A DNA stretch of 64,000 nucleotides from an uncultured Candidatus Saccharibacteria bacterium. GTDB lineage: Bacteria; Patescibacteriota; Minisyncoccia; Minisyncoccales; Staskawiczbacteraceae. The stretch is from contig CAYZNK010000001.1 of the NCBI GenBank assembly GCA_964479955.1, positions 77,073-141,072 on the forward strand, in the 5' to 3' direction. Positions 1 through 64,000 of this stretch are shown here, one piece after another. The notes under the pieces are model-generated. The model was not told the DNA's origin. It did no database searches and saw only the letters and a program-made list of their open reading frames with translations. Numbering within the stretch: the stretch's first letter is position 1; each line of letters starts with the position of its first letter. The position numbers and the translations under genes are program-made.

Positions 1-683
1 TCTTTGTTGGGGCCATATGGAGAATATCTACTTGGAGCCTGAATTAAAGCAGCTAACATAGCCGCTTCTGCAATAGAAACGTCGGAAGCGGCCTTATTGA
101 AGTATGTTTGGCTTGCTGCCTCCATTCCATAACAATTTTCTCCTAAGGGTATAGCATTTAAATACCATTCAAAGATTTGGTCTTTTGAGTATTTTTGTTC
201 TAACTCTATGCTCAAAACAATTTCACGGATTTTTCTTGAGATTGTTTTTTGTGTGCTTAAATACACCGTTCTAATAAGTTGCTGCGTTATGGTAGATCCG
301 CCATGGCTTGTAGACTGTAATTTTAAGTCTATTAATAACGACCTAAAAAGTCCCTCAATTGATATTCCGCTGTGTTGATAAAAATTAGCGTCCTCTGTTG
401 CTAAAACAGCATTTTTTATATTTTCTGAAATTTTATCAAAGGAAATAATTTCCCTCTTTTCTTCTCCATAAATATCATATAAAAGAACCTTTCCAGTCCT
501 GTCATAAATTTTAGTAGATTGAATAAACGGAGTTTCTGTAAATTTTTCCGGCTGAGGTAAGTTCCACGTGTAATAAAAAACCAAAAAAATAAATCCCGCC
601 ACAATTGCTAAAAATAAAAATAAAAAATATTTTAATCCCTTCAAAACAATTTTTTTAGGGCCATATTTTTTAAGCACATCCAT
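1..683 (-). CDS. Class A penicillin-binding protein, N-terminal peptidoglycan glycosyltransferase (GT51) part; 3' end runs off the window
   Basis: Own minus-strand translation from ATG at 683: MDVLKKYGPKK..., one TM helix, then GT51 motifs EDANFYQHSGI, GGSTITQQL, RKIREIVLSIELEQKYSKDQIFEWYLN. Missing from the ORF track because there is no stop inside the window. Confidence 0.85.
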   Translation of the reverse strand, partial: MDVLKKYGPKKIVLKGLKYFLFLFLAIVAGFIFLVFYYTWNLPQPEKFTETPFIQSTKIYDRTGKVLLYDIYGEEKREIISFDKISENIKNAVLATEDANFYQHSGISIEGLFRSLLIDLKLQSTSHGGSTITQQLIRTVYLSTQKTISRKIREIVLSIELEQKYSKDQIFEWYLNAIPLGENCYGMEAASQTYFNKAASDVSIAEAAMLAALIQAPSRYSPYGPNK

Positions 684-771
684 TTTTTTAAACATAATAT
701 TTAATCACATTTTATTCATTATATATAACCTTTAAAAACAATACCACAAAAAGTTGGTAAAATCAAAAAAC

Positions 772-806
772 AAAAGAGCGCGTTTCCGCGCCTTTCTGTT
801 TTTTGA
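772..806. terminator. Bidirectional intrinsic terminator (GCGCG-TTTC-CGCGC stem-loop with T/A runs on both sides)
   Basis: 5-bp all-GC stem at 778-791, followed by tttctgtttttt on plus and ctcttttgtttttt on minus. Sits just downstream of the minus-strand 66-aa ORF. Confidence 0.55.
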
Positions 807-811
807 TTTTT

Positions 812-1012
812 TTATTCATCTTCAACCTCTGTTTCATCGTCGTTATCCGCGTCTAGCCCATCTTCATCTTCCTCGTCGTCCTCGTCTTCATCCTCCCCCC
901 CTGCGTCCTCTTCCCAATTATTATCATCTTCAAAGTCATCGTCGCTATTAATTAACCGGGTTAAAAATTCCTCTTCCATTTTTTTTTGCTTATTTTTTAG
1001 AAATAAACTCAT
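812..1012 (-). CDS. Small, extremely acidic hypothetical protein (66 aa, D/E-rich tail)
   Basis: ORF with ATG start, ending directly at the terminator hairpin. C-terminal 45 aa are almost entirely D/E/N/G. No family recognised and no clear SD. Confidence 0.4.
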   Translation of the reverse strand: MSLFLKNKQKKMEEEFLTRLINSDDDFEDDNNWEEDAGGEDEDEDDEEDEDGLDADNDDETEVEDE

Positions 1013-1132
1013 ATTTATGGGTTGATCTCTAAAAAAATAAGCTTAATTTTGAAATTTATTATTCTTTTGTCCTTATTATATTTTTTAAAAAATTATTGTC
1101 AAGATTGTGTTTTCCACAAGGGATTAATTATT

Positions 1133-1624
1133 TTAAAAAACCTTAAAACTAGCACAAACAGCGACACCAAGGGCGTCAAAAGCATCATCTTTTTTCCTGT
1201 TTTTTTGCTTAAAATCGAAACCATCTAAATCCAGAATTTTTTTTATCATTTCTTGTAGTTGTTTTTTTTCAGCTCTTCCATATCCGCAAACGGCCATTTT
1301 AACCTGCAATGGGGTAAATTCTGTAACAGGGATATTTTTTTGGGCGCAGGCCAACAATATTACTCCTTTTGTTTGGCTTACCGGAATAATCGTTTTTAAA
1401 TTTTTAAAAAAATACAAGCTTTCAATGGATATCAAATCAGGCCTGTATTTTTCGATTAATTTAAAAATTTCTTTGTAGTTTTTTTTCAGTTTTTCTCCCG
1501 AATTCATAAATCCATCAACTATTATACACCCAAAATCAACAACCTTTAAAATTTTTTTATCCGACTTATTTAAGATAGCATATCCTATAATAGCAGAGCC
1601 AGGATCAATTCCTAAAATTACCAT
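1133..1624 (-). CDS. ruvC: Crossover junction endodeoxyribonuclease RuvC
   Basis: N-terminus ILGIDPGSAIIGYAIL is the RuvC catalytic Asp motif. Size 163 aa; sits downstream of yebC as in many bacteria. Confidence 0.9.
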   Translation of the reverse strand: MVILGIDPGSAIIGYAILNKSDKKILKVVDFGCIIVDGFMNSGEKLKKNYKEIFKLIEKYRPDLISIESLYFFKNLKTIIPVSQTKGVILLACAQKNIPVTEFTPLQVKMAVCGYGRAEKKQLQEMIKKILDLDGFDFKQKNRKKDDAFDALGVAVCASFKVF

Positions 1625-2343
1625 TAACTTTTTAAATTAGAATAAATATCATTAACGGCATCATTCTCATCTAATGCTTCAAAAAGTTTCTGAGCTTGTT
1701 CTTTTTCCTTTTCAGAAATTTCCATTTCTTCTTTTGCTATGTATCCCAAAGAAGAAGATTCAACTTTTATTTGTTTTTCTTCAAGAGTTTTTCTTACAGC
1801 ATCAAGGTCTTCGGGCTTAGTGTGGATTTCCAAATTCTCTTCATACCACCTTACGTCATCGGCTCCAGCCTCAATTGCTGCCATTTCCAGGTCTTCTTTG
1901 GGTTTTCCCTCGGGCAAGACAACAATAGACCCTTTTCTTTCAAACATCCACCTTACAGCCCCTTCACCTGCCATTTTGCCGTTATTTTGATTTAGAATAA
2001 CCTTTATCTCAGTAAGCGTTCTATTTGAATTATCAGTAATGCCCTCTATTATTAAAGCAATTCCTCCCGGGCCAAAACCTTCGTAAGAAACCTCTTCAAG
2101 AGATTCCCCGGCCAATTCGCCTGTACCCTTTTTAATAGCTCTTTCAATATTTTCTTTAGGCATATTAAAAGACTTAGCCTGTTCTATAACTGCCTTTAAC
2201 TTTGAATTTTTATTGGGGTCTCCGCCACCTTCTTTGGCGGCAATAGTGATAAGCCTCCCAAACTTAGAATAAATTTTACCTTTTTTTGCAGCATTGGCCA
2301 TCTTTGTGGCCATTACTGTTTTTGCATGACTATGTCCTGACAT
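1624..2343 (-). CDS. yebC: YebC/PmpR family DNA-binding transcriptional regulator
   Basis: MSGHSHAKT..., KKGKIYSKFGRLITIAAKEGGGDPNKNSKLK and NMPKENIERAIKKG are canonical YebC/TACO1 motifs. Confidence 0.92.
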   Translation of the reverse strand: MSGHSHAKTVMATKMANAAKKGKIYSKFGRLITIAAKEGGGDPNKNSKLKAVIEQAKSFNMPKENIERAIKKGTGELAGESLEEVSYEGFGPGGIALIIEGITDNSNRTLTEIKVILNQNNGKMAGEGAVRWMFERKGSIVVLPEGKPKEDLEMAAIEAGADDVRWYEENLEIHTKPEDLDAVRKTLEEKQIKVESSSLGYIAKEEMEISEKEKEQAQKLFEALDENDAVNDIYSNLKS

Positions 2344-3313
2344 TTGTTTTTGATAGTTTTAATTTTATAAATAATACGACTGTGGCAGAAATTATAGTTA
2401 AAATTACAGCTATTAAAAATAAAAACCAAGGATTTGTTGAGCTTTCTTGTATCGCGGACAAACCTTTTTCTTGGATTGTATTTAAGTTAAAATTTTTATC
2501 TATAAGCCCTGCTTCTATATTATTAACAGAGTTTTCTATTTTTAGCAAGCCTTTATCTGTTTCAGAAGAGATAATATTTTTTGTTCCCTTTGTTATGTCT
2601 TGGCTCCATTGCCACCCTGGGGAAATTTTATTATAAGATTGTCCCGTGGGAGATTTTTGAAAAATAACACTATCTGCAATCTCCCCATTCGGATATAAAA
2701 GGAATAATCCGTCTTCGTTATTATTCAATATTATTTTTGTTTCAGGCCTTGTAAAAACTAAATATCCGTTTGAAAAAATTTTTGTTCCAGTCGGAATAAT
2801 AAAAACAACAACAGTCCCAACACTGTCTTTTATTTGCCATCCAGACAGGTCAACATCAAAATTATTGCTGTTAAAAATTTCAATCCATTCTTCTGAGTCG
2901 TCTGCACCTTGCGGGGATGGAAGAATCTCGTTCAGAAAAACTCCTTTTGGGTATTCAATAATGGAAAGCTCGGGATTATTGTTATCTTCTTTATTTTCTG
3001 CACTAATTGTGGCAGAATTTTCTGCACTAATTGTGGCAGATAGTGGTTCTATGGCTTCTGTCTGGCAATCTACGCATGCAAAACCCTGGTCTTTTATTTT
3101 TTGCAAAGTTTTTTCTCCAATACCTTTTACTTCGAGCAAGTCGTCTAATGACAAATATGGACGGCCATCAATAATTCGTTGAGCGTATGTCGGGCCAATT
3201 CCTGTCAGTTGGTCTAACTGCCCCAAGGTTGCTGTATTAATATCTATTTGTTCTGCGAAAATTAAAAAAGGAAAAAATAAGGCCAGTAAAAGAAAAAATA
3301 TAATTTTTTTCAT
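2330..3313 (-). CDS. Secreted/anchored ComEA-like helix-hairpin-helix DNA-binding protein fused to a lamin-tail (LTD) domain, C-terminal TM anchor
   Basis: Signal-like N-terminus. ComEA-type HhH segment INTATLGQLDQLTGIGPTYAQRII...VKGIGEKTLQKI. LTD-like LNEILPSPQGADDSEEWIEIFN...LSGWQIKD. Hydrophobic C-terminal helix. Confidence 0.7.
   Translation of the reverse strand: MKKIIFFLLLALFFPFLIFAEQIDINTATLGQLDQLTGIGPTYAQRIIDGRPYLSLDDLLEVKGIGEKTLQKIKDQGFACVDCQTEAIEPLSATISAENSATISAENKEDNNNPELSIIEYPKGVFLNEILPSPQGADDSEEWIEIFNSNNFDVDLSGWQIKDSVGTVVVFIIPTGTKIFSNGYLVFTRPETKIILNNNEDGLFLLYPNGEIADSVIFQKSPTGQSYNKISPGWQWSQDITKGTKNIISSETDKGLLKIENSVNNIEAGLIDKNFNLNTIQEKGLSAIQESSTNPWFLFLIAVILTIISATVVLFIKLKLSKTNVRT
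2995..3040. repeat. Tandem 24-bp duplication inside the ComEA/LTD gene (encodes SATISAEN twice)
   Basis: tttctgcactaattgtggcaga occurs twice back to back (2995-3016 and 3019-3040). Confidence 0.9.
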
Positions 3314-3350
3314 AAAACCATAGATAAAAACTGGCGATGGGCGTCAGTTT

Positions 3351-4358
3351 TTAAATAAGCTGTTTTTTTATATGAAACAAATCTAAATGTTCATATGCAA
3401 GCCTGGATGCAATTCTTCCCCTGGGAGTTCTTTCTATAAATCCGCACTGCATTAAATAAGGTTCATAAATATCCAAAATTGTGTCTTCCTCTTCCATTGC
3501 GGCGGCTGATAAAGATTGCAATCCAACCGGGCCTCCATTGAATTTTTCAATAAGCGCTGTCAGAATTTTTCTATCTCCAGACTCAAGTCCCATTCTGTCT
3601 ATTTCCAAAAAATCTAGGGCATTTTCAGAAATTTCTTTTGTTATTATTCCTGTTCCATTAACCTCCGCAAAATCTCTCACTCTTCTTAAGAGCCTATTGG
3701 CAACCCTTGGTGTAAAGCGCGACCTTTTGGCAATTGAATTTAATGCATCATTTTCTATTTTTGTTCCCAAAATATCCGCTGACCTTTGGATGATTTTTTC
3801 TATATCCAACAAATTATAAAAATTAAGTTGAAAAGTTGCCCCAAATCTGTTTCTTAATGGGGCAGATAAAAGCCCAGGTCTTGTTGTTGCTCCGATAATA
3901 GTGAATCGAGGTAATTTTAATTCCATTGTCCTCGCCATGGGCCCTTTTCCTAAAATAAGGTTTAGCTTATAGTCTTCCATTGCAGGATAGAGATATTCTT
4001 CAACGGTGTTGCTTATCCTGTGAATTTCATCTAAGAACAAAACATCTCCTTCATTTAAATTAGTTAAAATAGCAGCTAAATCCCCGGCCCTTTCAATAGC
4101 GGGGCCCGAGGTAATCCTTATATCCTTTCCCATTTCAAGAGCAACCAGGTGAGCCAATGTGGTTTTTCCCAAACCCGAGTTTCCATAAAATAATAAATGG
4201 TCTGGAGCTTGACCTCTTTGTTTTGCGGCAGTGATAATTATTTTTATATTTTCCTTAATTTTTTCCTGGCCAACATAATCAGACCAATTTTTTGGTCTTA
4301 AGGCAAAATCTAGGCTTTCCTCTTCGGGTGTTAATTTTTGCGAGTTAGGTCTTGACAC
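3351..4358 (-). CDS. ruvB: Holliday junction branch migration helicase RuvB
   Basis: AAA+ Walker [12 protein letters not shown], Walker B LFLDEIHR, and the RuvB C-terminal winged-helix region; 335 aa. Confidence 0.95.
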
Positions 4359-4414
4359 AAGTATTTTAAGGTGATATAATTTATATTATACAAATAATTT
4401 GGTATTTTAGAAAG

Positions 4415-4552
4415 AAAACGGCTCTGGAGTTGGAGGTAATATTTTGGATTTGTTTCAGTTTATGGATAACTTTGCTCTGGCTCAGTTATTCCTCAAACAA
4501 ATCTTTGTTTATGTCCCAGACATAAAACTACCTCCAACTCCAGAGCCGTTTT
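4415..4552. repeat. Long inverted repeat / extended hairpin between pilB-like gene and ruvB (24-bp perfect arms, 90-nt structured spacer)
   Basis: aaaacggctctggagttggaggta (4415-4438) is the exact reverse complement of 4529-4552. The spacer holds further nested pairings (gatttgttt/aaacaaatc; tttatgtc/gacataaa). T-runs flank it on both strands. Confidence 0.8.
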
Positions 4553-4572
4553 TTGCAAAAAGAAAGATGTTT

Positions 4573-5925
4573 TTAAACTTCAGATTTTGAATTTTCAAAA
4601 AACTCATCTTCTTCTACCATTCTCCTAACTTCATCTAAGGTTGTTTTCCCTTCTGCTACATCCAGTAGTCCTGACTGGTACATTGTCACCATACCCTTTT
4701 TAATTGCCAAATCCCTAATTGATGAAACTGGCGGGTTTGTCAGAATAAACTTTTCCATTTCAGAGTCAACCAAAAATGCTTCAAATAATCCCTGCCTACC
4801 CTTAAAGCCAGTAAAATTGCAGGTCTCACAGCCTTCTTTTTTAATTCTTGCAATCTTGATTTTGTCTAAGTTTGGCAGTTTTATTTTTGATTTTAAAGAC
4901 AAAGATTTTAATCCTTTTTTAATTTCAGCCAATTCTTCTGGTTTAGGATTTTCCAGAGCAGAGCATTTTTTGCAAACTTTTCTTACCAGCCTTTGAGCAA
5001 CGGCCATCTTCAAAGCGGGCGCTATTGAAGAAGATTCTGCCCCCAAATCAACAAGCCTTGGTATTGTTCCGGCCGCATCATTTGTGTGCAAAGTTGAAAG
5101 CACTAGGTGTCCGGTTAAAGCCGCCTGCAAGGAGATTTTTGCGGTTTCCAAATCCCTAATTTCTCCAACCAGAATAACATCCGGATCTTGTCTTACAATA
5201 GACTTTAAGCCGTCGGCAAAAGTATATCCTTTTTCGGGGGCAATCTGTGTTTGAGAGATTCCTTTTAAATGATATTCAATCGGATCTTCAATAGTGATAA
5301 TTTTGACTTCCGGGTTTTGTATTTTTTTTAAAAAAGCATACAGCGTTGTTGTTTTTCCAGATCCAGTGGGGCCTGTAACAATTATCATTCCATTGGGTTT
5401 TTGAATTTCTTTTTGAAAAATTTTATATAAGTCTTCTCTTAAACCAAGGCTGCTCAAATCAATCAAATTTTTGGGATTTAATATTCTTAAAACAATTGAT
5501 TCTCCGTATTCAGCCGGCAAACTGGAAGTCCTTATTTCAACCAATGTCTCGTTAACTTCAATCGAAAACCTGCCATCTTGGGGCTTGTCTGTTATATTTA
5601 ATTTTAGTTTTGAAAGAAGTTTTATTCTTGAAAGAAGGCTGCGGTAAATATTTTGTTCAAAAAAAACAACATCTTGTAAGATGCCGTCTAATCTAATTCT
5701 AAGCTTGGCTTGGTCCTCTTGGGGCTCTATATGGATGTCAGAAGCATCAAGCTCTATTGAGCCAAAAAGAATCATGTCCACAAGTTCTGTGGTGCTTTTT
5801 GAAATTGTTTTTTCAATTATATTTTTAAGGCCACCAATATTCTTGGCCGATTTTTTGAATTCTTCAATGGTCTGACCGGAGATGGACACAGAGCCTAATA
5901 TTTTTTTTGTGGAATCATCTGGCAT
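4573..5925 (-). CDS. Type II/IV secretion system ATPase (GspE/PilB family)
   Basis: Walker A GPTGSGKTTT, Asp box, Walker B ILVGEIRD, His box LVLSTLHTNDA, and a C-terminal tetracysteine CxxC...CxxC motif. Confidence 0.88.
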   Translation of the reverse strand: MPDDSTKKILGSVSISGQTIEEFKKSAKNIGGLKNIIEKTISKSTTELVDMILFGSIELDASDIHIEPQEDQAKLRIRLDGILQDVVFFEQNIYRSLLSRIKLLSKLKLNITDKPQDGRFSIEVNETLVEIRTSSLPAEYGESIVLRILNPKNLIDLSSLGLREDLYKIFQKEIQKPNGMIIVTGPTGSGKTTTLYAFLKKIQNPEVKIITIEDPIEYHLKGISQTQIAPEKGYTFADGLKSIVRQDPDVILVGEIRDLETAKISLQAALTGHLVLSTLHTNDAAGTIPRLVDLGAESSSIAPALKMAVAQRLVRKVCKKCSALENPKPEELAEIKKGLKSLSLKSKIKLPNLDKIKIARIKKEGCETCNFTGFKGRQGLFEAFLVDSEMEKFILTNPPVSSIRDLAIKKGMVTMYQSGLLDVAEGKTTLDEVRRMVEEDEFFENSKSEV

Positions 5926-5926
5926 A

Positions 5927-6667
5927 TTATATTTTTAAGTTTTCATTTATTTTTTTTAAATCCGCTCCGCTTTTTATTAGCAATGCGGCTGCCTCAAAAA
6001 TATCCGCAGTAGTTTTGTCTCCCTTAAAATTATCCGTATAAGTTATCAATCCTGCCAATAAACAGTCCGTAGAATCCTTGTTTATATTCCCGTCTTTAAT
6101 AGAGGTGATTAATTCTAAGACAATTTCAGTAAGGGAAACCCTATCCGTCAAATTAATTTTACCAAAATTTTTATTGTTTTGGCTACTGTTTTCAGAATCT
6201 ATATTAAGTATGGGGGATCCCAGTAAAAATCCAAAAGGATTGAGCTTTGTTTCAAGCAGTTCTTGGTAATCTTTTATTTTTAATGTAATTACAATATCTG
6301 GCCTTACTTCGGAAAAATAAAAAGAAATATCGTCTTTTTTGACAATTCCTTTTTCTACGGTCAAGTGTATGTTTAAAGAGTCATCATTTTTTTCATAATA
6401 GATCTGAGAAACATCGACGATTTTTTTAGGGATTGAAATCGTAAAATTTTTCGGGTAAGAAACAAAATCAACCGAGGGAGCTAAAAAATTTAAATTCTGC
6501 GGGAATTTTTCTATAATCAAGTTTACATTTTTTCCTAATTCTTTTAAAGTATAGAAAAGGGCCATAGCAGACGAAATTGATTCCAAATCAGAGTCTTCTG
6601 CAATAAGACAGATATTTTCAGCGCCTGTTATAAATTTTTTAGTTTCTTCTTTTTGGTTTATGGTCAT
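5927..6667 (-). CDS. DHH-family phosphoesterase-like protein with degenerate motifs (NrnA-like fold suspected)
   Basis: The N-terminal pattern ICLIAEDSDLESISSAMALFYTLKELGKNV resembles NrnA/DHH motif I-II spacing, but canonical DHH residues are not evident. Weak call. Confidence 0.35.
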   Translation of the reverse strand: MTINQKEETKKFITGAENICLIAEDSDLESISSAMALFYTLKELGKNVNLIIEKFPQNLNFLAPSVDFVSYPKNFTISIPKKIVDVSQIYYEKNDDSLNIHLTVEKGIVKKDDISFYFSEVRPDIVITLKIKDYQELLETKLNPFGFLLGSPILNIDSENSSQNNKNFGKINLTDRVSLTEIVLELITSIKDGNINKDSTDCLLAGLITYTDNFKGDKTTADIFEAAALLIKSGADLKKINENLKI

Positions 6668-6750
6668 GGTTTATAATTTCAAAGTTATTTTACACTATGC
6701 GATTTTAAGAAATAAGTCAACACAAAAGAAAGTTTTATAAAACATCAACA

Positions 6751-7206
6751 ATGGAAAATATAATTACAACGGAAAATTCCATACAAACCAAAAAGATTGG
6801 CAAACGAACAGCCCAAGAAATAATCCAAAAAACTAAAAAAAATTTAACAAAAAAAGGGGCTGTGGTTGTGGGGTTATCAGGTGATTTAGGGTCAGGAAAA
6901 ACAACGTTTTTACAGGGATTTGCAGAAGAGCTTGGAGTAAAAGAAAAAATATTAAGTCCGACGTTCGTGATATTAAAACATTTCAAAATTAAAAATTCTA
7001 TTTTTTCTGATTTTTATCATATCGATTGTTATCGCATAGGCAAACCGGAAGACATATTGGAGGTGGGATTCGAAAAAATAATTTTGGAAGATAAAAATAT
7101 AATTGCCATCGAATGGCCTGAAAAAATAAAAAAATTTTTACCCAAAGATTTTATTAGAATAAAATTTAAGAGTATTAATTTTAATAAAAGGAAAATAGAA
7201 AAATAA
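6751..7206 (+). CDS. tsaE: tRNA t6A37 biosynthesis ATPase TsaE (YjeE)
   Basis: GLSGDLGSGKTTFLQGFAEELGV P-loop, SPTFVILKHF and YHIDCYRI motifs are typical of TsaE. Confidence 0.88.
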   Translation: MENIITTENSIQTKKIGKRTAQEIIQKTKKNLTKKGAVVVGLSGDLGSGKTTFLQGFAEELGVKEKILSPTFVILKHFKIKNSIFSDFYHIDCYRIGKPEDILEVGFEKIILEDKNIIAIEWPEKIKKFLPKDFIRIKFKSINFNKRKIEK

Positions 7207-7243
7207 TATTTTATTTTTGGGCATATTTGTAATATAATAAATT

Positions 7244-8143
7244 ATGGATAAAAAAAGGCTGATTATCATTGACTCAAATGCTTTATTGCACAGGTCGTTT
7301 CACGCCTTGCCGCCCCTAAAAACTAAAACAGGGCAAGAGACAGGAGCTGTCTATGGATATTTGCTTACACTATTCAAAGCAATAAAAGATTTACAGGCGA
7401 ACTACATTGTTGCTTGTTTTGACACAAAAGCCAAAACCTTTCGCCACGAGAGATTTCAGGAGTATAAGGCCAAAAGGCCTGTCACACCCGAAGGGATAAT
7501 TTTCCAAATACCGATTACAAAACAGGTCTTATCCAGCCTTAATATACCAATTTTTGCAATGGAAGGGTTTGAAGCAGATGACTTGATAGCTACTATTTGC
7601 GAAATGGCGCAAAAGAACAGCGCAAACAAAGATTTGGAAATTTTTATTGTTTCTGGAGATTTAGACAATTTACAACTGGTAAATGAAACCGTAAAGGTAT
7701 ATACTTTAGGAAAGGGGATAAAAGATACAATTATATATGATGCAGAAAAAGTAAAAGAAAGATTTGGGGTAGATCCTTTGCAGATGAATGATTTTAAGGC
7801 TTTAACAGGAGACCCCACAGACAATATTCCTGGCGTTCCTGGCATTGGAAAAACAACAGCAGCAGACTTAATCCAAAGATTTGGGACAATAAAAAATCTT
7901 TATGACGAAATTTCAACGGATACGGCAGTTTTAAAACCTAAAACCAAAGAATTACTTAAAAAAAACAAACAGCTTGCGTTTTTATCACTAGACCTCGTAA
8001 AAACAAAAAAGGACATAGACATAAATTTTAAAATTGAAGACTCAATATTCGGAAATTTTGACAAAAATTTAGTAGAAGAAATTTGTAAAAAGTTAGAATT
8101 TAATTCATTAATTGTTCGTTTATCATCATTAATTGATAAATAA
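7244..8143 (+). CDS. Stand-alone 5'-3' exonuclease / flap endonuclease (Pol I N-terminal domain homolog)
   Basis: LIIIDSNALLHRSFHALP, EADDLIAT, GDLDNLQLV, and HhH region LTGDPTDNIPGVPGIGKTTA. At 299 aa there is no polymerase domain. Confidence 0.9.
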   Translation: MDKKRLIIIDSNALLHRSFHALPPLKTKTGQETGAVYGYLLTLFKAIKDLQANYIVACFDTKAKTFRHERFQEYKAKRPVTPEGIIFQIPITKQVLSSLNIPIFAMEGFEADDLIATICEMAQKNSANKDLEIFIVSGDLDNLQLVNETVKVYTLGKGIKDTIIYDAEKVKERFGVDPLQMNDFKALTGDPTDNIPGVPGIGKTTAADLIQRFGTIKNLYDEISTDTAVLKPKTKELLKKNKQLAFLSLDLVKTKKDIDINFKIEDSIFGNFDKNLVEEICKKLEFNSLIVRLSSLIDK

Positions 8144-8144
8144 T

Positions 8145-8669
8145 ATGTCAAAAGTTTCAGTTAAAATAGCGTTTCCAATGATTCTGGCGGCGGTTTTCGT
8201 CGCTGTAATCTTAATCTCCGTTGATTATGAAAGGCTTAGTTTGGCTTCATATATTACAATCTCCTTTCTTTTTATCTTTGTATTTTTTTTCGGATTCAAT
8301 ACAGGCCAAAGCTTTTCAGCCCCCATTAAAAAAATATTGAGCAGGGCAATTGACCTTAATAAAGGGGACTTAAAGACAAGAGTTTATTTGGAGACCAAAG
8401 ATGAATTGTCCGAATTGGCAAGAGCTTTCAACCAAATAGCGGAAAAACTTGAAGAGAGTAAATGTCTTGAGGAACAAACGGAAAAATCAGTTGATATGAA
8501 GGTAAGGGCTAAAACAAAATCTTTAGAAGAAACAATAACTGCGCTAGAACAGAAAGTCAAAAACAGGACAATAGAGCTTGAACGGGCGAACGAAGCCTTA
8601 AGGAAACACCAGCCAAAATCAAAATCTGAATCTGTAGAAGACAGTGAAACAAGCGATAAACAGCCATAG
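8145..8669 (+). CDS. Membrane protein with HAMP domain and coiled-coil tail
   Basis: Two TM helices, then HAMP-like PIKKILSRAIDLNKGDLKTRV...DELSELARAFNQIAEKLEE. No kinase or output domain. ATG at 8145 preferred over the TTG at 8133. Confidence 0.6.
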   Translation: MSKVSVKIAFPMILAAVFVAVILISVDYERLSLASYITISFLFIFVFFFGFNTGQSFSAPIKKILSRAIDLNKGDLKTRVYLETKDELSELARAFNQIAEKLEESKCLEEQTEKSVDMKVRAKTKSLEETITALEQKVKNRTIELERANEALRKHQPKSKSESVEDSETSDKQP

Positions 8670-8685
8670 CCTAATTAAAATCATA

Positions 8686-8718
8686 AAAACCGCCGCACAT
8701 TATTTGTGTGGCGGTTTT
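8686..8718. terminator. Bidirectional intrinsic terminator between convergent genes
   Basis: aaaaccgccgcaca / tgtgtggcggtttt stem with one G-U pair, A-run upstream and T-run downstream. Confidence 0.8.
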
Positions 8719-8726
8719 ATTGACTG

Positions 8727-10181
8727 TTAAGCTTTTGCTTTTTCAAATTTAATATTTTCTTCTTCTAACCTTCTATAAAGCATTATGTTGTATATCGCGG
8801 CCTGCGCATATCGGGATAGCGTTTCTAATAAGTCAAAGTCTTCTTGCATATAATCGCTTTCATATTTTTTTTCGTTTAATATTATCATGCCTAACAAATT
8901 ATTTCCGCCCATCAGAGGGACACAGACGGGAGCATTATTTTGGTGAATTTGATTTTCTACTTCATGCAGAAGCCCTTTGTCATCTTTTGAATTTTCTATT
9001 AAACTTTCAATGCTTTTTTTGGTAATAATTTGTTTATTTTTTTTAAAAAATTCCGAGAATAAAAGGTAGTCTATTTTTAGGAGCTTTGCCTCATTGAGGT
9101 TGTAGTTTTTATTAATTTCAAAACAATTGTCTTTGAGATTAAGATTTTTAAGAAGCAGGATGGCCATTCCATGAGGTTGTATCGTTTGTTTGATGGTTTC
9201 CGTCATTATGTTTATTATTTTTTCTGAACTGTCAGCATAACTTAAAATAAGCGAAGATTTTTTAATTGCCTGCTGATAATTATATATGGAAGGAAAAAGA
9301 TTTTTGTTAATAAACGCAAAAAGCAGGTTGCTGCTAGAATATAAAATAACGGCAAAAATTGGGGCTAAAATCATTCCAGCAAAATAAGTTTCCGCGGCTA
9401 AAATATTTCCAAAGGATATTTTGTATATGAAGGCGACAATATAAAAAGCGGAATAAAGAAAAAAAGATAAACCAAAATATAAAAATAAATTTCTTACTAA
9501 TATTTTTATATTCATTAATTCATATCTGGTTATGGCATAGGCTATTAATATAACATAGATAGGCACAAGTCCGTTGGCTATAGGTGGAATTGGAATTCTA
9601 AACCATGGTACAAAGTTGAATGAGCCTGATATAAAAGCGATTATTACTCCAATGGCCACATATTTCATTTGCGACCTTACAACTCCTTTAGATGTTCTAT
9701 ATTTTTTAATAAGCAAATAAAAAGAATAAAAAACATAGAAACCAAAAAAAACAAGATATGAGGCAAACATTGGAGTTGCTATCGGCCAATATTTAAATTG
9801 CATTACGGGTTCTACCTTTTCAATGAATATTGGGGTTGCATTTGTGAGCAAAAAAAAGCAGAAGATGGAATAAGCGATAATCAAGGATTTTTTTCTTTTT
9901 TCCAAAATCTCTGTTATTGCCAGCGTAAAATGGAAAAAAGCAGGTGGGATCATAATTGTAAAAAACATTAATATTCTGCACCATATTAACGCAGCCTCTT
10001 CATTGTCTGTTATATTTTGCCAGAAAAAATAAGACAGACTCCATAATCCGACCAACATAGCAAGGATAAAAAAAGAAACACATTTTGGGTTTTTTTTGTT
10101 ACGCAAAATAACAAGAATTGCCAAGACGCTGCTGGTTAAAAAATTAATAAAACCAGTTATTGTATAAAAATTAATAACCAT
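8727..10181 (-). CDS. Polytopic membrane sensor-like protein (7TM N-terminal domain) with C-terminal GAF-like domain
   Basis: About 8 predicted TM helices in the first ~290 aa. The cytoplasmic tail (VCVPLMGGNNLLGMIILNEKK...DFDLLETLSRYAQAAIYN) resembles the end of a GAF domain. No kinase domain. Confidence 0.5.
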   Translation of the reverse strand: MVINFYTITGFINFLTSSVLAILVILRNKKNPKCVSFFILAMLVGLWSLSYFFWQNITDNEEAALIWCRILMFFTIMIPPAFFHFTLAITEILEKRKKSLIIAYSIFCFFLLTNATPIFIEKVEPVMQFKYWPIATPMFASYLVFFGFYVFYSFYLLIKKYRTSKGVVRSQMKYVAIGVIIAFISGSFNFVPWFRIPIPPIANGLVPIYVILIAYAITRYELMNIKILVRNLFLYFGLSFFLYSAFYIVAFIYKISFGNILAAETYFAGMILAPIFAVILYSSSNLLFAFINKNLFPSIYNYQQAIKKSSLILSYADSSEKIINIMTETIKQTIQPHGMAILLLKNLNLKDNCFEINKNYNLNEAKLLKIDYLLFSEFFKKNKQIITKKSIESLIENSKDDKGLLHEVENQIHQNNAPVCVPLMGGNNLLGMIILNEKKYESDYMQEDFDLLETLSRYAQAAIYNIMLYRRLEEENIKFEKAKA

Positions 10182-10297
10182 TTTAAATATTAATTAAAGT
10201 TTGTTTATAATATTTTATCACAATTTAAGCCGTATGGCTATTATCGAGCTTTTTTGTTAAACTCAAATTAAATCAAATAAATAGCATCCCATATAAT

Positions 10298-11173
10298 ATG
10301 CCAGAACTCCCAGAGGTTGAGACAACGGTAAAAAGTTTAAGGAAAAAGGTTTTGAATAAAACCTTTGTCGGTGTTTGGTCTGATGCTGAAAAGATAATAA
10401 AAAAGCCTGCTAATTTTTTGGAATTTAAAAAACTTATCAAAGAAAAAAAAATAAAAAAGGTTTGGCGAATGGCAAAAAATGTAATTTTTGATTTATCTGA
10501 CGGATACTCTTTGTTGATTCACCAAAAAATGACAGGCCACCTTCTGTTTGGAGAATGGATTTTAAAAAACGGATTATGGCGACCAACAACCCTCGGACCC
10601 CTTAATGATCCATATAACAGATTTTTACACGTTATATTTTTCTTTGATGATGAAAAAATGATGGCCCTTTCTGATGCCAGAAAATTTGCGAAAATTGAAT
10701 TGCAAAAAACACAGAGTATGCTAGATTCAAAAGAGATTAAAGGCCTGGGGCCTGAGCCATTGAGTAAAAATTTTAGTATAGGAAAATTTAAAAATATTTT
10801 AAAAAATAAAAAAGGCAAGATAAAGCAGGTTTTAATGGACCAAAAAAACATATCGGGCATAGGAAATATCTACGCTTCAGAATCTTTGTGGCAGGCAAAA
10901 ATACACCCTGAAAAACAAGCGTCAAAATTAACCCTGAAGGAGTTAAAGAGTCTGCATGAAGCCATAAAAAAAGTTTTAGCTACAAGCATCAGATTAGGAG
11001 GAGAAAGTTTTTCTGATTATAGAAAACCGGATGGCAGCAAGGGAAGATTTGACGCGGAGAGAAAAGCATACAAAAGAGATGGCCAAATGTGCAGCAGATG
11101 TGGAGAAAAAATTAAAAGAATAAAAATTGGACAGCGCAGCACTTTTTATTGTCCCTTTTGCCAAAAAATTTAA
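10298..11173 (+). CDS. mutM: Formamidopyrimidine-DNA glycosylase (Fpg/MutM)
   Basis: Starts MPELPEVET (catalytic Pro2/Glu3). H2TH region and C-terminal zinc finger CSRCGEKI...YCPFCQ. Confidence 0.93.
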   Translation: MPELPEVETTVKSLRKKVLNKTFVGVWSDAEKIIKKPANFLEFKKLIKEKKIKKVWRMAKNVIFDLSDGYSLLIHQKMTGHLLFGEWILKNGLWRPTTLGPLNDPYNRFLHVIFFFDDEKMMALSDARKFAKIELQKTQSMLDSKEIKGLGPEPLSKNFSIGKFKNILKNKKGKIKQVLMDQKNISGIGNIYASESLWQAKIHPEKQASKLTLKELKSLHEAIKKVLATSIRLGGESFSDYRKPDGSKGRFDAERKAYKRDGQMCSRCGEKIKRIKIGQRSTFYCPFCQKI

Positions 11174-11179
11174 CAGCTT

Positions 11180-12115
11180 ATGTTATATTTTATTTACGGA
11201 CAAGATTCTTATAGGTCAAAAAAAAAGCTTGAAGAAATAGTTGAAGAATACAAAAAGATCCATAGATCCGGATTGAATTTTATATCCATTGACGCCAGTA
11301 AAAAAGAGTTTGAAGACTTTTTTAACAGTTTTAAGATATCCCCAATGTTCTCTGAGAAAAAGCTGGTTATTTTAAACAACGTTTTTTCAGATAAAAAATT
11401 TCAGGAAAAATTTTTAGAAAATTTTAAAAAAATAAAAGATATAAAAGATATCATTATTATTTTTGAAGGAGAAAAAACTGACGAAAGAACAAAGCTTTTT
11501 AAAATCCTTAAAAAAGAAGCAAAATGCCAAGAGTTTTCTTTTTTGACCCAAGCCAATCTAAAAAAATGGATAGAAAATGAATTTAAAAAATGCGGGGCCA
11601 AAATTGATTTTCAAGCTGAGGATTTTCTTTTAAATATTGTTGGAAATAATCTTTGGCAAATGGAAAATGAAATTAAAAAATTGTCCCTTTTTAAAAAGGG
11701 ACAAATAATAAAAAAAGAGGATATTGAATTGCATGTAAAACCTAAAATAGAAAACGACATATTTAAAACAATAGAGGCCTTAGCTGCAAAAAATAAAAAG
11801 CAGGCTCTCTCTTATTTGCATAATCATATAGAATCCGGAGACAATGAGATATATATATTATCAATGATAGCTTATCAATTCAGAAATCTTTTGATAATAA
11901 AAGAGCTGGCTGACAAGGGAAATCCCTATTACGCTATAGCCCAAAAAAGCGGGCTACACCCTTTTGTGGTTAAAAAAACTTTTTATCTTTGTAGTAAGTT
12001 TTCCCTGGAACAGCTTAAAGGGATATACAAAAAAATTTTTCAGACAGATTCAGATATCAAATCGGGAAAAATTGATTCTGAATTAGCCTTGGATATGCTT
12101 ATTGCAGAAATTTAA
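11180..12115 (+). CDS. holA: DNA polymerase III subunit delta
   Basis: 311 aa; N-terminus YFIYGQDSY and overall HolA-like helical pattern (LWQMENEIKKL). Confidence 0.75.
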   Translation: MLYFIYGQDSYRSKKKLEEIVEEYKKIHRSGLNFISIDASKKEFEDFFNSFKISPMFSEKKLVILNNVFSDKKFQEKFLENFKKIKDIKDIIIIFEGEKTDERTKLFKILKKEAKCQEFSFLTQANLKKWIENEFKKCGAKIDFQAEDFLLNIVGNNLWQMENEIKKLSLFKKGQIIKKEDIELHVKPKIENDIFKTIEALAAKNKKQALSYLHNHIESGDNEIYILSMIAYQFRNLLIIKELADKGNPYYAIAQKSGLHPFVVKKTFYLCSKFSLEQLKGIYKKIFQTDSDIKSGKIDSELALDMLIAEI

Positions 12116-12150
12116 GATATTCAAAAACTCCGCTTCAAGCAGAGTTTTTA

Positions 12151-12194
12151 GAAATGTTGGGAAATTTCACGGCCGTGAAATTTCCCAACATTTC
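12151..12194. terminator. Perfect 44-nt palindrome (22-bp arms) acting as a bidirectional terminator between holA and rpsT
   Basis: gaaatgttgggaaatttcacgg|ccgtgaaatttcccaacatttc. Preceded by a second smaller hairpin (12125-12149). Confidence 0.75.
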
Positions 12195-12222
12195 TTATAA
12201 TTAAATTAATATTTAGGTTATT

Positions 12223-12483
12223 TTATTTTTTATCTATCATTTTTGCAAATCTTGATTTCTGGCGGGATGCAGTGTTCTTTTTTAAAACATTTACTTTGAC
12301 TGCTTTATCCAATGCCTTAAATAGTTTTGGCAGGATTTTTTTGGCTTCTTCTGTGTTCTTTTTGGAAACAAAAGTTTGAACCTCTTTTGAGAGGTCTTTT
12401 ATATTATTCCTATAAAGTAAATTTTGGTTTTTCCGCCTTAAAGACTGGCGAATAGCTTTTTTAGCTGATTTTGTAATTGCCAT
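12223..12483 (-). CDS. rpsT: 30S ribosomal protein S20
   Basis: MAITKSAKKAIRQSLRRK...; 86 aa, basic, classic S20 N-terminus. Confidence 0.93.
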   Translation of the reverse strand: MAITKSAKKAIRQSLRRKNQNLLYRNNIKDLSKEVQTFVSKKNTEEAKKILPKLFKALDKAVKVNVLKKNTASRQKSRFAKMIDKK

Positions 12484-12589
12484 ATATAAACATCATAGCA
12501 GATAAATATGGTTTTGTAAATAGTAGTTGCCTTGACCAATTGATGCGTTAAGTTTAAAATAAAAAAATAATCTTTATTCAAAAATTATT

Positions 12590-14074
12590 ATGGAGAACAA
12601 AGAGCCGCAACAAAATGAACCCAGGGAAAAAGGAGATCCAGATTGGGAGTCTCTTTTAACGCCCGTAATACCTGAAAGTGGAGCAGAAAAATCAGAAACC
12701 ATAACAGACTCATCTAAGCAATCTAAAGAACAGTCTGAAAAATCAGAAAAATCCGTATCGGAAACAAAAACAGGTTTACCAAAAGAGACGGAGAATCCTT
12801 CGGAAGATTCTAAGGGAAAAAGATCGAGATTAAAGATGGGAGATAAAAAAGGATGGCAGGAAATTTCACAAGATAGAAAAGAAGAAGTAGTAGAAGTAGA
12901 AGAACCGTCTGCAAAAGAGAAAGTCAAAAAACATGCTGAAATAAAATCCGAAACAAAAAAACATACTACAGAAGTCGCTGAAAAAAAGCTACCAGAAGGA
13001 GATATTGATTCAGCCGCAGAATTTTTATCAAAGCCTGACTTTGAAAAAGATATAAAAAGAACAGTTGAAGCTTTTAGAAATATTACAACCAACGAAAAAG
13101 GGGAGCATAGGCATTTGGCAAAAGAAAGGAATGAAATGGTGGCCCTTAATATAGAAGCTCGTGGAGGCAGGATAATAAGAGGAAAAGAAGCAATAGAAAA
13201 AGCCAGGCAGGAGATTGCAGTAAAAGAAGTTGCAAAAATCAGAAGTGAACTTCATGAAAAAGCAATGGAGACTTTAATTGCAAGGCTTCCTGAAAAATAT
13301 AAAAATAATAAAGAAGCGCTGACAGCTTATATAGAAAACATAAAAGATAAATTAGAGCTTGTTGGGCCAGATAGGGATGTGGCATTTGATAAGCTTGTCA
13401 ATGACGGGTATTTGGTTGAAAATGCCAAAAAAAGATGGTTCTCCTACGAGTTTAAAATTCCCAAATCAGGAGAAAGAGAACCGGTAATGTATAATCCGGC
13501 TCTTCATTTTGAAACTCTTACAAAAAACGCAAATTTAAGCATAGTAAGCACAGCCCAGGAAAGGGCAGACTTCAAAATTGAACAAGGCAGAAAAAAAATG
13601 AAGCAGGAACGGCAAAAAAGCATGAAAGAAATAGTAGCAGGAGCACTTTCTGATTATATGGTAAAGCAACAGGAAAAACCTAAAAAAATAAAAGAAGGCA
13701 AACGAATGACTACATCTGCAAAAACTGCATCAGAAAGATATAGAGAAGACAGGTTAAAAGAAATCCAAGAAAAACAATCCAGAGGAGAAAAACTTACGGG
13801 AGCTGATAAAGTCGTTTTGGGAAAGTTAGGGATAAAGCCAGAATCTGGAAGTTTTTCTAGGGCAGATGATATTATAAACTATCTTCGGGAAAATATTACT
13901 GAGAGAACTAAAATTGACAGTGGAGACAATCATGGAAAAGCAAAGAAACAAGCCAAAAAAGAGTATAATCCGGCTGAAAACGGAGGTAGAACATTTAAAA
14001 AACGTCAGAGAGAAGGTATAAAACATAATTCCGTAATCAGTAAAAGAGACTACAGTAAATCAAAAAAGCCTTAA
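12590..14074 (+). CDS. Hypothetical K/E-rich protein (494 aa), no recognisable domain
   Basis: Long ORF with a low-complexity, charged N-terminal third. No TM segment, signal peptide or family motif that I can name. Its 3' end overlaps the uvrB 3' end by 4 nt (convergent). Confidence 0.55.
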   Translation: MENKEPQQNEPREKGDPDWESLLTPVIPESGAEKSETITDSSKQSKEQSEKSEKSVSETKTGLPKETENPSEDSKGKRSRLKMGDKKGWQEISQDRKEEVVEVEEPSAKEKVKKHAEIKSETKKHTTEVAEKKLPEGDIDSAAEFLSKPDFEKDIKRTVEAFRNITTNEKGEHRHLAKERNEMVALNIEARGGRIIRGKEAIEKARQEIAVKEVAKIRSELHEKAMETLIARLPEKYKNNKEALTAYIENIKDKLELVGPDRDVAFDKLVNDGYLVENAKKRWFSYEFKIPKSGEREPVMYNPALHFETLTKNANLSIVSTAQERADFKIEQGRKKMKQERQKSMKEIVAGALSDYMVKQQEKPKKIKEGKRMTTSAKTASERYREDRLKEIQEKQSRGEKLTGADKVVLGKLGIKPESGSFSRADDIINYLRENITERTKIDSGDNHGKAKKQAKKEYNPAENGGRTFKKRQREGIKHNSVISKRDYSKSKKP

Positions 14075-16065
14075 TAAGGCTTTTTTGATTTGTCTATCTT
14101 TTCAATTAAGTTTTTTATTTCAGCAGCCCTTTCAAAATCTAAATTTTGAGCGGCTGTCTTCATTTCTTTCTCTAAAAGTTTTTTGTCGTGAATTGCCCAA
14201 AATTCTTCTGCAACGTCTTCTTTTTTAGACAAACTCCAGTCGCGAATATCTTTTATTATTGCCTGCGGGGTTATCTTATTTTTTTTGTTGTATTCTTCCT
14301 GGATTTTTCTTCTTCTGTTAATTTCATTTATTGCTTCTTTCATTGAGAAAGTTATTTTATCAGCATACAGAATGATATGTCCGTTTATATGCCTTGCGGC
14401 CCTTCCCATTGTTTGTATAAGAGTTGTTTTATTCCTTAAAAAACCTTCTTTGTCAGCATCCAAAATCGCAACCAGCCCAACTTCAGGCAAATCTATACCC
14501 TCCCTTAAAAGATTTATCCCAACAAGCACATCGTATTTTCCCTGTCTTAGGTTTTTTAAAATTTCAGGCCTTTCCAATGTTTTTATTTCAGAATGCAAAT
14601 ACTGGGTTTTTATACCTTTTTCAATCAGATAATCTGATATTTCTTCTGCAAGCCTTTTGGTCAGGGTTAAAACAAGAACCCTTTGATTTTTTTTGACTCT
14701 GACATCAACTTCTTTTACCAGGTCTTTTATCTGGCCGTCTCTGTCAGCTGGCGGGTTTGCCGGCCTGATTTCAATTGAAGGCTCCAACAAACCTGTTGGT
14801 CTTATTAACTGCTCAACTATATTTTTTCCAGATTTTTGTTTTTCAAAGTCAGACGGGGTGGCTGAAACATAAATTGTCTGGTCCTGCCTTTTTTCAAATT
14901 CAGAAAAAGTAAGAGGTCTGTTATCAATAGCCGAGGGAAGCCTAAAGCCAAAATCAATCAAAGTCTGCTTCCTTATTCTGTCCTGCGCAGACATTGCCCT
15001 TATTTGCGGAATTGAAATATGCGATTCGTCAATAAACATCAAAAACCCTTTGGGATTAAAATATTTAAAATGGTCTATTAAAGAAAAGGGAGCTTGGCCG
15101 GGTTTTCTGAATTCAAGGTGGCTTGAATAGTTTTCAATGCCTTTGCACCAGCCAGTTTCTTCCAACATTTCCAAGTCATAATTTGTTTTCTGCTCCAACC
15201 TTTGGGCTTCCAGTCCACCGGTTGGCGGATCTTTCTTTTTTAACTCTTTTAATCTATTTTGCAGTTCCAGTTTTATATTTCCGATTGCAATTTTAACTCT
15301 GTTTTGCGGAGCAACCCAAAAACTGGCAGGAAAAATTTTAAGCGCATCACCCTTTATTTTTTGGTATTTCAAATTTAGGTTGGGAAGGGACTCAAAAATA
15401 TTTTCTATGCGGTCTTCTGAAAATTCCACTCTTAAGATTTTTTCTCCGGTAACAATAAAAATTTCAACAGCATCTCCTCTGACGCGAAAGTACCCGGGTT
15501 TAAAATCAATATCATTCCTCTGATATTGCAGGCTTGTCAGCAAAAACAAGAAATCTTTTCTTTTCATTCCCTGTTTGAGTCTTATTTCCAAAGAAATATT
15601 TTCATAGTTTTCAGGAGAGCCTATATTATATATACACGATACAGAAGCCACAATAATTGTATCGCTTCTTATACTTAAATCCTGGACAGCAGAATGCCTT
15701 AGCCTGTCAATTTCTTCATTTACCTTTGCATCTTTTTCTATATAGGTGTCAGACTGGGGTATGTAGGCTTCCGGCTGGTAATAGTCATAATAAGAAACAA
15801 AATAATGGACAGCATTGTTGGGGAAGAATTCTTTAAACTCCTGATAAAGCTGGGCAGCTAAAGTTTTATTTGGAGAAATTATTAGTGCGGGTTTTTTTAC
15901 TTTTTCTATAACAGACGCCATTGTAAAAGTTTTTCCAGAGCCTGTTACGCCCAAAAGTACCTGGTTTTTTATACCGGATTTTAAATTTTCAGACAACCTT
16001 TTTATTGCTTTTGGTTGGTCGCCTTTTGGTTTAAATTTTGATTTTAGTTCAAATTTCATATACAA
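14071..16065 (-). CDS. uvrB: Excinuclease ABC subunit B
   Basis: GVTGSGKTFT Walker A, DESH box, beta-hairpin region, C-terminal UVR motif (LDFERAAEIKNLI). Confidence 0.96.
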   Translation of the reverse strand: MYMKFELKSKFKPKGDQPKAIKRLSENLKSGIKNQVLLGVTGSGKTFTMASVIEKVKKPALIISPNKTLAAQLYQEFKEFFPNNAVHYFVSYYDYYQPEAYIPQSDTYIEKDAKVNEEIDRLRHSAVQDLSIRSDTIIVASVSCIYNIGSPENYENISLEIRLKQGMKRKDFLFLLTSLQYQRNDIDFKPGYFRVRGDAVEIFIVTGEKILRVEFSEDRIENIFESLPNLNLKYQKIKGDALKIFPASFWVAPQNRVKIAIGNIKLELQNRLKELKKKDPPTGGLEAQRLEQKTNYDLEMLEETGWCKGIENYSSHLEFRKPGQAPFSLIDHFKYFNPKGFLMFIDESHISIPQIRAMSAQDRIRKQTLIDFGFRLPSAIDNRPLTFSEFEKRQDQTIYVSATPSDFEKQKSGKNIVEQLIRPTGLLEPSIEIRPANPPADRDGQIKDLVKEVDVRVKKNQRVLVLTLTKRLAEEISDYLIEKGIKTQYLHSEIKTLERPEILKNLRQGKYDVLVGINLLREGIDLPEVGLVAILDADKEGFLRNKTTLIQTMGRAARHINGHIILYADKITFSMKEAINEINRRRKIQEEYNKKNKITPQAIIKDIRDWSLSKKEDVAEEFWAIHDKKLLEKEMKTAAQNLDFERAAEIKNLIEKIDKSKKPY

Positions 16066-16072
16066 TGGCTTA

Positions 16073-16633
16073 ATGATAAGCTATTTGGACGGGAAAATTA
16101 TATTAAAGCAGGACAAGTTTGTTATATTGGAAGTCAATAATATTGGCTATAAAGTTTTTCTATCTAAGCAAACCTTATTTAAAATACCACAAATAGGAGG
16201 AAATTTAAAGGTTTTCTGTTTTCAAAATGTTAAAGAAGATGCACTGGATTTATACGGATTTTTAACTTATGAAGAATTAGAGTTTTTTGAAATTTTAAAT
16301 GATGTGCGGGGGGTTGGCCCAAAGGCTGCTTTGGAAATTTCTGTAGTGGGGCCTTTGGAAAAGATAAAAGACAAAATTTTAAAGCATGATGAAAATGTTT
16401 TTGCCGGCATTCCAGGAATAGGCCAAAAAAGGGCTTCGGCGATTATTTTAGAGTTAACGGGAAAAATAAAAACTTTTGGAGAAAAAAAGCTGTCTTCAGA
16501 TGAGGCTGAAAACACATTAACACAGCTTGGGTTTTCAAAACAGCAGGCAAAAGAAGCATTAAGTTATATTCCGCCCGAAATTAAAGATACAGAAGAAAGG
16601 GTAAAAATTGCGCTTAAAAATTTAGGAAAATAA
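16073..16633 (+). CDS. ruvA: Holliday junction DNA helicase subunit RuvA
   Basis: MISYLDGKI...VNNIGYKVFLS OB-fold start and HhH motifs (VRGVGPKAALEI, IPGIGQKRASAIILEL). Confidence 0.9.
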   Translation: MISYLDGKIILKQDKFVILEVNNIGYKVFLSKQTLFKIPQIGGNLKVFCFQNVKEDALDLYGFLTYEELEFFEILNDVRGVGPKAALEISVVGPLEKIKDKILKHDENVFAGIPGIGQKRASAIILELTGKIKTFGEKKLSSDEAENTLTQLGFSKQQAKEALSYIPPEIKDTEERVKIALKNLGK

Positions 16634-16646
16634 AAATTTATTAGGC

Positions 16647-16674
16647 TTGACACTTATTTTATTGGGTGTATATT
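16647..16674 (+). promoter_or_regulatory. Sigma70-like promoter (TTGACA - 16 nt - TATATT, TG immediately upstream of -10)
   Basis: Consensus -35 at 16647-16652 and -10 at 16669-16674, in the 196-nt gap after ruvA. Confidence 0.5.
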
Positions 16675-16775
16675 AAAAATAGAATGAATAAGATTTTCAG
16701 AAACATAATTATTATTAAGATTATTAACCTCTCTTAGAGAAGGAGCGTTTTTATAAAAATAAAAACTTAAAAGCG

Positions 16776-16799
16776 CCTCTTCTCAAAAAGAGGTTTTTT
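16776..16799 (+). terminator. Intrinsic terminator / possible attenuator upstream of the 72-aa ORF
   Basis: cctctt-ctcaaa-aagagg followed by tttttt. The upstream copy of aacctct (about 16727) could pair with the 3' arm instead. Confidence 0.45.
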
Positions 16800-16829
16800 A
16801 TTGGTCTTTGACAATTAAGGGGAAAGCTT

Positions 16830-17048
16830 ATGAGCACAGCTCAGGACATTTGTGAAAGGGAAAGTATTTTGTTGGTTTTAAATGCTGAGCCACATAAATA
16901 TTTGTCTTGCGGCGACAAAGCCAGTATTGTTGTATGTAAAAAAGAACATATAATTGCAAATGATAGGATAAAAGGAGGGGTTCTGGTTTGGGGGGAAAAA
17001 GAAGTTTTTCACTTCAAATGGAATAAAAAAGAAAAAAAGTGGTTTTAA
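16830..17048 (+). CDS. Small hypothetical protein (72 aa)
   Basis: ATG preceded by aaggggaaag SD. Followed by a terminator hairpin gccggcctttggtcggc plus a T-run at about 17062-17087. No family recognised. Confidence 0.5.
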   Translation: MSTAQDICERESILLVLNAEPHKYLSCGDKASIVVCKKEHIIANDRIKGGVLVWGEKEVFHFKWNKKEKKWF

Positions 17049-17113
17049 CCGCAAGCAATCGCCGGCCTTTGGTCGGCTTTTTTTTATTTGAAGTTTGTGA
17101 TAGATTGTAGGTA

Positions 17114-18298
17114 ATGAACATAAAGGAAATAATTAAAAAATTCATACCTAAGTTTTTATTAAAAGTTTATCATTTTAAGCTGGCTTTTATTGGGGCGGTT
17201 ATTTTTGGTTTTCCGGGAAAAAGTAAAAAAATAAAAGTTATAGGAGTCACAGGAACCAGCGGAAAATCAACAACCTGCGACTTAATATCCCGCATTTTAG
17301 AAGAGGCCGGCAATAAAGTATCCTCTATTTCAACAATACGGTTTAAGGTCGCAGATAAAGAATGGGAAAATAAATACAAAATGACAATGCCAGGGAGATT
17401 TGTTATACAAAAATTTTTAAGGCAGGCAGTGGAAGCTGAGTGTAACTTTGTTGTTTTGGAAGTTACCTCAGAGGGTATAAGGCAATTTAGGCACAAGTTT
17501 ATAAATTTTGACACAGCTGTATTTACTAATCTTTCAAAAGAGCATATTGAGTCGCACGGCAGTTTTGAAAAATACAGGAATGAAAAATTAAAATTATTCA
17601 AGGTAACAAAAAATATCCATATTATAAATTCAGATGACCCTAATGCAAAATATTTTTTGGATATTCCTGCTAATAAAAAAATAAAGTTTTCAAAAAAAGA
17701 CAAAGAAAAGTATAACTTTAAACTAAGCTTGGCAGGAGACTTTAATATAATGAACGCTTTATCTGCCATTTTTGTTGCAGAAAACTACGGTATTGATTTT
17801 GAGGTTTGCAGAAAAGCTTTGGAAAAAGTAAAGGGAATTCCAGGAAGAATGGAAGTTATTTCAGAGGATCCGCTTAAAGTTGTTGTTGATTACGCCCATA
17901 CTCCAGACCAGCTTGAGAATGTTTATAAAAGCTTGGGAGAAAATCTTATTTGTGTTTTGGGTTCGTGCGGAGGAGGAAGAGATAAATGGAAAAGGCCTGT
18001 TTTGGGTGCGGTTTCCAATAAATATTGCAGTAAAATATTTGTTACAAACGAAGACCCGTATGATGAAAACCCAATGGATATAATAAATGAAGTTGCAATA
18101 GGCGCGCGAAACAAAGCTGAAAAAATTTTAGATAGAAAAGAAGCAATTAAAAAAGCAATAAAGTCTGCAAGTCCGCAAGATACAGTTATAATTACAGGCA
18201 AAGGTTCGGAGCCCTGGATGTGTGTTGCCGGAGGGAAAAAAATTCCATGGAGCGATGTAAAAATAGCAAAAGAAGAAATAGAAAATAAAAACAATTAA
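17114..18298 (+). CDS. Mur ligase family protein (MurE-like, lacking the usual N-terminal substrate domain)
   Basis: GVTGTSGKSTT P-loop, DYAHTPDQLENV, GGGRDKWKRP, TNEDPYDENP (MurE-type C-terminal motifs). Only 394 aa, with a hydrophobic N-terminus. Confidence 0.7.
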   Translation: MNIKEIIKKFIPKFLLKVYHFKLAFIGAVIFGFPGKSKKIKVIGVTGTSGKSTTCDLISRILEEAGNKVSSISTIRFKVADKEWENKYKMTMPGRFVIQKFLRQAVEAECNFVVLEVTSEGIRQFRHKFINFDTAVFTNLSKEHIESHGSFEKYRNEKLKLFKVTKNIHIINSDDPNAKYFLDIPANKKIKFSKKDKEKYNFKLSLAGDFNIMNALSAIFVAENYGIDFEVCRKALEKVKGIPGRMEVISEDPLKVVVDYAHTPDQLENVYKSLGENLICVLGSCGGGRDKWKRPVLGAVSNKYCSKIFVTNEDPYDENPMDIINEVAIGARNKAEKILDRKEAIKKAIKSASPQDTVIITGKGSEPWMCVAGGKKIPWSDVKIAKEEIENKNN

Positions 18299-18313
18299 AT
18301 ATATTCACAAACA

Positions 18314-19270
18314 ATGAAAATAAATGATATTTTTAATTTGGCAATTGAAATGGGAAAGGACGCTGATTTTCGCGGAAAGGACGGGGTAGAAAAAATATTG
18401 CAGGAAAAAAAGAAAAAGTTTGAAAAGCTTTCTGAAAGAGATAAGGAAAATTTTGATAAGGATGCCTTAATAAATCCATTTTTGGATTCAGGGGTTTATA
18501 ATGTTGCAGATTTTCCAGCTGGAGAAAAAGAGATTAAAAAAGTTTTGATTGGCATTGATATAGGGCCTGAAGAAATTTTGATTGCAAAAGAATTAGGAGA
18601 TATTGATTTGGTGATAGCTCACCACCCCGTTGGTAAAGGCCTGGCCCAGCTGGCGGATGTTATGGATTTGCAGGCAGATGTTTATAATTATTATGGGGTT
18701 CCAATAAATGTTGCAGAGGGATTAATGAAAGAAAGAATTTCCGAGGTTGCCAGGGGTGTTAATGCTTCAAACCATCAAAGAACGGTTGATGCCGCCAGGA
18801 TATTGGGAATCAGTCTGATGAACTCCCATACTCCCTGTGATAATTTAGCGGCCCAATTTTTGAAAAAAATAATCGAAGAAAAAAATCCTGAGTTTATAGA
18901 AGATTTAATTGGGTTATTAAAAGAAATTCCAGAGTACAAAGAAGCTATGAAAATTGGTGTGGGGCCTAAAATTTTTGTTGGAAATTCTGATAATCATTGC
19001 GGGAAAATAGCGTTAACAGAAATAACAGGCGGTACAGAGGGCTCTCCTAAGCTTTATGAAAAATTAGCTCAAGTGGGGATCGGTACGGTTATTGGAATGC
19101 ATATTTCAGAAGATCACAGAAAGGAAGCTCAGGCAGCCAATGTTAATGTTGTAATAGCAGGGCACATATCTTCTGACTCTTTGGGGGTTAATTTGTTTTC
19201 CGATGAATTAGAAAAAAAAGGAATCGAAATTATTCCATGCTCCGGATTCACAAGGGTCTCCAGATGCTAA
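18314..19270 (+). CDS. NIF3-like dinuclear-metal-centre protein (tentative)
   Basis: Spacing of LVIAHHP, NSHTPCDN, TGGTEGS and IAGHISSD matches the NIF3/YbgI metal-ligand pattern. Confidence 0.45.
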   Translation: MKINDIFNLAIEMGKDADFRGKDGVEKILQEKKKKFEKLSERDKENFDKDALINPFLDSGVYNVADFPAGEKEIKKVLIGIDIGPEEILIAKELGDIDLVIAHHPVGKGLAQLADVMDLQADVYNYYGVPINVAEGLMKERISEVARGVNASNHQRTVDAARILGISLMNSHTPCDNLAAQFLKKIIEEKNPEFIEDLIGLLKEIPEYKEAMKIGVGPKIFVGNSDNHCGKIALTEITGGTEGSPKLYEKLAQVGIGTVIGMHISEDHRKEAQAANVNVVIAGHISSDSLGVNLFSDELEKKGIEIIPCSGFTRVSRC

Positions 19271-19326
19271 TCATTTTTTTCCAAAATATATTAAAGGTCA
19301 AAGTAACCATATTATATTAAAAAAAT

Positions 19327-19668
19327 ATGATAAAAAAGAAAAAAATATCAAAGTCCCCCCAAAAACTTTTAAAGAAGAAAACCGTTAAAGCCAAAAATCC
19401 TAAAAAAGAAAAACCTCCTGTTCTCAAGAAAGCAGGAAAAATAACGCATTATTTTTCCGAAATTAAAGTTGCTGTTGTAAAGTTATCTTGTCCCTTAAAA
19501 ATTGGGGACAGTATAAGAATAATTGGCGGCAAAGACACGGATTTTAATCAAAAAGTAAAATCAATGCAGGTTGACCACAAGAGCGTTAAAACTGCCAAGA
19601 AAGGAAAGACAATAGGATTAAAAACAGACAAAAAGGTCAGGGAGGGATACTTTATATATAAAGTATAA
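19327..19668 (+). CDS. Small basic protein with a translation-factor-like beta-barrel C-terminal domain (tentative)
   Basis: Lys-rich N-terminal 40 aa, then KVAVVKLSCPLKIGDSIRIIGG...TIGLKTD, which resembles EF-Tu domain-2-type barrels. Weak call. Confidence 0.35.
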   Translation: MIKKKKISKSPQKLLKKKTVKAKNPKKEKPPVLKKAGKITHYFSEIKVAVVKLSCPLKIGDSIRIIGGKDTDFNQKVKSMQVDHKSVKTAKKGKTIGLKTDKKVREGYFIYKV

Positions 19669-19669
19669 T

Positions 19670-20161
19670 ATGGAAAATATAAAAGAAGAAATAAAAGACA
19701 AGATTATTGACTTGATTTCTGCTTCAAGTTCAGGCAGGCTGATAGTTTTTAAGCCAGAAAATAAAGTTTTTGGGGAGGATTTGTCGGTTGCAAAAAGGGC
19801 TGACTACGATGGAAAAAATATTTTAATAAGGGTTGTCAGTTTGATCGGCCCGTCTGATAGCACTGTTTTGCAAAAAGACTTTTTAAAAGAGGACATTAAA
19901 ACAGATGATAATTTTTATTTTATTTTTGCTTACTTTGATATTATAAGACAAAAAATAGGAGATTATATCTGGATGGTCCCCTCTTTGAAGTTAAAAGAAT
20001 TGGCAAACAAGGATAACCCCGAAAACAATAATAATATTTTAACCGTAAAAATATTATTAAATAGTAAAGAAAAAAATAAATATTCTGAATTTTCTGTTCC
20101 TATTAAAAATTTAGGTAAATTAATATTTGATTTAGCAACTTCTGAAAAAAATAAAAAATGA
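19670..20161 (+). CDS. Hypothetical protein (163 aa)
   Basis: ORF tightly packed between neighbours, with a 4-nt ATGA overlap with the next gene. No motif recognised. Confidence 0.5.
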   Translation: MENIKEEIKDKIIDLISASSSGRLIVFKPENKVFGEDLSVAKRADYDGKNILIRVVSLIGPSDSTVLQKDFLKEDIKTDDNFYFIFAYFDIIRQKIGDYIWMVPSLKLKELANKDNPENNNNILTVKILLNSKEKNKYSEFSVPIKNLGKLIFDLATSEKNKK

Positions 20162-21420
20162 AAATAATAGCCGACTTGCACATACACTCAAAGTATTCCA
20201 GAGCAACTTCGCCCCTGACGGATTTGAATAATTTGGATAAATGGGCAAAAATAAAGGGAGTTAATGTTCTGGGTACAGGAGACTTTACTCATCCTCTATG
20301 GGTAAAAGAATTAAAGGAAAAACTGGAGCCGGCCGAACAGGGACTTTTAAAATTACGAAAACTAAAATCCCCAACAAGGTTTATTTTAACGGCAGAAATA
20401 AGCTGCATATATTCAAAAGAAATTACAGGGAAACCCAAAAAAACCAGAAAAATCCACATTGTTATTTTGGCTCCGTCTTTTGAGGCAGTTGATAGAATAA
20501 ACGCAAAACTTAGCCTAATTGGGAATTTAAAATCAGACGGAAGGCCCATATTGGGCCTTGATGTCAAAGAGTTGGCAAAAATTATTTTGGATATAAATAG
20601 GAGCTGTCTTATTGTACCCGCTCACATCTGGACGCCGTGGTTTTCTGTTTTCGGGTCAAAATCCGGATTTGACACATTGGAGGAATGCTTTGAAGATTAT
20701 ACAAAATATATTTACGCCGTAGAAACGGGGCTTTCTTCTGACCCTGCGATGAATTGGAGGCTGTCTATGCTGGATAATATTGCCTTGATTTCAAATTCGG
20801 ATTGCCATTCTCCTCAAAAAATTGGCAGAGAAGCAAATGTTTTTGATACGGACATGAGTTATGACGCAATAATAGATGCGATAAAACAAAAAAACAGGGA
20901 TAAATTTTTATATACAATAGAGTTTTTTCCCGAAGAGGGGAAATATCATTATGACGGCCACAGGCTGTGTAATGTGGTTTTAAAGCCCGCAGAATCAAAA
21001 AAAAACAACAGTATTTGCCCTGTTTGCAAGAAAACTTTAACAATAGGTGTTTTAAATAGGGTAGAAGAGCTTGCTGACAGACCGGAAGGCTTTGTCCCTA
21101 AAAATGTAGTCCCTTTTAAAAGTTTAATTCCGCTTGAAGAAGTAATAGCCGATTCCATAGGAACAACAACGGCTTCAAAAAGAGTGCCTGTTATTTATGA
21201 TGGCCTAACAAATAATTTAGGAAACGAATTCAATATTTTATTAGAAGCTGATGCAAAAGATATAAAGAAAGCCAGCTCCCAGAATATCGCAGATGGAATT
21301 TTGAAAGTGAGAAACGGCAATATTAAAATAAGCCCCGGATATGACGGGGTTTACGGAAAGATAAAAATTTTTGAAGATTTTCCGAATAATAAGCAGTTTT
21401 TACAAAAGCCGTTGTTGTAA
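20158..21420 (+). CDS. Endonuclease Q-like PHP-domain protein
   Basis: N-terminal ADLHIHSKYSRATSP PHP motif, GTGDFTHP, and a central CPVCKK...GVLNRVEELA zinc-finger segment. About 420 aa, as in archaeal/bacterial EndoQ. Confidence 0.6.
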   Translation: MKIIADLHIHSKYSRATSPLTDLNNLDKWAKIKGVNVLGTGDFTHPLWVKELKEKLEPAEQGLLKLRKLKSPTRFILTAEISCIYSKEITGKPKKTRKIHIVILAPSFEAVDRINAKLSLIGNLKSDGRPILGLDVKELAKIILDINRSCLIVPAHIWTPWFSVFGSKSGFDTLEECFEDYTKYIYAVETGLSSDPAMNWRLSMLDNIALISNSDCHSPQKIGREANVFDTDMSYDAIIDAIKQKNRDKFLYTIEFFPEEGKYHYDGHRLCNVVLKPAESKKNNSICPVCKKTLTIGVLNRVEELADRPEGFVPKNVVPFKSLIPLEEVIADSIGTTTASKRVPVIYDGLTNNLGNEFNILLEADAKDIKKASSQNIADGILKVRNGNIKISPGYDGVYGKIKIFEDFPNNKQFLQKPLL

Positions 21421-21508
21421 TAGTTTTTAACAGGGTTGACATAGGTCTCTTGTAATAATAAAATGATAAATACTCTTACAGAGTTTATAAATAAAGTTAT
21501 AAAGTACA

Positions 21509-21985
21509 ATGAACAAAAAAGTTTTTTTTATAACCAAACTAAAGCTGCAAGAGCTTGAACAGGAATATAAAAAACTACTTGAGCTTGAAAGGTTAAAAAC
21601 CACCGGTGAAGAAGCGCCCAAAATTTTTGAATCAGAAGACATTAATCCTGAATTTTTGAGTTTTCAGGAAGATATGGGGGTTTTAAGGTCAAGAATCGAT
21701 GAGATAAAAAATATTTTGGACCATTACGAGATTATTAAGGCTCCAAATAAAGAAAAAGCCCAGTTTGTTGATTTAGGGGCAAAAATAAAGGTTGATGTAA
21801 ATGGCCAAAAAGACGAATTTATAATAGTGGGTACCCTTGAAGCAAATCCTGCTTTGCAAAAAATAAGCAATGAGTCCCCTGTTGGAAGGGCGCTTTTGGG
21901 CCATAAAGTTGGTGACGAGATTACAGTTGATTCTCCAGTCAAAACCGTTTACAAGATAAAGAATATAAGATACGAAAGTTTATAG
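21509..21985 (+). CDS. greA: Transcription elongation factor GreA
   Basis: N-terminal coiled coil and C-terminal SPVGRALLGHKVGDEITV motif; 158 aa. Followed by the aaacccctctttaagaggggttt terminator at about 22000-22024. Confidence 0.88.
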   Translation: MNKKVFFITKLKLQELEQEYKKLLELERLKTTGEEAPKIFESEDINPEFLSFQEDMGVLRSRIDEIKNILDHYEIIKAPNKEKAQFVDLGAKIKVDVNGQKDEFIIVGTLEANPALQKISNESPVGRALLGHKVGDEITVDSPVKTVYKIKNIRYESL

Positions 21986-22082
21986 CCGTGTTTTGTATAA
22001 ACCCCTCTTTAAGAGGGGTTTTAAATTACTAAAGAGACAAATTGTAGTATAATATAAAAAATATAATATCTAATTTAAATAT

Positions 22083-22724
22083 ATGGCAAAACTAATAAAT
22101 AAAATAGTAAAAGCATTAATAATAAGTGATTTTTTTCTAAACTTAGGGTGGGGACTTTTGTCACCGGTTTTTGCTTTGTTCATTTTGGAAAAAATAACGT
22201 TTCAAGATCCGTTAAAGGCAGCTGAAGTTGCGGGTCTGTCAGCTTTATTCTATTGGATATCAAAATCTTTTCTTGAAATTCCAATAGGATATTTTTTAGA
22301 TAAGAAACGAGGAGAAAGAGACGATTTTTGGTTTATGGTAATAGGTACACTCATAACTGGTTTTGTCCCAATAGGATTTTTATTTTCAAATACTCCGCCG
22401 CATATTTATTTATGGCAGGTAGTCCATGCCGTTGGAATGGCAATGGCTTTGCCTTCGTGGCTTGCTATTTTTACGCGCCACATAGATAAAGGAAAAGAAG
22501 GTTTTGAATGGGGAATGGAAACCACATCAATAGGCACGGGAGCTGGAATTGCGGGAGGAATTGGCGGTATAATTGTAGGATATGTAGGGTTTAATACTTT
22601 ATTTTTTATAGTTAGTGGAATGAATTTTATTTCTGTAATTTGCCTCCTGTTTATTAGAAACAGCATGCACGCTAGAAAAGAAAGCGAGACCATAATTACA
22701 GAAAGGCCCGTAATTGAACCTTAA
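22083..22724 (+). CDS. Six-TM membrane protein, MFS-like half-size transporter (tentative)
   Basis: Six hydrophobic helices and the loop GYFLDKKRGERD, which resembles the MFS D-R/K-x-G-R-R/K motif. Confidence 0.35.
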   Translation: MAKLINKIVKALIISDFFLNLGWGLLSPVFALFILEKITFQDPLKAAEVAGLSALFYWISKSFLEIPIGYFLDKKRGERDDFWFMVIGTLITGFVPIGFLFSNTPPHIYLWQVVHAVGMAMALPSWLAIFTRHIDKGKEGFEWGMETTSIGTGAGIAGGIGGIIVGYVGFNTLFFIVSGMNFISVICLLFIRNSMHARKESETIITERPVIEP

Positions 22725-22729
22725 GTAAT

Positions 22730-24463
22730 ATGAGTCAGAAAAACCAAGAATTATCAAAAATTTTTTACAGCATAGCGGAGTTTTTGGAGGTAGACGGGGT
22801 AAGCTTTAAACCTTTTGCATACAGAAGAGCGGCCTTATCTTTGGAAAACTTAAAAGAGGATATTTTTGATATTTACAAAAAGGGAGGAAATAAATTGTTG
22901 CAGAAAATTCCGGGCGTTGGAGAAAATATTGCAAATCACATCGAAGAATATTTAAAAACAGGGAAAGTTAAAATCTATGAGCAATATAAAAAGAGTTTGC
23001 CGCTTAAAATGGACGAGCTGATGAGAGTTGAGGGGTTGGGCCCCAAAAAAATAAAAATTCTCTATCAAAAATTAGGTGTTAAAAATTTAAGAGATTTAGA
23101 AAAAGCCGTAAAAAACCATAAAATAGCTCCCATATTCGGTTTTGGAGAAAAAACAGAGCAGAATATTATGCAAGGTATTGAATTTCAGAAACAAAACAAA
23201 GGAAGGGTTTTGCTGGGGCAAATTTTACCCCTAGCAGAAAACGTATTATTGGAGTTAAAAAATTTTAGCAGTATTGACGGTGCTGATTTGGCGGGTTCTC
23301 TCAGGAGACGCAAAGAAACAATTGGAGATATTGATATTCTTGTTGTATCTGAAGATTCCGAAAAAGTAATGGATTTTTTTATTTCGCTGGATTTAGTTAA
23401 AAAAGTTTTAGCAAAAGGCGAAACTAAAACTTCAATATACACAAAAGAAGGATTTGATATTGATTTAAGGGTTGTTCCAATGGACAGTTTTGGGTCAGCT
23501 CTTCAGTATTTTACGGGTTCGAAAGAACATAATATTGCTCTAAGAAAAATTGCTATTGAAAAAGGTTTTAAATTAAGCGAATATGGGCTTTTCAAGGGCC
23601 AGGAAAAAATTGCAGGCAGAACGGAAAAAGAAATTTACGAAGTTTTGGGTTTGCAATATGTACCCCCGGAAATTCGTGAAGACCAAGGAGAAATTCAGGC
23701 CAGCTTAGACAGTAGTCTGCCTGAGTTAGTGGAATTGAGAGACATAAAAGGAGACCTGCATTGCCACTCTGATTGGGATGGAGGAAAAAATTCAATTGAA
23801 GACATGGCAAAGTCTGCTATGGCTTATGGATACAGCTATATAGGGATTTCAGACCACACAAAATTTTTAAGGATTGAAAAAGGGCTGAATGAAAAGCAAT
23901 TGCTTTCCCAGCACAGTCAAATCAAAGAGACAAACGAAAAATTCAAAAAATTTGGCTTTACAATTCTTCACGGGTGCGAAACAAATATTTTAAATGACGG
24001 GTCAGTTGATATAAAAGATGATGTTCTGGAAAAAATGGATTATGTTATTGCGGGCGTCCATTCCAGCCTGAAAATGCCAAAAAAGGAAATGACAGACAGA
24101 ATAATAAAAGCAATGGAAAATCCCAATATTGACATTGTTTCTCACCCCACAGGAAGACTTATTAATAGGAGAGAGGAATATCAGCTGGATTTTGATAAAA
24201 TTCTGGAAACCGCAAAAAGAACAGGAACGATTCTGGAGATTAACTCGTCTCCTGAAAGACTGGACTTAAGGGACATATATATAAGAAGAGCAAAAGAGTT
24301 TGGGATTAAAATGATTATTAATACGGATTCACACCAAAAAGAACAACTAGGGCTTATGAAATACGGAATATTCCAGGCCCGTCGCGGTTGGGCAGAAAAA
24401 TCAGACATAATAAACACTTTAACGTTAGAAAAATTATTAAAAAGCTTTAAGCCAATTAAATAG
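22730..24463 (+). CDS. polX: Family X DNA polymerase with C-terminal PHP 3'-5' exonuclease domain (PolX)
   Basis: HhH motifs (IPGVGENIANHI, VEGLGPKKI), nucleotidyltransferase GSLRRRKETIGDIDIL, and PHP GDLHCHSDWDGG...SDHT...HPTGR. Confidence 0.92.
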   Translation: MSQKNQELSKIFYSIAEFLEVDGVSFKPFAYRRAALSLENLKEDIFDIYKKGGNKLLQKIPGVGENIANHIEEYLKTGKVKIYEQYKKSLPLKMDELMRVEGLGPKKIKILYQKLGVKNLRDLEKAVKNHKIAPIFGFGEKTEQNIMQGIEFQKQNKGRVLLGQILPLAENVLLELKNFSSIDGADLAGSLRRRKETIGDIDILVVSEDSEKVMDFFISLDLVKKVLAKGETKTSIYTKEGFDIDLRVVPMDSFGSALQYFTGSKEHNIALRKIAIEKGFKLSEYGLFKGQEKIAGRTEKEIYEVLGLQYVPPEIREDQGEIQASLDSSLPELVELRDIKGDLHCHSDWDGGKNSIEDMAKSAMAYGYSYIGISDHTKFLRIEKGLNEKQLLSQHSQIKETNEKFKKFGFTILHGCETNILNDGSVDIKDDVLEKMDYVIAGVHSSLKMPKKEMTDRIIKAMENPNIDIVSHPTGRLINRREEYQLDFDKILETAKRTGTILEINSSPERLDLRDIYIRRAKEFGIKMIINTDSHQKEQLGLMKYGIFQARRGWAEKSDIINTLTLEKLLKSFKPIK

Positions 24464-24465
24464 TT

Positions 24466-24942
24466 ATGCCAAGAGAAAAATCAGCGGGAGCAATAATTTT
24501 TAGAAGAGAATCGGGTAATGTTTATTTTTTGCTTTTGCACTACCCCGGAATAAATCGTAAGGGCGGACATTGGGAATTTGCCAAAGGTCATATAGAAAAT
24601 AATGAAGCTGAAGAAATAGCGGCCATAAGAGAAATAAAAGAAGAGACGGGAATTTCAGACGTCCAGATTTTGTCTGGATTCAAAAAGTACATTAAATATT
24701 TTTTTAAAAAAAACAAAAAATTTTTAAAAAAAGAAACGGAAAAGTCCGGGAAAAAATCAGCCTGGATTTTTAAATTGGTGGCATTTTTTATAGCAGAAAC
24801 CAAAACCAAGGAAGTAAATCTTTCTCCAGAACATACAGATTTTTTGTGGCTACCGTTTGATGAAGCTCATAAAAAAGTAACCTATAAAAATTCAAAAGAG
24901 CTTTTAAGAGAAGCCAACGATTTTTTAAGGAACCATAGATAG
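24466..24942 (+). CDS. NUDIX hydrolase (Ap4A hydrolase-like)
   Basis: Nudix box GHWEFAKGHIENNEAEEIAAIREIKEETG. Confidence 0.85.
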   Translation: MPREKSAGAIIFRRESGNVYFLLLHYPGINRKGGHWEFAKGHIENNEAEEIAAIREIKEETGISDVQILSGFKKYIKYFFKKNKKFLKKETEKSGKKSAWIFKLVAFFIAETKTKEVNLSPEHTDFLWLPFDEAHKKVTYKNSKELLREANDFLRNHR

Positions 24943-24979
24943 TTTTGAAAACAATGCACATCAAGCAGTTGTCCGGTAT

Positions 24980-25018
24980 CAAACAAAAAAAAGGAGCATC
25001 GCTCCATTTTTTTGTTTG
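24980..25018. terminator. Bidirectional terminator (ggagc-atc-gctcc core extended by A-run/T-run pairing)
   Basis: caaacaaaaaaaaggagcatcgctccatttttttgtttg, between the convergent NUDIX gene and rplT. Confidence 0.7.
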
Positions 25019-25023
25019 ATTAA

Positions 25024-25371
25024 TTAGGATTTTACTTCTTCAATAATTTTTGCAAATACCTGCGGATAGTTTTTTGCAAGTGTTGAAAGAGATTTTCTAT
25101 CTAATTCTATTTTTTTGTTTTTCAATCCGCTTATTAGCTTGCTGTATGTTATTCCATTCTCTCTTGCTAATGCGTTTATTTGGAGGTTCCAAAGATTTCT
25201 GAAGTTTCTTTTTTTGGCTTTTCTGTCGCGGTATGCATAGGTAAGAGCATGCCTTAATGCGTCTTTTGCTAATTTAAATTTTGATTTTCTGCCGTATTTA
25301 AAACCCTTTGTTTGTTTTAAAACATTTTTCCTATGTTTTCTGGCTTGTACGGCTCTTTTTATTCTTGTCAT
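25024..25371 (-). CDS. rplT: 50S ribosomal protein L20
   Basis: MTRIKRAVQARKHRKNVLKQTKGF... is the canonical L20 sequence. Confidence 0.95.
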   Translation of the reverse strand: MTRIKRAVQARKHRKNVLKQTKGFKYGRKSKFKLAKDALRHALTYAYRDRKAKKRNFRNLWNLQINALARENGITYSKLISGLKNKKIELDRKSLSTLAKNYPQVFAKIIEEVKS

Positions 25372-25387
25372 GTTTGCGAGTCTTCGC

Positions 25388-25579
25388 CTATCGGCTCAAA
25401 TATTTTTTAATTCTTTTTGCTTCGGTTTTTGAGAGACTTACCCACTTGCGACCTTTTCTTTTTCTCTCTCCCGTTTTTTTAGACCTGTAATGGTTTTGCC
25501 CGGACATTCTTCTTAAAATTTTTCCGTTTTTGGTAATTTTAAATCTCTTTGTCAGGGCCTTTTTTGTTTTTGTTGTCAT
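25388..25579 (-). CDS. rpmI: 50S ribosomal protein L35
   Basis: MTTKTKKALTKRFKITKNGKILRR... ATG at 25579 gives 63 aa. The track's longer TTG start (25606) is less likely. Confidence 0.9.
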   Translation of the reverse strand: MTTKTKKALTKRFKITKNGKILRRMSGQNHYRSKKTGERKRKGRKWVSLSKTEAKRIKKYLSR

Positions 25580-25652
25580 AGACTTTTCGCTAAAATCAAA
25601 ATTCAAAAATTTTCTATTTGTTTTTCAACCTTTGATTTTAAATATTATTTTT

Positions 25653-26159
25653 TTATGATTTTGAAATAATTGTTGTAAAACCTCTTGGCTCTTTTTTTAG
25701 TTCCCTTTCGGTTTTTATTGGAAGCAGGTCGTTTACCGCTTTTAAAAAAAATTCCACTTTATCCTTTGCCATATATCCAAATGCTTTTTCCCTGCCTCTT
25801 AAAACCAGGCTTATTTTTACCTTATTTCCTTCCTCCAGGAATTTTTTGGCCTGTTTGGCTTTTGTCTGGGAGTCATGCGGAGAAATGGTAAAACTTAACC
25901 TTATTTCTTTCAATTCTCCTCCTTTGGGATGGCCTATTTTTTTTTCTTTTTTCTGTTGGGAATACAGGTATTTTCCATAATTTGTAATTTTACAAATTGG
26001 TGGGTCAACTTTTTCTGTAACCTGTATTAAATCCAGGCCTTTTGATTTTGCCAAATCAATAGCATCAAATATATTCATTATGCCCAACTGTTTTCCTTCC
26101 TCGTCTATTATTCTTACCTCTTTTGCCCTTATAAAATTGTTGACTAATATTTTATTCAA
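25653..26159 (-). CDS. infC: Translation initiation factor IF-3
   Basis: IRAKEVRIIDEEGKQLGIM, and C-terminal domain KEIRLSFTISPHDSQTK. No ATG is available; the frame opens with TTG (26159), consistent with the non-canonical infC start used for autoregulation in other bacteria. Confidence 0.9.
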   Translation of the reverse strand: MNKILVNNFIRAKEVRIIDEEGKQLGIMNIFDAIDLAKSKGLDLIQVTEKVDPPICKITNYGKYLYSQQKKEKKIGHPKGGELKEIRLSFTISPHDSQTKAKQAKKFLEEGNKVKISLVLRGREKAFGYMAKDKVEFFLKAVNDLLPIKTERELKKEPRGFTTIISKS

Positions 26160-26173
26160 ATTATGTTTTTTAG

Positions 26174-26518
26174 TGGAAGTGGGGATGTTGAAATCCCGTC
26201 TGAAAAATTTTTTAAAATAATTCTACAAGTTTAGTTAATTTTGTTGTTCGGGCATTAAATAAAAAATTAACAAAATTTTTAATGCCTTATCTTCTTAATT
26301 TCAGCTGCTTTCCGAAGACTAAAGCAGCCCATCCTAATAATATAACACCTTTATCCGTTTATTAGGAGTCAACGGAAAAGATGCGGCATTAAGCGTATGC
26401 TAACGCCGGTTGCTTATTGAATAAATTAGCAATTATGTTTTTCTCAGAAGATTAATGAGCTGTGAGAAAGCTCAACCTGCCTTATTTTAAAGAACGATCC
26501 ATCGAAACATTCACTCCC
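26174..26518 (-). ncRNA. ssrA: tmRNA (SsrA), about 345 nt
   Basis: Minus-strand 5' GGGAGUG pairs with 3' CACUUCC, giving the G3-U alanine identity pair, then discriminator A. T-arm-like GGGAU-UUCAAC-AUCCC. UUCGAUGG near the 5' end. Internal tag frame GCU AAU UUA UUC AAU AAG CAA CCG GCG UUA GCA UAC GCU UAA = ANLFNKQPALAYA* (26430->26389). Directly downstream of smpB. Confidence 0.82.
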
Positions 26519-26969
26519 GTGATAATTCCCGGTTAACCTCCCGGCTAATGTCTCTTTTTTTAATTTTCTCTTTTTTATCGTATTTTTTCTTTCCCTTAGC
26601 TAATCCAAATTCAAGTTTTATTCTACCACTTTTATCATAAACTTTCAAGGGTATGAGGGAAAATCCCTTTTGTTTGGCTTTTCCTGTAAGCTCGTTTATT
26701 TCCTTTTTATTTAAGAGCAATTTTCTTAATCTTTCTTCGTTATAGCCGGCTCCCGCGTTATTTGGCTGGTATGGGGGTATTTTTACTCCTACTAAATAGA
26801 GCTCGCTGTCTTTTAAGGAAACATAGGACCCTGACAGATTTATACGTCCTGTTCTGATTGATTTTACCTCCTGTCCAAACAAAACAATCCCGGCTTCAAA
26901 CTTGTCCAGAATATTATAGTCGTAATAACCCTTCTTGTTCTCTGAATAGATTTTAGACATAACAAACAT
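26511..26969 (-). CDS. smpB: SsrA-binding protein SmpB
   Basis: YDYNILDKFEAGIVLFGQEVKSIR...LYLVGVKIPPY and a basic C-terminal tail. An alternative ATG lies at 26960. Confidence 0.93.
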   Translation of the reverse strand: MFVMSKIYSENKKGYYDYNILDKFEAGIVLFGQEVKSIRTGRINLSGSYVSLKDSELYLVGVKIPPYQPNNAGAGYNEERLRKLLLNKKEINELTGKAKQKGFSLIPLKVYDKSGRIKLEFGLAKGKKKYDKKEKIKKRDISREVNRELSRE

Positions 26970-27096
26970 TTATATTATATATTTTAATGATAACATAATA
27001 CCATTTTTATTTAATAGTAACAAGGCGCAATAATCCAGGATTTTTATGCTTATCATCTTTATTTTTGTATTGTTTTGTGATAAATTTAACTATAAT

Positions 27097-27810
27097 ATGA
27101 GGAAAAAATCAGCTATTGCCAAAGCCAATGGTTTGGCAAGGGAAACAATTGTGATTTCTTTGGGCGGGAGTCTAGTTGCCCCTGATGGCATTGATATTGA
27201 ATTTTTAAAAAGATTTAAGCAGTCTTTGCAAAAATTTTTGAGTAGCAAAAACTTTATTATTTTTGTTGGAGGAGGTAAAATAGCAAGGGTTTATCAAAGA
27301 GCCCTGGCAGAGTTTGGAGTAAAGGACAAAGAAAAAGATTTAATTGGTATTGCTGTTTCAAAATTGAATGCAGAAGTTGTAAAAAATGTTTTTAGCAAGA
27401 CAGCAGAAAAAGAAATCATCGTAGACCCAACTAAAAGAATCCGAACTAAAAAAAATATTATAGTGGGAGCAGGATGGAAGCCAGGATGGTCTACAGATTA
27501 TGTTTCTGTTTTGTCTGCCAAAATTAACAAAATAAAAAAAATAATAAATCTAACCAATATCGATTATGTTTATGACAAAAACCCAAAAGATTTTCCTGAA
27601 GCAAAGCCTATAAAAGAAATCAATTGGAAAGATTTTTTAAATATTGTAGGAAATAAGTGGAGCCCAGGGTTATCAATGCCCTTTGACCCAAGGGCTTCAA
27701 GAATAGCCCAAAAATTGAAAATAAAAGTGGTAATCATAAACGGAAAGAATTTGGAAAGGTTTGAGGATTTTTTAAACAACAGGCCATTTGAAGGAACCAT
27801 CATACAATGA
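27097..27810 (+). CDS. pyrH: UMP kinase, archaeal-type (amino-acid kinase fold)
   Basis: VISLGGSLV, FVGGGKIARVY, GWKPGWSTD. ATG at 27097 preferred, since the track ORF starts upstream in a hydrophobic non-conserved leader. Confidence 0.7.
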   Translation: MRKKSAIAKANGLARETIVISLGGSLVAPDGIDIEFLKRFKQSLQKFLSSKNFIIFVGGGKIARVYQRALAEFGVKDKEKDLIGIAVSKLNAEVVKNVFSKTAEKEIIVDPTKRIRTKKNIIVGAGWKPGWSTDYVSVLSAKINKIKKIINLTNIDYVYDKNPKDFPEAKPIKEINWKDFLNIVGNKWSPGLSMPFDPRASRIAQKLKIKVVIINGKNLERFEDFLNNRPFEGTIIQ

Positions 27811-29474
27811 TAAAAGAACAAATAAAAAATATAATCAAAAAAGCAGCAGATGAAGTTTCTGATGATTTTTCCGTTGAGGTTTCTGCCAGCAATGAACACG
27901 GAGATTATTGCACAAATTACGGATTAATTAAGGCAAGAGAGTTGAAAAAAAATCCAAGAGAATTTTCAGAGCTATTAAAACAAAAAATAGAAAAAAACAG
28001 CTTGTTTGAAAAAGTTGAAGTTGCAGGACCGGGATTTATTAATTTTTTTATTTCAAAAAAATATTTTGTTGATACCTTTAAAAAAATAAATAAAAATTTT
28101 GGCAAAAACACTGTTTTAAAAAACAAAAAAATTGTAATTGATTATACAGATCCAAATCCTTTTAAAGAGTTTCACATTGGGCATTTAATGAGTAATGCAA
28201 TTGGAGAATCTATTTCAAGAATTTTTGAATTTGAGGGAGCTAAAGTAAAAAGAATTTGTTTTCAGGGGGATGTTGGAATACATGTCGCAAAAGCCGTATG
28301 GGATTTAAAAAATAAAGGCATATATTATCCGACGCCTCAATTAAGTGCAACAGCTTATACTGTTGGTTCGGAAATGTACAAGACCGGTGGAGATATAGAA
28401 AAAGAGATAAACGAGATAAACAAAAAAATATATGATAGAGGCGACAAAAGTATAAACAAAATTTACGATGAGGGGAAGAAAGCAAGTTTAAAATATTTTG
28501 ACGAAATTTATAAAAAACTTGGCACAAAATTTGACTGGTTAATTTTTGAATCAGAGACAGGAGAACTCGGTAAAAAAATTGTAGAAAAAGGATTAAAAAA
28601 CGGAATTTTTGAAAAGGGAGAAGGCGGAGCAATTATTTTTAGAGGAGAAAAATATGGATTGCACACAAGGGTTTTTATAAATTCAGATGGACTGCCAACT
28701 TATGAGGCAAAAGACTTGGGGTTGGCTGAAATAAAAAACAAAAAATACAGATATGACAAATCAGTTATTGTAACAGGAAATGAAGTCAATGATTATTTCA
28801 AGGTTATGCTCTGCGCGATGAAACAGGTGATGCCGGATCTGGCCGAAAAGACCGTGCACGTAGGCCATGGAATGTTAAGATTGCCAGAAGGTAAAATGTC
28901 TTCAAGAACTGGAAATATAATAACAGGGGAATCTTTAATAGAAAAAGTAAAAGAATTAGTTTTACAAAAAATAAAAGATAAAAGATTATCGGAAATAGAA
29001 GAATCAGAAATTTCGGAAGCTGTTGCAATTGGGGCAATAAAATATTCCATTTTAAAACAATCTATTGGGTCAGATATTATTTATGATTTTGACAGGTCAA
29101 TTTCTTTTGACGGGGATTCCGGGCCATATTTACAGTATTCTTATGCAAGAGCAAAGTCTGTTTTAAAAAAAGCAAAACAAGAAGGAATAAAACCTAATTT
29201 TAAAAGAACGCCTGATTATGTGGGTGAGCTTGAAAAAAAGATAGTTCTTTTTCCAGACGCTGTTCTTCAGGCAAATAAAAGCTTAGACCCGCATTTTATA
29301 GCTTTGTATCTTTCAGAATTGGCGTCAGAGTTCAATAGTTATTACACTAAAAATAAAATTGTTTCCAGGGATGATAAATTTTCAGCTTACAAAGTGGCTA
29401 TAACAGAAAAGTTTGTCCTAATAATGGAAAACGGATTATGGCTTCTTGGTATTAAGCCGTTAGAAAAAATGTAA
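27807..29474 (+). CDS. argS: Arginine--tRNA ligase
   Basis: Class I HIGH motif FHIGHL, KMSSRTG (MSxR variant), and a C-terminal DALR anticodon-binding region. Confidence 0.93.
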   Translation: MIKEQIKNIIKKAADEVSDDFSVEVSASNEHGDYCTNYGLIKARELKKNPREFSELLKQKIEKNSLFEKVEVAGPGFINFFISKKYFVDTFKKINKNFGKNTVLKNKKIVIDYTDPNPFKEFHIGHLMSNAIGESISRIFEFEGAKVKRICFQGDVGIHVAKAVWDLKNKGIYYPTPQLSATAYTVGSEMYKTGGDIEKEINEINKKIYDRGDKSINKIYDEGKKASLKYFDEIYKKLGTKFDWLIFESETGELGKKIVEKGLKNGIFEKGEGGAIIFRGEKYGLHTRVFINSDGLPTYEAKDLGLAEIKNKKYRYDKSVIVTGNEVNDYFKVMLCAMKQVMPDLAEKTVHVGHGMLRLPEGKMSSRTGNIITGESLIEKVKELVLQKIKDKRLSEIEESEISEAVAIGAIKYSILKQSIGSDIIYDFDRSISFDGDSGPYLQYSYARAKSVLKKAKQEGIKPNFKRTPDYVGELEKKIVLFPDAVLQANKSLDPHFIALYLSELASEFNSYYTKNKIVSRDDKFSAYKVAITEKFVLIMENGLWLLGIKPLEKM

Positions 29475-29482
29475 AACAAACT

Positions 29483-32461
29483 ATGTTAAATTTTTCAGAA
29501 GAAGAAAAAAAAATATTAAAGTTTTGGCAGGATAATGAAATTTTTGAAAAGTCTTTGGAACAGACAAAAAACAAAAAGCCTTTTGTTTTTTATGATGGCC
29601 CGCCTTTTGCAACAGGAACTCCGCATTACGGACACTTGTTGCAGAGCGCAATTAAAGACGCAATTCCTCGCTATAAAACAATGCAGGGATTTTATGTTGC
29701 CCGCCAATGGGGTTGGGACTGCCATGGGCTTCCTATTGAAAATATTGTTGAAAAGGAAATTGGCACAAAAACAAAAAAAGAAATTGTGGAAATGGGAGTA
29801 AAAAAATTTAATGACTTGTGCCGCGAGAGAATTTTTACTTTTATTCATGAGTGGGAACAGATGATTCCAAGATTTGGCAGATGGGCCGATATGAAAAATC
29901 CTTATAGGACAATGGATTTTGAATATATGCAGGCAGAATGGTGGGCTTTTAAAGAGCTTTATAAAAAAGGCCTTATTTATGAAGATTATAAGTCGCTTCA
30001 TATTTGCCCCAGGTGTGAAACAACATTAAGCCAAGGCGAAGTTGCAGACGGATATAAAGATGTAAAAGATTTATCTGCAACATTAAAATTTAAAGTAAAA
30101 AATCCTGAAAAGCATGGTTTATCGGAAAATACTTACTTATTAGCATGGACAACAACCCCGTGGACATTGCCCGGAAACGTTGCTTTGGCAGTTGGGGCAG
30201 ATATTGATTACGTCGTTATTAAAAAAGCACCAGCAAAAGTAGAAGTTACGCCCATAACGGGAAAAACTCCAGAAAATATTTTTGATAATAATAGCTACAT
30301 TATTGCCGAAAATATATTTGCAAAAGAAGATCAAAAGGTTAATCCATTAGGAAAATTAGAGAGATATTATTTTGGAGCAGATAAAGAAATGTTTGATGTA
30401 GAGACGCATATAAAAGGCAAAGATTTAATTGGTATTGAGTACGAACCGTTGTTTGATGTTTATCAAAAAGATGAAAATCTAAAAGATAGAGAAAACGGGT
30501 GGAAAGTTTATCCGGCTAATTTTGTTACAACAGAAGACGGTACAGGGATTGTGCATATTGCCCCTGCATTTGGAGCAGATGATATGGCTTTGGGCAAGGA
30601 AAAAGAATTGCCGTTTGTTCAGCATGTAAAAATGGATGGAGCCTTTAAGGATGAAATGGCAGAATTTGCAGGATTGGATTTAAAACCCAGAGCAAAAAAT
30701 AGGCCAGACGAAATCCGCGAAGCAGATTTGGCAATTGTAAAATATTTGGAGCAAAAAGGACTTTTATTTAGTTATGAAAAATATACTCACTCATACCCCC
30801 ATTGCTGGAGATGCGATACAGCTTTGTTAAATTATGCAACATCTTCTTGGTTTGTTGCTGTTGAAAAAATAAAATCTAAATTATTAAAAACAGCCAAAAA
30901 AATAAATTGGTCCCCAAAACATATTAAAGAAGGCAGGTTTGGTCAGTGGCTGGAGGGAGCGCGTGACTGGTCAATTTCAAGGCAAAGATTTTGGGCCAAC
31001 ACAATTCCTGTTTGGAGGTGTAAAAAATGTAAAAAAGAAATGGTTTTTGGCTCAGCAGAAGAACTTGAAAAGGCCAGTGGAATAAAAGCTGAGGATTTAC
31101 ATAAAGATGTTGTTGACAGGGTTGTTTTTAATTGCAGCTGCTCGGGCAAAATGGAAAGAGTGCCCGATGTTTTAGATACTTGGTTTGATTCTGGTTCTGT
31201 GCCATTTGCCACAAAAAGTTCAATTCCCGCAGATTTTATAGGAGAAGCCCAGGATCAAACCCGCGCATGGTTTTATTACCAGCATGTTTTAATTGGGGCG
31301 CTATTTAACAAAGAAGCATTTAAAAATTGTATAGTTACGGGCATAGTGCTGGCAGAAGACGGTAAAAAAATGTCCAAAAAATTAAAAAATTATCCTGACC
31401 CATCTGAAATGATAGAAAAATACGGGGCTGATGCCATGAGGTTTTATATGTTAAGTTCTCCTGTTGTGCAGGCAGAAAATTTTTCATTTTCAGAAAAAGG
31501 CGTTGATGAAATAGTAAAGAAAAACATAGGCAGACTTTATAATGTTTTGTCTTTTTATCAGCTTTACAAAGACCAAACACCTGCTAATGACAACAGTAAA
31601 AATATTCTTGATAGCTGGATATTATCCAGACTCAACAAGCTTACAGAAAGTATTACCCAGGGTTATGAAAATTACAGGATTGATTTGGCTACAAAACCTT
31701 TGACTGATTTTATAGATGAGTTTTCTGCCTGGTATTTAAGAAGGAGTAGGGATAGGTTTAAAGACCAGACACAAGACAAAATAATGGCTTTGGCAACATT
31801 AAGATTTGTATTATATAAGCTTTCCTTACTAATGTCGCCCGTTATGCCATTTTTTGCCGAAATAATTTACAAAGAGATAAAAGACAAAGACATGCCTGAA
31901 TCTGTGCACCTTTGCGACTGGCCAATAGTTGACAATAAAAGAATAAACGAAGATTTAGAAGAAGATATGCAAAAGGTTAGAAGTATAGTGAATTTGGCTT
32001 TGGCAGAAAGAACTGCAAGGTCTATAAAAGTAAAACAACCACTTCTATCACTTGAGGCGGAGGGACCAAAATTTAAAACTAACTATTATGAGGATTTAAT
32101 TAATTTGATAAAAGATGAAGTTAATGTGAAAGAATTTATAGCAAATTTTAAGCCAGTAAATATAAAAATCACAATTCCGTCTATGACAGCAACATATAAA
32201 ATAAAACTTGATACAAATATAACAAAAGAGCTGAAAGAGGAAGGAATGATAAGGGAGTTGGTAAGGGCAGTTCAGGCAGAAAGAAAAAATCAAAATTTGG
32301 TTCCGCAAGATAAAATTTTAGTTGAATTATCTTTACCAGAAACAGAAAAAGAAATTGTTGAAAAAAACAAAGAGTTTTTTATAAAAGAATTTAGGGCAAC
32401 AGAAATATCTTTGGACGAATCTGGCGATGGTGATAAAAAAATAAAAATTAAAAAGATTTAA
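29483..32461 (+). CDS. ileS: Isoleucine--tRNA ligase (type 2, eukaryote-like)
   Basis: FYDGPPFATGTPHYGHLL, CP1 editing domain, KMSKKLKNYPDP; 992 aa. Confidence 0.95.
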   Translation: MLNFSEEEKKILKFWQDNEIFEKSLEQTKNKKPFVFYDGPPFATGTPHYGHLLQSAIKDAIPRYKTMQGFYVARQWGWDCHGLPIENIVEKEIGTKTKKEIVEMGVKKFNDLCRERIFTFIHEWEQMIPRFGRWADMKNPYRTMDFEYMQAEWWAFKELYKKGLIYEDYKSLHICPRCETTLSQGEVADGYKDVKDLSATLKFKVKNPEKHGLSENTYLLAWTTTPWTLPGNVALAVGADIDYVVIKKAPAKVEVTPITGKTPENIFDNNSYIIAENIFAKEDQKVNPLGKLERYYFGADKEMFDVETHIKGKDLIGIEYEPLFDVYQKDENLKDRENGWKVYPANFVTTEDGTGIVHIAPAFGADDMALGKEKELPFVQHVKMDGAFKDEMAEFAGLDLKPRAKNRPDEIREADLAIVKYLEQKGLLFSYEKYTHSYPHCWRCDTALLNYATSSWFVAVEKIKSKLLKTAKKINWSPKHIKEGRFGQWLEGARDWSISRQRFWANTIPVWRCKKCKKEMVFGSAEELEKASGIKAEDLHKDVVDRVVFNCSCSGKMERVPDVLDTWFDSGSVPFATKSSIPADFIGEAQDQTRAWFYYQHVLIGALFNKEAFKNCIVTGIVLAEDGKKMSKKLKNYPDPSEMIEKYGADAMRFYMLSSPVVQAENFSFSEKGVDEIVKKNIGRLYNVLSFYQLYKDQTPANDNSKNILDSWILSRLNKLTESITQGYENYRIDLATKPLTDFIDEFSAWYLRRSRDRFKDQTQDKIMALATLRFVLYKLSLLMSPVMPFFAEIIYKEIKDKDMPESVHLCDWPIVDNKRINEDLEEDMQKVRSIVNLALAERTARSIKVKQPLLSLEAEGPKFKTNYYEDLINLIKDEVNVKEFIANFKPVNIKITIPSMTATYKIKLDTNITKELKEEGMIRELVRAVQAERKNQNLVPQDKILVELSLPETEKEIVEKNKEFFIKEFRATEISLDESGDGDKKIKIKKI

Positions 32462-32462
32462 T

Positions 32463-32768
32463 ATGGCGTTATTTGATAAAAAGTCAGAGATTCCAAGGTC
32501 TCAACTGAAGAATATTTTGGGAAAGTCAGATGTAAGGGCTGGCGGAGGAAAACAGCTTTCCGCAAAGCAAAAAATATTAATGGAAAAAAGGGATTTTCCA
32601 AGAAAGTTTGGTGAATCAATTTCAAAAGGAGAATATAAAATGACAGTTAACAAGCTAAAAGCCGAAAGAAGGGGACAGGAAGATTTCACTAAGAAATTGA
32701 AGCTTGGCAAAAAAATAAAATTTTTGGAAGAGCTGGAAAAAAAAGGAGACAACTCTAATAATGTTTAA
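32463..32768 (+). CDS. Hypothetical basic protein (101 aa)
   Basis: ORF starts 2 nt after the ileS stop; K/R-rich; no recognisable family. Confidence 0.45.
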   Translation: MALFDKKSEIPRSQLKNILGKSDVRAGGGKQLSAKQKILMEKRDFPRKFGESISKGEYKMTVNKLKAERRGQEDFTKKLKLGKKIKFLEELEKKGDNSNNV

Positions 32769-32779
32769 CTTAAAGGATT

Positions 32780-33502
32780 ATGGCAAACTGTTGCAGGGCA
32801 TCTGGTTTTGTTTTTAAAAAGGAAGATAGGTCAGATTCAGACAGAATGTTTTATTTATTTACAGACGAATTTGGGTGCCTGAGTGTTTTTGCAAAAGCAA
32901 TAAGGAAAATAAATTCAAAGTTAAAAAGCGGCATAGATATTTTTTCAATATCCCAGATAGAATTTATACAAGGAAAGAACAGAAAAACGCTTACAGACGC
33001 GGGCTTTGTGCAGAAATTTGTAAACATAAAAACTTCCCCGAAAAGATTTAAGATGGCCCATATGATTTGCCGGGTCCTGGATGACTTTATAAAAGAACAG
33101 GAAAAAGACAGGGAAATTTTTAATTTATTAAAAAAATGTTTTGAAGAGCTGGACAGTGAAGACCTAAAAGAAGAAAAGTGTGATTTGATTTATTACTATT
33201 TTGCATGGAATCTTTTTTCCTTGTTGGGATTTAAACCAGAATTGCAAAGGTGTGTAAACTGTTCTTTGAAACTGGAGGCCATGGAGATTTATTTTTCTGC
33301 AGGCTGTGGAGGAGCTATTTGTAAAAAATGTTATGGAAAAATTAATTTTTTGCAAAAAATAAAACCGGATGCCGTTAAAATTTTAAGGATTATTTTAGGA
33401 AAAGATATTAAGAAAGCCTTAAAATTAAAAACAACGGAAGAATTTAAAATTTTACTGGAAGACGTTACAAATAATTACGGAAGTTATATTATAAATAAAT
33501 AG
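32780..33502 (+). CDS. recO: DNA repair protein RecO
   Basis: N-terminal OB fold (ASGFVFKKEDRSDSDRMFYLFTDEFG) and Cys4 zinc motif CVNC...CKKC. Confidence 0.85.
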   Translation: MANCCRASGFVFKKEDRSDSDRMFYLFTDEFGCLSVFAKAIRKINSKLKSGIDIFSISQIEFIQGKNRKTLTDAGFVQKFVNIKTSPKRFKMAHMICRVLDDFIKEQEKDREIFNLLKKCFEELDSEDLKEEKCDLIYYYFAWNLFSLLGFKPELQRCVNCSLKLEAMEIYFSAGCGGAICKKCYGKINFLQKIKPDAVKILRIILGKDIKKALKLKTTEEFKILLEDVTNNYGSYIINK

Positions 33503-33534
33503 CATTTTATAAATAAATAATATAGTAATCAGGG

Positions 33535-35226
33535 TTGTCTAAAATTGATAAGCTCATATACGGGCAGCTCACAAAAATTGTGAATAAAAAGATACTTTTT
33601 ATTATTTTGTTTCTTGTTGTGGTTTCGGGGTTTATAGTTTTCGCGATTTACAGGGGCGCAATGTTTTCAAAAGAAATTTTAAGGTTGGAAATTTTGGGGC
33701 CTGAAAATGCCAAGGCGGGAGATGAAATAGAATACACCATCAAATATAAAAACAACGGAAATTTTGCGTTGGAAAACCCAAAGCTTATTTTTGACCTGCC
33801 GGAAAATTCTCTGACAGAAGATGAAAAAACAAGGATTACTAAAGATTTGGAAGACATTTACCCGGGAGACGAAGACTTTGTAAAAATTAAAGCTCGCCTT
33901 TTAGGCAAGGAAGGAGATTTAAAAGTTGCTAAAGCATATCTTTCATATGTCCCCAAAAATTTAAGCGCAAGGTATGAATCTGACACCACTCTTACAACCA
34001 AGATTGAGACAACCCCCATTACCTTGGATTTTGATTTGCCAACAAAAGCAGAAAAAGGAAAGAGTCTGCAGTATTCGCTTAATTATTTTTCAAACATAGA
34101 TTATCCTCTGGAAAATTTAAGTATAAAAATATCTCCGATAAACGGTTTTCAGATAGAATCTTCCAGCCCTTCATCTTTGGATAATCAGGAATGGAAGCTT
34201 AAAACCATAAACAAAGCGGAGGGGGGGAGAATAACCGTAAACGGAATAGTGGGAGCTGATGTAAACCAGGATTTGGATTTTAATGCGCAAATAGGCATGT
34301 GGCAAAACGGAAGCTTCGTTGTGATAAAGGAAACAACGGCCCAAGTCAAAGTTATTCAGTCAATGATTTATATTTCCCAGCAGGTTAATGGATCTTCTAA
34401 TTATGTTGCTTGCCCCGGAGAAAAACTACATTATCAAATATTTTTCAGAAACATAGGCTCTTCTTCCTTTGAGGATTTATTTGTAATAGTCAATCTTTCC
34501 GGCCAGGCCCTTGATATGTCCACTTTGGAATCCCCAAATGGAGTTGTACAACAGAGCAGTAATATGATTGTTTGGGACTGGAAAAACACTCCTCAACTTA
34601 AAAAAATAAATGTTCAAGAAGAAACAAGCATTGATTTCTATGTAAAGACAAAGCAGGACTGGGTGCCAGGGACTTCAAGCGAAAACGAAATGATAATTTC
34701 TGACCAGGTTAATGTTTCCCAGATAACGCAAAAATTTGATATAAAGATAAATTCAGGGTTGGTGCTTTCCCAAGATGCTATTTTTGATAGCTCTATTACA
34801 AATGCAGGCCAAATTCCTCCGATTGCGGGCAAAGCAACAATTTATACGGTTAATTGGAATATTAAAAACTATTCAAGCGATGCCAAAAACGTGAAAGTAA
34901 AGGCAATTTTGCCCAGTCAGGTATCGTTGACCGGCGAAGTTTTTCCCACAAACGAATCTTCAAATTTTTCTTTTGATTCTGCCAGCCGCGAAATAGTCTG
35001 GTCTGTAGGAGATGTTTTGGCAGGAACCGGGGTCAATGGAGACCCCATCACGCTTTCATTCCAAATTATTTTAATTCCAACTATGTCGCAAAAAGGTACA
35101 AACGCAAATTTAATAGGCAAGGCAACCATCATGGGAGAAAATCAGTTTACAAATTCAATAATATCTTCTTTTGACCAAAGCATTGACTCAAGCCTGAAAA
35201 ACACGGCTTCCGGAATTGTGCAATAA
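33535..35226 (+). CDS. Membrane-anchored surface protein with repeated beta-sandwich (DUF11/CARDB-like) domains
   Basis: N-terminal TM anchor, then repeated segments of about 110 aa with the patterns GDEIEYTIKYKNNG, GEKLHYQIFFRNIG and ATIYTVNWNIKN. TTG start as given in the track. Confidence 0.45.
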   Translation: MSKIDKLIYGQLTKIVNKKILFIILFLVVVSGFIVFAIYRGAMFSKEILRLEILGPENAKAGDEIEYTIKYKNNGNFALENPKLIFDLPENSLTEDEKTRITKDLEDIYPGDEDFVKIKARLLGKEGDLKVAKAYLSYVPKNLSARYESDTTLTTKIETTPITLDFDLPTKAEKGKSLQYSLNYFSNIDYPLENLSIKISPINGFQIESSSPSSLDNQEWKLKTINKAEGGRITVNGIVGADVNQDLDFNAQIGMWQNGSFVVIKETTAQVKVIQSMIYISQQVNGSSNYVACPGEKLHYQIFFRNIGSSSFEDLFVIVNLSGQALDMSTLESPNGVVQQSSNMIVWDWKNTPQLKKINVQEETSIDFYVKTKQDWVPGTSSENEMIISDQVNVSQITQKFDIKINSGLVLSQDAIFDSSITNAGQIPPIAGKATIYTVNWNIKNYSSDAKNVKVKAILPSQVSLTGEVFPTNESSNFSFDSASREIVWSVGDVLAGTGVNGDPITLSFQIILIPTMSQKGTNANLIGKATIMGENQFTNSIISSFDQSIDSSLKNTASGIVQ

Positions 35227-35249
35227 TATTTAGAATTAAATTTTTAACT

Positions 35250-36545
35250 ATGAAAAAAGAGAAACAATCTGCAGACAGTAAAATGGAAAAAATAGTGTCT
35301 TTGTGTAAAAGGCGGGGGTTTATTTTCCCTGGGTCTGAAATTTACGGAGGATTGGCAAATTCGTTTGATTACGGCCCCTTAGGAGTTGAGCTGAAAAATA
35401 ACATAAAAAATCTATGGTGGAAAAAGTTTGTGCATAATAGGGACGATATGGTTGGAATTGATGCGGCTTTAATAATGAATCCAAAAGTTTGGGAAAATTC
35501 AGGCCACCTTGAAACTTTTACCGACCCATTGGTTGAATGTAAAAAATGCCATCACAGATTTAGAAAAGATCATCTGGAAAAAGATAAATGCTCTGACTGT
35601 GGAGGAGAATTAACGGAGCCAAAACAATTTAACTTAATGTTGAAAACTTTTTTAGGACCCGTTGAGGATGCTGACAATACAGTATATTTTAGGCCAGAAA
35701 CAGCCCAGGCAATGTTTGTTGACTTTAAAAATGTTTTGGAAACTTCAAGGAAAAGAATTCCTTTTGGTATTGCTCAAATAGGCAAAGCTTTTAGAAATGA
35801 AATAACCCCGGGTAATTTTATTTTCAGGACCCGCGAATTTGAGCAGATGGAAATTGAATATTTTATTAAAGAAAAAGATTGGAAAGAAACGTTTGAATAT
35901 TGGAAAGAACAAATGGAAGAATGGATAAAAGAATTAGGAATAGATTTAAAAAATATTCATGAAGTTGAAATTCCAGAAAAAGAACTTGCGCATTATTCAA
36001 AAAGAACAATTGACTTTGAATATGAATATCCCTTTGGGCAGAAAGAGTTATACGGCTTAGCATATAGGACAAATTTTGACTTAAAAAACCATTATAAATC
36101 AGAACCCTATGAAGACCCAGAAACCAAAGAGAAATTTTATCCGCATGTTATTGAACCTACATTTGGGGTGGACAGGTCTGTTCTGGTTGCTCTTTTGGAA
36201 GCATATAACGAAGAGCAAGACAGGGTGGTTTTAAAGCTCCCTGCAAAGTTGGCGCCGTATAAGGTTGCTGTGTTTCCGCTTTTAAAAAACAAACCAGAGC
36301 TCGTTAAGAAAGCAGAAGAAATTTATCAAGAGCTTAAAAAAGAATTTAATGTTGCTTTTGACGACAGGGGAAACATTGGCAAAAGATATTACAGCCAGGA
36401 TGAAATTGGCACGCCATTCTGCATTACGGTGGACTTTGATACTCTAAAAGACAATACTGTCACAATAAGAAACAGGGATACGACAAAGCAGAAAAGGATT
36501 TTAATAGAAGAATTAAAAAACTTTTTGGAAAACAACATAAAATAA
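35250..36545 (+). CDS. glyQS: Glycine--tRNA ligase (dimeric class II)
   Basis: RRGFIFPGSEIYGGLANSFDYGPLG, FRNEITPGNFIFRTREFEQME (motif 2), and a C-terminal anticodon-binding domain. Confidence 0.94.
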   Translation: MKKEKQSADSKMEKIVSLCKRRGFIFPGSEIYGGLANSFDYGPLGVELKNNIKNLWWKKFVHNRDDMVGIDAALIMNPKVWENSGHLETFTDPLVECKKCHHRFRKDHLEKDKCSDCGGELTEPKQFNLMLKTFLGPVEDADNTVYFRPETAQAMFVDFKNVLETSRKRIPFGIAQIGKAFRNEITPGNFIFRTREFEQMEIEYFIKEKDWKETFEYWKEQMEEWIKELGIDLKNIHEVEIPEKELAHYSKRTIDFEYEYPFGQKELYGLAYRTNFDLKNHYKSEPYEDPETKEKFYPHVIEPTFGVDRSVLVALLEAYNEEQDRVVLKLPAKLAPYKVAVFPLLKNKPELVKKAEEIYQELKKEFNVAFDDRGNIGKRYYSQDEIGTPFCITVDFDTLKDNTVTIRNRDTTKQKRILIEELKNFLENNIK

Positions 36546-36546
36546 T

Positions 36547-37818
36547 ATGCATAAAAAAATAACATTTAATAATGGGTTGAGGCTTATCACTGTTCCCATG
36601 GAAAATTCAAACAGTGTGACGGTTTTGATATTGGTTGGGACTGGTTCTAAATATGAAACAAAAGATGTAAATGGCATTTCTCATTTTTTGGAGCATATGT
36701 TTTTTAAGGGAACAGAAAAAAAGAAAAACACACTGGCAATATCAGAAACACTGGACAGTATCGGGGGAGAATACAATGCTTTTACATCAAAAGAGGTTAC
36801 CGGATTTTGGGCAAAAGTTGATAAAAAACATTCAGATATTGCTTTGGACTGGATAACAGACATATTTTTAAATTCCAAGTTTGATGCTAAAGAGCTTGAA
36901 AGAGAAAAGGGCGTGATAATAGAAGAAGTTAATATGTATTTGGATACGCCAATGGCTTATGTGTCAGACCTTTTTGAAAAACTGCTTTACGGAGACCAGC
37001 CCGCTGGCTGGATGGTTATAGGAGAAAAAGAGAATATTTTATCTTTTAACAGACAAAAACTTTTGGAATATTACAATACCCACTATTCTTTGCCAAATGT
37101 TGTTGTATGTGTGGCAGGAGCAATTGATAGTCAGAATATTGAAAATAAAATTGAAAATTATTTTAAAACAGCAAAAACAGAAAACTCCAGCCAGAAATTA
37201 AAGGTTGTAGAACAGCAAAAAAATCCGGAAATTTTATTGTACAACAAAAAAACTGACCAAACTCATTTTTGTTTGGGGGTAAGGGCTTATGACCAAAATC
37301 ATCCGAGAAAATATGCGTTGATTTTGTTATCAATAATTTTGGGGGGAAACATGAGTTCGCGCCTTTTTATAAAAGTGCGCGAAAAAAATGGCTTGGCTTA
37401 TTCTATCCATACGTTAGCTGATATTTCCACAGATACCGGATATCTGGTCACGCAGGCCGGAATTGACCATAAAAATTTGGAAAAATCAATCAGATTAATT
37501 TTAGAAGAATACAAGGATTTGAAAAACAAAAAAGTTTCAGAAAAAGAGCTTCAGAAAGCCAAAGATTATTTAAAGGGGAAAATGTTTTTATCTTTGGATT
37601 CTTCTTCCAAACAGGCATCTTATTATGCAACACAGGAGTTGCTTGAAAAAAATATATTAACCCCTGAGCAGGAATTTGAGAAGATTGACAAAGTCTCTGT
37701 AAGTGATATAAAAAAAGTAGCAGAAGATATTTTTGTTTCTTCGGGGCTCAACCTGGCCGCAATAGGGCCGCTTGAGGATTCGGAAAAATCCAAGCTGCTA
37801 AAAATTTTAAAAATATAA
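36547..37818 (+). CDS. M16 family (pitrilysin/insulinase-like) zinc peptidase
   Basis: Inverted zinc motif HFLEHMFFKGT, plus a downstream E in EREKGVIIEE. Confidence 0.88.
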   Translation: MHKKITFNNGLRLITVPMENSNSVTVLILVGTGSKYETKDVNGISHFLEHMFFKGTEKKKNTLAISETLDSIGGEYNAFTSKEVTGFWAKVDKKHSDIALDWITDIFLNSKFDAKELEREKGVIIEEVNMYLDTPMAYVSDLFEKLLYGDQPAGWMVIGEKENILSFNRQKLLEYYNTHYSLPNVVVCVAGAIDSQNIENKIENYFKTAKTENSSQKLKVVEQQKNPEILLYNKKTDQTHFCLGVRAYDQNHPRKYALILLSIILGGNMSSRLFIKVREKNGLAYSIHTLADISTDTGYLVTQAGIDHKNLEKSIRLILEEYKDLKNKKVSEKELQKAKDYLKGKMFLSLDSSSKQASYYATQELLEKNILTPEQEFEKIDKVSVSDIKKVAEDIFVSSGLNLAAIGPLEDSEKSKLLKILKI

Positions 37819-37830
37819 AAAATTAATTCA

Positions 37831-38856
37831 ATGGAAAGAGAACAAACACTGAACATTTCATGGAATGCTATAGTTAAGGTATTTATAGCGATTTTTGTTT
37901 TTTATCTTATATACTTGGCCAGAGAAATAGCCCTTTGGTTCTTTTTTGGGCTGGCAATTTCTATTTTATTTGAACCTGCAATAAATTTTTTAAGAAGAAT
38001 GTGGATACCGAAGATGCTGGCAATAATCATGGTATATGTTTCCACATTAGGGCTTTTAGGGCTTTTGATTTATTTAATGGCTCCTATTTTTATTGTTGAA
38101 TTAAAGCAATTTTCTGTTTATTTGCCAGATTATTTTAATAAAATAAATCCGCTTTTACAGCAGATTGGAATTGATTTTGCGGAAAGCTTTAGTGAACTTA
38201 CAAGCTCTTTGGTGGCGGGACTGGAACAGAGTTCAAAAGGTGTTATTAACGCGGCCATAGCTTTTTTTGGTGGGTTAGCATCAACGATTGTTATTTTAAC
38301 AATTGCGTTTTTTCTATCTTTAGAAGAAAAGGGCCCTGAAAGATTTTTGGCGTTTATATCTCCAAGAAAGTATCAGGAGCAGATAGTTTCTTTTTTTGAG
38401 AAAGCTCAAGCAAAGGTTGCTGGATGGTTTGGGGCAAGAATAATAGCCTGTGCTTTTGTTGGCATTGCGTCTTTTATTATCTTTTATATTTTTGACGTTG
38501 AATACTCTTTTTTACTGGCTCTTATGGCGGGAGTTTTAAACTTTATTCCTTACATAGGCCCGTTAACAACAGCAATACTGCTAATAGTGTTTGTTATGGT
38601 TTCCTCAAATTCATGGATTGTGACGCTTTATGTCTTGCTGGCCGTTTGGGCTGTTCAGGTAGTTGAAAACAACCTTTTAACACCTTTTTTAATGAAAAGA
38701 ATGATAAACCTGCCTCCGGTATTGGTTTTGATATCTTTATTGTTGGGAGCTAAAATTTTTGGGTTTTTAGGAACAATATTTATTGTTCCGGTTGCCGGGA
38801 TAATTTATGAATTTATAAAAGAATTATTGGAGAAAAAAAGAGAAATTTCAGAATAG
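37831..38856 (+). CDS. AI-2E family transporter (PerM/UPF0118)
   Basis: Eight TM helices and conserved C-terminal region NFIPYIGP...VENNLLTPFLM. Confidence 0.8.
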   Translation: MEREQTLNISWNAIVKVFIAIFVFYLIYLAREIALWFFFGLAISILFEPAINFLRRMWIPKMLAIIMVYVSTLGLLGLLIYLMAPIFIVELKQFSVYLPDYFNKINPLLQQIGIDFAESFSELTSSLVAGLEQSSKGVINAAIAFFGGLASTIVILTIAFFLSLEEKGPERFLAFISPRKYQEQIVSFFEKAQAKVAGWFGARIIACAFVGIASFIIFYIFDVEYSFLLALMAGVLNFIPYIGPLTTAILLIVFVMVSSNSWIVTLYVLLAVWAVQVVENNLLTPFLMKRMINLPPVLVLISLLLGAKIFGFLGTIFIVPVAGIIYEFIKELLEKKREISE

Positions 38857-38858
38857 GT

Positions 38859-39308
38859 CTATGATTTTAGCAAAAATATAAAGATTACAACCCACGCAAC
38901 CTGAGTTGAAAATCTCCAAAGTTTGGGGATTTTTTTGTTTTTAAGAATGTGGACCATATTATGGTGAAAATGGTCGTGTTTTTTTAGCAGTTTATTTGAA
39001 GAGAACTTGCTTAATATTGTTAGTCCGTCCGGAAGAACCGCAAAAAAAGCGGAGGCATAGATTTTAAAAGAATTTTCAGACAAAAGCCAAATAAGAAAAA
39101 TTCCCAGAACAAAATCAATGGTAATAGCCAGTATTTCAAAAAAAGATTGACCCCAGCGGTTATTTTTGATATTTTCAATAGGGTATTCAATATGTGGGAA
39201 AAGATCAAGAAAATAGTGTCCTAAAAAGGAAAAGAATACAGCCAAAGGCAGGCTTTTTAGAACAGAGCCGATAACCGCTCCAAATAGCAAGTGTATGAAT
39301 AAAACCAT
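38859..39308 (-). CDS. Small membrane protein, YdjM/DUF457-like metal-dependent hydrolase (tentative)
   Basis: Four TM helices with His-rich motifs (LGHYFLDLFPH, HDHFHH). Confidence 0.35.
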   Translation of the reverse strand: MVLFIHLLFGAVIGSVLKSLPLAVFFSFLGHYFLDLFPHIEYPIENIKNNRWGQSFFEILAITIDFVLGIFLIWLLSENSFKIYASAFFAVLPDGLTILSKFSSNKLLKKHDHFHHNMVHILKNKKIPKLWRFSTQVAWVVIFIFLLKS

Positions 39309-39365
39309 AGAAAATTTAGAAGAATAGTGTTAAAATCAACATAAGAATTACCTTAAGTATACATT

Positions 39366-40820
39366 ATGTTTAGAAAAAACAAAAAATTTTATGTGACTAC
39401 CAGCATACCTTACACAAATGCCTCTCCGCATATTGGTTTTGCTTTGGAAATTATACAGGCCGATGTATTGGCAAGGCATCAGAGGGTCTTGGGAAAAGAA
39501 GTGTTTTTTTTGACCGGTACAGACGAACACGGATTGAAAACATTAAGAGCTGCCAATCTTGCTGGAAAAGAGCCGCTGGAGTTTGCCGACGAAATCTCAG
39601 AAAAATTTAGAGAGCTGGCAAAGGATTTAAATATTTCAAACACTGATTTTATTAGGACAACTGACCAAATAAGGCATATGCCTTCAGTCTATAAATTATG
39701 GAAAAAATTTGAAGAAAACGGGGATATTTATAAAAAAAAGTATAAGGGGTATTATTGTCCTGGGTGCGAAGCATTCAAAACCCAAAAAGAACTTATAGAC
39801 GGAAAATGCTCTTTGCACCAAAAGGATGTTGAAATTGTTGAAGAGGAAAATTATTTTTTTAGACTTTCAAAATATTTGCCAAAAATAAAAAAAATAATTG
39901 CAGAAGAAAAATTAAAAATAATTCCGACAACAAGAAGGGCGGAAATTTTGAATATGATTGACCAAGGACTTGAAGATGTAAGTTTTTCAAGGGCAAAAGA
40001 AAAATACTGGGGATGGCCCGTTCCGGGCGATAATACCCAGAATTTTTATGTTTGGCAAGACGCATTGCCAAATTATATATCAGCTTTGGGATATTCAGAA
40101 GACAGCGAAAATTTTAAAAAATATTGGCCCGCAGATGTTCATTGCATAGGAAAAGATATTGTAAAATTCCATGCAATTTATTGGCCTGCAATGCTATTAT
40201 CAGCTGGGATAAAGCTTCCTGAATTAATTTTTATACACGGGTTTATAAATGTTGCGGGCCAGAAAATGTCCAAGTCCTTGGGAAATGTTGTTGACCCTTT
40301 TGAACTGGTTAAAAAATACGGAGTTGATGCTGTAAGATATTACCTTTTAAGAGAGATTATTCCCACAGAAGACGGAGATTTTACCTATGAGAAATTTGAG
40401 GCAAGATATAATGCTGATTTGGCCGGTGGGCTTGGGAATCTTTTATCAAGAACATTGGGAATAGCCGGCAAAATTTCTAATTTTAAATTTCTAATTTCTA
40501 ATAAATCTTTAAGCAATAATTCAAAAAAAGCCTTAAAGTATACAAAAGAAAAATATGTATTGGCTTTGGAAAATTTTAAATTCAATGAGGCCTTGGCAGC
40601 TGTTTGGGAACTTATAGGATATTGCGACAAATACATAAACGAAGAAAAACTTTGGCAGACAAAAAATCCTAAAGTTATAAACGAAATACTTTTCATATTA
40701 AAAGAGGTTTCGAGTTTGCTGTATCCTTTTTTGCCGGATTCATCAATAAAAATAAACCAAGCAATCAGCGGGGATTCTCTTAAAAAAGAAATTCCTGCTC
40801 TGTTTCCAAGAACGAATTAA
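39366..40820 (+). CDS. metG: Methionine--tRNA ligase
   Basis: YVTTSIPYTNASPHIGF (HIGH variant), zinc knuckle CPGC...C, KMSKSLGN. Confidence 0.94.
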   Translation: MFRKNKKFYVTTSIPYTNASPHIGFALEIIQADVLARHQRVLGKEVFFLTGTDEHGLKTLRAANLAGKEPLEFADEISEKFRELAKDLNISNTDFIRTTDQIRHMPSVYKLWKKFEENGDIYKKKYKGYYCPGCEAFKTQKELIDGKCSLHQKDVEIVEEENYFFRLSKYLPKIKKIIAEEKLKIIPTTRRAEILNMIDQGLEDVSFSRAKEKYWGWPVPGDNTQNFYVWQDALPNYISALGYSEDSENFKKYWPADVHCIGKDIVKFHAIYWPAMLLSAGIKLPELIFIHGFINVAGQKMSKSLGNVVDPFELVKKYGVDAVRYYLLREIIPTEDGDFTYEKFEARYNADLAGGLGNLLSRTLGIAGKISNFKFLISNKSLSNNSKKALKYTKEKYVLALENFKFNEALAAVWELIGYCDKYINEEKLWQTKNPKVINEILFILKEVSSLLYPFLPDSSIKINQAISGDSLKKEIPALFPRTN

Positions 40821-40972
40821 ACATTCCATAAAGGGGATGCTATGTTTTGCAAATTGTTGAAAGTGTTTTTAGGTATATTAAAAACATTTCTTTTGCTAAT
40901 GGGAATTATGCACCCGGAAGAAGAGATTAAAAGCCCTAAATCCAAGGCAAAGGAAGAGTTGGAGAAGAGATG

Positions 40973-41001
40973 TTGACTTTGTTCTTATAATTTGCTATAA
41001 T
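40973..41001 (+). promoter_or_regulatory. Near-consensus sigma70 promoter for csrA (TTGACT - 17 nt - TATAAT with TGC upstream)
   Basis: ttgactttgttcttataatttgctataat. The 16-mer tgctataataaatata is shared exactly with the promoter of the DGR target gene at 48821. Confidence 0.65.
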
Positions 41002-41077
41002 AAATATAGACCCTATTATCTTAAGCCACGACGGCTTAAGGCGTTGGCGAAACGCGTTTCCAGAAGGAGGAAAAAAG

Positions 41078-41299
41078 ATGTTGGTATTATCCCGAAAGAA
41101 AAACGAAAGTATTGTCATCGCAGATGACATTACAATCGTTGTCGTTGAAATCAGGGGTGACAAAGTTCGCCTCGGGGTAGAAGCCCCAAAAGAAGTGCCG
41201 GTGCACCGACGCGAAGTCTTCGACGCTATTCGGCGCAATGAAGCTGCTGCCAACGAAGGCAAGGGAGATATCGCTCAAAAGGGTGATAAGAACGACTAA
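41078..41299 (+). CDS. csrA: Carbon storage regulator CsrA/RsmA (RNA-binding translational regulator)
   Basis: MLVLSRKKNESIVIADDITIVVVEIRGDKVRLGVEAPKEVPVHRREV is a near-canonical CsrA sequence. AGGAGG SD. The gene is visibly GC-richer than its flanks. Confidence 0.93.
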   Translation: MLVLSRKKNESIVIADDITIVVVEIRGDKVRLGVEAPKEVPVHRREVFDAIRRNEAAANEGKGDIAQKGDKND

Positions 41300-41360
41300 G
41301 TTGGGATATCCCAACAAACCAAACCATGGGCAGGAAGCCTTGAGCAGCCTGCCTTTTTAT
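41300..41360 (+). terminator. csrA 3' structures: 16-nt palindrome gttgggatatcccaac, then ggcagg...cctgcc hairpin plus T5
   Basis: Hand-folded. The T-run at 41354-41358 follows the second stem. Confidence 0.65.
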
Positions 41361-41525
41361 TTTGTTCTCAATTATAAAATATATAAAAAAAATAACCCTT
41401 CACCAATTTTAATAATAACCTTGTATTAGAATAAAGGCAGCAGAAGGCGCTTCTCCTTTTAATCCCGACACACTGATAACTATTTTGAAATTGGTGATGA
41501 GGTTATTTTGTGTTAAAATATAGTC

Positions 41526-42350
41526 ATGATTATAATAGATACACACAGTCATTTAAATTTTAAGGCATATGATTTTGATAGAAACGATGTTATAAAAAGA
41601 ACCCAAGAGCAGGGTGTTTTTTGCATTGACGTTGGCACAAAATACGAAACTTCAAAAAGGGCTGTTGAGTTGGCAAAAAATAACGAAAATATATATGCTG
41701 CGATCGGGATGCATCCCATTCATATAAAAACGGATTTGTTGAAAATAAAAATGGACAGCAACGAAGGGGATTTTATGCCGCATGGAGAAGATTTTAATTA
41801 TGAAAACTATAAAAAGCTAGCTCAAAGCAGCAAAAAAGTGGTTGCAATCGGTGAAATAGGTTTGGATTATTATTACAAGCCAAAATCAAAAATAAAATTT
41901 GAAGAATTTAGAAATATCCAAAAACAGGTTTTTATAAAACAGCTGGATTTGGCAGAAGAATTGGGTTTGCCGGTTATTATTCATTGCAGAATGGCGCACA
42001 AAGATGTTATTGAAATTATTAAAGATAGAAAATTGCGCGGAGTTGTACATTGCTTTACCGGGACAACAGAAGAGATGAAGCAATATCTTGCCCTGGGATT
42101 TTACATTGGCATTAACGGAATAGTTTTTAAGCTTGATTTGGATGAGGTTGTAAAACAATGCCCGCTTAATAAAATTTTGACAGAAACAGACTGCCCATAT
42201 CTTACTCCTCCTGCAGAAGGAAAAGACAAGAAGAATGAGCCAATTTTTGTAAAATACATAACCCAAAAAATTGCGGATATTAAAAAATTGGATTTTGAGG
42301 AGGTAGCTGATGCAACTCTTAAAAACGCAAAAGAATTATTTAATATTTAA
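41526..42350 (+). CDS. tatD: TatD family metal-dependent hydrolase/DNase
   Basis: IIDTHSHLNF, GEIGLDYYY, IIHCR, VHCFTG, ETDCPYL. Confidence 0.9.
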   Translation: MIIIDTHSHLNFKAYDFDRNDVIKRTQEQGVFCIDVGTKYETSKRAVELAKNNENIYAAIGMHPIHIKTDLLKIKMDSNEGDFMPHGEDFNYENYKKLAQSSKKVVAIGEIGLDYYYKPKSKIKFEEFRNIQKQVFIKQLDLAEELGLPVIIHCRMAHKDVIEIIKDRKLRGVVHCFTGTTEEMKQYLALGFYIGINGIVFKLDLDEVVKQCPLNKILTETDCPYLTPPAEGKDKKNEPIFVKYITQKIADIKKLDFEEVADATLKNAKELFNI

Positions 42351-42400
42351 AGCAAAAAAGAACGCCCTAAACCCAAAGATGGGTCGGGCGATTTTTTTGT

Positions 42401-42757
42401 TCAGATTTTCCTGTATCCATATTTGATTTCCCCCTTTTCCCAAATATCTAATATTGTTTGGGGGACATTGCGCAAGATTATGAAACGGGGCTTTTTATTG
42501 TAACAGATTTCTCCGTCAAATTCTCCGACAACCGCGAGACCTCTGTTATAGTCGGCAAAGAAAAAACAATATTCCTTGCCAACCTCAAAACCTGTTTTTT
42601 CTGTTGCTGAATCTGGCTCTGGCTCTACCAAAGTGATGAGCATTTGATTTGTCTGATTTATTTGCCGACCCTGTCTATCAATCTCGCGTTTATTCATAAT
42701 TGTCATAACAAAGAAAAAGACAGACAGTACAACAAGTGCTTTGTGTCCGTTTTTCAT
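42401..42757 (-). CDS. Hypothetical membrane-anchored protein (118 aa)
   Basis: N-terminal TM helix (ALVVLSVFFFVMTIM) and a soluble domain with no recognisable motif. Confidence 0.5.
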   Translation of the reverse strand: MKNGHKALVVLSVFFFVMTIMNKREIDRQGRQINQTNQMLITLVEPEPDSATEKTGFEVGKEYCFFFADYNRGLAVVGEFDGEICYNKKPRFIILRNVPQTILDIWEKGEIKYGYRKI

Positions 42758-42874
42758 TGCGTTTTCCTGTTTTCAATTCTGGTGAAGTTGTAAAAGAAGC
42801 TAAGTCAAGAATAACATAATTAAAACAAAGGTCAAGATTTACCCGAATAAATTTATTTGATATTATAAATTATT

Positions 42875-45316
42875 ATGATAAGGTATAATCCCCAAAAAAT
42901 AGAGAAGAAGTGGCAGGATAAATGGTATAAATCCGGAGTTTTTGCTGCCAGAGATAAATCCAAAAAAAGAAAATTTTACCTTTTGCTTGAGTTTCCTTAT
43001 CCCTCAGGAGACGGGCTTCACGTGGGACATTGCAGGCCTTACGTTGCCCTAGATGCCTTGGCGCGCAAAAGAAGAATGGAAGGTTATAATGTTATGTTTC
43101 CAATGGGTTGGGATGCTTTTGGGTTGCCAACCGAAAACTATGCGATTAAAAAGGGGGTGCATCCGTCTGTTGTAACAAAGAAAAATACAGATAATTTTAG
43201 AAGGCAAATGAAGAGTCTGGGGCTGTCTTTTGACTGGAGCCGGGAGATAAACACAACGGACCCCAAATATTACAAATGGACGCAATGGATATTTCTGCAG
43301 CTATTCAAAAACGGAATGGCTTATAAAGATAGGATTGCGATAAACTGGTGCCCTTCATGTAAGATTGGTTTGGCAAACGAAGAAGTTGTTTCAGGGAAAT
43401 GCGAGAGGTGCGGGCAAAAAGTTGAAAAAAGGGAAAAGGAACAATGGATGATAAGGATAAAAAAATACGCAGACAGGTTGATTAAGGATTTGGATTTGGT
43501 TGATTTTCAGGAAAGAGTAAAAATCCAGCAGAGAGACTGGATTGGGGAGTCAAAAGGAATGCTTGTAAAGTTTTTAATAAAGGGGGTTGAAGACCCTGTT
43601 GAAGTTTTTACAACAAGAATAGACACTATTTTTTCCGGTACATTTTTAATATTGTCTCCCGGAAATAATTTTATAGATAGACATAAAAATAAAATAGAAA
43701 ATTTAGAAGAGGTTTTAAAATATAGAGAGGACGCAAAAAATATTTCTGATGCTGATAGAACAAAGGAAGAAAAAGAAATAACAGGGGTTGAACTGAAGGG
43801 GATAAGCGCCATCAATCCTGCAACAGGAGAGGATATGCCTGTTTGGATAGCTGATTTTGTATTGGAAAATTATGCAACAGGGGCTGTTTTTGCCGATGCC
43901 CATGATAGCAGGGATTTTAAAATGGCAAAAAAATACGGTATACCGCTAAGGACATCCATAGAGCCCGATAATCAGGAACTTGCCTCTAAAGTTAAAAATT
44001 TGGAAGAATGTTATGAGGGAGACGGCATATTATATAACTCTGCGCAGTTCAACGGAATGAAATCTGAGCTTGCCAGATTTGAAATTGGAAGATGGCTTAA
44101 TTCAAAAGGACTGGCTGAAAGTAGGACAAACTATAAATTAAGGGACTGGGTTTTTTCAAGGCAGCACTATTGGGGTGAACCAATACCAATGGTTTATTGT
44201 CAAAAATGCGGATGGCAAGCGCTAAATGAAAAGGATTTACCTATAGAGCTTCCAAAAGTGAAAAAATACAAGCCAACAGATACGGGGGAATCTCCTTTGT
44301 CGGTAATTAAAAAATGGGTAGATGTTAAGTGTCCGAAATGCAAGGAAAAGGCTGTCAGGGAAACAGATACAATGCCGAATTGGGCAGGTTCAAACTGGTA
44401 TTTTTTAAGATATACTGACCCTAAAAATAATAAAGAATTGGCAGAAAGAAAACTTTTGAGATATTGGATGCCTGTTGATTGGTATAATGGTGGAATGGAG
44501 CATACAACTCTGCATTTGTTATATTCGCGTTTTATTTATAAATTTTTATGGGATATAAAAGCTGTCCCCCAGTCTCTTGGGCCCGAGCCTTATAAAAAAA
44601 GAACTTCCCATGGAATGGTTCTGGGAGAAGGCGGAATAAAAATGTCCAAATCAAAAGGAAATGTTATTAATCCCGACAAGGTTGTGAAAGATTATGGAGC
44701 AGATACATTAAGGGTTTACGAAATGTTTATGGGACCGTTTGAACAGATGATTCCTTGGGACACAAAAGGAGTTGTGGGTTCCCGCAGGTTTTTGGAAAAG
44801 ATTTATAAGTTAGTTTTAAAAAATGAGCCGTCAAATCCAAGCGAAGAAAATTTAAAAAGAGCTTTGCATAAAACAGTAAAAAAGGTTTCAGAAGATATTG
44901 AAACAATGAAATTTAATACGGCAATAAGCTGCTTGATGGAGTTTATTAACACATGGGGTAATTCCGAAAATAAGAATTTGGATAAAAAAGATTTAGATTC
45001 TTTCCTAAAAGTTTTGTCTGTTTTTGCCCCCCATTTGTCAGAAGAGTTATGGCAACAGAAAAAAAATGAAGGTTTTTGTTGCAACCAGAAATGGCCAAAA
45101 TATGACCAGACCCTGATGAAAGAAAATAAAGTAATGATTATCGTCCAGGTGAACGGAAAGGTCAGGGACAAGATAGAAGCTCGAGCTGGAATTTCCCAAA
45201 TCCAGGTTGAAAAATTAGCTAAAGAGAGTTTAAAAATAAAATCTTGGATAAAAAATTTTGATGAAATAAAAAAAATTATATTTATCCCCGATAAATTAAT
45301 AAATATTGTAATATAA
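42875..45316 (+). CDS. leuS: Leucine--tRNA ligase
   Basis: FPYPSGDGLHVGHCR (HIGH), CP1 editing domain, KMSKSKGN; 813 aa. Confidence 0.95.
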   Translation: MIRYNPQKIEKKWQDKWYKSGVFAARDKSKKRKFYLLLEFPYPSGDGLHVGHCRPYVALDALARKRRMEGYNVMFPMGWDAFGLPTENYAIKKGVHPSVVTKKNTDNFRRQMKSLGLSFDWSREINTTDPKYYKWTQWIFLQLFKNGMAYKDRIAINWCPSCKIGLANEEVVSGKCERCGQKVEKREKEQWMIRIKKYADRLIKDLDLVDFQERVKIQQRDWIGESKGMLVKFLIKGVEDPVEVFTTRIDTIFSGTFLILSPGNNFIDRHKNKIENLEEVLKYREDAKNISDADRTKEEKEITGVELKGISAINPATGEDMPVWIADFVLENYATGAVFADAHDSRDFKMAKKYGIPLRTSIEPDNQELASKVKNLEECYEGDGILYNSAQFNGMKSELARFEIGRWLNSKGLAESRTNYKLRDWVFSRQHYWGEPIPMVYCQKCGWQALNEKDLPIELPKVKKYKPTDTGESPLSVIKKWVDVKCPKCKEKAVRETDTMPNWAGSNWYFLRYTDPKNNKELAERKLLRYWMPVDWYNGGMEHTTLHLLYSRFIYKFLWDIKAVPQSLGPEPYKKRTSHGMVLGEGGIKMSKSKGNVINPDKVVKDYGADTLRVYEMFMGPFEQMIPWDTKGVVGSRRFLEKIYKLVLKNEPSNPSEENLKRALHKTVKKVSEDIETMKFNTAISCLMEFINTWGNSENKNLDKKDLDSFLKVLSVFAPHLSEELWQQKKNEGFCCNQKWPKYDQTLMKENKVMIIVQVNGKVRDKIEARAGISQIQVEKLAKESLKIKSWIKNFDEIKKIIFIPDKLINIVI

Positions 45317-45317
45317 T

Positions 45318-46943
45318 ATGCCAAAAGAAATTTTGTTAGGAAACGACGCAATAATAATGGGGGCCTTAAGGGCGGGAGTAAGTTTTGTTTCAGGGTATCC
45401 TGGGTGTCCTTCCGCTGAAATCGGAGACGATTTTGCAAAAATTGCAAAACAAAAAGGAATGTATGTTGAGTGGTCAAGCAATGAGAAAACAGCCCTAGAA
45501 GCTGCTATTGGAGCAAGTTTTTCAGGAGTAAAATCGCTGGTAAATATGAAAAGTTTTGGTATAAATGTATGTTCTGATGCCCTGTTCCCATTAGCCTATA
45601 CGGGCACAAAAGCTCCCATGGTTATTGTTGTTGCCGACGACCCTTCATGTCATAGCTCCGCTCAGTCTGAGCAAGACTCAAGGGGTTATGCTTTTATTTC
45701 AAAAATTCCGATATTAGACCCGGCTGACCCGCAGGAATGTTATGACTTTACAAAATTAGCCTTTGAAGTATCTGAAAAATTTAACACGCCTGTAATTCTA
45801 AGACCAACAACCAGGGCTGCGCATCAAAGAGCGGTTGTTGTTTTTGAAAAAACTGATAAGTTGCCGGAAAAAAATGGAGAGTTTGTTAAAAATCCACACC
45901 AGTATTCTACGATGCCTCCAAGGACGCTAGAAATGAAAAAAGAACTGTTAAAAAAAATAAAAAAAATAAAAGCATATTCTGAAAAGTCAAAAGCAAATCG
46001 TATACTGGGAAATAAAAAATCTAAATTGGGGATTATAGCCTCCGGTGTTTCTGTTTTGTATGCCAAAGAAGCATTGCAAGAGATGAATATAGATGCAACA
46101 ATTTTAGAGTTAGGATTTTTTTATCCTTTGCCTGAAAAATTAATTTCAAATTTTTTAAAAAGCAAAAATATCGTTTTGGTGGCAGAAGAGATGAGTTCTT
46201 ATATTGAAAAAGAAGTCTTATCGATTGCCAAAGATACTAATCCAAAAATCAAAATTTTTGGAAAAAATGTTTTGCCGGAGGCAGGGGAATTGAATCCTGA
46301 AACTGTTTGTATTGCTTTAGTAAAAATAACAGGAAAAAAATATAATAAATTCCCAATAAAAAAATTGAACTTGCCCAAGAGAACAGCAAGGCTCTGCGAA
46401 GGATGTCCTTATTGGTATATTTTGCCGACAGTAAAAAGAATAGCTCCGGAAGGAACAATTTTTGCAGGAGACATAGGGTGCAATATGATGGGAGTATTGC
46501 CCCCGCATTCAATGTATGATTTTATGTTTTGTATGGGTTCATCAATCGGAATCTCCCACGGCATAAGAAAAACAACCAGTCAGAAAGTCATTTCTTTTAT
46601 GGGAGACGGCACATTTTTTCACTCCGGAATTGAAGGTATGATAAACGCTGTTTATAATAAATCAAATCCGTTAATGATTATAATGGATAATAGAATAACA
46701 GCAATGACAGGTCACCAGACAAATCCTGGAATGGGAAAAACAATAATGGGAGAAGATTCGCAAGAGCTTCAGATAGCAGATATTGCAAAATCTTGCGGAG
46801 TAAAGCACATAAAAGTTTTAGACCCCATAAACGTAAAAGAGCTTGAAGATTCTGTTCTGGAATTTTTAAAAAAAGACGAGATATCTTTAATAGTATGCAA
46901 ACGCGTTTGCGCCCTGCTGGAAAGGAGACAAAAAAAACTATAA
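45318..46943 (+). CDS. iorA: Indolepyruvate:ferredoxin oxidoreductase subunit alpha (TPP-binding)
   Basis: GNDAIIMGALRAGVSFVSGYPGCPSAEI, and a C-terminal TPP motif GDIGC...GDGTFFHSG. No ferredoxin-type Cys cluster domain at the C-terminus. Confidence 0.8.
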   Translation: MPKEILLGNDAIIMGALRAGVSFVSGYPGCPSAEIGDDFAKIAKQKGMYVEWSSNEKTALEAAIGASFSGVKSLVNMKSFGINVCSDALFPLAYTGTKAPMVIVVADDPSCHSSAQSEQDSRGYAFISKIPILDPADPQECYDFTKLAFEVSEKFNTPVILRPTTRAAHQRAVVVFEKTDKLPEKNGEFVKNPHQYSTMPPRTLEMKKELLKKIKKIKAYSEKSKANRILGNKKSKLGIIASGVSVLYAKEALQEMNIDATILELGFFYPLPEKLISNFLKSKNIVLVAEEMSSYIEKEVLSIAKDTNPKIKIFGKNVLPEAGELNPETVCIALVKITGKKYNKFPIKKLNLPKRTARLCEGCPYWYILPTVKRIAPEGTIFAGDIGCNMMGVLPPHSMYDFMFCMGSSIGISHGIRKTTSQKVISFMGDGTFFHSGIEGMINAVYNKSNPLMIIMDNRITAMTGHQTNPGMGKTIMGEDSQELQIADIAKSCGVKHIKVLDPINVKELEDSVLEFLKKDEISLIVCKRVCALLERRQKKL

Positions 46944-46955
46944 ACTAAAAAAACT

Positions 46956-47528
46956 ATGGAAAAAATTTTCAATTTAATACTAAACGGAGTAGGCGGACAG
47001 GGGGTGATAACCATGCTGTCTTTGATTGACCAGGCGGCTCTTATTGAAGGATATGACGTAAGGTCTTCTGAATTGCACGGTTTGTCTCAAAGGGGAGGAA
47101 GTGTTGAAACCCATATCCGATTTGGGAAAAATGTTAACTCACCATTAATTTCAAATGGAAAGGCGGACCTGATAATTTCTTTGGAAATTTTAGAAGCGCT
47201 TAGGGAAACAGAAAAATCAGGAAAAGATACAAAATTTTTGATAAATGAATTTTTGCTCCCTTTTCAGGGAAGTTTGCAAAAAGAAGAAATAAAACAACAA
47301 CTTTCTTTAATTAAAAATGAAATGCACATAACAAAGGCATCGGAAATATGTAAGGAAAAACTGCAGAACGAAATTGTCAGTACAACTTATCTTTTGGGGT
47401 ATGCTGTGAATAAAAATTTGATACCCCTAAAAAAGGAGTCAGTTTTGTCTGCAATAGAAAAAATAATTCCGGAAAAATACAGACAAATAAACATTAATGC
47501 GTTTAATTTAGCTTATGCCAATAACTAA
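46956..47528 (+). CDS. iorB: Indolepyruvate:ferredoxin oxidoreductase subunit beta (gamma-domain family)
   Basis: LNGVGGQGVITM...SSELHGLSQRGGSVETHIRFG. Confidence 0.8.
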   Translation: MEKIFNLILNGVGGQGVITMLSLIDQAALIEGYDVRSSELHGLSQRGGSVETHIRFGKNVNSPLISNGKADLIISLEILEALRETEKSGKDTKFLINEFLLPFQGSLQKEEIKQQLSLIKNEMHITKASEICKEKLQNEIVSTTYLLGYAVNKNLIPLKKESVLSAIEKIIPEKYRQININAFNLAYANN

Positions 47529-48285
47529 AGTTGTAATCGCGGCCGCTGGGCAAGGGACTCGCATGTTAAGACTGACAAATAACAAGCCAAAACATCTTAT
47601 AAATGTATGCAAGAGGCCATTTTTGGCTTATTTGCTTGATAATTTGTTTGAGGCAGGATACAAAGACATAATCCTGGTAGTGGGATACAAAGAGGACTTG
47701 ATGAAAAAATTTTTGGAGGGATATAAGTCTTCAATAAAAGATCCTAAGAAAATAATAACACTTGTAAGTCAATATGAAATTTTAGGGTCAAAAGAAAAAG
47801 AATATGGAACAGCTTGTCCTGTAAAGTGTGTAAAAGATGCAGTGGGAGATGAGTCGTTCGTCTTTCTATATGGAGATAATTTGTATTCTATAGAAGACCT
47901 AAGAAAAATGAACAGAGATGATGAATACTGTTATGTGGCTGGAATTGAAAACGAAAACCCTGAGAAATACGGGGTCTTGATAACAGAAGGAGGGTTCCTA
48001 AAAGAAATTATTGAAAAGCCGAAGGAATATGTAGGGAATTTAATAAACACCGGACTTTATAAATTCACCCCGGATATTTTTAAAAAGTTACCGCAGATAA
48101 AAAAATCTTCCAGGGGAGAATTTGAGATTACGGATGCCGTTTCTCTTTTAGCTAAAGAAAAAAAGGTTAAAGTTAAAAAGATTGAGGACTATTGGAAAGA
48201 TTTTGGAAACCCGGGAGACGTTATAAAGATTTCAAAGCTTTTTAAAAATGGATTTTTTAAAAAATTCAAAAGGCGCGCTAAATAA
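47515..48285 (+). CDS. Sugar-phosphate nucleotidyltransferase (NTP transferase family)
   Basis: N-terminal VIAAAGQGTRMLRLTNNKPKHL signature G-x-G-T-R; 256 aa. Confidence 0.8.
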   Translation: MPITKVVIAAAGQGTRMLRLTNNKPKHLINVCKRPFLAYLLDNLFEAGYKDIILVVGYKEDLMKKFLEGYKSSIKDPKKIITLVSQYEILGSKEKEYGTACPVKCVKDAVGDESFVFLYGDNLYSIEDLRKMNRDDEYCYVAGIENENPEKYGVLITEGGFLKEIIEKPKEYVGNLINTGLYKFTPDIFKKLPQIKKSSRGEFEITDAVSLLAKEKKVKVKKIEDYWKDFGNPGDVIKISKLFKNGFFKKFKRRAK

Positions 48286-48817
48286 AACAGCAGAGTTTAT
48301 TATTAAGGGAGGTGTTGTTGTCTGTCCCACAGACACTGTTTACGGATTTTTGGCTGATGCTTCAAGTAAAAAAGCTGTTGAAAAAATATATAAAATAAAA
48401 AAAAGGCCCCGACAAAAACCATTAGCTATTTTTGTGAAAGACTTAAAGGCAGCAAAAAAGCTTGCTGAGATTAATGAAAAACAGGAAAAAATATTAAAGA
48501 AAAAGTGGCCGGGGAGATTTACTTTTATATTAAAAAGAAAGCCATCTAAACTATACGGCCTTAACAAGGATACAATTGCTTTGAGAATTCCAAAATACAA
48601 ATTTTTGAATGATTTGTTAAAAAAAATTAACAGACCATTAGCTCAGACTTCTGTAAACATTTCAGGGCAACCACCACTTACAAAAATTAGTGATATTGTA
48701 AAAGTTATTGGGAGGTCGGACCTCCCAATGATTATAATTGATGCTGGAGAGTTAAAAAAAGCTAAAGTTTCAGTTATAATTGATATAACTCAAGATATCT
48801 TGACGAGGATGAGATAA
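48248..48817 (+). CDS. tsaC: L-threonylcarbamoyladenylate synthase (TsaC/YrdC family)
   Basis: GGVVVCPTDTVYGFLADA, RPRQKPLAIFV, AQTSVNISG. Confidence 0.88.
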   Translation: MDFLKNSKGALNKTAEFIIKGGVVVCPTDTVYGFLADASSKKAVEKIYKIKKRPRQKPLAIFVKDLKAAKKLAEINEKQEKILKKKWPGRFTFILKRKPSKLYGLNKDTIALRIPKYKFLNDLLKKINRPLAQTSVNISGQPPLTKISDIVKVIGRSDLPMIIIDAGELKKAKVSVIIDITQDILTRMR

Positions 48818-48828
48818 AATGCTATAAT
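48800..48828 (+). promoter_or_regulatory. Consensus sigma70 promoter for the DGR target gene (TTGACG - 17 nt - TATAAT), embedded in the 3' end of tsaC
   Basis: ttgacgaggatgagataaaatgctataat. Followed by an 8-bp leader hairpin gggtaaaa/ttttaccc (48838-48860) and a weak SD aaaggga. Confidence 0.65.
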
Positions 48829-48890
48829 AAATATATAGGGTAAAATATTGGGTTTTACCCAAAAACAGTTTTTTACAAAGGGACAACGCA

Positions 48891-49511
48891 ATGACTAATT
48901 CAGTCACGACCCAGTCCACCATCACCAATGGTCAGATCGGACAGATCAATGACCGTCTCGCTACCAAGTTGCGCGAGTCAGGCTTGCCCGCGGAGGTGGT
49001 GCAAATCGTCCTGTCCACTCCTGGTGGTAAGGTTATCGACGAGATGGTTATTGCACTCCGTCGCCGAGTGGAGGCCATCAGTAAGATGGTCGTCCGCCGC
49101 GTGAAGGTGAACCGCACTCGCACGCCGCAAGGGGCTATCCATGCCACCGGGCGTACCGAGTACCTTAACGACGAGGTGGTGAACAGCATGCCTCATAGCA
49201 CGCAAGAGGAAGTGGAGGTTTGCTTCTTCCCGCTCGAGAAGTTCACCGGCGTCGCCGATGTGCAGAAGATGCTCGAAGATCATGGCCTTGAGCCCGACCC
49301 CTACGCCTTGGCGGCTGTCAACGAAGAGGATCCATCTTTCGCCGACATTTATCCCAACAATACCCAGTGGGCGGACAGCAACGGCAATCGCTGCTTTCTC
49401 GCCTTCGGCAGGTTCGGCGGCGGGCGCAAGGTGTACTGCTACCGTAGTGAGGACGGCTGGCGTGGCAGCTGGTGGATCGGCGGCGTCCGCAAGCAATCTT
49501 CGGGCGCTTGA
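48891..49511 (+). CDS. DGR target (variable) protein, 206 aa, GC-rich, no signal peptide or TM; C-terminal variable region
   Basis: The last ~35 codons are the VR copy of the downstream template repeat. ATG start, strong terminator 48 nt after the stop. No named domain recognised in the N-terminal 165 aa. Confidence 0.85.
   Translation: MTNSVTTQSTITNGQIGQINDRLATKLRESGLPAEVVQIVLSTPGGKVIDEMVIALRRRVEAISKMVVRRVKVNRTRTPQGAIHATGRTEYLNDEVVNSMPHSTQEEVEVCFFPLEKFTGVADVQKMLEDHGLEPDPYALAAVNEEDPSFADIYPNNTQWADSNGNRCFLAFGRFGGGRKVYCYRSEDGWRGSWWIGGVRKQSSGA
49390..49494 (+). repeat. DGR variable repeat (VR), 105 bp, with invariant GC-rich 3' end (IMH-like ctggtggatcggcggcgtccgcaa)
   Basis: Aligns without gaps to 49851-49955 (offset 461). 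19 mismatches by hand count, all where the TR copy has A. Confidence 0.9.
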
Positions 49512-49558
49512 CACCCTGGACTCTCGGTTCTTTCGTTTCGTTTTGGTCCCTTGGACAA

Positions 49559-49597
49559 AGCCCCGTTTCGCGTAAGCGAAGCGGGGCTGATTTTTTT
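49559..49597 (+). terminator. Strong intrinsic terminator / VR-flanking hairpin (13-bp stem, GTAA tetraloop, T7)
   Basis: agccccgtttcgc-gtaa-gcgaagcggggct followed by gattttttt. Confidence 0.8.
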
Positions 49598-49850
49598 ACT
49601 AAAGAATGTTATTATATATTCAGATAATAGGCTAATATGTCCGCGGCTAAGGCTTCGGGCGGCCGAATTCCGAAATCAGATAAAGCGCGGAGTTCTGAAG
49701 GCTAAGGCTGACAGAAGAGTCGCTCCTGATTTCTAAAAAATGAAGATTGCTTGGTGCAAAGCGCTATCGCATTAAAGATGCGGAATTAGATACAGCCTTG
49801 ATATCGCGAAAGCTTCGATGGGCAGTGGTAAGGGGGGCGCTTTGCATGAT

Positions 49851-49955
49851 GCTGCTATCTCACCTTCAACAGGTTCAACGACAAGCGCAAGGTGAACTGC
49901 AACCGTAATGAGAACGACTGGAATGACAACTGGTGGATCGGCGGCGTCCGCAAAC
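49851..49955 (+). repeat. DGR template repeat (TR), 105 bp, rich in AAC/AAT codons in the target reading frame
   Basis: In the target frame it reads CYLTFNRFNDKRKVNCNRNENDWNDNWWIGGVRK. It carries an adenine at all 19 positions that differ from VR. Confidence 0.9.
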
Positions 49956-49965
49956 CATTTCATTT

Positions 49966-49984
49966 CCCGCCTAAGGCGGGTTTT
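49966..49984. terminator. Hairpin cccgcc-taa-ggcggg plus TTTT, immediately 3' of TR and abutting the avd stop codon
   Basis: 6-bp GC stem at 49966-49980 and a T-run at 49981-49984 on the plus strand. The avd stop (TAA) is the complement of 49983-49985. Confidence 0.6.
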
Positions 49985-50312
49985 ACTTTACTGCTTTAAT
50001 CCAACCCCCAAGCATCCTTCCGATTTCATTTGTTTTCTCAGAGATTAGAATATATCTCTTGTTATCAAGGCTTTTAATCTCCCATGCGATTTGTAAAAAG
50101 AATTTTAATAAATCAAGTTTGGCAGAAGCGTTTTTAAGGCAAACCATCTTCTCTAATCTGTCTGAATTACCCGCTCTAATTGTTAGCTCAATAGTTTCTA
50201 AAAATAATGAATCAATTTTAGTTCCCATCGTATATTTTGAATCCTTAGGGAAGCTTTTCAGAAATCCATACCACGTTTTATAAATTATGACCAGCTTCTG
50301 TATGAGTGTCAA
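49983..50312 (-). CDS. avd: Avd-like DGR accessory protein (four-helix-bundle, 23S rRNA IVS protein family)
   Basis: 109 aa. The pattern ...YGFLKSFPKDSKYTMGTKIDSLFLETIELTIRA...LDLLKFFLQIAWEIKSL...EIGRMLGGWIK matches Avd/PF05635-type proteins. TTG start. Opposite strand to TR and RT. Confidence 0.75.
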   Translation of the reverse strand: MTLIQKLVIIYKTWYGFLKSFPKDSKYTMGTKIDSLFLETIELTIRAGNSDRLEKMVCLKNASAKLDLLKFFLQIAWEIKSLDNKRYILISEKTNEIGRMLGGWIKAVK

Positions 50313-50323
50313 ATTAAAACTGG

Positions 50324-50341
50324 TTTTTTTTTGGGGGGGGG
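50324..50341. repeat. T9G9 homopolymer tract in the divergent avd / RT intergenic region
   Basis: ggtttttttttgggggggggtatt. Lies 11 nt upstream of the avd start (as C9A9 on that strand) and 24 nt upstream of the RT ATG. Confidence 0.9.
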
Positions 50342-50365
50342 TATTAAAGGCCTAAGGCTATTGTC

Positions 50366-51340
50366 ATGAAAAATATTTTTATTCATAAATTTGAAAACAT
50401 CATAAGCGTTGATAATATTCTGGAAGCCTGGCAGGAATTCCTCAAAGGCAAGAAAAACAAGCCTGACGTTCAAGAATTTTCTCTTCGCTTAATGGATAAT
50501 ATTTTTAATTTGCACTACGAATTATTAAATCATATATATAAACACGGAAAATATCAAAAGTTTAAGATAAACGATCCAAAGCCAAGGATAATTCACAAAG
50601 CAAGCGTAAGGGACAGGCTATTGCATCATGCCATATATCGCAAACTGTATCCGTTTTTTGATAAAAAGTTTATATCGGATTCCTATTCCTGCCGGAACAA
50701 TAAAGGAACTCACAAAGCATTAAGCCAATTCAAAAAATATTGTTATGGCGTTTCTAAAAACAACACGAATCAATGCTGGATTTTAAAATGCGACATCAAA
50801 AAATTCTTTGCAAGTATTGACCAGAATATATTGATAAAGATTCTGGATTCCCGCTTTCGCGGGAACGACACTATGTGGTTGCTAAAAGAAATTATTCTCA
50901 GTTTTAAACCAAACGGATTACCCTTGGGAAACCTCACAAGTCAACTCTTTGCAAATGTTTATTTAAACGAATTTGACCAGTTCACAAAACACAAGCTAAA
51001 AGTAAAATACTATGTCAGATACGCAGATGACTTTGTGTTTTTATCTCGAGACAAAAAATATTTGGAAAATTTGATTCTCAAAATACAAAACTTTTTACAA
51101 AACAAATTAAAATTAATACTTCACCCCGACAAAATATTTATTAAAACAATTTACTCTGGAATAGATTTTCTTGGGTGGGTTAACTTCAAAGACCACAGGG
51201 TTTTAAGAACTAAAACAAAACAGAGGATGTTAAACAGGATAAAAAGCGCTCCAAACGCAGAAACTATAAATTCTTATCTGGGGCTTTTAAAACACGGGAA
51301 TAGTGGTAGAATAAAAGAGAATATTTTAAATAAAATTTAA
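50366..51340 (+). CDS. DGR-type reverse transcriptase
   Basis: RT motifs PRIIHKASVRDRLLHH (1), SYSCRNNKGTHKA (2), LKCDIKKFFASID (3), GLPLGNLTSQLFANVYLNEFD (4, the DGR-diagnostic [ILV]GxxxSQ), RYADDFVF (5), HPDK (6), and GIDFLGW (7). At 324 aa there is no maturase or endonuclease domain. Confidence 0.9.
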   Translation: MKNIFIHKFENIISVDNILEAWQEFLKGKKNKPDVQEFSLRLMDNIFNLHYELLNHIYKHGKYQKFKINDPKPRIIHKASVRDRLLHHAIYRKLYPFFDKKFISDSYSCRNNKGTHKALSQFKKYCYGVSKNNTNQCWILKCDIKKFFASIDQNILIKILDSRFRGNDTMWLLKEIILSFKPNGLPLGNLTSQLFANVYLNEFDQFTKHKLKVKYYVRYADDFVFLSRDKKYLENLILKIQNFLQNKLKLILHPDKIFIKTIYSGIDFLGWVNFKDHRVLRTKTKQRMLNRIKSAPNAETINSYLGLLKHGNSGRIKENILNKI

Positions 51341-51350
51341 GATAAAAACT

Positions 51351-52673
51351 ATGGCAAAATTACAGCAACAAGACCCCAAAATATATGAATTAATAGAGGA
51401 AGAGAAAAAAAGACAAAAGGAGGGCTTGGAGTTGATACCCTCTGAAAGCTATGCCTCATCTGCAGTGTTGGAAGCTTCAGGAAGCGTTTTAAACAATAAA
51501 TATGCTGAGAATTATCCAGGCAAGAGGTATTATGGAGGATGCAGGGTTGTTGATGAGGTTGAAACTTTGTGTCAGGAAAGAGCGATAAAGACTTACGGAG
51601 CAGACGGTTATCATGTTAATGTCCAACCATATTCCGGAAGCCCGGCTAACCTCGAGGTCTATTTTGGAGTTCTTGAATTTGGAGACACTATAATGTCTTT
51701 GAGGCTGGATAACGGTGGGCATCTAACCCATGGAAGTCCGTCTAATCTTTCAGGAAAGGCTTATAAATTTGTTCATTATGGATTAAAGGCAGATGAAACC
51801 ATAGATTATAACGAAATGCTAAAACTTGCCAAAGAATGCAAGCCAAAAATAATTTTATCTGGATTTACCGCTTACCCAAGAATAATTGATTTTAAAAAAG
51901 TAGATGAAATTGCAAAAGAAGTGGGAGCTTTATCAATGGCTGACATATCTCATATCTCGGGGTTAGTTATAGCGGGTGTTCATCCGTCTCCGTTTCCTTT
52001 TACAGATATTGTCACTTCAACAACCCATAAGACATTGCGGGGCCCCAGGGGAGCTATGATATTTTGCAAGCAAGAGTTAAAGGATAAAATTGATAAAGGA
52101 GTTTTTCCTGGAATGCAAGGAGGACCTCATGAGCATACAATAGCCGGGATAGCGGTGGCTTTGGAAGAGGCAACAAAACCGGAATTTAAAGAATATGCTG
52201 AACAGACAGTGAAAAATTCAAAAGCTTTAGCAAAGTCGCTAATGGATGAGGGTTTAAAATTAATGTCGGGTGGAACAGACAACCATTTAATGGTTATAAA
52301 TTTAGTTGATTTTGGAAAAGGAAAGGGTTTTTTTGCAGAAAAAGCTTTGGAGGCCTGCGATATTAGTGTAAACAAGTCAACTGTTCCAAATGAGCCTTCT
52401 GTCCCATATTATCCTTCGGGGATAAGACTGGGGACTCCGGCAGTCACATCTCGCGGAATGAAAGAGAAAGAAATGGAACAGGCAGGAAAGATTGTTGCAA
52501 AAGTTATTAAAAAATTTGCGACGCTGGACATGCCTGAATCTAAAGACGAAAGAAATGTTGTAGCAAAAGAATTTAAAGAAAAAATAAAAGAAGACCCGTT
52601 TATCTTAGAAATTAAAAAAGAGGTTAACGCCCTGGCGAACAACTTCCCTGTGCCGGGAATAGATGACAAATAA
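51351..52673 (+). CDS. glyA: Serine hydroxymethyltransferase
   Basis: LELIPSESYAS, the PLP site TSTTHKTLRGPRG, and VTSRGM. Confidence 0.95.
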   Translation: MAKLQQQDPKIYELIEEEKKRQKEGLELIPSESYASSAVLEASGSVLNNKYAENYPGKRYYGGCRVVDEVETLCQERAIKTYGADGYHVNVQPYSGSPANLEVYFGVLEFGDTIMSLRLDNGGHLTHGSPSNLSGKAYKFVHYGLKADETIDYNEMLKLAKECKPKIILSGFTAYPRIIDFKKVDEIAKEVGALSMADISHISGLVIAGVHPSPFPFTDIVTSTTHKTLRGPRGAMIFCKQELKDKIDKGVFPGMQGGPHEHTIAGIAVALEEATKPEFKEYAEQTVKNSKALAKSLMDEGLKLMSGGTDNHLMVINLVDFGKGKGFFAEKALEACDISVNKSTVPNEPSVPYYPSGIRLGTPAVTSRGMKEKEMEQAGKIVAKVIKKFATLDMPESKDERNVVAKEFKEKIKEDPFILEIKKEVNALANNFPVPGIDDK

Positions 52674-53166
52674 CATGAACGTTGATTTATATTTTTTTAA
52701 TCTAATAAACGGATTTGCAAAAAAATATCTATGGTTGGATTATCTTGAAATATTTTTTGCAGAATACTTAGGATATATTTTGATTGCATTTTTGTTTTTT
52801 CATTCTATTGGAGAAAATATCGGGATATTTTTAATTCCAATTTTAGCTGGATTATTCTCAAGATTTGCGCTAAATGAGCTAGTTTACCTCTTTTATAAAA
52901 GGAAGCGTCCGCCGGATACTACTAATGTAAACTTGTTGATTAAAAAGCCGGAATACCCATCATTTCCATCCGGCCATACATCTTTTCTTTTTGCAATGTC
53001 TTTTTCTTTGGTTTTTTTTGATATAACACTGGGTGCAGTATTTATTGTTTTAAGTTTTTTTGTTTCTTTCGGCAGGATTTTTGTAGGAGTCCATTGGCCA
53101 TCAGACATTTTATCCGGGATTATCGCGGGATTATTTTCAGCATTTTTTATAGATAAAATAATATGA
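52663..53166 (+). CDS. PAP2 family phosphatase (BcrC/PgpB-like undecaprenyl-diphosphate phosphatase candidate)
   Basis: PAP2 motifs KRKRPP, PSGHT, GRIFVGVHWPSD. An alternative ATG lies at 52675. Confidence 0.8.
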   Translation: MTNNMNVDLYFFNLINGFAKKYLWLDYLEIFFAEYLGYILIAFLFFHSIGENIGIFLIPILAGLFSRFALNELVYLFYKRKRPPDTTNVNLLIKKPEYPSFPSGHTSFLFAMSFSLVFFDITLGAVFIVLSFFVSFGRIFVGVHWPSDILSGIIAGLFSAFFIDKII

Positions 53167-53933
53167 CAATAGTTGAATCCATATTTTTGGCAATAGTACA
53201 GGGCCTGACAGAATTTTTACCGGTTTCAAGCTCCGGACACTTAGTTTTGTTTCAAAAAATATTTGGCATGCAGAAAGCCCCGGTTTTTTTTGATACAATG
53301 GTTCATGGAGCAACTTTAGCCGCTGTTATTTTTTATCTTAAAAAAGATATATTAGATATTATATTTAGTCCTAAAAAAAATTTCAGACTAGTGGTAAATA
53401 TAATTATTGGAACCTTGCCCGCTGTTTTTTTTGGGCTATTTTTTAAAGATTTTATTGAAAAAACATTCAACTCTCTGCTGCTTTTATCTTTTTGTTTTTT
53501 TATAACAGCCCTGCTTTTATTTTTAACAAAATTTTTTGGCGAAGAGGGTAAAGATGTTCAGCAAATAAATGTAAAAGATTCTTTTATTATAGGAATTTTT
53601 CAGGCTTCCTCAATATTGCCTTCAATATCAAGGTCTGGAGCAACGATTGCCTCAGGAATATTCCGGGGATTAGATAGAAAGTCTGCTATGAAGTTTTCTT
53701 TTCTTTTATCAATCCCGGCAATAGCGGGAGCTATGGCTTTGCAGATTTTTAATATAAGCAATGTTTCCCTAAATGAGATTTATTCTTCTTTATGGGGATT
53801 TTTTCCCGCCTTGATATTCGGCTTTGTATCCTTGAAATTTTTGGATAAATACATGGCAAATAAAAAGTTTTCTGTTTTTTCTTATTATTGCCTTCTTCTG
53901 GCGATAGTCTCTTTGGTGTTAAACTATATTTAA
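53163..53933 (+). CDS. uppP: Undecaprenyl-diphosphate phosphatase UppP (BacA)
   Basis: IVQGLTEFLPVSSSGHL and SRSGATI motifs; 8 TM helices. Followed by the aaccgg-tttaag-ccggtt terminator. Confidence 0.92.
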   Translation: MTIVESIFLAIVQGLTEFLPVSSSGHLVLFQKIFGMQKAPVFFDTMVHGATLAAVIFYLKKDILDIIFSPKKNFRLVVNIIIGTLPAVFFGLFFKDFIEKTFNSLLLLSFCFFITALLLFLTKFFGEEGKDVQQINVKDSFIIGIFQASSILPSISRSGATIASGIFRGLDRKSAMKFSFLLSIPAIAGAMALQIFNISNVSLNEIYSSLWGFFPALIFGFVSLKFLDKYMANKKFSVFSYYCLLLAIVSLVLNYI

Positions 53934-53977
53934 TGTAATCAAAGAAACCGGTTTAAGCCGGTTTTTTTGATTATAAT

Positions 53978-54640
53978 TTATCTTTTTTTTGCCTTAATCA
54001 ATAAGTATTCCGGTATTTTCATGTTTTTAAAAATCCTGCAGGTTCCCTGGTTTTCTTCTGCATACAAAAGGTCAAAATGATTTAAAAAATAATTAGACAG
54101 ATAATCTATTAGTGTGTGCGAGGGTTGTGAAATTTTTATTTTTCCGAATATTTTGACGACTATTTCTTTTTTCTTAAAATAATCTTTATTTTTTTTCAGG
54201 AAAAAAACGCTCATAGGGTGATGGACAGACATAATCAAAATGCCGTCTTTTTTTAAGCACCTGAAAAATTCTTTAAAAGCAAAATTGGGGTTGTCTAAAT
54301 AATGCACCGCGTATTTGCTGACCACCAAATCAAAAAAATCATTCTTAAAGGGAAGCTTTTTTATATTTGAAACAAATAAGTTTTTAGCCAAATGAGGATA
54401 CTTTTCTTTAGCTATTTTAATAATATGTTCGGAAATATCAGCCCCAAAAACATATGCTCCTTTTTTAAGCATAGCATCTGTGTCATATCCAAATCCGCAG
54501 CCGGCATCTAAAACAGTTTTATTTTTAAGGGAGCCGGCTATTTTAAAAATTTGTTTTTGCCTTACAGCGCCCTTTTTTTCCCAATTTTTCATTGATTCCC
54601 TATAAAAGTCATAGGAAATTTTTTTGTTATAACGGCGCAT
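53978..54640 (-). CDS. Class I SAM-dependent methyltransferase
   Basis: Motif I VLDAGCGFGYDT and motif II FDLVVSKYAVHY. Start moved to the ATG at 54640 because the track's upstream extension reads through the tRNA-Leu gene. Confidence 0.85.
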   Translation of the reverse strand: MRRYNKKISYDFYRESMKNWEKKGAVRQKQIFKIAGSLKNKTVLDAGCGFGYDTDAMLKKGAYVFGADISEHIIKIAKEKYPHLAKNLFVSNIKKLPFKNDFFDLVVSKYAVHYLDNPNFAFKEFFRCLKKDGILIMSVHHPMSVFFLKKNKDYFKKKEIVVKIFGKIKISQPSHTLIDYLSNYFLNHFDLLYAEENQGTCRIFKNMKIPEYLLIKAKKR

Positions 54641-54660
54641 AGAAAGAGAAATAAATGCAG

Positions 54661-54744
54661 TGCCCGAGGTGGGAGTTGAACCCACAATTCCGTAAGGAAA
54701 TGCGATTTTGAGTCGCACGCGTATGCCAATTCCGCCACTCGGGC
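54661..54744 (-). tRNA. tRNA-Leu (anticodon CAA), type II with long variable arm
   Basis: Hand fold: acceptor GCCCGAG/CTCGGGC, discriminator A, anticodon stem TGCGA/TCGCA with loop CT-CAA-AA, long extra arm, T-arm GTGGG-TTCAACT-CCCAC. CCA is not encoded. Confidence 0.88.
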
Positions 54745-54749
54745 AAAAA

Positions 54750-55001
54750 TTAAATACTTTTTATATATTCTTTTCCAAATCCAGATTTTAAAAATTTTTC
54801 TCTTTTTCTAGCTTCAATACGATTTGGAAGCATTTCGATTAAAATTGTTTTAAATGGTTTATAAGGTTTTGTTGTTTTGCTATATCCTTTATTATGTTCT
54901 CCAATCCTTCTTTTTATATTATCAGTTATACCGACATAAATATAATTTTTAAATTCGCTTTTGATTGCGTAAACGTAATACATGATATTCTGAATTTTCA
55001 T
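54750..55001 (-). CDS. GIY-YIG domain nuclease (small URI-type, COG2827-like)
   Basis: YYVYAIKSEFKNYIYVGITDNIKRRIGEHNKG...ARKREKFLKS carries the GIY, YVG, R, E and N elements. The stop is 5 nt before tRNA-Leu +1. Start ATG at 55001 or 54983; the track's TTG at 55013 lies in the tRNA fragment. Confidence 0.8.
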   Translation of the reverse strand: MKIQNIMYYVYAIKSEFKNYIYVGITDNIKRRIGEHNKGYSKTTKPYKPFKTILIEMLPNRIEARKREKFLKSGFGKEYIKSI

Positions 55002-55004
55002 ATT

Positions 55005-55048
55005 GTATGCCAATTCCCTGCCTGCCGGCAGGCAGGCGCCACTCGGGC
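55005..55048 (-). pseudogene. Displaced tRNA-Leu 5' fragment (nt 1-24) interrupted after nt 12 by a perfect 20-nt palindrome cctgcctgccggcaggcagg
   Basis: Exact match to the intact tRNA on both sides of the palindrome (55017-55036). No anticodon or T arm follows. Confidence 0.8.
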
Positions 55049-55061
55049 ATTTTATAGAAAA

Positions 55062-55089
55062 ATTATAGCATAATCTGCAATATTTTCAA
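55062..55089 (-). promoter_or_regulatory. Sigma70-like promoter (TTGAAA - 16 nt - TGCTATAAT) reading into the tRNA fragment, GIY-YIG ORF and tRNA-Leu
   Basis: Minus strand: ttgaaaatattgcagattatgctataat. The tRNA fragment +1 lies 13 nt downstream of the -10. Confidence 0.55.
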
Positions 55090-55092
55090 CAC

Positions 55093-56859
55093 TTATTCCC
55101 ATGAAGCATCTATTATTTTTTCGGGAAATTTTTCCGATAATTTGATAAAATTTGGGCAGGAAACCCTGTGCAATACTGCAGACCTTTGTTTTGTAAGATA
55201 TGCTTTTACTTTATCTCCGGGTTCTGGTTTGCAACATTTTGCGATGTTTATTAGCATTCCTTTCTGTCCGGCTAAATAAATATGTCTTAATTTTTCCTTT
55301 TTTATTTGTTCCTGTTGTATTTTTTTACTTTTTGCAGCTTGCGCTATTTCAATAATTTTCTTTTTTATAAATCCGGGGATGGGGAAATTAAATGTTTCTT
55401 TTTGATTAAAAAACCTCTTGATATGATTTTCTGCAAGGCTTGTTTTCACAAATTTAAGCCAGTCTTTTGAAGGGTTTCTTTTTTTATTAATTATTATCTC
55501 TACGATGTCTCCATTTTCTAGCCTGGTTGAAAGGTTGGCGATTTTGCCATTGATTTTTGCTGATTCGCAATGGTTTCCAATTTCAGAGTGTATGGCATAA
55601 GCAAAGTCAACGGGAGTTGAATCTTTTTTTAAAACAATAATATCTCCCCTTGGAGTTAAAACAAATACCTGATTTTCAAAAAAATCAATTTTAAAGCTTT
55701 TCCAAAATTCAGGCAAAGACTCTTCTGTTAAATCGCTGTTTTGGTTTCTGAGCGTATTTACCCATTCAAAATCTTTATCAAATTTTTTAAGGTTTATTTT
55801 TTCTTTGTATGACCAATGCGCGCAGATGCCATGTTCTGCTTCATTGTGCATTTGTTTGGTTCGTATTTGTATTTCAGTTATTCTGTCTTTGTCGGAAAAA
55901 ACAGTTGTGTGTAAAGATCTGTATCCGTTTGATTTTGGCTTTGCTATATAGTCGTTTATTTCTTCTGAAATAGGTTTAAAATATTTATGGACAATACCAA
56001 GCACTTTGTAACAGGTAGGCATGTCTTCGACAATAATGCGCAAGGCTAAAAGATCATGGACTTTTTTGAAATCCATATTTTTTTTAACAAGCTTTTTATA
56101 TACACTCCAGTAAGATTTTGCCCTATAATTTGTTTCAAAATTTCTAACCCCTTCTTTTTTAAGAATCTTTTGCAGTTTTGCGATAAAGCGTTTTAAATAT
56201 TTTTCCCTTTGCCTATACTCCTCTTTGATGTTTTCATGGAGCCAATTAAACTTTTCGGGAAACAAAAAAGAAAAAGAGATATCTTCAAGAGATCTTCTTA
56301 TTTTATTTAATCCTAATCTGTTTGCAATCGGCGAAAAAATTTGTAGAGTCTCAAAAGCAAATATTTTTTGTTTGTCTTCCGAAAGAGTATTCAAAAAATT
56401 CAGTCCGTCAAGCCTTGAAACAAGCTCAACCAAAACAACTCTCAAGTCTCCGGCAATGGCCAAGAACATTTTTCTTAGGTTTTCTATTTTCTCTTTTGAA
56501 AAATTTTTCTTTTCAGAAAAGTTAGCCGCTAAAGGATAACGTATTTTTGCAAGGTCCGAATTTTTTTTGACAAGACCCGCGATTTCCTTCCCGAATTTTT
56601 TTTCTATTTCTTGAAGCTGCAGTTTTTTTGCCGAATCGGGGATATCGTCCAAAGTATCATGTAATAGGGCATAGGCTATTGTTGTGGAATTAAGTCCGGC
56701 TTCGGCCAAAGTTAAGGCTACCCTTGTTGCATGATATATATAATTTTCTCCGGAAAGACGATTTTTGTCTTTGTATGCCTCTTTTGCAAATTCAAAAACA
56801 TCGCTGATTAGTTTGGGATCAGAGCTGTTTTTGATTAATTTTTGCAATTCATTTTTCAT
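55093..56859 (-). CDS. Bifunctional (p)ppGpp synthetase/hydrolase, RelA/SpoT (Rel) family
   Basis: HD domain (HATRVALTLAE...LHDTLDD), synthetase (YIAKPKSNGYRSLHTTV, EIQIRTKQMH), TGS (VFVLTPRGDII...DFAYAIHSEIG). ATG at 56859 preferred; the track's longer start overlaps topA by about 100 nt. Confidence 0.9.
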   Translation of the reverse strand: MKNELQKLIKNSSDPKLISDVFEFAKEAYKDKNRLSGENYIYHATRVALTLAEAGLNSTTIAYALLHDTLDDIPDSAKKLQLQEIEKKFGKEIAGLVKKNSDLAKIRYPLAANFSEKKNFSKEKIENLRKMFLAIAGDLRVVLVELVSRLDGLNFLNTLSEDKQKIFAFETLQIFSPIANRLGLNKIRRSLEDISFSFLFPEKFNWLHENIKEEYRQREKYLKRFIAKLQKILKKEGVRNFETNYRAKSYWSVYKKLVKKNMDFKKVHDLLALRIIVEDMPTCYKVLGIVHKYFKPISEEINDYIAKPKSNGYRSLHTTVFSDKDRITEIQIRTKQMHNEAEHGICAHWSYKEKINLKKFDKDFEWVNTLRNQNSDLTEESLPEFWKSFKIDFFENQVFVLTPRGDIIVLKKDSTPVDFAYAIHSEIGNHCESAKINGKIANLSTRLENGDIVEIIINKKRNPSKDWLKFVKTSLAENHIKRFFNQKETFNFPIPGFIKKKIIEIAQAAKSKKIQQEQIKKEKLRHIYLAGQKGMLINIAKCCKPEPGDKVKAYLTKQRSAVLHRVSCPNFIKLSEKFPEKIIDASWE

Positions 56860-58900
56860 TTTTTTCTTTTGAAAAGTCGCATTCTTTGTTCGAACATTTA
56901 ACTTGTTTTTTGTTTTTTTCCACCAAAATAGAATCACACGTGGGACATAATTCATTTATTGGTTTATCCCAAACTGCAAAATCGCACTTTGGAAATCTAT
57001 TGCACCCGTAAAATATTTTACCTTTTTTTGTTCGTTTTTGTACAATATCTCCTTCCTTGCATTTGGGGCATTTTATATCCAATTTTTCTTTTTTATCTCC
57101 CATTGATTCAGTATACTTGCATTCCGGAAATTTTGAACAGGCATAAAATCTTCCAAACCTGCCAAGTCTTTCAATTAATTCTGAACCGCACTTAGGACAC
57201 TTTTTGTCTGTTTTTTTTGTAAGGTCAGTTTTTTTTACTTCTTCATACTTTTCCTCCAAATTTTTTGAAAAAGGAGCATAGAAATCCTTACAAGTTTTTT
57301 GCCACGTATCTTTTCCCTCTGCAACTTCATCTAACTCTTTTTCCATTTTAGCCGTAAAATCAATATCAACTACTTCCGGGAAATTTTTTATCAAAACATC
57401 ATTAACTATAATTCCCATTTCTGTTGGGACAAACTTTTTCTGTTCATTTTTTTGCACATAATTTCTGTTTTGGATTGTTGCCAGGGTTGGGGCATAGGTT
57501 GACGGCCTTCCAACGCCGTATTTTTCAAGCGCCTTAATTAAGCTTGCTTCACTGTATCTGGCAGGGGGCTCAGTAAAATGTTGTGAAGAATCAAGGCTTA
57601 TTAAATCCAAAACTTCATTTTTTGAAAGGTTTGGCAGTTCTTTTTCTTCAAATTTTGTAGGGTATATTTTTAGAAAACCGTCAAATTTTAATGTTTGTCC
57701 GGTTGACCTGAAAGTGTATTCTTTTTTATGCAAAGACGATGCCTTTATATCCACGGAAACCGAATCAAGAACAGCGGGGACCATTTGGCATGCAATAAAT
57801 CTCTGCCAAATTAACGTGTAAAGTTTTAATTGCCTTGTATCTAATTCTTTTAATGACTGCGGAGTTTTGTCCGGATACGCGGGCCTTATAGCTTCGTGCG
57901 CTTCTTGGGCTGTTTTGTTTTTTGTTTTATATCTCACCGGTTTTGGCGGGCAATAATTATTCCCCATGTTTTTTGAAATAAACTCTTTTGCCGCAGTTAA
58001 AGAAAAGTCTGATAAATTTAAAGAGTCTGTTCTATGGTATGTAATATATCCTTCTTCGTAAAGTTTCTGGGCAATGGCCATTGTTGCTTTTGCTGAAAAG
58101 TGGAATTTTTGCCAAGAGGCCTGTTGCAGGGTACTGGTTGTAAAAGGCGGGGCGGGATATTTTTTTGTTTCTTTTTTGTCTATGTTTTCTACTACGTATT
58201 CTGCCCCATTTAATTCCGCTAAGATTTTATCAGCTTGCTCCTTATCTTTTATATCTAGTTTTTCGATATTTTTATCGCTCTCTTTTATTAAAATTGATTC
58301 AAATTCAGCATCTTTTGATTTAAGCAGAGCTTTTATGCTCCAATATTCCTGCGCGACAAAATTTTTTATTTCCTCTTCCTTTTGGACAACAAGCCTGACT
58401 GCCACAGACTGAACCCGTCCTGCAGAAAGTCCCCTTGAAATTTTTTTCCACAAAAACGGAGAAAGTTTGTATCCTACAATTCTATCTAAAACCCTTCTTG
58501 CCTGTTGGGCCGAAACCAAGTTCATATCAATTTTTCTGGGAGACCCAAGCGCATCTTCAATCGCTGTTTTTGTGATTTCGTGAAAGACAATTCTTTCAGG
58601 ATTTTTCAGCTTTAATGCTTCTGATAGATGCCATGCAATTGATTCTCCTTCGCGGTCTTCGTCGGTTGCCAGAATTGTTTCATCTGCCTTTTCAGATTCT
58701 TTTTTCAGCTCTGAAACCGTCTTTCGGGCTTTAGTTGGAATAATATATTCTGGCTCAAACCCGTTTTCAATATCTATCCCAAACTTTGCTTTTGGTAAAT
58801 CCCTTACATGCCCAAAGGATGATTTTATCTTAAATTCACTGCCTAAAAATTTTTGAATTGTTTTTGCCTTTGTAGGGCTTTCAACTATTACAAGCTTCAT
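56849..58900 (-). CDS. topA: DNA topoisomerase I
   Basis: Toprim MKLVIVESPTKAKTI, DEDREGE, active-site region YITYHRTDS, and three C-terminal CxxC...CxxC zinc ribbons. Confidence 0.96.
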   Translation of the reverse strand: MKLVIVESPTKAKTIQKFLGSEFKIKSSFGHVRDLPKAKFGIDIENGFEPEYIIPTKARKTVSELKKESEKADETILATDEDREGESIAWHLSEALKLKNPERIVFHEITKTAIEDALGSPRKIDMNLVSAQQARRVLDRIVGYKLSPFLWKKISRGLSAGRVQSVAVRLVVQKEEEIKNFVAQEYWSIKALLKSKDAEFESILIKESDKNIEKLDIKDKEQADKILAELNGAEYVVENIDKKETKKYPAPPFTTSTLQQASWQKFHFSAKATMAIAQKLYEEGYITYHRTDSLNLSDFSLTAAKEFISKNMGNNYCPPKPVRYKTKNKTAQEAHEAIRPAYPDKTPQSLKELDTRQLKLYTLIWQRFIACQMVPAVLDSVSVDIKASSLHKKEYTFRSTGQTLKFDGFLKIYPTKFEEKELPNLSKNEVLDLISLDSSQHFTEPPARYSEASLIKALEKYGVGRPSTYAPTLATIQNRNYVQKNEQKKFVPTEMGIIVNDVLIKNFPEVVDIDFTAKMEKELDEVAEGKDTWQKTCKDFYAPFSKNLEEKYEEVKKTDLTKKTDKKCPKCGSELIERLGRFGRFYACSKFPECKYTESMGDKKEKLDIKCPKCKEGDIVQKRTKKGKIFYGCNRFPKCDFAVWDKPINELCPTCDSILVEKNKKQVKCSNKECDFSKEKNEK

Positions 58901-58921
58901 AAAATAAACTTTTAATTACAA

Positions 58922-59794
58922 TTAAATGATTGAATATATATTGGCTCCTAAATTACGTATTTTATCTGAAACTTCCATTAAAGCAAGCCTGGCGGCCGCT
59001 TTATTTGCCTTAAGGCCGGTTTTTTCGATTATTTTATCTATATCAAGGGGACCCTCCTTCAATGCTTTAAAAATTATTTCTTCTTCAGAATTTTCCGCGC
59101 AAGCTTTGTTTTGTTCTATAGATTGGAATTGTAAACCAAACTCCTTCAATATATCATCTGAATTTTCAACAAGCTTTGCTCCGTTTTTAATCAATTTATT
59201 GGGGCCTCTGGAGTTTAGGGAATAAATCGGTCCCGGCACGGCAAATAACTTTTTATTTTGTTTTATGGCGCAGTTTGCGGTTATTAAAGACCCGGATTTT
59301 TCTTTTGCTTCTATTATTATTACTCCTAAAGACAGTCCTGAAATTATTCTGTTTCTTCTTGGAAAAGAAAACTTTGAGCCGCAGGTTCCTGGGGGAAGCT
59401 CGGAAATCAGACACCCTCCATATTCAATAATTTTTTTTGATAAAGCAAGATTTGACTGGGGGTAAATTGATTTTTCATCCAGCCCCGTTCCCAAAACCGC
59501 AATTGTGCGCTTTTTGTTTTCAATGACGGCTTTGTGCCCAAAAGTATCAATTCCCGGAGCCAATCCTGAGACAATACTTATTCCCCGTCCTGATAATTCA
59601 GAAGATATCTGCAGGGCCGCCTGTTGTCCATAAGCAGAAGGATTTCTTGTGCCAACAATAGCAAAACATATTTCTTTGGGACTTGGCAGTGTTCCTTTAT
59701 AGTATAAAATTTTAGGAGCGTCTTTTATGTTTTTTAATGAGAGGGGGTATTCTTTGCTTTCTATTGATATTTGTTCTATTTTGTCTGCATCCAT
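58922..59794 (-). CDS. dprA: DNA-processing protein DprA (Smf)
   Basis: Rossmann-like core IVGTRNPSAYG...SGLAPGIDTFGH...FPRRNRIISGLS. Confidence 0.9.
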   Translation of the reverse strand: MDADKIEQISIESKEYPLSLKNIKDAPKILYYKGTLPSPKEICFAIVGTRNPSAYGQQAALQISSELSGRGISIVSGLAPGIDTFGHKAVIENKKRTIAVLGTGLDEKSIYPQSNLALSKKIIEYGGCLISELPPGTCGSKFSFPRRNRIISGLSLGVIIIEAKEKSGSLITANCAIKQNKKLFAVPGPIYSLNSRGPNKLIKNGAKLVENSDDILKEFGLQFQSIEQNKACAENSEEEIIFKALKEGPLDIDKIIEKTGLKANKAAARLALMEVSDKIRNLGANIYSII

Positions 59795-59892
59795 GAAATA
59801 TTAAATTATTAATTAAACTATAACATACAAAATCAATAGTTGCCCAAAAGAGTAAATTTATTACGCGGGTAAATGCCTGCTTTTTTGTGCCA

Positions 59893-61914
59893 TCATTCTC
59901 TTAATTTTTCAACCGCTTCTGATAGAATTTGAGAATATAAATTTAATCCGATTTTATTTATTGTCCCCGACTGCTCTTTCCCTAAAATATTTCCGGCTCC
60001 TCTTAATTCCATATCTCTAATTGCGATTTTGTATCCCGACCCAAGCTCTTGAGAATCTTCCAAAGCATCAAGTCTTTCCTTTGCCAAGGGCGTCAAAGAT
60101 TTTGGGTCATATAAAAAATAAGCAAAACTGTTTGTATGAGACCTGCCAACCCTTCCTCTGATTTGGTGTGCCTGCGAAAGCCCAAGCTTTGTTGCGTCTT
60201 CTATTATAATGGTATTTACTTTAGGCATATCCAACCCGTTTTCAATAATTGTTGTTGCCAGCAGAACGTTTATTTTTTCATTTTGGAAGTCGTCCATTAT
60301 TTTTAAAAGATTATGTTCTGCCATTCTGCCATGTATGATTCCAATTTTTGCCCTGGAAACATTTTTTTTAATTTCCTGTTTTGCCTTCTGTATTGTTTGG
60401 ATTCTGTTATGTAGGAAATAAACCTGGCCCTTTCTTTTAAATTCAAAATTCATTGCTCTTTTAATTACTTTAAAACTGTATGGCAAAACCTGAGTTTTTG
60501 TGGCTTGTCTGCCCTGCGGAGGAGTCTGTATCATACTTATTTTTTTAAAAGACGACAAAGCCAGATAAATAGTTCTTGGAATTGGTGTTGCTGAAAGGCT
60601 TAATACGTCCAATGATGAGCGAGCTTGGCGCAATCTTTCCTTTTGTTTTACGCCAAATTTTTGTTCGTCATCTATTATCAGCAATTGCAAATTTTTAAAT
60701 TCTATATCTTTTGACAGTATTCTATGGGTACCAATTACTATATCTGTCCTGCCATCTTTCAAATCTTTGATTATTCTCTTTTGCTCTTCTTTCTTCTGCA
60801 GTCTTGAAAGCATAGCAACCCTTACGGGAAGTTTTTCAAATCTTTTTTTAAAAACATTGTAATGCTGATTGGCCAGAATAGTGGTTGGGCAAACCAAGGC
60901 AGTCTGCCTGTTGTTTGCAGCTGCCAGCAGAGCAGTTCTTAATGCTACCTCCGTTTTTCCAAAACCAACGTCTCCGCACACAATCCTGTCCATTGGCTGG
61001 GTTTTTGAAAGGTCTTTTTTAATGTCTTCGATTGTCTGCAACTGGTCGGAAGTTTCTTCAAAGGCAAACCCTGTTTTTAATTGAAATTCCAACCCTTCAT
61101 CAGAAACATAGGGGGAGCGCCTTGAAACTTCTTTTGCTGCATACAAAGATAGTAATTCTTTTGCAAGCTTTTCAACTTCTTCTTTGATTTTTCTTTTTGT
61201 TTTTTGCCACGTCAAAGACCCCAATCTTGAAATTTTTGGGTCTTGAAAGCCTATATATCTTGAAAGTTTTCTTTCCAACCCCAAAGGAACATAAAGCTTG
61301 TCTTCCTTATCATACTCAAGCACATAATATTTGCATTCCTCTTGTTTTTTTTGTCTGCCGTATTTTTTTTCAACGCCAGATTCTTCTGGCTGAGCCAGAG
61401 AAAATTGAAAATTTTCAATTCCGCTAAACCTGGCTATTCCGTGGTCCAAATGAACAAGATAATCTCCGGGTTTTATTCCTTTTAAATCAGAAAATAATTT
61501 TTGAGAAGAAAGTTTTTTCTTTAAAATTTCGCGTGATTTTTTTTCGTTGTCCAGTTTTATTTTCAATGATTCTATAAGGTCAACTTCATTTCCTAAAAAA
61601 TCCATCCTTACAGCCCGATTTGAATTTATGGGGAAAATATCAACAGTCCCTCCTTTTTGCGAAAATTCTCCGGGAGCTTCAACCTTCAAAACCCTTTCAT
61701 ATCCCATTTCGTCAATCTTCCTTAAAAATTGGGAAAAATTGCAGTTCTGTCCCTTTTTTAAAAATATTATATTTTCCTGAAAAAAAGCCTGGGTTTGATT
61801 TGCCCTTAGTACATCTTCAAGATTTTCTTCGTACCATAAAAGCTCCTTATCAATAAAATATGGAGTAATTGAAACAATCAAAACAGAATCAAGTTTGTTG
61901 TTTTCGTTATTCAT
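59893..61914 (-). CDS. mfd: Transcription-repair coupling factor Mfd, compact form (673 aa)
   Basis: CarD/RNAP-interaction domain GDYLVHLDHGIARFSGI, SF2 helicase motifs GDVGFGKTEVA, DDEQKFG, SATPIPRT, QIRGRVGRS, and a TRG-like tail. Much of the N-terminal UvrB-homology module and the C-terminal D7 domain are missing. Confidence 0.85.
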   Translation of the reverse strand: MNNENNKLDSVLIVSITPYFIDKELLWYEENLEDVLRANQTQAFFQENIIFLKKGQNCNFSQFLRKIDEMGYERVLKVEAPGEFSQKGGTVDIFPINSNRAVRMDFLGNEVDLIESLKIKLDNEKKSREILKKKLSSQKLFSDLKGIKPGDYLVHLDHGIARFSGIENFQFSLAQPEESGVEKKYGRQKKQEECKYYVLEYDKEDKLYVPLGLERKLSRYIGFQDPKISRLGSLTWQKTKRKIKEEVEKLAKELLSLYAAKEVSRRSPYVSDEGLEFQLKTGFAFEETSDQLQTIEDIKKDLSKTQPMDRIVCGDVGFGKTEVALRTALLAAANNRQTALVCPTTILANQHYNVFKKRFEKLPVRVAMLSRLQKKEEQKRIIKDLKDGRTDIVIGTHRILSKDIEFKNLQLLIIDDEQKFGVKQKERLRQARSSLDVLSLSATPIPRTIYLALSSFKKISMIQTPPQGRQATKTQVLPYSFKVIKRAMNFEFKRKGQVYFLHNRIQTIQKAKQEIKKNVSRAKIGIIHGRMAEHNLLKIMDDFQNEKINVLLATTIIENGLDMPKVNTIIIEDATKLGLSQAHQIRGRVGRSHTNSFAYFLYDPKSLTPLAKERLDALEDSQELGSGYKIAIRDMELRGAGNILGKEQSGTINKIGLNLYSQILSEAVEKLRE

Positions 61915-61991
61915 TTTTTATAATTATGGCAAAATATGGAATTTGGGTCAAATTGCAGTAAAAAACTCCGTAAAATTATTCTGCGGAGCTT

Positions 61992-62546
61992 TTATTTTTT
62001 TAAATTATACTTGTTCATTGCTTTTTCCAATCCCTCGCCGGCAATTATTTTTACAGCATCAGAAGAGTTTCTAATCGCTTCGTTTATTTGTTTTTGCTCT
62101 TCTCCTGAAAAATTTTTTAAAACAATTTTTTTTGCTTCAGTGTCTTTTTCAAGGCCTATGCCAATACGTATTCTTATTAGGTTTTTATTTCCGATGTTTT
62201 TGATTATTGACTCAACCCCTTTGTGTCCGGCAGAGCCCCTTTCTTTTACTATTTTTATTTTTCCTGCAGGCAAATCAATGTCATCGTGAACCACAATCAG
62301 ATTTTCTGCGTCAATATTATCTGAAATTTTTTTTACAGCTTTTCCAGATTCATTCATAAAAGTTTGGGGCTTTGCCAGGATTATGTTTTCAGATTCAGAA
62401 ATTAAGGAGTTTGATTTTTTTTGCAATTCAAAATCAGGAAAATTATTTTCTTTTGCAAATTCATCAAGCGCCATAAAGCCTACGTTATGGCGGGTTTTTT
62501 CAAATTTTTTGCCAGGATTTCCAAGGCCTATGATTATTGTTTTCAT
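61992..62546 (-). CDS. pth: Peptidyl-tRNA hydrolase
   Basis: IIGLGNPGKKFEKTRHNVGF, VHDDIDLPAGKIKI, GHKGVESI. Confidence 0.93.
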   Translation of the reverse strand: MKTIIIGLGNPGKKFEKTRHNVGFMALDEFAKENNFPDFELQKKSNSLISESENIILAKPQTFMNESGKAVKKISDNIDAENLIVVHDDIDLPAGKIKIVKERGSAGHKGVESIIKNIGNKNLIRIRIGIGLEKDTEAKKIVLKNFSGEEQKQINEAIRNSSDAVKIIAGEGLEKAMNKYNLKK

Positions 62547-62601
62547 TTTAATCTAATGTATATTTATTTAAATTTACTCTTTTTATGTTAATTTGTAAAA
62601 T

Positions 62602-62630
62602 TTGACTTTGTTTTTTATTGGCATTATTAT
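62602..62630 (+). promoter_or_regulatory. Sigma70-like promoter (TTGACT - 17 nt - TATTAT) at the left edge of a GC-richer island
   Basis: ttgactttgttttttattggcattattat. The first 11 nt (ttgactttgtt) are identical to the csrA promoter -35 region. Confidence 0.5.
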
Positions 62631-62824
62631 AAAAACAGTACCTTTTAGAAAGGAGGTGGTCAACATCTGGTTGTTTTTTCTATTCTCTAACAGGAAAGGA
62701 GAACAAAGCAGTCAGAGCACATTGTACTTGCCGTTTTTGGGGAGGGGAATCTTAGCTAACCAAACAGGGCGGAGAAGAGGCACAAGTTCAAACTTGTAAC
62801 AATGGCTCAAAGAAAGGATTTGAC

Positions 62825-63055
62825 ATGTCAGGAACCGTTTGTCACACTGCTCGAAAGTTGAATGCCAGCCAAAGGTCATTTATTCTTTCCCATGTCAATG
62901 GAGGCACGGTCACCACTGACCTCCTCAAAGAGGTCTCCAAAGAATTTGGGAGGAAATTTGGGTGGAAAGTCCACCCAATGGCGATTCGCAAGTTGTGTGG
63001 CACTCGGAGAACAGTTTGGGGGAGGCGTAGACCCAAATTAATGAGGCGCTGCTAG
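62825..63055 (+). CDS. Small basic hypothetical protein (76 aa), possible HTH DNA-binding protein
   Basis: ATG with SD aaagga 6 nt upstream, R/K-rich C-terminus, GC-richer than flanks, and followed by a strong terminator. The HTH guess rests only on the pattern LNASQRSFIL...TTDLLKEVSKEFG...HPMAIRKL. Confidence 0.45.
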   Translation: MSGTVCHTARKLNASQRSFILSHVNGGTVTTDLLKEVSKEFGRKFGWKVHPMAIRKLCGTRRTVWGRRRPKLMRRC

Positions 63056-63070
63056 CCTTTCTTCCTGTAT

Positions 63071-63105
63071 GGGCTGGATAATCAGCTGATTTTCCGGCCC
63101 TTTTT
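63071..63105 (+). terminator. Intrinsic terminator (30-nt hairpin gggctggataatcag/ctgattttccggccc plus T5)
   Basis: Hand-folded stem with two mismatches; T-run at 63101-63105. Confidence 0.7.
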
Positions 63106-63174
63106 ATTGTTTTAAATAGCGCTTGCAATAACTTTAAAATATGTTAAAATAGAGATAATTTTAACCTAAACAAA

Positions 63175-63786
63175 ATGGAAGAAACAAAACAAACAATCAA
63201 CCAGCAAAATAAAGAGCAAAACACTCCAAAAGAAGGCGTGATAAAAAAATATTTATCCTTTTCTTTTGAGATTTTTAAAATAGCAGTTATTGCATTGGCA
63301 ATTGTTTTGCCAATCCGCTATTTTCTATTTCAGCCGTTTATTGTAAAAGGAGAATCAATGTCCCCAAGCTTTGAATCAGGGGATTATCTTATTGTTGACG
63401 AAATTTCATACAGGATTTCAGAGCCGCAAAGAGGAGATGTAGTTGTTTTTAAATATCCCAAAAATACTACGCAAAGGTTTATAAAAAGAATAATCGGGCT
63501 TCCGGGTGAAACAGTTGTTATAAAAAGTGGAAATGTCACTGTGGTGAAAGCAACGGGAGAAGAAGTTATTTTAGATGAGCAATATTTGCCAGAAGATTTA
63601 AAAACTTACGGAGATACAGGCACAACACTAAAAGCAGACGAATATTTTGTTTTAGGAGACAATAGGATGTATTCTTATGATTCAAGGTCATGGGGGATAG
63701 TTCCAAAAGCCAATATTATAGGAAAAGCTTTTTTAAGACTCTATCCCATAGACGAATTGTCTAAAATTTCAACTCCAAACTATTAA
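63175..63786 (+). CDS. lepB: Signal peptidase I
   Basis: TM anchor, catalytic Ser box GESMSPSF, RGDVVVF, Lys box FIKRIIGLPGE, GDNRMYSYDSRSWG. Confidence 0.93.
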   Translation: MEETKQTINQQNKEQNTPKEGVIKKYLSFSFEIFKIAVIALAIVLPIRYFLFQPFIVKGESMSPSFESGDYLIVDEISYRISEPQRGDVVVFKYPKNTTQRFIKRIIGLPGETVVIKSGNVTVVKATGEEVILDEQYLPEDLKTYGDTGTTLKADEYFVLGDNRMYSYDSRSWGIVPKANIIGKAFLRLYPIDELSKISTPNY

Positions 63787-63797
63787 ATCAAAAATTA

Positions 63798-64000
63798 ATG
63801 AGCAAGCCAAAATATCAAAGTTTGACTGGAATGCACGATGTTTTGCCTGAGGACCAGGTATATTTTAAAAGGGTTCAAAAAGTAATAGAGGGGGTTTCAA
63901 ATTATTACAGTTTCCAAAAAATAGAAACTCCAATTTTGGAATCCGTTGAAATTTTTTCAAGGACAGTGGGTCAGGACACTGATATTGTTGGGAAAGAAAT
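63798..64000 (+). CDS. hisS: Histidine--tRNA ligase, N-terminal fragment (continues beyond the window)
   Basis: Own translation from ATG 63798: MSKPKYQSLTGMHDVLPEDQVYFKRVQ...FQKIETPILESVEIFSRTVGQDTDIVGKE, which includes HisRS motif 1 and its context. Confidence 0.88.
   Translation, partial: MSKPKYQSLTGMHDVLPEDQVYFKRVQKVIEGVSNYYSFQKIETPILESVEIFSRTVGQDTDIVGKE

Follow-up and report, generated by a model that had tools for sequence, protein, structure and literature searches.

The csrA gene that lies between metG and tatD in the 64-kb stretch of DNA analysed here (hereafter the window) is, as a whole, best explained as a functional monocistronic cassette in a genome of Ca. Staskawiczbacteria (CPR/Patescibacteria), a reading that we regard as probable. 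We consider it very likely that the insertion of this cassette is common to a subclade of Staskawiczbacteria, and likely that the coding sequence is of planctomycete origin. The encoded protein is a canonical CsrA that is horizontally derived: the case is one of cross-phylum transfer of an ordinary regulator, and not of a new kind of system.

A csrA gene with its own expression signals

The initial annotation described a near-canonical CsrA of 73 aa encoded alone between metG and tatD, and this description was confirmed. The protein matches the Pfam CsrA profile with 88.9 bits, where the curated cut-off is 27 bits, and its residues 1-52 correspond to positions 1-52 of the 53 profile positions. 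The gene is flanked by metG upstream (39366-40820) and tatD downstream (41526-42350), and leuS and a gene for an AI-2E transporter were also recognised among its neighbours with Pfam. All named relatives of the LeuS protein at 72-74% identity belong to Ca. Staskawiczbacteria, and an exact-sequence look-up of the CsrA protein returned no contig on record. In comparison with the CsrA/RsmA family (E. coli CsrA, 1Y00; P. fluorescens RsmE, 2JPP; Geobacillus CsrA-FliW, 5DMB), the window CsrA has the same full domain and the expected length. The RNA-binding residues of CsrA reportedly reside in strands 1 and 5 and are, in E. coli numbering, L2, L4, R6, V42 and R44. All five are kept in the window CsrA when it is aligned to 5DMB, 7YR6 and 1VPZ, the strand motifs reading MLVLSRK... 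and ...EVPVHRREV, and 2JPP and 1Y00 match with similar scores. The identity to any solved CsrA is only about 50%; judged from this level of identity to solved dimers, the window CsrA would adopt the interdigitated homodimer fold with five strands and a C-terminal helix per monomer. That the gene is a real csrA is virtually certain.

Features of the csrA cassette and the inserted segment (window coordinates)
Feature	Position	Strand	Description and basis
Inserted segment, metG stop to tatD start	40821..41525	+	705 nt; tblastn mapping and junction sequences
Candidate ORF for a small membrane protein	40842..40976	+	44 aa; hydrophobic N-terminus, charged C-terminus
Sigma-70-type promoter TTGACT-17-TATAAT	40973..41001	+	Consensus scan 11/12; same place in orthologous cassettes
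5'-proximal leader hairpin	41020..41040	+	MFE fold; covariation in 12 orthologues
Second leader hairpin GCGUU-GGCGA-AACGC	41041..41055	+	MFE and centroid fold; overlaps the 12-nt palindrome
Palindrome gaaacgcgtttc	41049-41060	+	12 nt; sequence inspection
Shine-Dalgarno (SD) hairpin UUUCC-AGAAGGA-GGAAA	41057..41073	+	MFE fold
SD AGGAGGA	41065-41071	+	Sequence
csrA coding sequence	41078-41299	+	73 aa; Pfam PF02599, E=2.1e-25; alignment to solved CsrA/RsmE structures
First 3' UTR hairpin GUUGGG-AUAU-CCCAAC	41300..41315	+	Fold
Intrinsic terminator, stem GGGCAGG...CCUGCCU then UUUUUAUUUUG	41328..41365	+	Fold, z=-2.95

The promoter that had been called a textbook one was indeed recovered as the top site within 39-43 kb in a consensus scan. 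Its TTGACT box (40973-40978) and TATAAT box (40996-41001) are separated by a 17-nt spacer and accompanied by an extended -10 TG at 40993-40994. It should be noted that the whole window contains 10 sites scoring at least 11/12, where 4.4 are expected, and the csrA promoter by itself is therefore not exceptional. In the orthologous cassettes the arrangement TTGAC(T/A)-17-TATAAT is positionally conserved. Transcription is predicted to start near 41008, and the hairpin-bearing leader is 70 nt long.

The MFE fold of this leader contains three hairpins. The first consists of an 8-bp stem, cttaagcc (41020-27) pairing with ggcttaag (41033-40), which had been correctly recognised in the initial annotation, and a loop of 5 nt (acgac) rather than the acga given there. 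Among 12 orthologues, both sides change in 7 of the 8 pairs of this stem, 80% of the cells remain paired and none of 500 shuffles reached the covariation score. The loop, ACGAC in the window, follows the pattern A-N-G-A in the orthologues and reads AGGA in four of the metagenome loci described below (L106, L092, L052 and L095). The second hairpin was found only in the sublineage formed by the window, L087 and L088. The third places the first GGA of the SD in its loop according to the MFE fold, and a comparable presentation of the SD in a loop, or its pairing with an anti-SD, was seen in L087, L088, L101, L105, L092 and L089. Both the palindrome and the AGGAGGA sequence were present as previously described. 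The 5' hairpin, the conservation of which is backed by covariation, bears out the view of the leader as structured, but the leader as a whole does not, its folding energy being unremarkable (z=-1.0). A permissive Rfam search of positions 40700-41600 identified no known leader or riboswitch, all E-values being above 1.

Downstream of csrA, the previously proposed double-hairpin terminator was likewise found, the second hairpin (41328-41354) being followed by the T-run UUUUUAUUUU of a Rho-independent terminator with a folding energy of -24.2 kcal/mol. This terminator was missed by a simple scan because its stem is interrupted and its loop is long. Homologous terminators of the form GCAGGA(A/T)GC...CCTGC-T-run occur in 11 Staskawiczbacteria loci and are absent from planctomycete 3' flanks, and hairpins resembling gttgg..ccaac occupy the matching 3' position in L087, L088, L090, L093 and L098. 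Lastly, the candidate ORF of 44 aa lies directly upstream of the csrA -35 box, which it overlaps, and it may be part of the csrA islet. L087, L088 and L249 retain it in the same frame and at the same length, and in L249 it has been called as a gene; ORFs of similar architecture are present in L090 and L101, and a Pfam search with the window ORF gave no match.

An insertion at the metG-tatD junction

To describe the junction in relatives, 70 metagenome loci were mapped by tblastn for MetG, CsrA and TatD, and their junction sequences were compared. In 23 csrA-lacking, mostly more distant relatives, counted among the csrA-lacking loci in which both metG and tatD were found and including L091, L149 and L104, the junction is empty and the two genes abut or overlap (gap of -8 to +3 nt). 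Eight more of these csrA-lacking loci have metG-tatD gaps of 47-2162 nt. About 20 closer relatives carry csrA between metG and tatD (L087-90, 92-96, 98, 100-102, 105-108, L160, L162, L161 and L249); these same-site loci have homologous promoters, leader hairpins and terminators, and the GC content at third codon positions (GC3) of csrA is raised in all of them. In L052 the gene order is csrA-tatD-leuS. The contiguity of metG and tatD in relatives without csrA, together with the shared cassette in about 20 loci, therefore indicates an old insertion in the subclade and not a private island. Two csrA-less loci, L091 and L149, nest within the csrA-bearing clade and show a tight, ancestral-looking metG-tatD junction, which means either that the tree is wrong at this place, or that there were several gains, or that csrA was cleanly lost.

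No hallmarks of mobility were observed in the inserted segment in terms of integrase or transposase genes, and the sole tRNA of the window is located at 54660-54744. Pfam searches of the ORFs that fill the metG-tatD gap in other relatives, and of a GC-rich ORF of 432 aa beside csrA in L052, revealed no link to csrA or to mobility.

Base composition and planctomycete affinity

The statement that csrA lies in a GC-richer patch was borne out, and the comparison of its composition with the surrounding sequence gave significant differences in every test that was run. The 433-bp patch has a GC content of 0.453, as compared to a window mean of 0.345, which places it in the top 1.7% of windows. The GC content of the csrA coding sequence, 0.489 (z=3.6), was reached by none of 20,000 random in-frame segments of 73 codons drawn from the other genes of the window, and its GC3 is 0.493 versus 0.302 elsewhere (z=3.6, p=6e-4). 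About 40% of the GC excess is due to amino-acid composition (expected GC 0.402), and the remainder reflects codon choice (expected GC3 0.299, z=3.8). On the lineage leading to the window, csrA has undergone 13 GC->AT substitutions versus 2 in the direction AT->GC, whereas the same count in planctomycete members gave 1-2 GC->AT versus 2-4 AT->GC. The bias on the window lineage therefore suggests partial amelioration after import. The other Staskawiczbacteria alleles have GC3 values of 0.40-0.67, for which a single old import is insufficient; they call either for repeated import from donors that have not been sampled or for selection on GC. A nearest-neighbour analysis of these other alleles identified no specific planctomycete partner and searching databases for the L090 allele yielded no protein with its tail, so that recurrent import as a general explanation is unproven.

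The relationship to Planctomycetota, reported to be one of the CsrA-rich phyla (PMC13443453), is evident at several levels. Of the best 80 GTDB loci, 72 belong to this phylum, on contigs of up to 7.5 Mb. The planctomycete csrA lies in the conserved synteny Fer4-DUF2203-csrA-hemH-fusA-rpsG-rpsL-rpoC. The window CsrA is 89-96% identical to the planctomycete proteins overall and 100% identical over residues 1-61, and the DNA identity reaches 86.9% over 183 nt but is limited to the coding sequence. At third positions, the window csrA is 60-69% identical to the planctomycete group with A15, versus 33-38% to the other same-site CPR alleles. A15 and the tail AAANEG(K/R).D.. are common to the window, L087 and L088 and to L081-86, L001 and P0003-P0019. 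The window CsrA thus has two characters in common with a Thermoguttaceae-like group, the derived change N15A and a C-terminal tail that is otherwise variable, and N15 intermediates carrying the same tail were found in a planctomycete context.

As regards the phylogeny of CsrA proposed in the initial annotation, the nearest proteins and DNA are planctomycete, but the 171-nt core is too short for a neighbour-joining tree to settle the origin: the window, L087 and L088 group with 81% bootstrap support, their union with the A15 planctomycetes receives 40%, and CPR monophyly 0%. Since this tree is poorly resolved, the specific planctomycete link rests mainly on N15A and the tail, to which a modest excess of synonymous identity is added. 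The synonymous sites of codons 8-20 are conserved across planctomycetes, and third positions are therefore not neutral clocks.

The chromosomal csrA genes of Planctomycetota (Thermoguttaceae/Pirellulales MAGs, e.g. MHB8903233.1; L001, L081-L086) differ from that of the window in their surroundings. Unlike the window gene they are part of the above-mentioned Fer4 to rpoC block, their leader is different (TTGACT-17-TATGCT ... GGGCAAGGAACGATAGG-ATG), they have no comparable terminator and their GC3 amounts to 0.58-0.75. One might suspect from the shortness and GC-richness of the patch and its high similarity to planctomycete sequences that a planctomycete fragment was chimerically joined into a CPR contig during assembly or binning. 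We reject this explanation, the probability of which is negligible, because the planctomycete DNA homology ends at the limits of the coding sequence, the AT-rich CPR-specific flanks are conserved in many independent assemblies (JGI, ENA, Logan, NCBI), and csrA carries 13-17 lineage-specific substitutions.

The foreign composition, the insertion at an ancestral junction and the nearest relatives in Planctomycetota together provide good support for the horizontal origin proposed in the initial annotation, with the qualification that the gene is not peculiar to one genome. A recent acquisition, private to the source genome, would agree with a GC content and GC3 significantly above the host level, with closest proteins and DNA of planctomycete type and with an incomplete amelioration. 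However, this view is contradicted by about 20 independently assembled Staskawiczbacteria loci in which the cassette recurs at the identical junction. Moreover, the synonymous identity among the window, L087 and L088 is 0.60-0.65 for csrA and 0.63-0.75 for housekeeping genes, which means that the divergence of csrA matches that of the housekeeping genes. We therefore regard a private recent island as highly improbable; the only comparatively recent part would be, at most, the coding allele carried by the sublineage.

Conversely, the same synteny and composition throughout the clade had been named as a sign of vertical inheritance. Both are indeed shared by the subclade (about 20 loci) but not by the wider clade, in which metG and tatD abut. 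Under vertical inheritance, csrA would be an old CPR gene, its planctomycete likeness would result from extreme purifying selection, and its GC content from amino-acid composition and selection on the mRNA. In line with this, the 55-aa core of CsrA is almost invariant across an entire phylum, amino-acid composition explains its above-mentioned share of the GC excess, the synonymous conservation in codons 8-20 suggests a constraint at the RNA level, and a high GC3 is kept in all same-site CPR alleles. Nevertheless, vertical inheritance seems very unlikely to us. None of the more distant relatives has csrA at the junction, metG and tatD mostly being directly adjacent there, and the same CsrA subtype is found in other CPR lineages in unrelated contexts (L157, with the order DeoC-csrA-csrA-cysS, L163 and Peribacteria). 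Furthermore, the solved CsrAs of other phyla have diverged to about half identity, the derived N15A and the hypervariable tail are common to one planctomycete lineage, and substitutions on the CPR branch are biased towards AT.

With mobile copies of csrA, such as the paralogues associated with Legionella ICEs (PMC4471563) and the deposited copies on a P. fluorescens SBW25 plasmid (NZ_LN713927.1) and in a Vibrio phage ('CsrA-like regulator', OZ195765.1), the window gene has in common that it moved horizontally as a small self-contained unit. Unlike these copies, it adjoins no integrase, conjugation or phage genes, resides at a housekeeping junction and is fixed in its clade. The existence of csrA-like genes annotated in deposited phages and plasmids raises the question of whether the cassette or its allele came by way of a large phage with this CsrA subtype, and not directly from a planctomycete cell. 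Relatives are present on 74 IMG/VR contigs (27-527 kb; GC 0.39-0.64 among the closest), many of these genes share the core (85-93% identity) and end in short tails resembling those of L052 and L105, and some of the contigs stem from the same metagenomes as CPR loci (3300029288, 3300037067). However, the best gene on a viral contig is 82% identical in nucleotides and 53% at third positions, as compared to 87% and 64% for the A15 planctomycetes, and A15 and the tail were not seen on the IMG/VR viral contigs. Pfam searches of neighbouring genes did not confirm the IMG/VR contigs as viral, and the deposited phage (INPHARED) and plasmid (PLSDB) csrA genes have less than 60% identity to the window gene. 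A phage-mediated origin is therefore unlikely, though less so than the alternatives considered above.

Altogether, we propose that an ancestor of the Staskawiczbacteria subclade would have gained a cassette of about 0.5-0.7 kb, comprising promoter, leader with 5' hairpin, strong SD, csrA and intrinsic terminator, at the previously contiguous or overlapping metG-tatD junction. The frame of this cassette, i.e. promoter, leader hairpin and terminator, would since have been passed down within the clade. The csrA coding sequence is of the subtype that all over Planctomycetota (Pirellulales, Thermoguttaceae) resides on the chromosome in a syntenic position, and the allele of the window and its nearest relatives would derive specifically from a Thermoguttaceae-like lineage. 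A plausible route is that the coding sequence was replaced later on, with the 5' part of csrA, which is nearly invariant, serving as the anchor; for this we see about equal chances either way. The imported allele would now be ameliorating towards the AT-rich composition of the host. Whereas the sequence comparisons show the identity of the gene, its insertion, its distribution in the clade, the affinity to planctomycetes, the amelioration bias and the conservation of leader hairpin and terminator, the path of recombination and the sequence of events in time are inferred.

Regulation and biological implications

By analogy with the family, the CsrA homodimer would bind GGA motifs in mRNA leaders and block the access of ribosomes, and sequence compatible with such binding in a hairpin loop at an SD is present in the csrA leader. 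The most obvious binding site would be the AGGAGGA of csrA itself. The presentation of this SD in a predicted loop makes it the likeliest site and would favour negative translational autoregulation, to which, judged from the sequence, we give a fifty-fifty chance. The window csrA resembles that of E. coli in having a GGA-rich SD in its own leader, and E. coli csrA is reported to autoregulate.

The window differs from known CsrA/RsmA systems in two components. As stated in the initial annotation, no FliW or flagellar Pfam matches were detected among the neighbours of csrA or in 20 ORFs of small and medium size from the window, and within these 64 kb no fliW adjoins csrA and no flagellar neighbourhood surrounds it. 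Likewise, no CsrB/RsmZ-like GGA-rich RNA was found in the window, as in a sliding GGA count the top 250-nt segments all fell inside coding regions, and an Rfam search identified no CsrB/Rsm family. Of the 58 ORFs of the window, only 8 have an SD-like sequence, that of csrA being the strongest. A count of GGA motifs near start codons was uninformative as a predictor of targets because most genes have no such motif. Since the host is largely SD-less as judged from the ORFs of the window, a regulon based on classical SD occlusion has to be either small or of another kind, and with most genes lacking an SD or a GGA near the start codon the CsrA regulon in this host is probably small. In ultra-small groundwater prokaryotes, csrA has been found among the highly expressed genes (PMC9938205). 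A GGA/SD-binding repressor that strong purifying selection maintains in a genome with no SD at about 85% of its genes raises the question of what is regulated without a classical target. In the window, the csrA mRNA stands alone as a transcript with a clear SD.

A more far-reaching reading is that the sharing of csrA alleles reflects a physical association between Staskawiczbacteria as episymbionts and Thermoguttaceae-like hosts, with repeated flow of DNA from host to CPR cell, and that the CsrA core is kept for host-derived or host-like RNAs, or the cassette as a self-contained autoregulated module in an SD-less system. This reading draws on two Patescibacteria loci, L157 and L021, in which both of the planctomycete csrA paralogues are represented by planctomycete-like copies, and on the independent copies of the same subtype in other CPR lineages. 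The CPR and planctomycete alleles come from samples with accessions in similar project series, but no sample shared by both was found. We regard such an association as a speculative and improbable explanation; if true, it would mean that a CPR cell has retained an RNA-binding core identical to that of its host.

The transfer of a single regulator gene from another phylum into an ultra-small bacterium has a parallel in the lysR gene that Patescibacteria obtained from Omnitrophota (PMC12455944). Planctomycetota do not appear in the donor table of that study, and 'Planctomycet-' is absent from its main text. Unlike in the lysR case, the insertion site, the ancestral state and a donor-like lineage can be named for the window csrA. 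The window csrA represents an unusually well-documented cross-phylum transfer into a CPR genome, in that the empty site, the insertion, the conservation of the cassette frame, a lineage resembling the donor and amelioration in one direction can all be read from sequence. To our knowledge, the hosts of most Parcubacteria are unknown. A concrete candidate partner is provided by the DNA link to Thermoguttaceae-like planctomycetes, which is specific and may have been repeated.

The csrA cassette and its base composition

The initial annotation had described a 73-aa CsrA between metG and tatD, together with a promoter, a leader and a terminator, within positions 40930-41362, and all of these parts were found (Table). 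The ORF flanked by metG and tatD matches Pfam CsrA (88.9 bits, E=2.1e-25) along the whole domain, and alignment to solved CsrA/RsmE structures showed that the RNA-binding residues of strands 1 and 5 are kept. By every available sequence test, the encoded protein is thus a member of the CsrA/RsmA family. The promoter proposed previously is indeed the top promoter-like site within 39-43 kb, and is one of 10 comparable sites in the window, where about 4 would be expected by chance. The leader, with a predicted start near 41008, folds into three hairpins. The 8-bp stem of the first of these is present as described, but its loop comprises 5 nt rather than 4 nt. The folding energy of the whole leader is ordinary (z=-1.0), and no Rfam family matched this leader. 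Downstream of the stop codon, a perfect 6-bp hairpin is followed by a GC-rich hairpin with a U-run (z=-2.95), in line with the proposed double-hairpin terminator.

Coordinates of the csrA cassette and of other features in the window. VR and TR, variable and template repeat; DGR, diversity-generating retroelement (48891-51340).
Feature	Position	Description
tmRNA gene	26171-26518 (-)	102.5 bits; adjoins smpB
smpB	26511-26969 (-)	
44-aa ORF	40842-40976	hydrophobic N-terminus, charged tail; preceded by AAGGGGA
csrA promoter	40973-41001	TTGACT-17-TATAAT, extended -10 TG
Leader hairpin 1	41020-41040	predicted fold; 8-bp stem, 5-nt loop ACGAC
Leader hairpin 2	41041-41055	predicted fold
Leader hairpin 3	41057-41073	predicted fold; loop presents AGAAGGA of the SD
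csrA	41078-41299	73 aa
tatD start region	41511-41528	extended -10 TGTTAAAAT, ending 6 nt upstream of ATG
DGR target ORF	48891-49511	GC 0.59, GC3 0.74; without Pfam match
DGR VR	49390-49497	81% identical to TR
DGR TR	49851-49958	81% identical to VR
DGR bAvd	49983-50312 (-)	
DGR reverse transcriptase	50366-51340	
pth-lepB patch	~62668-63100	intergenic, GC up to 0.47-0.50

Two further elements flank the cassette. Downstream of metG and ahead of the csrA promoter there is a 44-aa ORF, possibly a small membrane protein of the islet. It is conserved in L087 (3425-3553) and L088 (166-297), the loci of the same sublineage as the window, and in L249 (2767-2901), while L090 and L101 have ORFs of similar architecture. 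On the other side, the extended -10 located only 6 nt before the tatD start codon predicts a leaderless tatD mRNA; the arrangement TGTTAAAAT-N6-ATG recurs in L092 and L160, and L088 has GGTTAAAAT-N6-ATG.

The reported GC enrichment of the csrA patch proved to be real when computed. The patch has a GC content of 0.453 versus 0.345 for the window, which places it among the top 1.7% of windows. For the csrA CDS, the GC content is 0.489 (GC1 0.644, GC2 0.329, GC3 0.493), compared to means of 0.344 (0.416, 0.310 and 0.308, respectively) for the 57 other ORFs. When 20,000 in-frame stretches of 73 codons were drawn at random from the other genes, none reached the GC content of csrA (z=3.6), and its GC3 was likewise exceptional among these segments (z=3.6, p=6e-4). 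Under host codon usage, the CsrA amino-acid sequence would have an expected GC of 0.402 and a GC3 of 0.299. Therefore, about 40% of the GC excess is attributable to amino-acid composition and the rest to codon choice (z=3.8). A diversity-generating retroelement supplies the most extreme outlier of the window in base composition, its target ORF; where this retroelement lies, the relatives L160 and L162 run directly from Sua5 to SHMT. The GC-rich patch between pth and lepB contains no ORF and gave no Rfam match, even at a permissive threshold.

The metG-tatD junction in related genomes

Seventy metagenome loci were fetched via TatD, and MetG, CsrA, TatD and LeuS were mapped on each of them. All named relatives of LeuS (72-74% identity) belong to Candidatus Staskawiczbacteria. 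In 23 csrA-lacking loci that hold both metG and tatD, mostly from remoter relatives with TatD identities of about 55% or less, these genes abut or overlap (gap of -8 to +3 nt) and the junction sequences agree; in eight other loci that lack csrA, the gap is 47-2162 nt. Most closer relatives carry csrA between metG and tatD (L087-90, 92-96, 98, 100-102, 105-108), and LeuS- and CsrA-based look-ups added L160, L161, L162 and L249. In the Staskawiczbacteria MAG RIFOXYB1_FULL_37_44 (L052) the gene order is csrA-tatD-leuS. The csrA-bearing genomes form one clade in the TatD and TatD+LeuS trees, within which the csrA-less L091 and L149 have kept the tight junction. The empty site in csrA-lacking relatives, combined with the presence of csrA in most of the closer ones, indicates that the gene is an insertion common to a subclade. 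An island private to one genome is thus not supported.

The junction looks like an insertion hot spot, as other genes have also entered it: L118 has a NadD-NadE-like fusion there, L128 a B3/4-domain protein and L105 a BadF-type ATPase upstream of csrA, while L099 and L153 hold GC-richer ORFs with no assigned function. In L052, the GC-rich patch extends over about 1.8 kb and includes, upstream of csrA, a 432-aa ORF (3476-4774, minus strand; GC ~0.52) without Pfam match, beyond which ftsH replaces metG.

Across the Staskawiczbacteria orthologues, the promoter position, a conserved 5' end (in most of them TAGCTCTTT), the 5' hairpin, the AAGGAG(G) SD, the first 3' hairpin and the terminator are recurrent, the last with the pattern GCAGGA(A/T)GC...CCTGC-T-run. 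In 12 sequences, both sides of the 5' hairpin changed in 7 of 8 pairs; 80% of cells were paired versus 19-62% with a slid partner, and none of 500 shuffles reached the covariation score. The loop reads A-N-G-A, being ACGAC in the window and AGGA in L106, L092, L052 and L095. Planctomycete csrA genes have another leader and lack a terminator of this form. At the same site, L095 (857-1066) and L096 (1422-1619) encode divergent CsrAs (45-48% identity) behind the same promoter and 5'-hairpin layout, which shows that the coding part can be exchanged or diverge strongly. The hairpin loop of L095, UAUGGAUGA, is near the CsrA SELEX consensus.

Planctomycete affinity of the coding sequence

The top named protein matches (89-96% identity) belong to Thermoguttaceae or Planctomycetaceae. 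In GTDB with one genome per species, Planctomycetota account for 72 of the best 80 loci, on contigs of up to 7.5 Mb; seven of the remaining eight are titled CPR (2 Peribacteria, 1 Peregrinibacteria), and the last is an unclassified MAG titled 'bacterium'. The planctomycete gene resides in a conserved block (Fer4, DUF2203, csrA, ferrochelatase, fusA, rpsG, rpsL, rpoC). At the DNA level, up to 86.9% identity to the window was seen over 183 nt, and the similarity ends at the CDS limits. Hence, the part of the initial interpretation that concerned a foreign origin holds, since the nearest proteins and DNA are planctomycete, the composition is foreign and the site is empty in relatives.

A 55-aa core of CsrA is near-invariant across Planctomycetota, and identity within it is by itself a poor guide to timing. 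More specific are a derived N15A replacement (two nucleotide changes) and the hypervariable tail AAANEG(K/R).D.., both of which the window, L087 and L088 have in common with an A15 planctomycete group (the Thermoguttaceae-like loci L081-86 and L001, and proteins P0003-P0019); for example, NEGRTDIVK in L087 corresponds to NEGRTDVAK in L085. A third specific link is the third-position identity, which is 60-69% to this group versus 33-38% to other same-site CPR alleles. As N15 occurs with the same tail in native planctomycete context (P0015 = L164), A15 appears to have arisen inside Planctomycetota, which argues for transfer from planctomycete to CPR. The A15 allele was also found in a third genomic context of unassigned phylum (L163, GC 0.45). 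In other Patescibacteria, a tandem csrA pair resembling the two planctomycete paralogues is present in the context DeoC-csrA-csrA-cysS (L157 5001-5844, L021 5001-5849, L018); the second csrA of L021 encodes a single 148-aa chain that contains two CsrA domains.

Substitutions polarised with the outgroups L002 and L164 gave GC->AT to AT->GC ratios of 13:2, 13:4 and 13:2 for the window lineage, L087 and L088, respectively, versus 1-2 to 2-4 for planctomycete members. Such a bias would be expected from the amelioration of a gene imported into an AT-rich genome. Synonymous identity among the window, L087 and L088 is similar for csrA (0.60-0.65) and housekeeping genes (0.63-0.75), and the allele is therefore older than their split.

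The simplest reading of these sequence comparisons has two layers. An old insertion of the csrA cassette at the metG-tatD junction is proposed with high confidence. The derivation of the coding sequence of the window sublineage from a particular Thermoguttaceae-like lineage is proposed with moderate confidence, because the core tree of csrA is unresolved and because synonymous sites in codons 8-20 are somewhat constrained across planctomycetes. In 78 planctomycete loci (L001-L086 set), these codons (AAG AAC GAG AGT ATT GTC ATC AAC GAT GAC ATT ACG ATC) are unusually conserved at synonymous sites, with some codons ending in A or T although the genomes have a GC content of about 60%; this pattern suggests that the CDS is constrained at the RNA level. 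As the flanks stayed CPR-type, the probable route to the second layer is a replacement with its anchor in the near-invariant 5' coding region. Two further observations limit confidence in this layer, namely the divergent CsrAs of L095 and L096 in the same cassette and the other Staskawiczbacteria alleles, for which no planctomycete partner was identifiable. The latter all have GC3 values of 0.40-0.67 in hosts near 0.30; this would need either unsampled recurrent imports or selection.

With respect to possible vehicles, relatives of the window CsrA occur on 74 IMG/VR contigs classed as viral (L165-L238; up to 527 kb, several of 230-530 kb), many with the same core, this subtype and short tails. 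The planctomycete group is at least as near to the window gene as any of these, and Pfam matches of neighbouring genes did not confirm a phage nature of the contigs. Deposited phages and plasmids yielded only distant csrA genes.

Regulatory context and significance

By homology, the CsrA dimer would bind GGA motifs and block ribosome access. Only 8 of the 58 window ORFs have an SD-like match of at least 4 nt at -22 to -4, that of csrA (7 nt, AAGGAGG) being the strongest by far, and 34 of the 58 lack a GGA within -45 to +12; starts were taken as the first ATG, a few of which may be wrong. The genome thus appears largely SD-independent. Given this scarcity, the clearest candidate CsrA target is the csrA mRNA itself, via the overlapping SD GGAs in its hairpin loop. 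Negative autoregulation is known for E. coli csrA, and binding of CsrA to its own SD loop could have the same effect here. No fliW or flagellar gene was found within the 64-kb window, which extends the initial remark on the csrA neighbourhood, nor was a GGA-rich sponge RNA; as far as this window shows, its csrA differs from FliW-linked or sponge-linked Csr systems. In published metatranscriptomes of ultra-small prokaryotes from groundwater, csrA is listed among the highly expressed genes (PMC9938205), as would suit its strong promoter and SD.

CsrA is common in Planctomycetota (PMC13443453), and regulator transfer into Patescibacteria has already been described (PMC12455944). Among the papers searched, none reporting a csrA link from planctomycetes to Staskawiczbacteria was found. 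The present case is of value mainly for three reasons: the evolution of the csrA cassette can be reconstructed cleanly, a regulator that binds SDs is puzzling where SDs are scarce, and there is a hint that these CPR bacteria have a planctomycete partner.

Follow-up and report, generated by a model that had tools for sequence, protein, structure and literature searches.

Positions 49607–49984 of the 64,000-nucleotide stretch of DNA analysed here (the window) probably specify a self-contained DGR RNA of ~360 nt, a circularly permuted form of the BPP-1 RNA with its primer located 5′ of the template. Support for this reading comes from a comparative set of ~100 loci (62 species-representative genomes and 39 metagenome contigs), in which the helices bracketing TR covary.

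CPR/Patescibacteria DGRs rank among the most abundant hypermutation systems, and what is known of the DGR mechanism comes from a single phage element whose genes are ordered differently. In the accessible literature we found no explanation of how a primer is supplied to a TR that is cut off from RT by an antisense gene, and no earlier description of a permuted, 5′-primer DGR RNA; the one published survey of CPR DGR RNA (Handa et al.) took the phage layout as given. With the RNA narrowed to ~360 nt, the CPR system is open to direct tests in vitro.

The DGR locus and its gene order

The window holds a bona fide DGR, with VR, TR, avd and an RT of the DGR clade. Its features are, in order:

48891–49511, plus strand: target gene, a 206-aa ORF in a GC-rich island
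49390–49497, plus strand: VR, identical to TR except for differences concentrated at TR adenines
49490–49502, plus strand: IMH-like VR 3′ boundary and flank, CAAGCAATCTTCG, full complement of leader P segment 49741–49753
49559–49597, plus strand: target-gene terminator hairpin (13-bp stem) and T7, with a terminator-like score
49607–49615, plus strand: extended -10 element of the TR RNA, TGTTATTAT, from conserved alignment columns
49639–49660, plus strand: hairpin HP1 (5 bp + 3 bp; UAAG cap, family consensus UACG), with CTAAGGC copy 1
49686–49722, plus strand: hairpin HP2 (2 + 5 + 3 bp; UAAG/UACG cap), with CTAAGGC copy 2
49738–49753, plus strand: P strand, AAAUGAAGAUUGCUUG, predicted primer, pairing with T 49951–49965; predicted priming nucleotide G49753
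49754–49765, plus strand: S2 strand of the 12-bp S2:S1 helix, starting with invariant G49754
49767–49783, plus strand: SLa, a short stem-loop (4 core pairs with GC/AU/CG/UA exchanges)
49784–49794, plus strand: A-rich single-stranded junction, AAUUAGAUACA (U49791, C49793 and A49794 invariant)
49795–49823, plus strand: SLb, a stem-loop with an inserted GAAA-capped extension in the window
49824–49835, plus strand: single-stranded junction, AGUGGUAAGGGG, with a GUG triplet (G49825 and G49827 invariant, U49826 at least 90%)
49836–49847, plus strand: S1 strand, immediately 5′ of TR, pairing with S2
49851–49958, plus strand: TR, homologous to VR; predicted first templated base G49950
49951–49965, plus strand: T strand, IMH*-like, CAAACCAUUUCAUUU, pairing with P
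49966–49984, plus strand: HP3, terminator-like, CCCGCC-UAA-GGCGGG plus UUUU, holding CTAAGGC copy 3
49983–50312, minus strand: avd (Pfam bAvd, E = 3.7e-20)
50324–50341, plus strand: T9G9 homopolymer tract in the avd-RT gap, from the sequence
50366–51340, plus strand: DGR RT (RVT_1, 1.1e-21; LGNLTSQ motif)

The statements about the letters of this locus that accompanied the original prediction all held on re-check. TR and VR are 81% identical, and 19 of the 20 differences between them fall at TR adenines. The target gene has a GC content of 0.55–0.59, compared to ~0.32 in neighbouring DNA, and a Pfam search of its 206-aa product matched no family. The LGNLTSQ motif of the RT occupies residues 187–193; across 25 relatives L, N, L, T, S and Q are invariant and G188 is at least 90% conserved. 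In bRT, residues I181, G182 and Q187 match the DGR RT motif [I/L/V]GxxxSQ. The RT has at least 8000 homologues at E ≤ 1e-20, and the taxonomy of its relatives points to a CPR/Patescibacteria assignment of the locus.

Because avd lies antisense between TR and RT, the layout had been described as unusual. It is instead the norm of this RT clade: a survey of avd orientation in related loci, which had been suggested as a check, found avd between TR and RT, in minus-strand orientation, in all 73 loci with enough flank. Wu et al. 2018 (NAR 46:11, PMC5758913) had already named the arrangement Architecture B3, TR-(avd)-RT with avd reversed, and assign 90% of CPR DGRs to it. The window locus, with TR upstream, then a reverse-strand avd, then RT, is identical to B3 in the order and strands of its genes and repeats; the B3 class is defined by gene order alone, without RNA structure or primer location.

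A putative transcription unit and its covarying helices

Positions 49607–49984 appear to behave as one transcription unit of ~360 nt, laid out as an extended -10 element, two UNCG-type hairpins, a single-stranded P segment, a three-helix core, TR, T and a terminator hairpin. Conservation of the -10 columns is high (T35 G28 n T40 A37 n A34 A28 T27, of 41 loci); the element sits ~25 nt 5′ of HP1, and the TR RNA is predicted to start near 49622. At the other end, the HP3 stem-loop (49966–49980) begins 8 nt past the end of TR homology, is followed by TTTTACTTTA, and has a terminator-like score on the plus strand. An equivalent hairpin with a U tract occurs in 56 of 62 loci, compared to 7.7% of background windows, and the stem sequences differ among loci. 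Since the avd coding sequence runs through HP3 in most loci, HP3 cannot be the terminator of avd. The conserved -10 element and the terminator-like hairpin support the idea, put forward in the original prediction, that TR is transcribed as a stand-alone RNA. HP3 and T share sequence with avd codons in most loci, and some of their conservation may reflect the protein.

The leader is richer in GC than avd and RT (about 0.46–0.50 versus 0.32). The only ORFs between 49598 and 49850 are mechanical ones with TTG starts, none exceeding 61 aa, and an Rfam search of the leader and of 48500–51500 matched no family at E ≤ 1. A structured leader had also been proposed, with covariation among related loci as the way to check it, and the comparative evidence bears this out: compensatory changes occur throughout the leader helices. 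HP1 shows them in 8 of 8 pairs and HP2 in 10 of 11 (RNAalifold, 41 loci), giving 18 of 19 predicted pairs for the two together, and HP2 is missing from a minority of loci. HP1 and HP2 (8–10 bp, with bulges and a UNCG-type cap) are candidate Avd-binding hairpins, and HP3 is a further candidate.

Two helices supported by covariation, the long-range P:T duplex and S2:S1, together bracket TR. S2:S1 is 12 bp long in 62 of 62 loci, with 96.5% of cells paired and compensatory changes in 10 of 10 pairs; the SLb stem is 97.7% paired (4 of 4 pairs compensatory). P:T considered alone is 84.1% paired, versus 68.6% in shuffles (0/500) and 42–55% when registers are shifted by 1–3 columns. Compensatory changes affect 11 of its 13 pairs, with types that include AU:20/UA:18/CG:4 and GC:27/AU:16, and the pairing was replicated in the independent metagenome set. 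For the whole structure, 85.1% of cells are paired, compared to 66.8% in shuffles (0/500) and 38–53% with registers shifted by 1–3 columns. The minimum-free-energy fold of 49622–49984 recovers all of the covariation-supported helices, and its stability does not significantly exceed that of shuffled sequences (z = -1.43). Seven loci with atypical 3′ flanks (L015, L021, L037, L045, L062, L078 and L080) were left out of alignment A3; alignment A5 and the covariance model do contain them.

The core 5′ domain forms a family: its covariance model, built from 62 loci, gave 71 matches at E < 4e-12 in 537 kb searched on both strands. All 71 were on the RT strand and upstream of TR, nine of them outside the training set, and TR homology begins a median of 2 nt past the end of the match, which is S1. 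The window contains a single match (49731–49848, 81.4 bits). In the independent metagenome set, 58 full-length matches and one end-truncated match occupied the same position upstream of TR, and one locus (L104) had a partial minus-strand match downstream of RT. The model can be used for annotating CPR DGR RNAs.

A proposed 5′ primer strand and rival readings

P:T extends to G49753 and S2:S1 begins at the next nucleotide, G49754; S1 ends 2–4 nt before TR; among the aligned loci G49753 is at least 90% conserved, G49754 is invariant, and G49950 is at least 90% conserved. Because covariation places the two helices directly against each other on the P/S2 strand, TR forms a loop of ~100 nt between them.

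P relates differently to the flanks of TR and VR. Its positions 4 and 6 are conserved mismatches to the TR flank (21% paired, below all 500 shuffles). In the first set these two positions pair with VR at 0.89 and 0.60 and with TR at 0.26 and 0.16; in the independent set the values are 0.92 and 0.74 for VR and 0.08 and 0.03 for TR. Watson-Crick complementarity between the VR flank and P positions 1–6 occurs in 0.60–0.95 of loci (55 + 39), a level equalled in 0 of 2000 locus shuffles. In the window, VR flank 49490–49502 and P form a 12/12 inverted repeat, or 13 bp if one G-U is counted. The RNA primer of BPP-1 forms more pairs with IMH than with IMH* (Naorem et al. 2017), and at the level of the aligned sequences P shows this same signature. 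Together with the covarying P:T duplex, it argues for an element that primes or recruits RT 5′ of TR, one of the two locations that had been suggested.

The case for P:T and P:VR rests on fixed columns of a MAFFT alignment made without fitting to the structure. Scoring P against TR and VR flanks in free register was set aside, as own flanks scored barely above non-own and shuffled ones (11.8 versus 10.5 versus 10.1), a consequence of the A/U-rich composition of P and T and of the 30 registers permitted. An automatic three-way register misplaced many loci, and the counts derived from it were dropped. In 39–41% of loci the 3′-terminal G of P faces an A in TR, so the exact priming nucleotide is uncertain.

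The BPP-1 DGR RNA comprises the avd 3′ end, TR and a spacer, and is cis-primed at spacer A56 (Naorem 2017; Handa 2018, bioRxiv 2023). Sp A56 primes, G57 is required and TR G117 is the first templated base, with the primer-template duplex abutting a second duplex that involves the sequence immediately 5′ of TR. The window shares this geometry: its predicted primer-template duplex at the TR 3′ end adjoins a helix made with the strand just 5′ of TR, conserved G residues lie at the helix junction, and the first templated base is predicted to be a G. It also has a stop-helix strand followed by a short stem-loop, an A-rich single strand and a stem; UNCG-type-capped hairpins just 5′ of the primer strand; and a primer strand that complements IMH better than IMH*. 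Unlike in BPP-1, the predicted primer strand and presumed RT-binding domain lie 5′ of TR rather than in a 3′ spacer, as the partners of both the TR flank and S1 are found 5′ of TR. Also unlike BPP-1, the RNA apparently has its own promoter and terminator, and avd is antisense and overlaps the RNA 3′ end. Relative to BPP-1, the break in the chain falls between T and the tetraloop hairpins, and the RT-binding stem is joined to S1. The suggestion of a different DGR RNA architecture is thus borne out as to the side of the primer; the RNA is nevertheless related to the characterised one and reads as its circular permutation.

Retron msr-msd RNAs have a similar topology, running from a strand through a G, RT-binding stem-loops and the template to a complementary strand. 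We take the retron a1/a2 repeats, in which a 5′ strand pairs with the template 3′ end, to be the counterpart of P:T. Further shared features are the conserved G that ends the P:T duplex, putative RT-recognition stem-loops between this G and the template, a template read from its 3′ end, and an RNA located upstream of the RT gene. Retrons prime from the 2′-OH of a guanosine (PMC8867640). Unlike in a retron, the window template copies a protein-coding repeat, with adenine-specific differences in the target gene, Avd is present, and the RT is of the DGR clade (LGNLTSQ). The likeness is one of topology only, in a locus with a DGR-motif RT, a TR/VR pair and Avd, and no similarity to retron RNA sequences was detected by Rfam. 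Rfam motifs RT-1 to RT-19 are structured RNAs beside RT genes that have been proposed as primers, RT-10 being the BPP-1 TR-RT spacer (Weinberg et al. 2017). The window element resembles them as a structured RNA near an RT gene and differs in lying upstream of TR, not in the TR-RT spacer, and in matching none of the models.

Three other explanations were weighed. The leader could be a structured RNA with another role (stability, processing, TR RNA level, or sequestration of IMH in a read-through mRNA), with priming by nicked target DNA or some other source. Structure by itself is no proof of priming, P complements a VR flank located in cis ~250 nt upstream with which it could pair in a read-through transcript, and the original DGR model was one of target-primed reverse transcription (Naorem et al. 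2017). We nonetheless consider this explanation unlikely: element for element, the geometry is that of the BPP-1 initiation complex (a duplex abutting the stop helix, conserved residues at a G/G junction), the template begins exactly at the P:T duplex and ends at S1, a terminator stands between the target gene and the leader, and BPP-1 cDNA synthesis is independent of the target (Naorem et al. 2017).

Less probable still is a BPP-1-like RNA, produced by read-through of the post-TR hairpin, in which the antisense-avd stretch is a spacer containing the primer and RT-binding elements and the leader is a mere 5′ UTR. Such a 3′-spacer organisation is that of the only characterised DGR, BPP-1. Handa et al. 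described CPR DGRs with BPP-1-like elements (40 nt upstream and 100 nt downstream of TR), including stem-loops that bind Avd immediately 3′ of TR and duplexes between upstream and downstream sequence, a reading that differs from the permuted one. Read-through is plausible given the short U tract of HP3 (4 U in the window), and a scan of the 53-nt avd-RT gap found no obvious promoter of RT's own. Against this, S1 pairs with upstream S2 over a median of 11 contiguous pairs, all of them covarying, whereas its best partner within 150 nt downstream of TR gives a median of 6 pairs, the level expected by chance. In addition, the segment with the IMH > IMH* signature is upstream of TR, the antisense-avd RNA has no excess stability (z = -0.34), and a terminator-like hairpin is conserved directly after T. 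That the leader is conserved as a small protein gene, or for promoter or terminator signals only, we find scarcely credible: mechanical TTG-start ORFs of 61 aa and 53 aa do overlap it, but compensatory changes occur in 35 of the 39 pairs of the whole structure, loop insertions and deletions are not multiples of 3, and invariant nucleotides cluster in single-stranded junctions.

Proposed mechanism and short repeats

In the permuted-RNA model, RT-Avd would bind the 5′ domain and the P:T duplex would occupy the RT active site. cDNA would be primed in cis from G49753, probably via its 2′-OH and next to invariant G49754, with G49950 as the first base copied. Synthesis would then traverse TR with adenine mutagenesis and halt at S2:S1, which would correspond to the 'cPRT Stop' of BPP-1. 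The RNA on the 5′ side of the predicted branch, GAAGAUUGCUUG, is colinear with the target antisense strand just past VR; it would consequently pair with IMH and not IMH*, directing the cDNA to VR instead of TR. Transcript ends, the priming nucleotide, the 2′-5′ linkage and protein binding are here all inferred from sequence. The model predicts the promoter, terminator, primer strand, priming G, first templated base and stop helix, and suggests rules for retargeting, in which TR is changed and the P 3′ end is altered to fit a new flank. It would also connect the priming of retrons and DGRs at the level of structure.

More tentatively, and with rather less than even confidence, we propose that CPR DGRs, which form the most numerous DGR class, use a retron-like RNA whose 5′ primer strand doubles as a short cDNA-attached guide choosing IMH over IMH*, that each homing event may transfer the P sequence to the target flank, and that the BPP-1 arrangement is derived, the CPR form being the link between retrons and DGRs. 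Perfect P-VR matches of 11–14 nt, including an indel, occur in the window and in loci L010, L012, L039 and L078, and copying of P into the flank at homing would explain them.

The heptamer CTAAGGC occurs on the plus strand at 49647, 49702, 49971 and 50352, and the original prediction had treated the four copies as a motif. Its count across the window is 6, compared to a shuffle expectation of 5.85, so that only the local clustering is unusual. Copies 3 (in the post-TR hairpin loop) and 4 (8 nt 5′ of the RT ATG) are locus-specific, not being conserved in related loci, and a single functional motif of four copies was rejected, as conservation is limited to copies 1 and 2. These two are genuine: each supplies the apical tetraloop module of a conserved hairpin, with consensus GGYUACGGYU. 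Separately, a tract of G7–G14 is present in the avd-RT gap of 64 of 74 related loci.

The retroelement and its gene order in relatives

The locus is a complete diversity-generating retroelement (DGR), in which a target gene with its variable repeat (VR), the template repeat (TR), Avd and the reverse transcriptase (RT) are all present. Of 20 differences between TR and VR, 19 occur at TR adenines. Whatever the original prediction described was found in the window. The parts of the locus are:

48891-49511, +, target ORF (ORF call), whose 3' end is VR
49390-49497, +, VR, 81% identical to TR
49559-49588, +, target-gene 3' hairpin (terminator-scoring)
49851-49958, +, TR (TR/VR pair)
49966-49980, +, hairpin CCCGCC-TAA-GGCGGG followed by TTTT (HP3; terminator-scoring)
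49983-50312, -, avd, 109 aa (Pfam bAvd, 3.7e-20)
50324-50341, +, T9G9 tract upstream of the RT start
50366-51340, +, RT, 324 aa (RVT_1; DGR motif LGNLTSQ)
49647, 49702, 49971 and 50352, +, CTAAGGC copies 1 to 4 (motif search)

RT homologues numbered at least 8000 at E <= 1e-20, the named ones being Patescibacteria. Gene order was counted in the window and 80 species-representative genomes, at loci whose flank upstream of RT was 450 nt or longer; in all 73 of these, avd was on the minus strand and immediately preceded RT. The layout, at first taken as unusual, is one already known: Wu et al. 2018 (PMC5758913) describe it as Architecture B3, TR-(avd)-RT, in which avd is reverse-oriented. Where a TR/VR pair is clear (62 loci), the cassette is stereotyped, with a median of 334 nt from VR end to TR start (range 227-441) and 10 nt from TR end to the avd stop codon (range -13 to 41). 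One locus (L039) holds two tandem cassettes, each with an RNA element and avd (732-843 and 2367-2475).

The target gene forms a GC-rich island (window 48850-49600; 0.55-0.59 versus ~0.32 in neighbouring genes). Among relatives, median GC was 0.54 for the target body and 0.37 for RT, the difference exceeding 0.10 in 43 of 61 loci; because the excess reaches well past VR, it is more than adenine mutagenesis alone can account for. A sigma-70-like promoter match close to consensus (TTGACA-17-CATAAT, 50284-50312, minus strand) overlaps the TTG annotated as the avd start codon.

A conserved structured leader

Between the target-gene terminator and TR lies a non-coding leader. Its elements, listed together with the T strand at the TR 3' flank, are:

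49607-49615, +, extended -10 element TGTTATTAT (alignment with related loci)
49639-49660, +, hairpin HP1 (RNAalifold, 41 loci)
49686-49722, +, hairpin HP2 (RNAalifold, 41 loci)
49738-49753, +, P, predicted primer strand AAAUGAAGAUUGCUUG, a single-stranded stretch 5' of S2 and complementary to T
49754-49765 with 49836-49847, +, S2:S1, 12-bp helix (core fold, all 62 loci)
49767-49783, +, stem-loop SLa (core fold, 62 loci)
49795-49823, +, stem-loop SLb (core fold, 62 loci)
49951-49965, +, T, TR 3' flank strand, immediately 3' of the TR-VR homology

The VR-TR interval contained strongly conserved blocks in a MAFFT alignment of related loci, which also keep the extended -10 element (TGnTAnAAT) ~25 nt 5' of the first hairpin. 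Compensatory changes were present in 18 of 19 pairs of HP1 and HP2 (RNAalifold, 41 loci). Each hairpin has the module GGYUACGGYU (family consensus) as its cap; in the window this reads GGCUAAGGCU and corresponds to CTAAGGC copies 1 and 2. Copy 4 (50352-50358) can form a small GCC-UAA-GGC hairpin between AAAGG (50346-50350), the likely ribosome-binding site, and the RT ATG; this hairpin showed no conservation in other related loci.

Across the 62 loci, S2:S1 encloses SLa, an A-rich junction (U49791, C49793 and A49794 invariant), SLb and a second junction (G49825 and G49827 invariant), in that order, and 20 of 22 core pairs exhibited compensatory changes. SLb of the window carries an inserted GAAA-capped extension common to one relative (L061), another (L054) has a GCAA-capped one, and most loci have a short 12-nt loop in its place.

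Searching both strands of 537 kb with a covariance model of the leader core (R1) gave 71 matches (E < 4e-12). Every one lay shortly before a TR and on the strand of RT; nine came from sequences outside the training set, and the window had a single match (49731-49848). On 80 independent metagenome contigs, R1 produced 58 full-length matches and one end-truncated match in the corresponding position, as well as a partial match on the minus strand; the contig concerned (L104) has a partial second RNA element downstream of RT on the opposite strand (1537-1608, minus). Rfam yielded no family match to the locus (48500-51500, E <= 1), not even among the RT-1 to RT-19 motifs (Weinberg et al.), which include the BPP-1 spacer. 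Together, conservation and covariation indicate that the leader is a conserved structured RNA.

A duplex bracketing TR and its primer signature

Pairing was scored in A3, where leader, N8 linker and TR 3' flank of 55 loci were aligned with MAFFT independently of any structure. The full structure model was 85.1% paired versus 66.8% in column shuffles (0/500) and 38-53% when registers were slid 1-3 columns; P:T by itself was 84.1% paired versus 68.6% (0/500), with 42-55% in slid registers. Eleven of 13 P:T pairs had compensatory changes (e.g. AU:20/UA:18/CG:4 and GC:27/AU:16). Since P:T ends at G49753 and S2:S1 starts at the invariant G49754, the two helices abut on the P/S2 strand; TR homology begins a median of 2 nt past S1, so TR is the loop between them. 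Conservation reaches at least 90% at both G49753 and the template base G49950. The minimum-free-energy fold of 49622-49984 recovered HP1, HP2, P:T, S2:S1, SLa, SLb and HP3, with an unremarkable z-score of -1.43.

Positions 4 and 6 of P:T, counted from the P 3' end, are conserved mismatches (21% of cells paired, below all 500 shuffles). The VR flank was placed on the TR register, and its register is hence independent of P.

Watson-Crick complementarity to P by position from the P 3' end
Position 1: VR 0.94, TR 0.61
Position 2: VR 0.87, TR 0.83
Position 3: VR 0.91, TR 1.00
Position 4: VR 0.89, TR 0.26
Position 5: VR 0.85, TR 0.98
Position 6: VR 0.60, TR 0.16
Positions 7-14: VR ~0.26-0.51 (7-9: 0.44-0.51), TR 0.69-0.93

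The observed VR-P complementarity was reached in 0/2000 locus shuffles. The pattern was replicated in 39 non-duplicate metagenome loci, with VR-P values at positions 1-6 of 0.95, 0.92, 0.95, 0.92, 0.85 and 0.74, and TR-P values at positions 4 and 6 of 0.08 and 0.03 (shuffles 0/2000). In the window, P matches the VR flank over 12-13 contiguous nt (49490-49502 with 49741-49753), including one extra nucleotide absent from T. P of the leader thus has the primer property, a closer match to the VR flank than to the TR flank, that Naorem et al. describe for BPP-1 and propose as the explanation of homing directionality. Priming is predicted at the P 3' end, the exact nucleotide being uncertain. P:T covariation, the conserved core and this signature give strong comparative support to a priming and recruiting element 5' of TR, as originally suggested.

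The RNA 3' end and a proposed permuted architecture

A G+C-rich hairpin and U tract directly follow T in 56 of 62 loci, versus 7.7% of random windows from the same loci, which argues strongly, on comparative grounds, for the predicted termination of the TR RNA. The stems differ widely in sequence among loci. The avd stop codon is 8-38 nt past the hairpin in most loci; the avd coding sequence runs through it, so it cannot be avd's terminator. In the window, the stop is just after the hairpin (49966-49985). In most of the species-representative loci (L001-L080), the last 3-12 avd codons are antisense to HP3 and the T strand, so that avd and the convergent TR RNA overlap.

The BPP-1-like elements that Handa et al. 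inferred for CPR DGRs came from sequence reaching 40 nt upstream and 100 nt downstream of TR, a range that cannot contain P or S2. A BPP-1-like spacer formed by antisense avd is argued against by the post-T hairpin, by the want of a partner for S1 in the 150 nt downstream of TR (median 6 contiguous pairs versus 11 with S2), and by the antisense-avd RNA, which had no excess stability (z = -0.34).

In BPP-1, TR118-121 pairs with Sp53-56; A56 primes, and the required G57 faces TR G117, the first templated base. The resulting primer-template duplex sits "immediately adjacent" to another, avd:Sp59-70 ("cPRT Stop"), of which one strand comes from just 5' of TR. Beyond that lie a short UNCG stem-loop, A-minor adenosines, a single-stranded "Thumb Ring" and a long bRT-binding stem; between T and P is an Avd-binding tetraloop hairpin. 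In the window the elements run HP1/HP2 (UNCG-type caps), P, G, S2, SLa, A-rich single strand, SLb, S1, TR, T, HP3. Exactly the same order results when the BPP-1 RNA is closed 3' end to 5' end and opened between T and its Avd-binding hairpin. Topology and covariation suggest that the window DGR RNA is a circular permutation of the BPP-1 RNA. Retron msr-msd RNA consists of an a1/a2 duplex, a branching G and RT-binding stem-loops, then the template; the window RNA would share this arrangement (a1/a2-like duplex, G, stem-loops, template). We consider it probable that a 5' primer/recruiting element acts within a terminated RNA, refined here to a circularly permuted one.

Of 74 related loci, 64 carry a homopolymer G tract (G7-G14, mostly G10) 13-25 nt before the RT start, and such tracts make up nearly all G/C runs of at least 7 in these loci (70 in 481 kb). 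The tract may act as a slipped-strand on/off switch or as an RT 5' UTR element.

Follow-up and report, generated by a model that had tools for sequence, protein, structure and literature searches.

The window, a 64-kb stretch of DNA, carries a DGR whose parts are collected in the table below. An RT gene lies next to a reversed avd, and both are accompanied by a TR/VR pair that differs mainly at TR adenines: the two 108-nt repeats are 81% identical, and 21 of their 27 mismatches fall at TR adenines. Architecture B3, that is TR-(avd)-RT, accounts for 90% of CPR DGRs according to the gene-order part of the survey by Wu et al. (2018, PMC5758913). The window is likewise ordered target gene with VR, TR, reversed avd and RT, and it likewise has adenine-specific TR/VR differences and hairpins after VR and TR. 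The locus is confirmed as a CPR-type DGR of architecture B3. No repeat tract, avd leader or overlap of avd with RT is mentioned on those pages of the survey that give the gene order.

Table. Positions of the DGR parts and of the two homopolymer runs in the window
Feature	Position	Strand	Remarks
DGR target gene	48891..49511	+	VR inside at 49390-49497; 13-bp hairpin downstream at 49559-49588
TR	49851..49958	+	108-nt repeat compared with VR; GC hairpin and T-run after it, 49966-49980
avd core, four-helix-bundle Avd domain	49983..50312	-	Pfam bAvd E = 3.7e-20; NCBIfam DivGenRetAVD 78.7 bits
avd 5' leader ORF	50309..50386	-	ATG 50386-50384 (probable start); reads MNKNIFHDNSLRPLIPPPKKKPVLI*; out of frame with the avd core as assembled
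A9 in avd sense (T9 on the plus strand)	50324..50332	-	second slippery run; Lys-Lys-Lys in the leader frame; role inferred
C9 in avd sense (G9 on the RT-sense strand)	50333..50341	-	candidate slippage switch; Pro-Pro-Pro in the avd leader
DGR RT	50366..51340	+	RVT_1 E = 1.1e-21; codons 1-7 (50366-50386) antisense to the avd leader

The target gene and TR form a GC-rich island (48900-49980; 57-62% GC per 200-nt window, compared with 34.5% for the genome), unlike avd and RT, which are as AT-rich as the remaining genome. The target protein matched no Pfam or NCBIfam family; in one relative (L005) a homolog of it, 50% identical, lies 3.3 kb from avd. The GC-rich hairpin after VR has a 4-nt loop and resembles the homing-promoting hairpin/cruciform of the Bordetella phage DGR. 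The 6-bp GC hairpin and T-run that directly follow TR are terminator-like and stand between TR and the antisense avd. A 9-mer, GCCTAAGGC, occurs twice, at 49968-49976 in the hairpin after TR and at 50351-50359 in the stretch that separates the tract from the RT start. Flanking avd is an inverted repeat (49994-50009 / 50334-50349), whose G/C part is explained by Gly-Gly-Trp codons; a recent inversion of avd between the two arms was ruled out by the divergent layout of all relatives and the known B3 architecture. Rfam families were matched at two places in the window, a tmRNA gene (26171-26518, minus strand, 102.5 bits) and a tRNA gene (54661-54744, minus strand), and none near the DGR locus. 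Exact-protein database look-ups with the Avd and RT of the window returned no match, and a scan of viral contigs for relatives of the locus found none.

Between the avd and RT cores the window reads ...AAAACTGG TTTTTTTTT GGGGGGGGG TATTAAAG..., with nine T followed by nine G. An earlier note on this DNA had placed a T9G9 tract at 50324-50341, at 11 nt from a TTG at 50312 and 24 nt from the RT ATG at 50366, and both the position and the distances hold when the sequence is re-read. It had also called a run of nine G unexpected in so AT-rich a genome, which is borne out: G9 is the sole G or C run of at least 8 nt in the window, where an iid model expects 0.015 G runs of at least 9 nt. With C9/G9 here and G8-G12 in the relatives, the run has the length, about 8 nt or more, at which the G/C runs of contingency loci are able to slip. 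The T9 half does not belong to the conserved feature. The window has seven such runs, three of T9 (about 1.4 expected) and four of A9 (about 2.4 expected), which is unremarkable; among the related loci T9 is found in the window only, and L012 has TT at its position. T9 is incidental.

The probable start of avd and what may set its frame

The tract had been described as lying in a 53-nt intergenic region upstream of an avd TTG start, and we consider both parts of this description to be probably wrong. In relatives the codon aligned with the TTG of the window is TTG, TTA, CTG, CTA, CTT, ATC or ATT, with ATG and GTG never seen there; from the tract to the Avd core many loci are devoid of any canonical start, and a conserved leader reads through the tract. 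In all three tract-less loci compared (L006, L008 and L015; 3/3), avd is in frame with an ATG located 5-12 codons upstream, which is its only start; in L006 and L015 this ATG lies within the RT gene, antisense to the RT His7 codon.

We compared the 120 closest Avd proteins (61-100% identical). An N-terminal leader, in most cases about 20 residues long, is present in 69 of the 120, a count biased toward long protein calls, and has the consensus M-x-Q-(L/N)-N-F-H-N-Q-N-N-x-x-x-N-P-P-P-x-Q-F-(N/S/G)-L-(S/T)-L-I-Q-K-L (examples are MIQNNFHNQNIYSSNPPPPR... and MEQNTFHSQNNLAFNPPPQTF...). The tract is read as PP(P) in 49/120, and in 20/120 it is absent from the leader or interrupted, yet the leader is in frame; the other 51/120 are called from a Leu codon or are fragments of 81-107 aa. 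All of the aligned sequences (44/44) have a Phe two residues ahead of the core "L". In the AlphaFold2 model of one homolog (P0138; mean pLDDT 84.9), helix 1 begins at Q19, ahead of the "L" codon, and disorder is predicted for residues 1-16.

The opposite strand is informative as well. The RT His7 codon, CAT at 50384-50386, is the complement of the avd ATG. It is CAT in 12/12 loci having this His, including loci of 50-55% GC, against 53% CAT among the other His codons of the same RT genes. This usage fits a constraint that would keep an ATG on the opposite strand, and AT-rich codon bias at the 5' end may contribute to it. The first seven leader residues are not independent evidence, because a frame in codon register with RT on the opposite strand should be open in any case. 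From this convergent, indirect evidence on the sequence level we consider it highly probable that the tract is part of the avd ORF, 3' of the start codon, where its length would set the frame. The ORF probably begins at the leader ATG given in the table, runs through the tract and overlaps RT codons 1-7 head-to-head.

The public call for the avd of the window (P0139, NCBI) is 100% identical to it and truncated, starting from Met29 with 81 aa. For many relatives, too, the avd call is a mere fragment of 92-107 aa, and avd is systematically mis-annotated in this DGR family.

In the window, the leader stop TGA (50311-50309) overlaps the TTG (50312-50310) as TTGA. Addition of one C or removal of two fuses the leader to the core and gives MNKNIFHDNSLRPLIPP(P)QKKTSFNLTLIQKLV..., which continues through the normal Avd stop; this repaired fusion aligns with the family leader M-x-Q-x-N-F-H...PLI-PPP-x-x-F-N-L. 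As +1 or -2 bases are needed for full-length Avd, the assembled state, C9 followed by A9, is an OFF frame under this reading of the start. When all the loci were tabulated, exactly one length class (mod 3) was found in almost every one to give an ATG-initiated homologous leader.

In the RT-anchored sample, on which avd calls have no bearing, avd is in frame in only about 6-7 of the 18-19 loci that have a tract. A share of one-third would also be expected if the frame were random or neutral, or if a switch were at mutational equilibrium. We dropped the in-frame fraction as proof of coding, since the RT-anchored share is about one-third and the protein list is biased. The matching ON frames of avd and RT were dropped as coding evidence too, because both depend on the same codon-aligned antisense register.

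The RT of the window's subfamily starts at a conserved MKxxxxH downstream of the tract, and 84/120 homologs start with MKxxxxH; only avd is therefore frame-dependent in this subfamily. It had been suggested that the tract toggles Avd and/or RT. For avd this suggestion is supported, by way of the frame; for RT the frame would play no part in the window's subfamily, where the RT start is downstream of the tract. Among the relatives, L003, L005, L007/L016/L017, L022/L023, L024 and L032 have an RT without a canonical in-frame start downstream of the repeat. Loci of the L007 type and the (GA)n loci have an RT start only 5' of the tract, and it belongs to the very length class in which avd is on; at these junctions one repeat may frame avd and RT alike, or initiation may be non-canonical.

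Conservation and length variation of the tract

Scans of genome and metagenome collections, anchored on RT, gave 36 related loci (RT identity 38-79%), which belong to Saccharibacteria, Staskawiczbacteria, Paceibacterota and Kaiserbacteria or lie on unassigned contigs. In 28/28 relatives with both genes on the contig, avd is divergent from RT. A comparison of tracts across related genomes, which the earlier note had proposed as a check, came out in favour of the tract: G8-G12 is present at the same junction in most of the distinct cassettes of relatives, which number about 24, come from several CPR phyla and have an RT identity of 55-79%. In most of the loci found by the scans the run is G8-G11 and stands 6-12 nt from the first aligned Avd codon; the distance is larger in L009 and L019. 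Five relatives have other repeats at the position of the tract, (GA)10-13 in L022, L023, L024 and L031 and (CT)9 in L025, and in the (GA)n loci the repeat fills almost the whole gap between the avd and RT cores. The tract-less loci are L006, L008/L030 and L015. As both the type and the strand of the repeat vary among relatives, what is conserved at the junction is a simple-sequence repeat. A pure C-run has been kept across phyla although CCC makes up only 23% of Pro codons in the genome of the window.

Length was compared within five groups of near-identical contigs from different samples, retrieved by an exactly identical RT protein. The P0034 group (L037-L045) has G10 three times, G11 three times and G12 twice, and in one scaffold an N gap begins within the tract. 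The P0052 group (L046-L053) has G10 seven times and G9 once, and L007/L016/L017 have G11 once and G10 twice. In the P0228 group (L054-L063) C9 is found nine times and C8 once. The P0021/P0023 group (L065-L082) has G9 eight times, G10 three times, G11 twice and G12 once, and three of its contigs go no further than the tract. Over 4 kb the contigs of the P0034 group have no indel other than the tract, and L039 and L040 are otherwise identical. Rare indels outside the tract were seen in two other contigs: a 2-nt insertion near position 114 of L059, which splits the RT gene into two calls, and a 141-nt deletion at 3412-3552 of L050, in the adjoining uvrC-like gene.

In four of the five groups we checked control homopolymers, all of them 7-8 nt and so shorter than a 9-nt run, and 0/21 vary. 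Because no run of at least 9 nt is among these 21, homopolymer error remains partly possible, and part of the length differences could stem from Illumina or nanopore homopolymer error or from assembler choices. The recurrence of the same tract lengths in independent assemblies argues against random error. On balance the tract is very probably length-polymorphic in nature.

The lengths found in near-identical genomes include both ON and OFF alleles, as is the case at contingency loci. In the P0034 group G12 is ON and G10 and G11 are OFF; in the P0052 group G10 is ON and G9 OFF. In the P0021/P0023 group G10 is ON, and the ON product is the database protein P0196. All contigs of the P0228 group are OFF, and the related L064 is ON.

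VRs differ among near-identical contigs of relatives, mostly at TR-A sites (L054-L063, about 1024-1150), and 7 of the 9 VR differences between L007 (1-45) and L017 (3155-3199) are at TR-adenine positions. As read from the assembled contigs, these differences point to DGR activity in the recent past of populations that have avd out of frame in the consensus. With such VR diversity in populations of OFF consensus, the OFF state may be leaky or the switch imperfect; alternatively, diversification may occur in a minority of ON cells. In the window, the TTG that overlaps the leader stop could allow reinitiation, and A9 and C9 may permit slippage. Beyond about 1150, the contigs of the P0228 group carry two very divergent target-gene haplotypes.

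The proposed switch and alternative readings

We propose that avd is under a frameshift-type phase switch operated by the C-run and set to OFF in the window; for this full model we estimate a probability of about 0.6. Translation of avd would begin at the ATG that stands opposite the RT His7 codon as its reverse complement, pass through a disordered leader of about 15-20 residues, read the C-run as Pro-Pro-Pro and enter Avd helix 1 at Q/x-F-N/S/G-L. Through slipped-strand mispairing the run would gain or lose a base, and the Avd core would thereby enter or leave the frame of its start codon. In the Bordetella phage DGR, Avd is required together with RT for cDNA synthesis. Given this requirement, tract length would gate mutagenic retrohoming on and off in subpopulations. 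The compared contigs and proteins establish, on the level at which they were read, a conserved tract, its natural length polymorphism, ON and OFF alleles of one locus and a homologous translated leader. Under the frameshift model the switching would be reversible and of high frequency, it would affect diversification, and the arrangement would be adaptive. The earlier proposal of a phase-variation switch for the DGR is thus kept as regards a conserved, length-polymorphic repeat with ON and OFF alleles, and altered in its promoter/UTR mechanism, to which we prefer a frameshift in avd as the likelier one.

In that mechanism avd and RT would share a divergent control region, within which tract length alters the -35/-10 spacing or the structure of the leader and with it the transcription or translation of avd, RT or both. 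A -10-like TAnnnT does usually stand directly after the tract on the RT strand (TAGACT, TACTAT, TACGTT, TAGTTT, TATTAA, TATTAG), the lengths keep to a narrow range of 8-12, an effect of the tract on RT is possible, and there is a likeness to the poly-G promoter-spacer switches of Neisseria. The matching half of such a promoter was not found: inspection of the relatives by eye found no consistent -35-like hexamer at 16-18 nt, a consensus scan found no plus-strand promoter upstream of the window RT, and a -35 and -10 pair at near 17 nt was found neither in the window nor in the relatives. At 20-26 nt, the (GA)10-13 repeats exceed what a 17-nt spacer could hold. The model would also leave unexplained the Leu/Ile codons that are no starts, the tract-less loci that are in frame and the conserved translated leader, which together place the tract inside avd coding sequence, and we regard control through a promoter or UTR as unlikely. 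The chances are slightly better, and still low, that the tract is real and no regulatory device, being a mutational liability in a dispensable leader or a poly-proline linker; the out-of-frame copies would then be genes in decay or leaky ones, and Avd would be made via reinitiation or slippage in any case. A neutral frame would give the one-third share of in-frame loci, VRs differ among populations with an OFF consensus, the leader is predicted to be disordered, its stop in the window overlaps a TTG, and runs such as A9 and C9 can cause RNA-polymerase slippage. A mere liability accords poorly with the retention of a pure C-run across phyla in spite of the low use of CCC, and with the fact that where the run is absent other repeat types stand in rather than ordinary sequence. 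Many OFF loci, moreover, have a non-initiating Leu codon (CTA, TTA, CTT) and no alternative start. Offsets of +1 and -1 both occur among the relatives, which also speaks against a fixed programmed frameshift.

Two further readings set the length variation or the coding role aside. If the variation were a sequencing or assembly artefact, the tract would be stable in vivo and Avd would be made from the TTG at 50312. Errors are indeed common in long G/C homopolymers, several contigs break off at the tract, an N gap stands there in one scaffold, the controls include no homopolymer of at least 9 nt, and L005 may be a long-read assembly. Against this, the lengths recur across independent assemblies (C9 in 9 samples, G9 in 8, and G10, G11 and G12 repeatedly), the in-frame allele matches the independently called database proteins P0196 and P0144, and the coding evidence is independent of length variation; we consider an artefact improbable. 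Least probable of all appears to be a role in nucleic-acid structure, in which a transcript of TR, antisense avd and RT would have its G-run paired over a long range with the C-rich 3' end of avd, or a G-quadruplex or H-DNA would form. The two arms of the inverted repeat are 81% complementary and include a 7-bp ATTAAAG/CTTTAAT helix, a C-rich site recurs about 335 nt upstream in relatives, and G-runs and (GA)n are both homopurine. The C-rich partner is, however, accounted for by the Gly-Gly-Trp codons of Avd, cognate and non-cognate pairs have nearly the same mean energy (-22.4 and -22.2 kcal/mol; permutation p = 0.42), and the repeat of L025 is on the opposite strand. We also tried the G-run or (GA)n as a Shine-Dalgarno-like element for RT and rejected it, the spacing to the start being variable (5-36 nt) and the window being without Shine-Dalgarno usage. 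GGAG or GAGG is present in 0/57 upstream regions of window ORFs of at least 150 aa, and the organism of the window appears not to use Shine-Dalgarno sites. Many genes of the window have a TATAAT- or TAAT-like AT-rich sequence directly 5' of the ATG.

More tentatively, and at slightly less than even odds, the frameshift switch may extend across several CPR phyla as a hypermutable avd repeat that gates the DGR, a mutator switch on a mutator. Most cells would be off and a stochastic minority would produce bursts of target variation, and in L003, L005, L007 and the (GA)n loci one tract may frame both genes.

Significance and relation to known systems

CPR bacteria are the largest natural reservoir of DGRs. 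The control of DGR activity is poorly understood, and surveys sort many DGRs into active and inactive ones without a mechanism. If the frameshift model is true, a heritable and reversible one-base switch on avd would explain the on/off heterogeneity of CPR DGRs in a testable way, as tract length would be readable directly in metagenomic reads and could be set against VR diversity in time series. Such a switch would, besides, bring a hypermutation system, and not a surface structure, under repeat-mediated phase variation and thereby widen the classes of gene controlled in this way. The findings bear on annotation as well: avd is routinely mis-called here (as an 81-aa fragment for the gene of the window, and from a Leu codon for others), and DGR surveys or engineering with CPR cassettes should consider the upstream avd ATG and the state of the tract. 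Among the papers of the searched library we found no work tying DGRs or Avd to repeat-mediated switching, frameshifts or avd-RT overlap.

Three kinds of known system invite comparison. Transcriptional slippage and programmed frameshifting operate in dnaX, in IS-element transposases and in the poly(A) rescue of insect endosymbionts. As in those genes, a homopolymer separates two frames here, and the A9 of the window is of a length known to provoke RNA-polymerase slippage. Such systems have a fixed, conserved offset, whereas in-frame, +1 and -1 states are all found among our relatives, and no stimulatory signal was identified.

Promoter-spacer repeat switches include the poly-G/C tracts of Neisseria porA and opc and the (TA)n between the divergent Haemophilus genes hifA and hifB. 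The avd-RT junction is like these in having a repeat between divergent genes, with a -10-like hexamer after the tract on one strand. It is unlike them in that a matching -35 is lacking, the dinucleotide versions of the repeat are too long and the tract is placed inside avd.

In its probable mode of working the junction is like intragenic homopolymer phase variation, known from poly-G/C runs in Neisseria lgt and hmbR and in surface-modification genes of Campylobacter and Helicobacter. In both cases the start is followed closely by a G/C run of 8-12 nt, one-base changes shift the frame, ON and OFF alleles coexist naturally, and the type of repeat turns over between lineages. The present case differs in that avd is an accessory gene of targeted hypermutation and not a surface or restriction-modification gene, its hosts are uncultivated CPR bacteria, and its leader overlaps a divergent RT in antisense. 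In length, position within the ORF, polymorphism and the presence of ON and OFF alleles, the arrangement as deduced from the contigs agrees with intragenic homopolymer phase variation.
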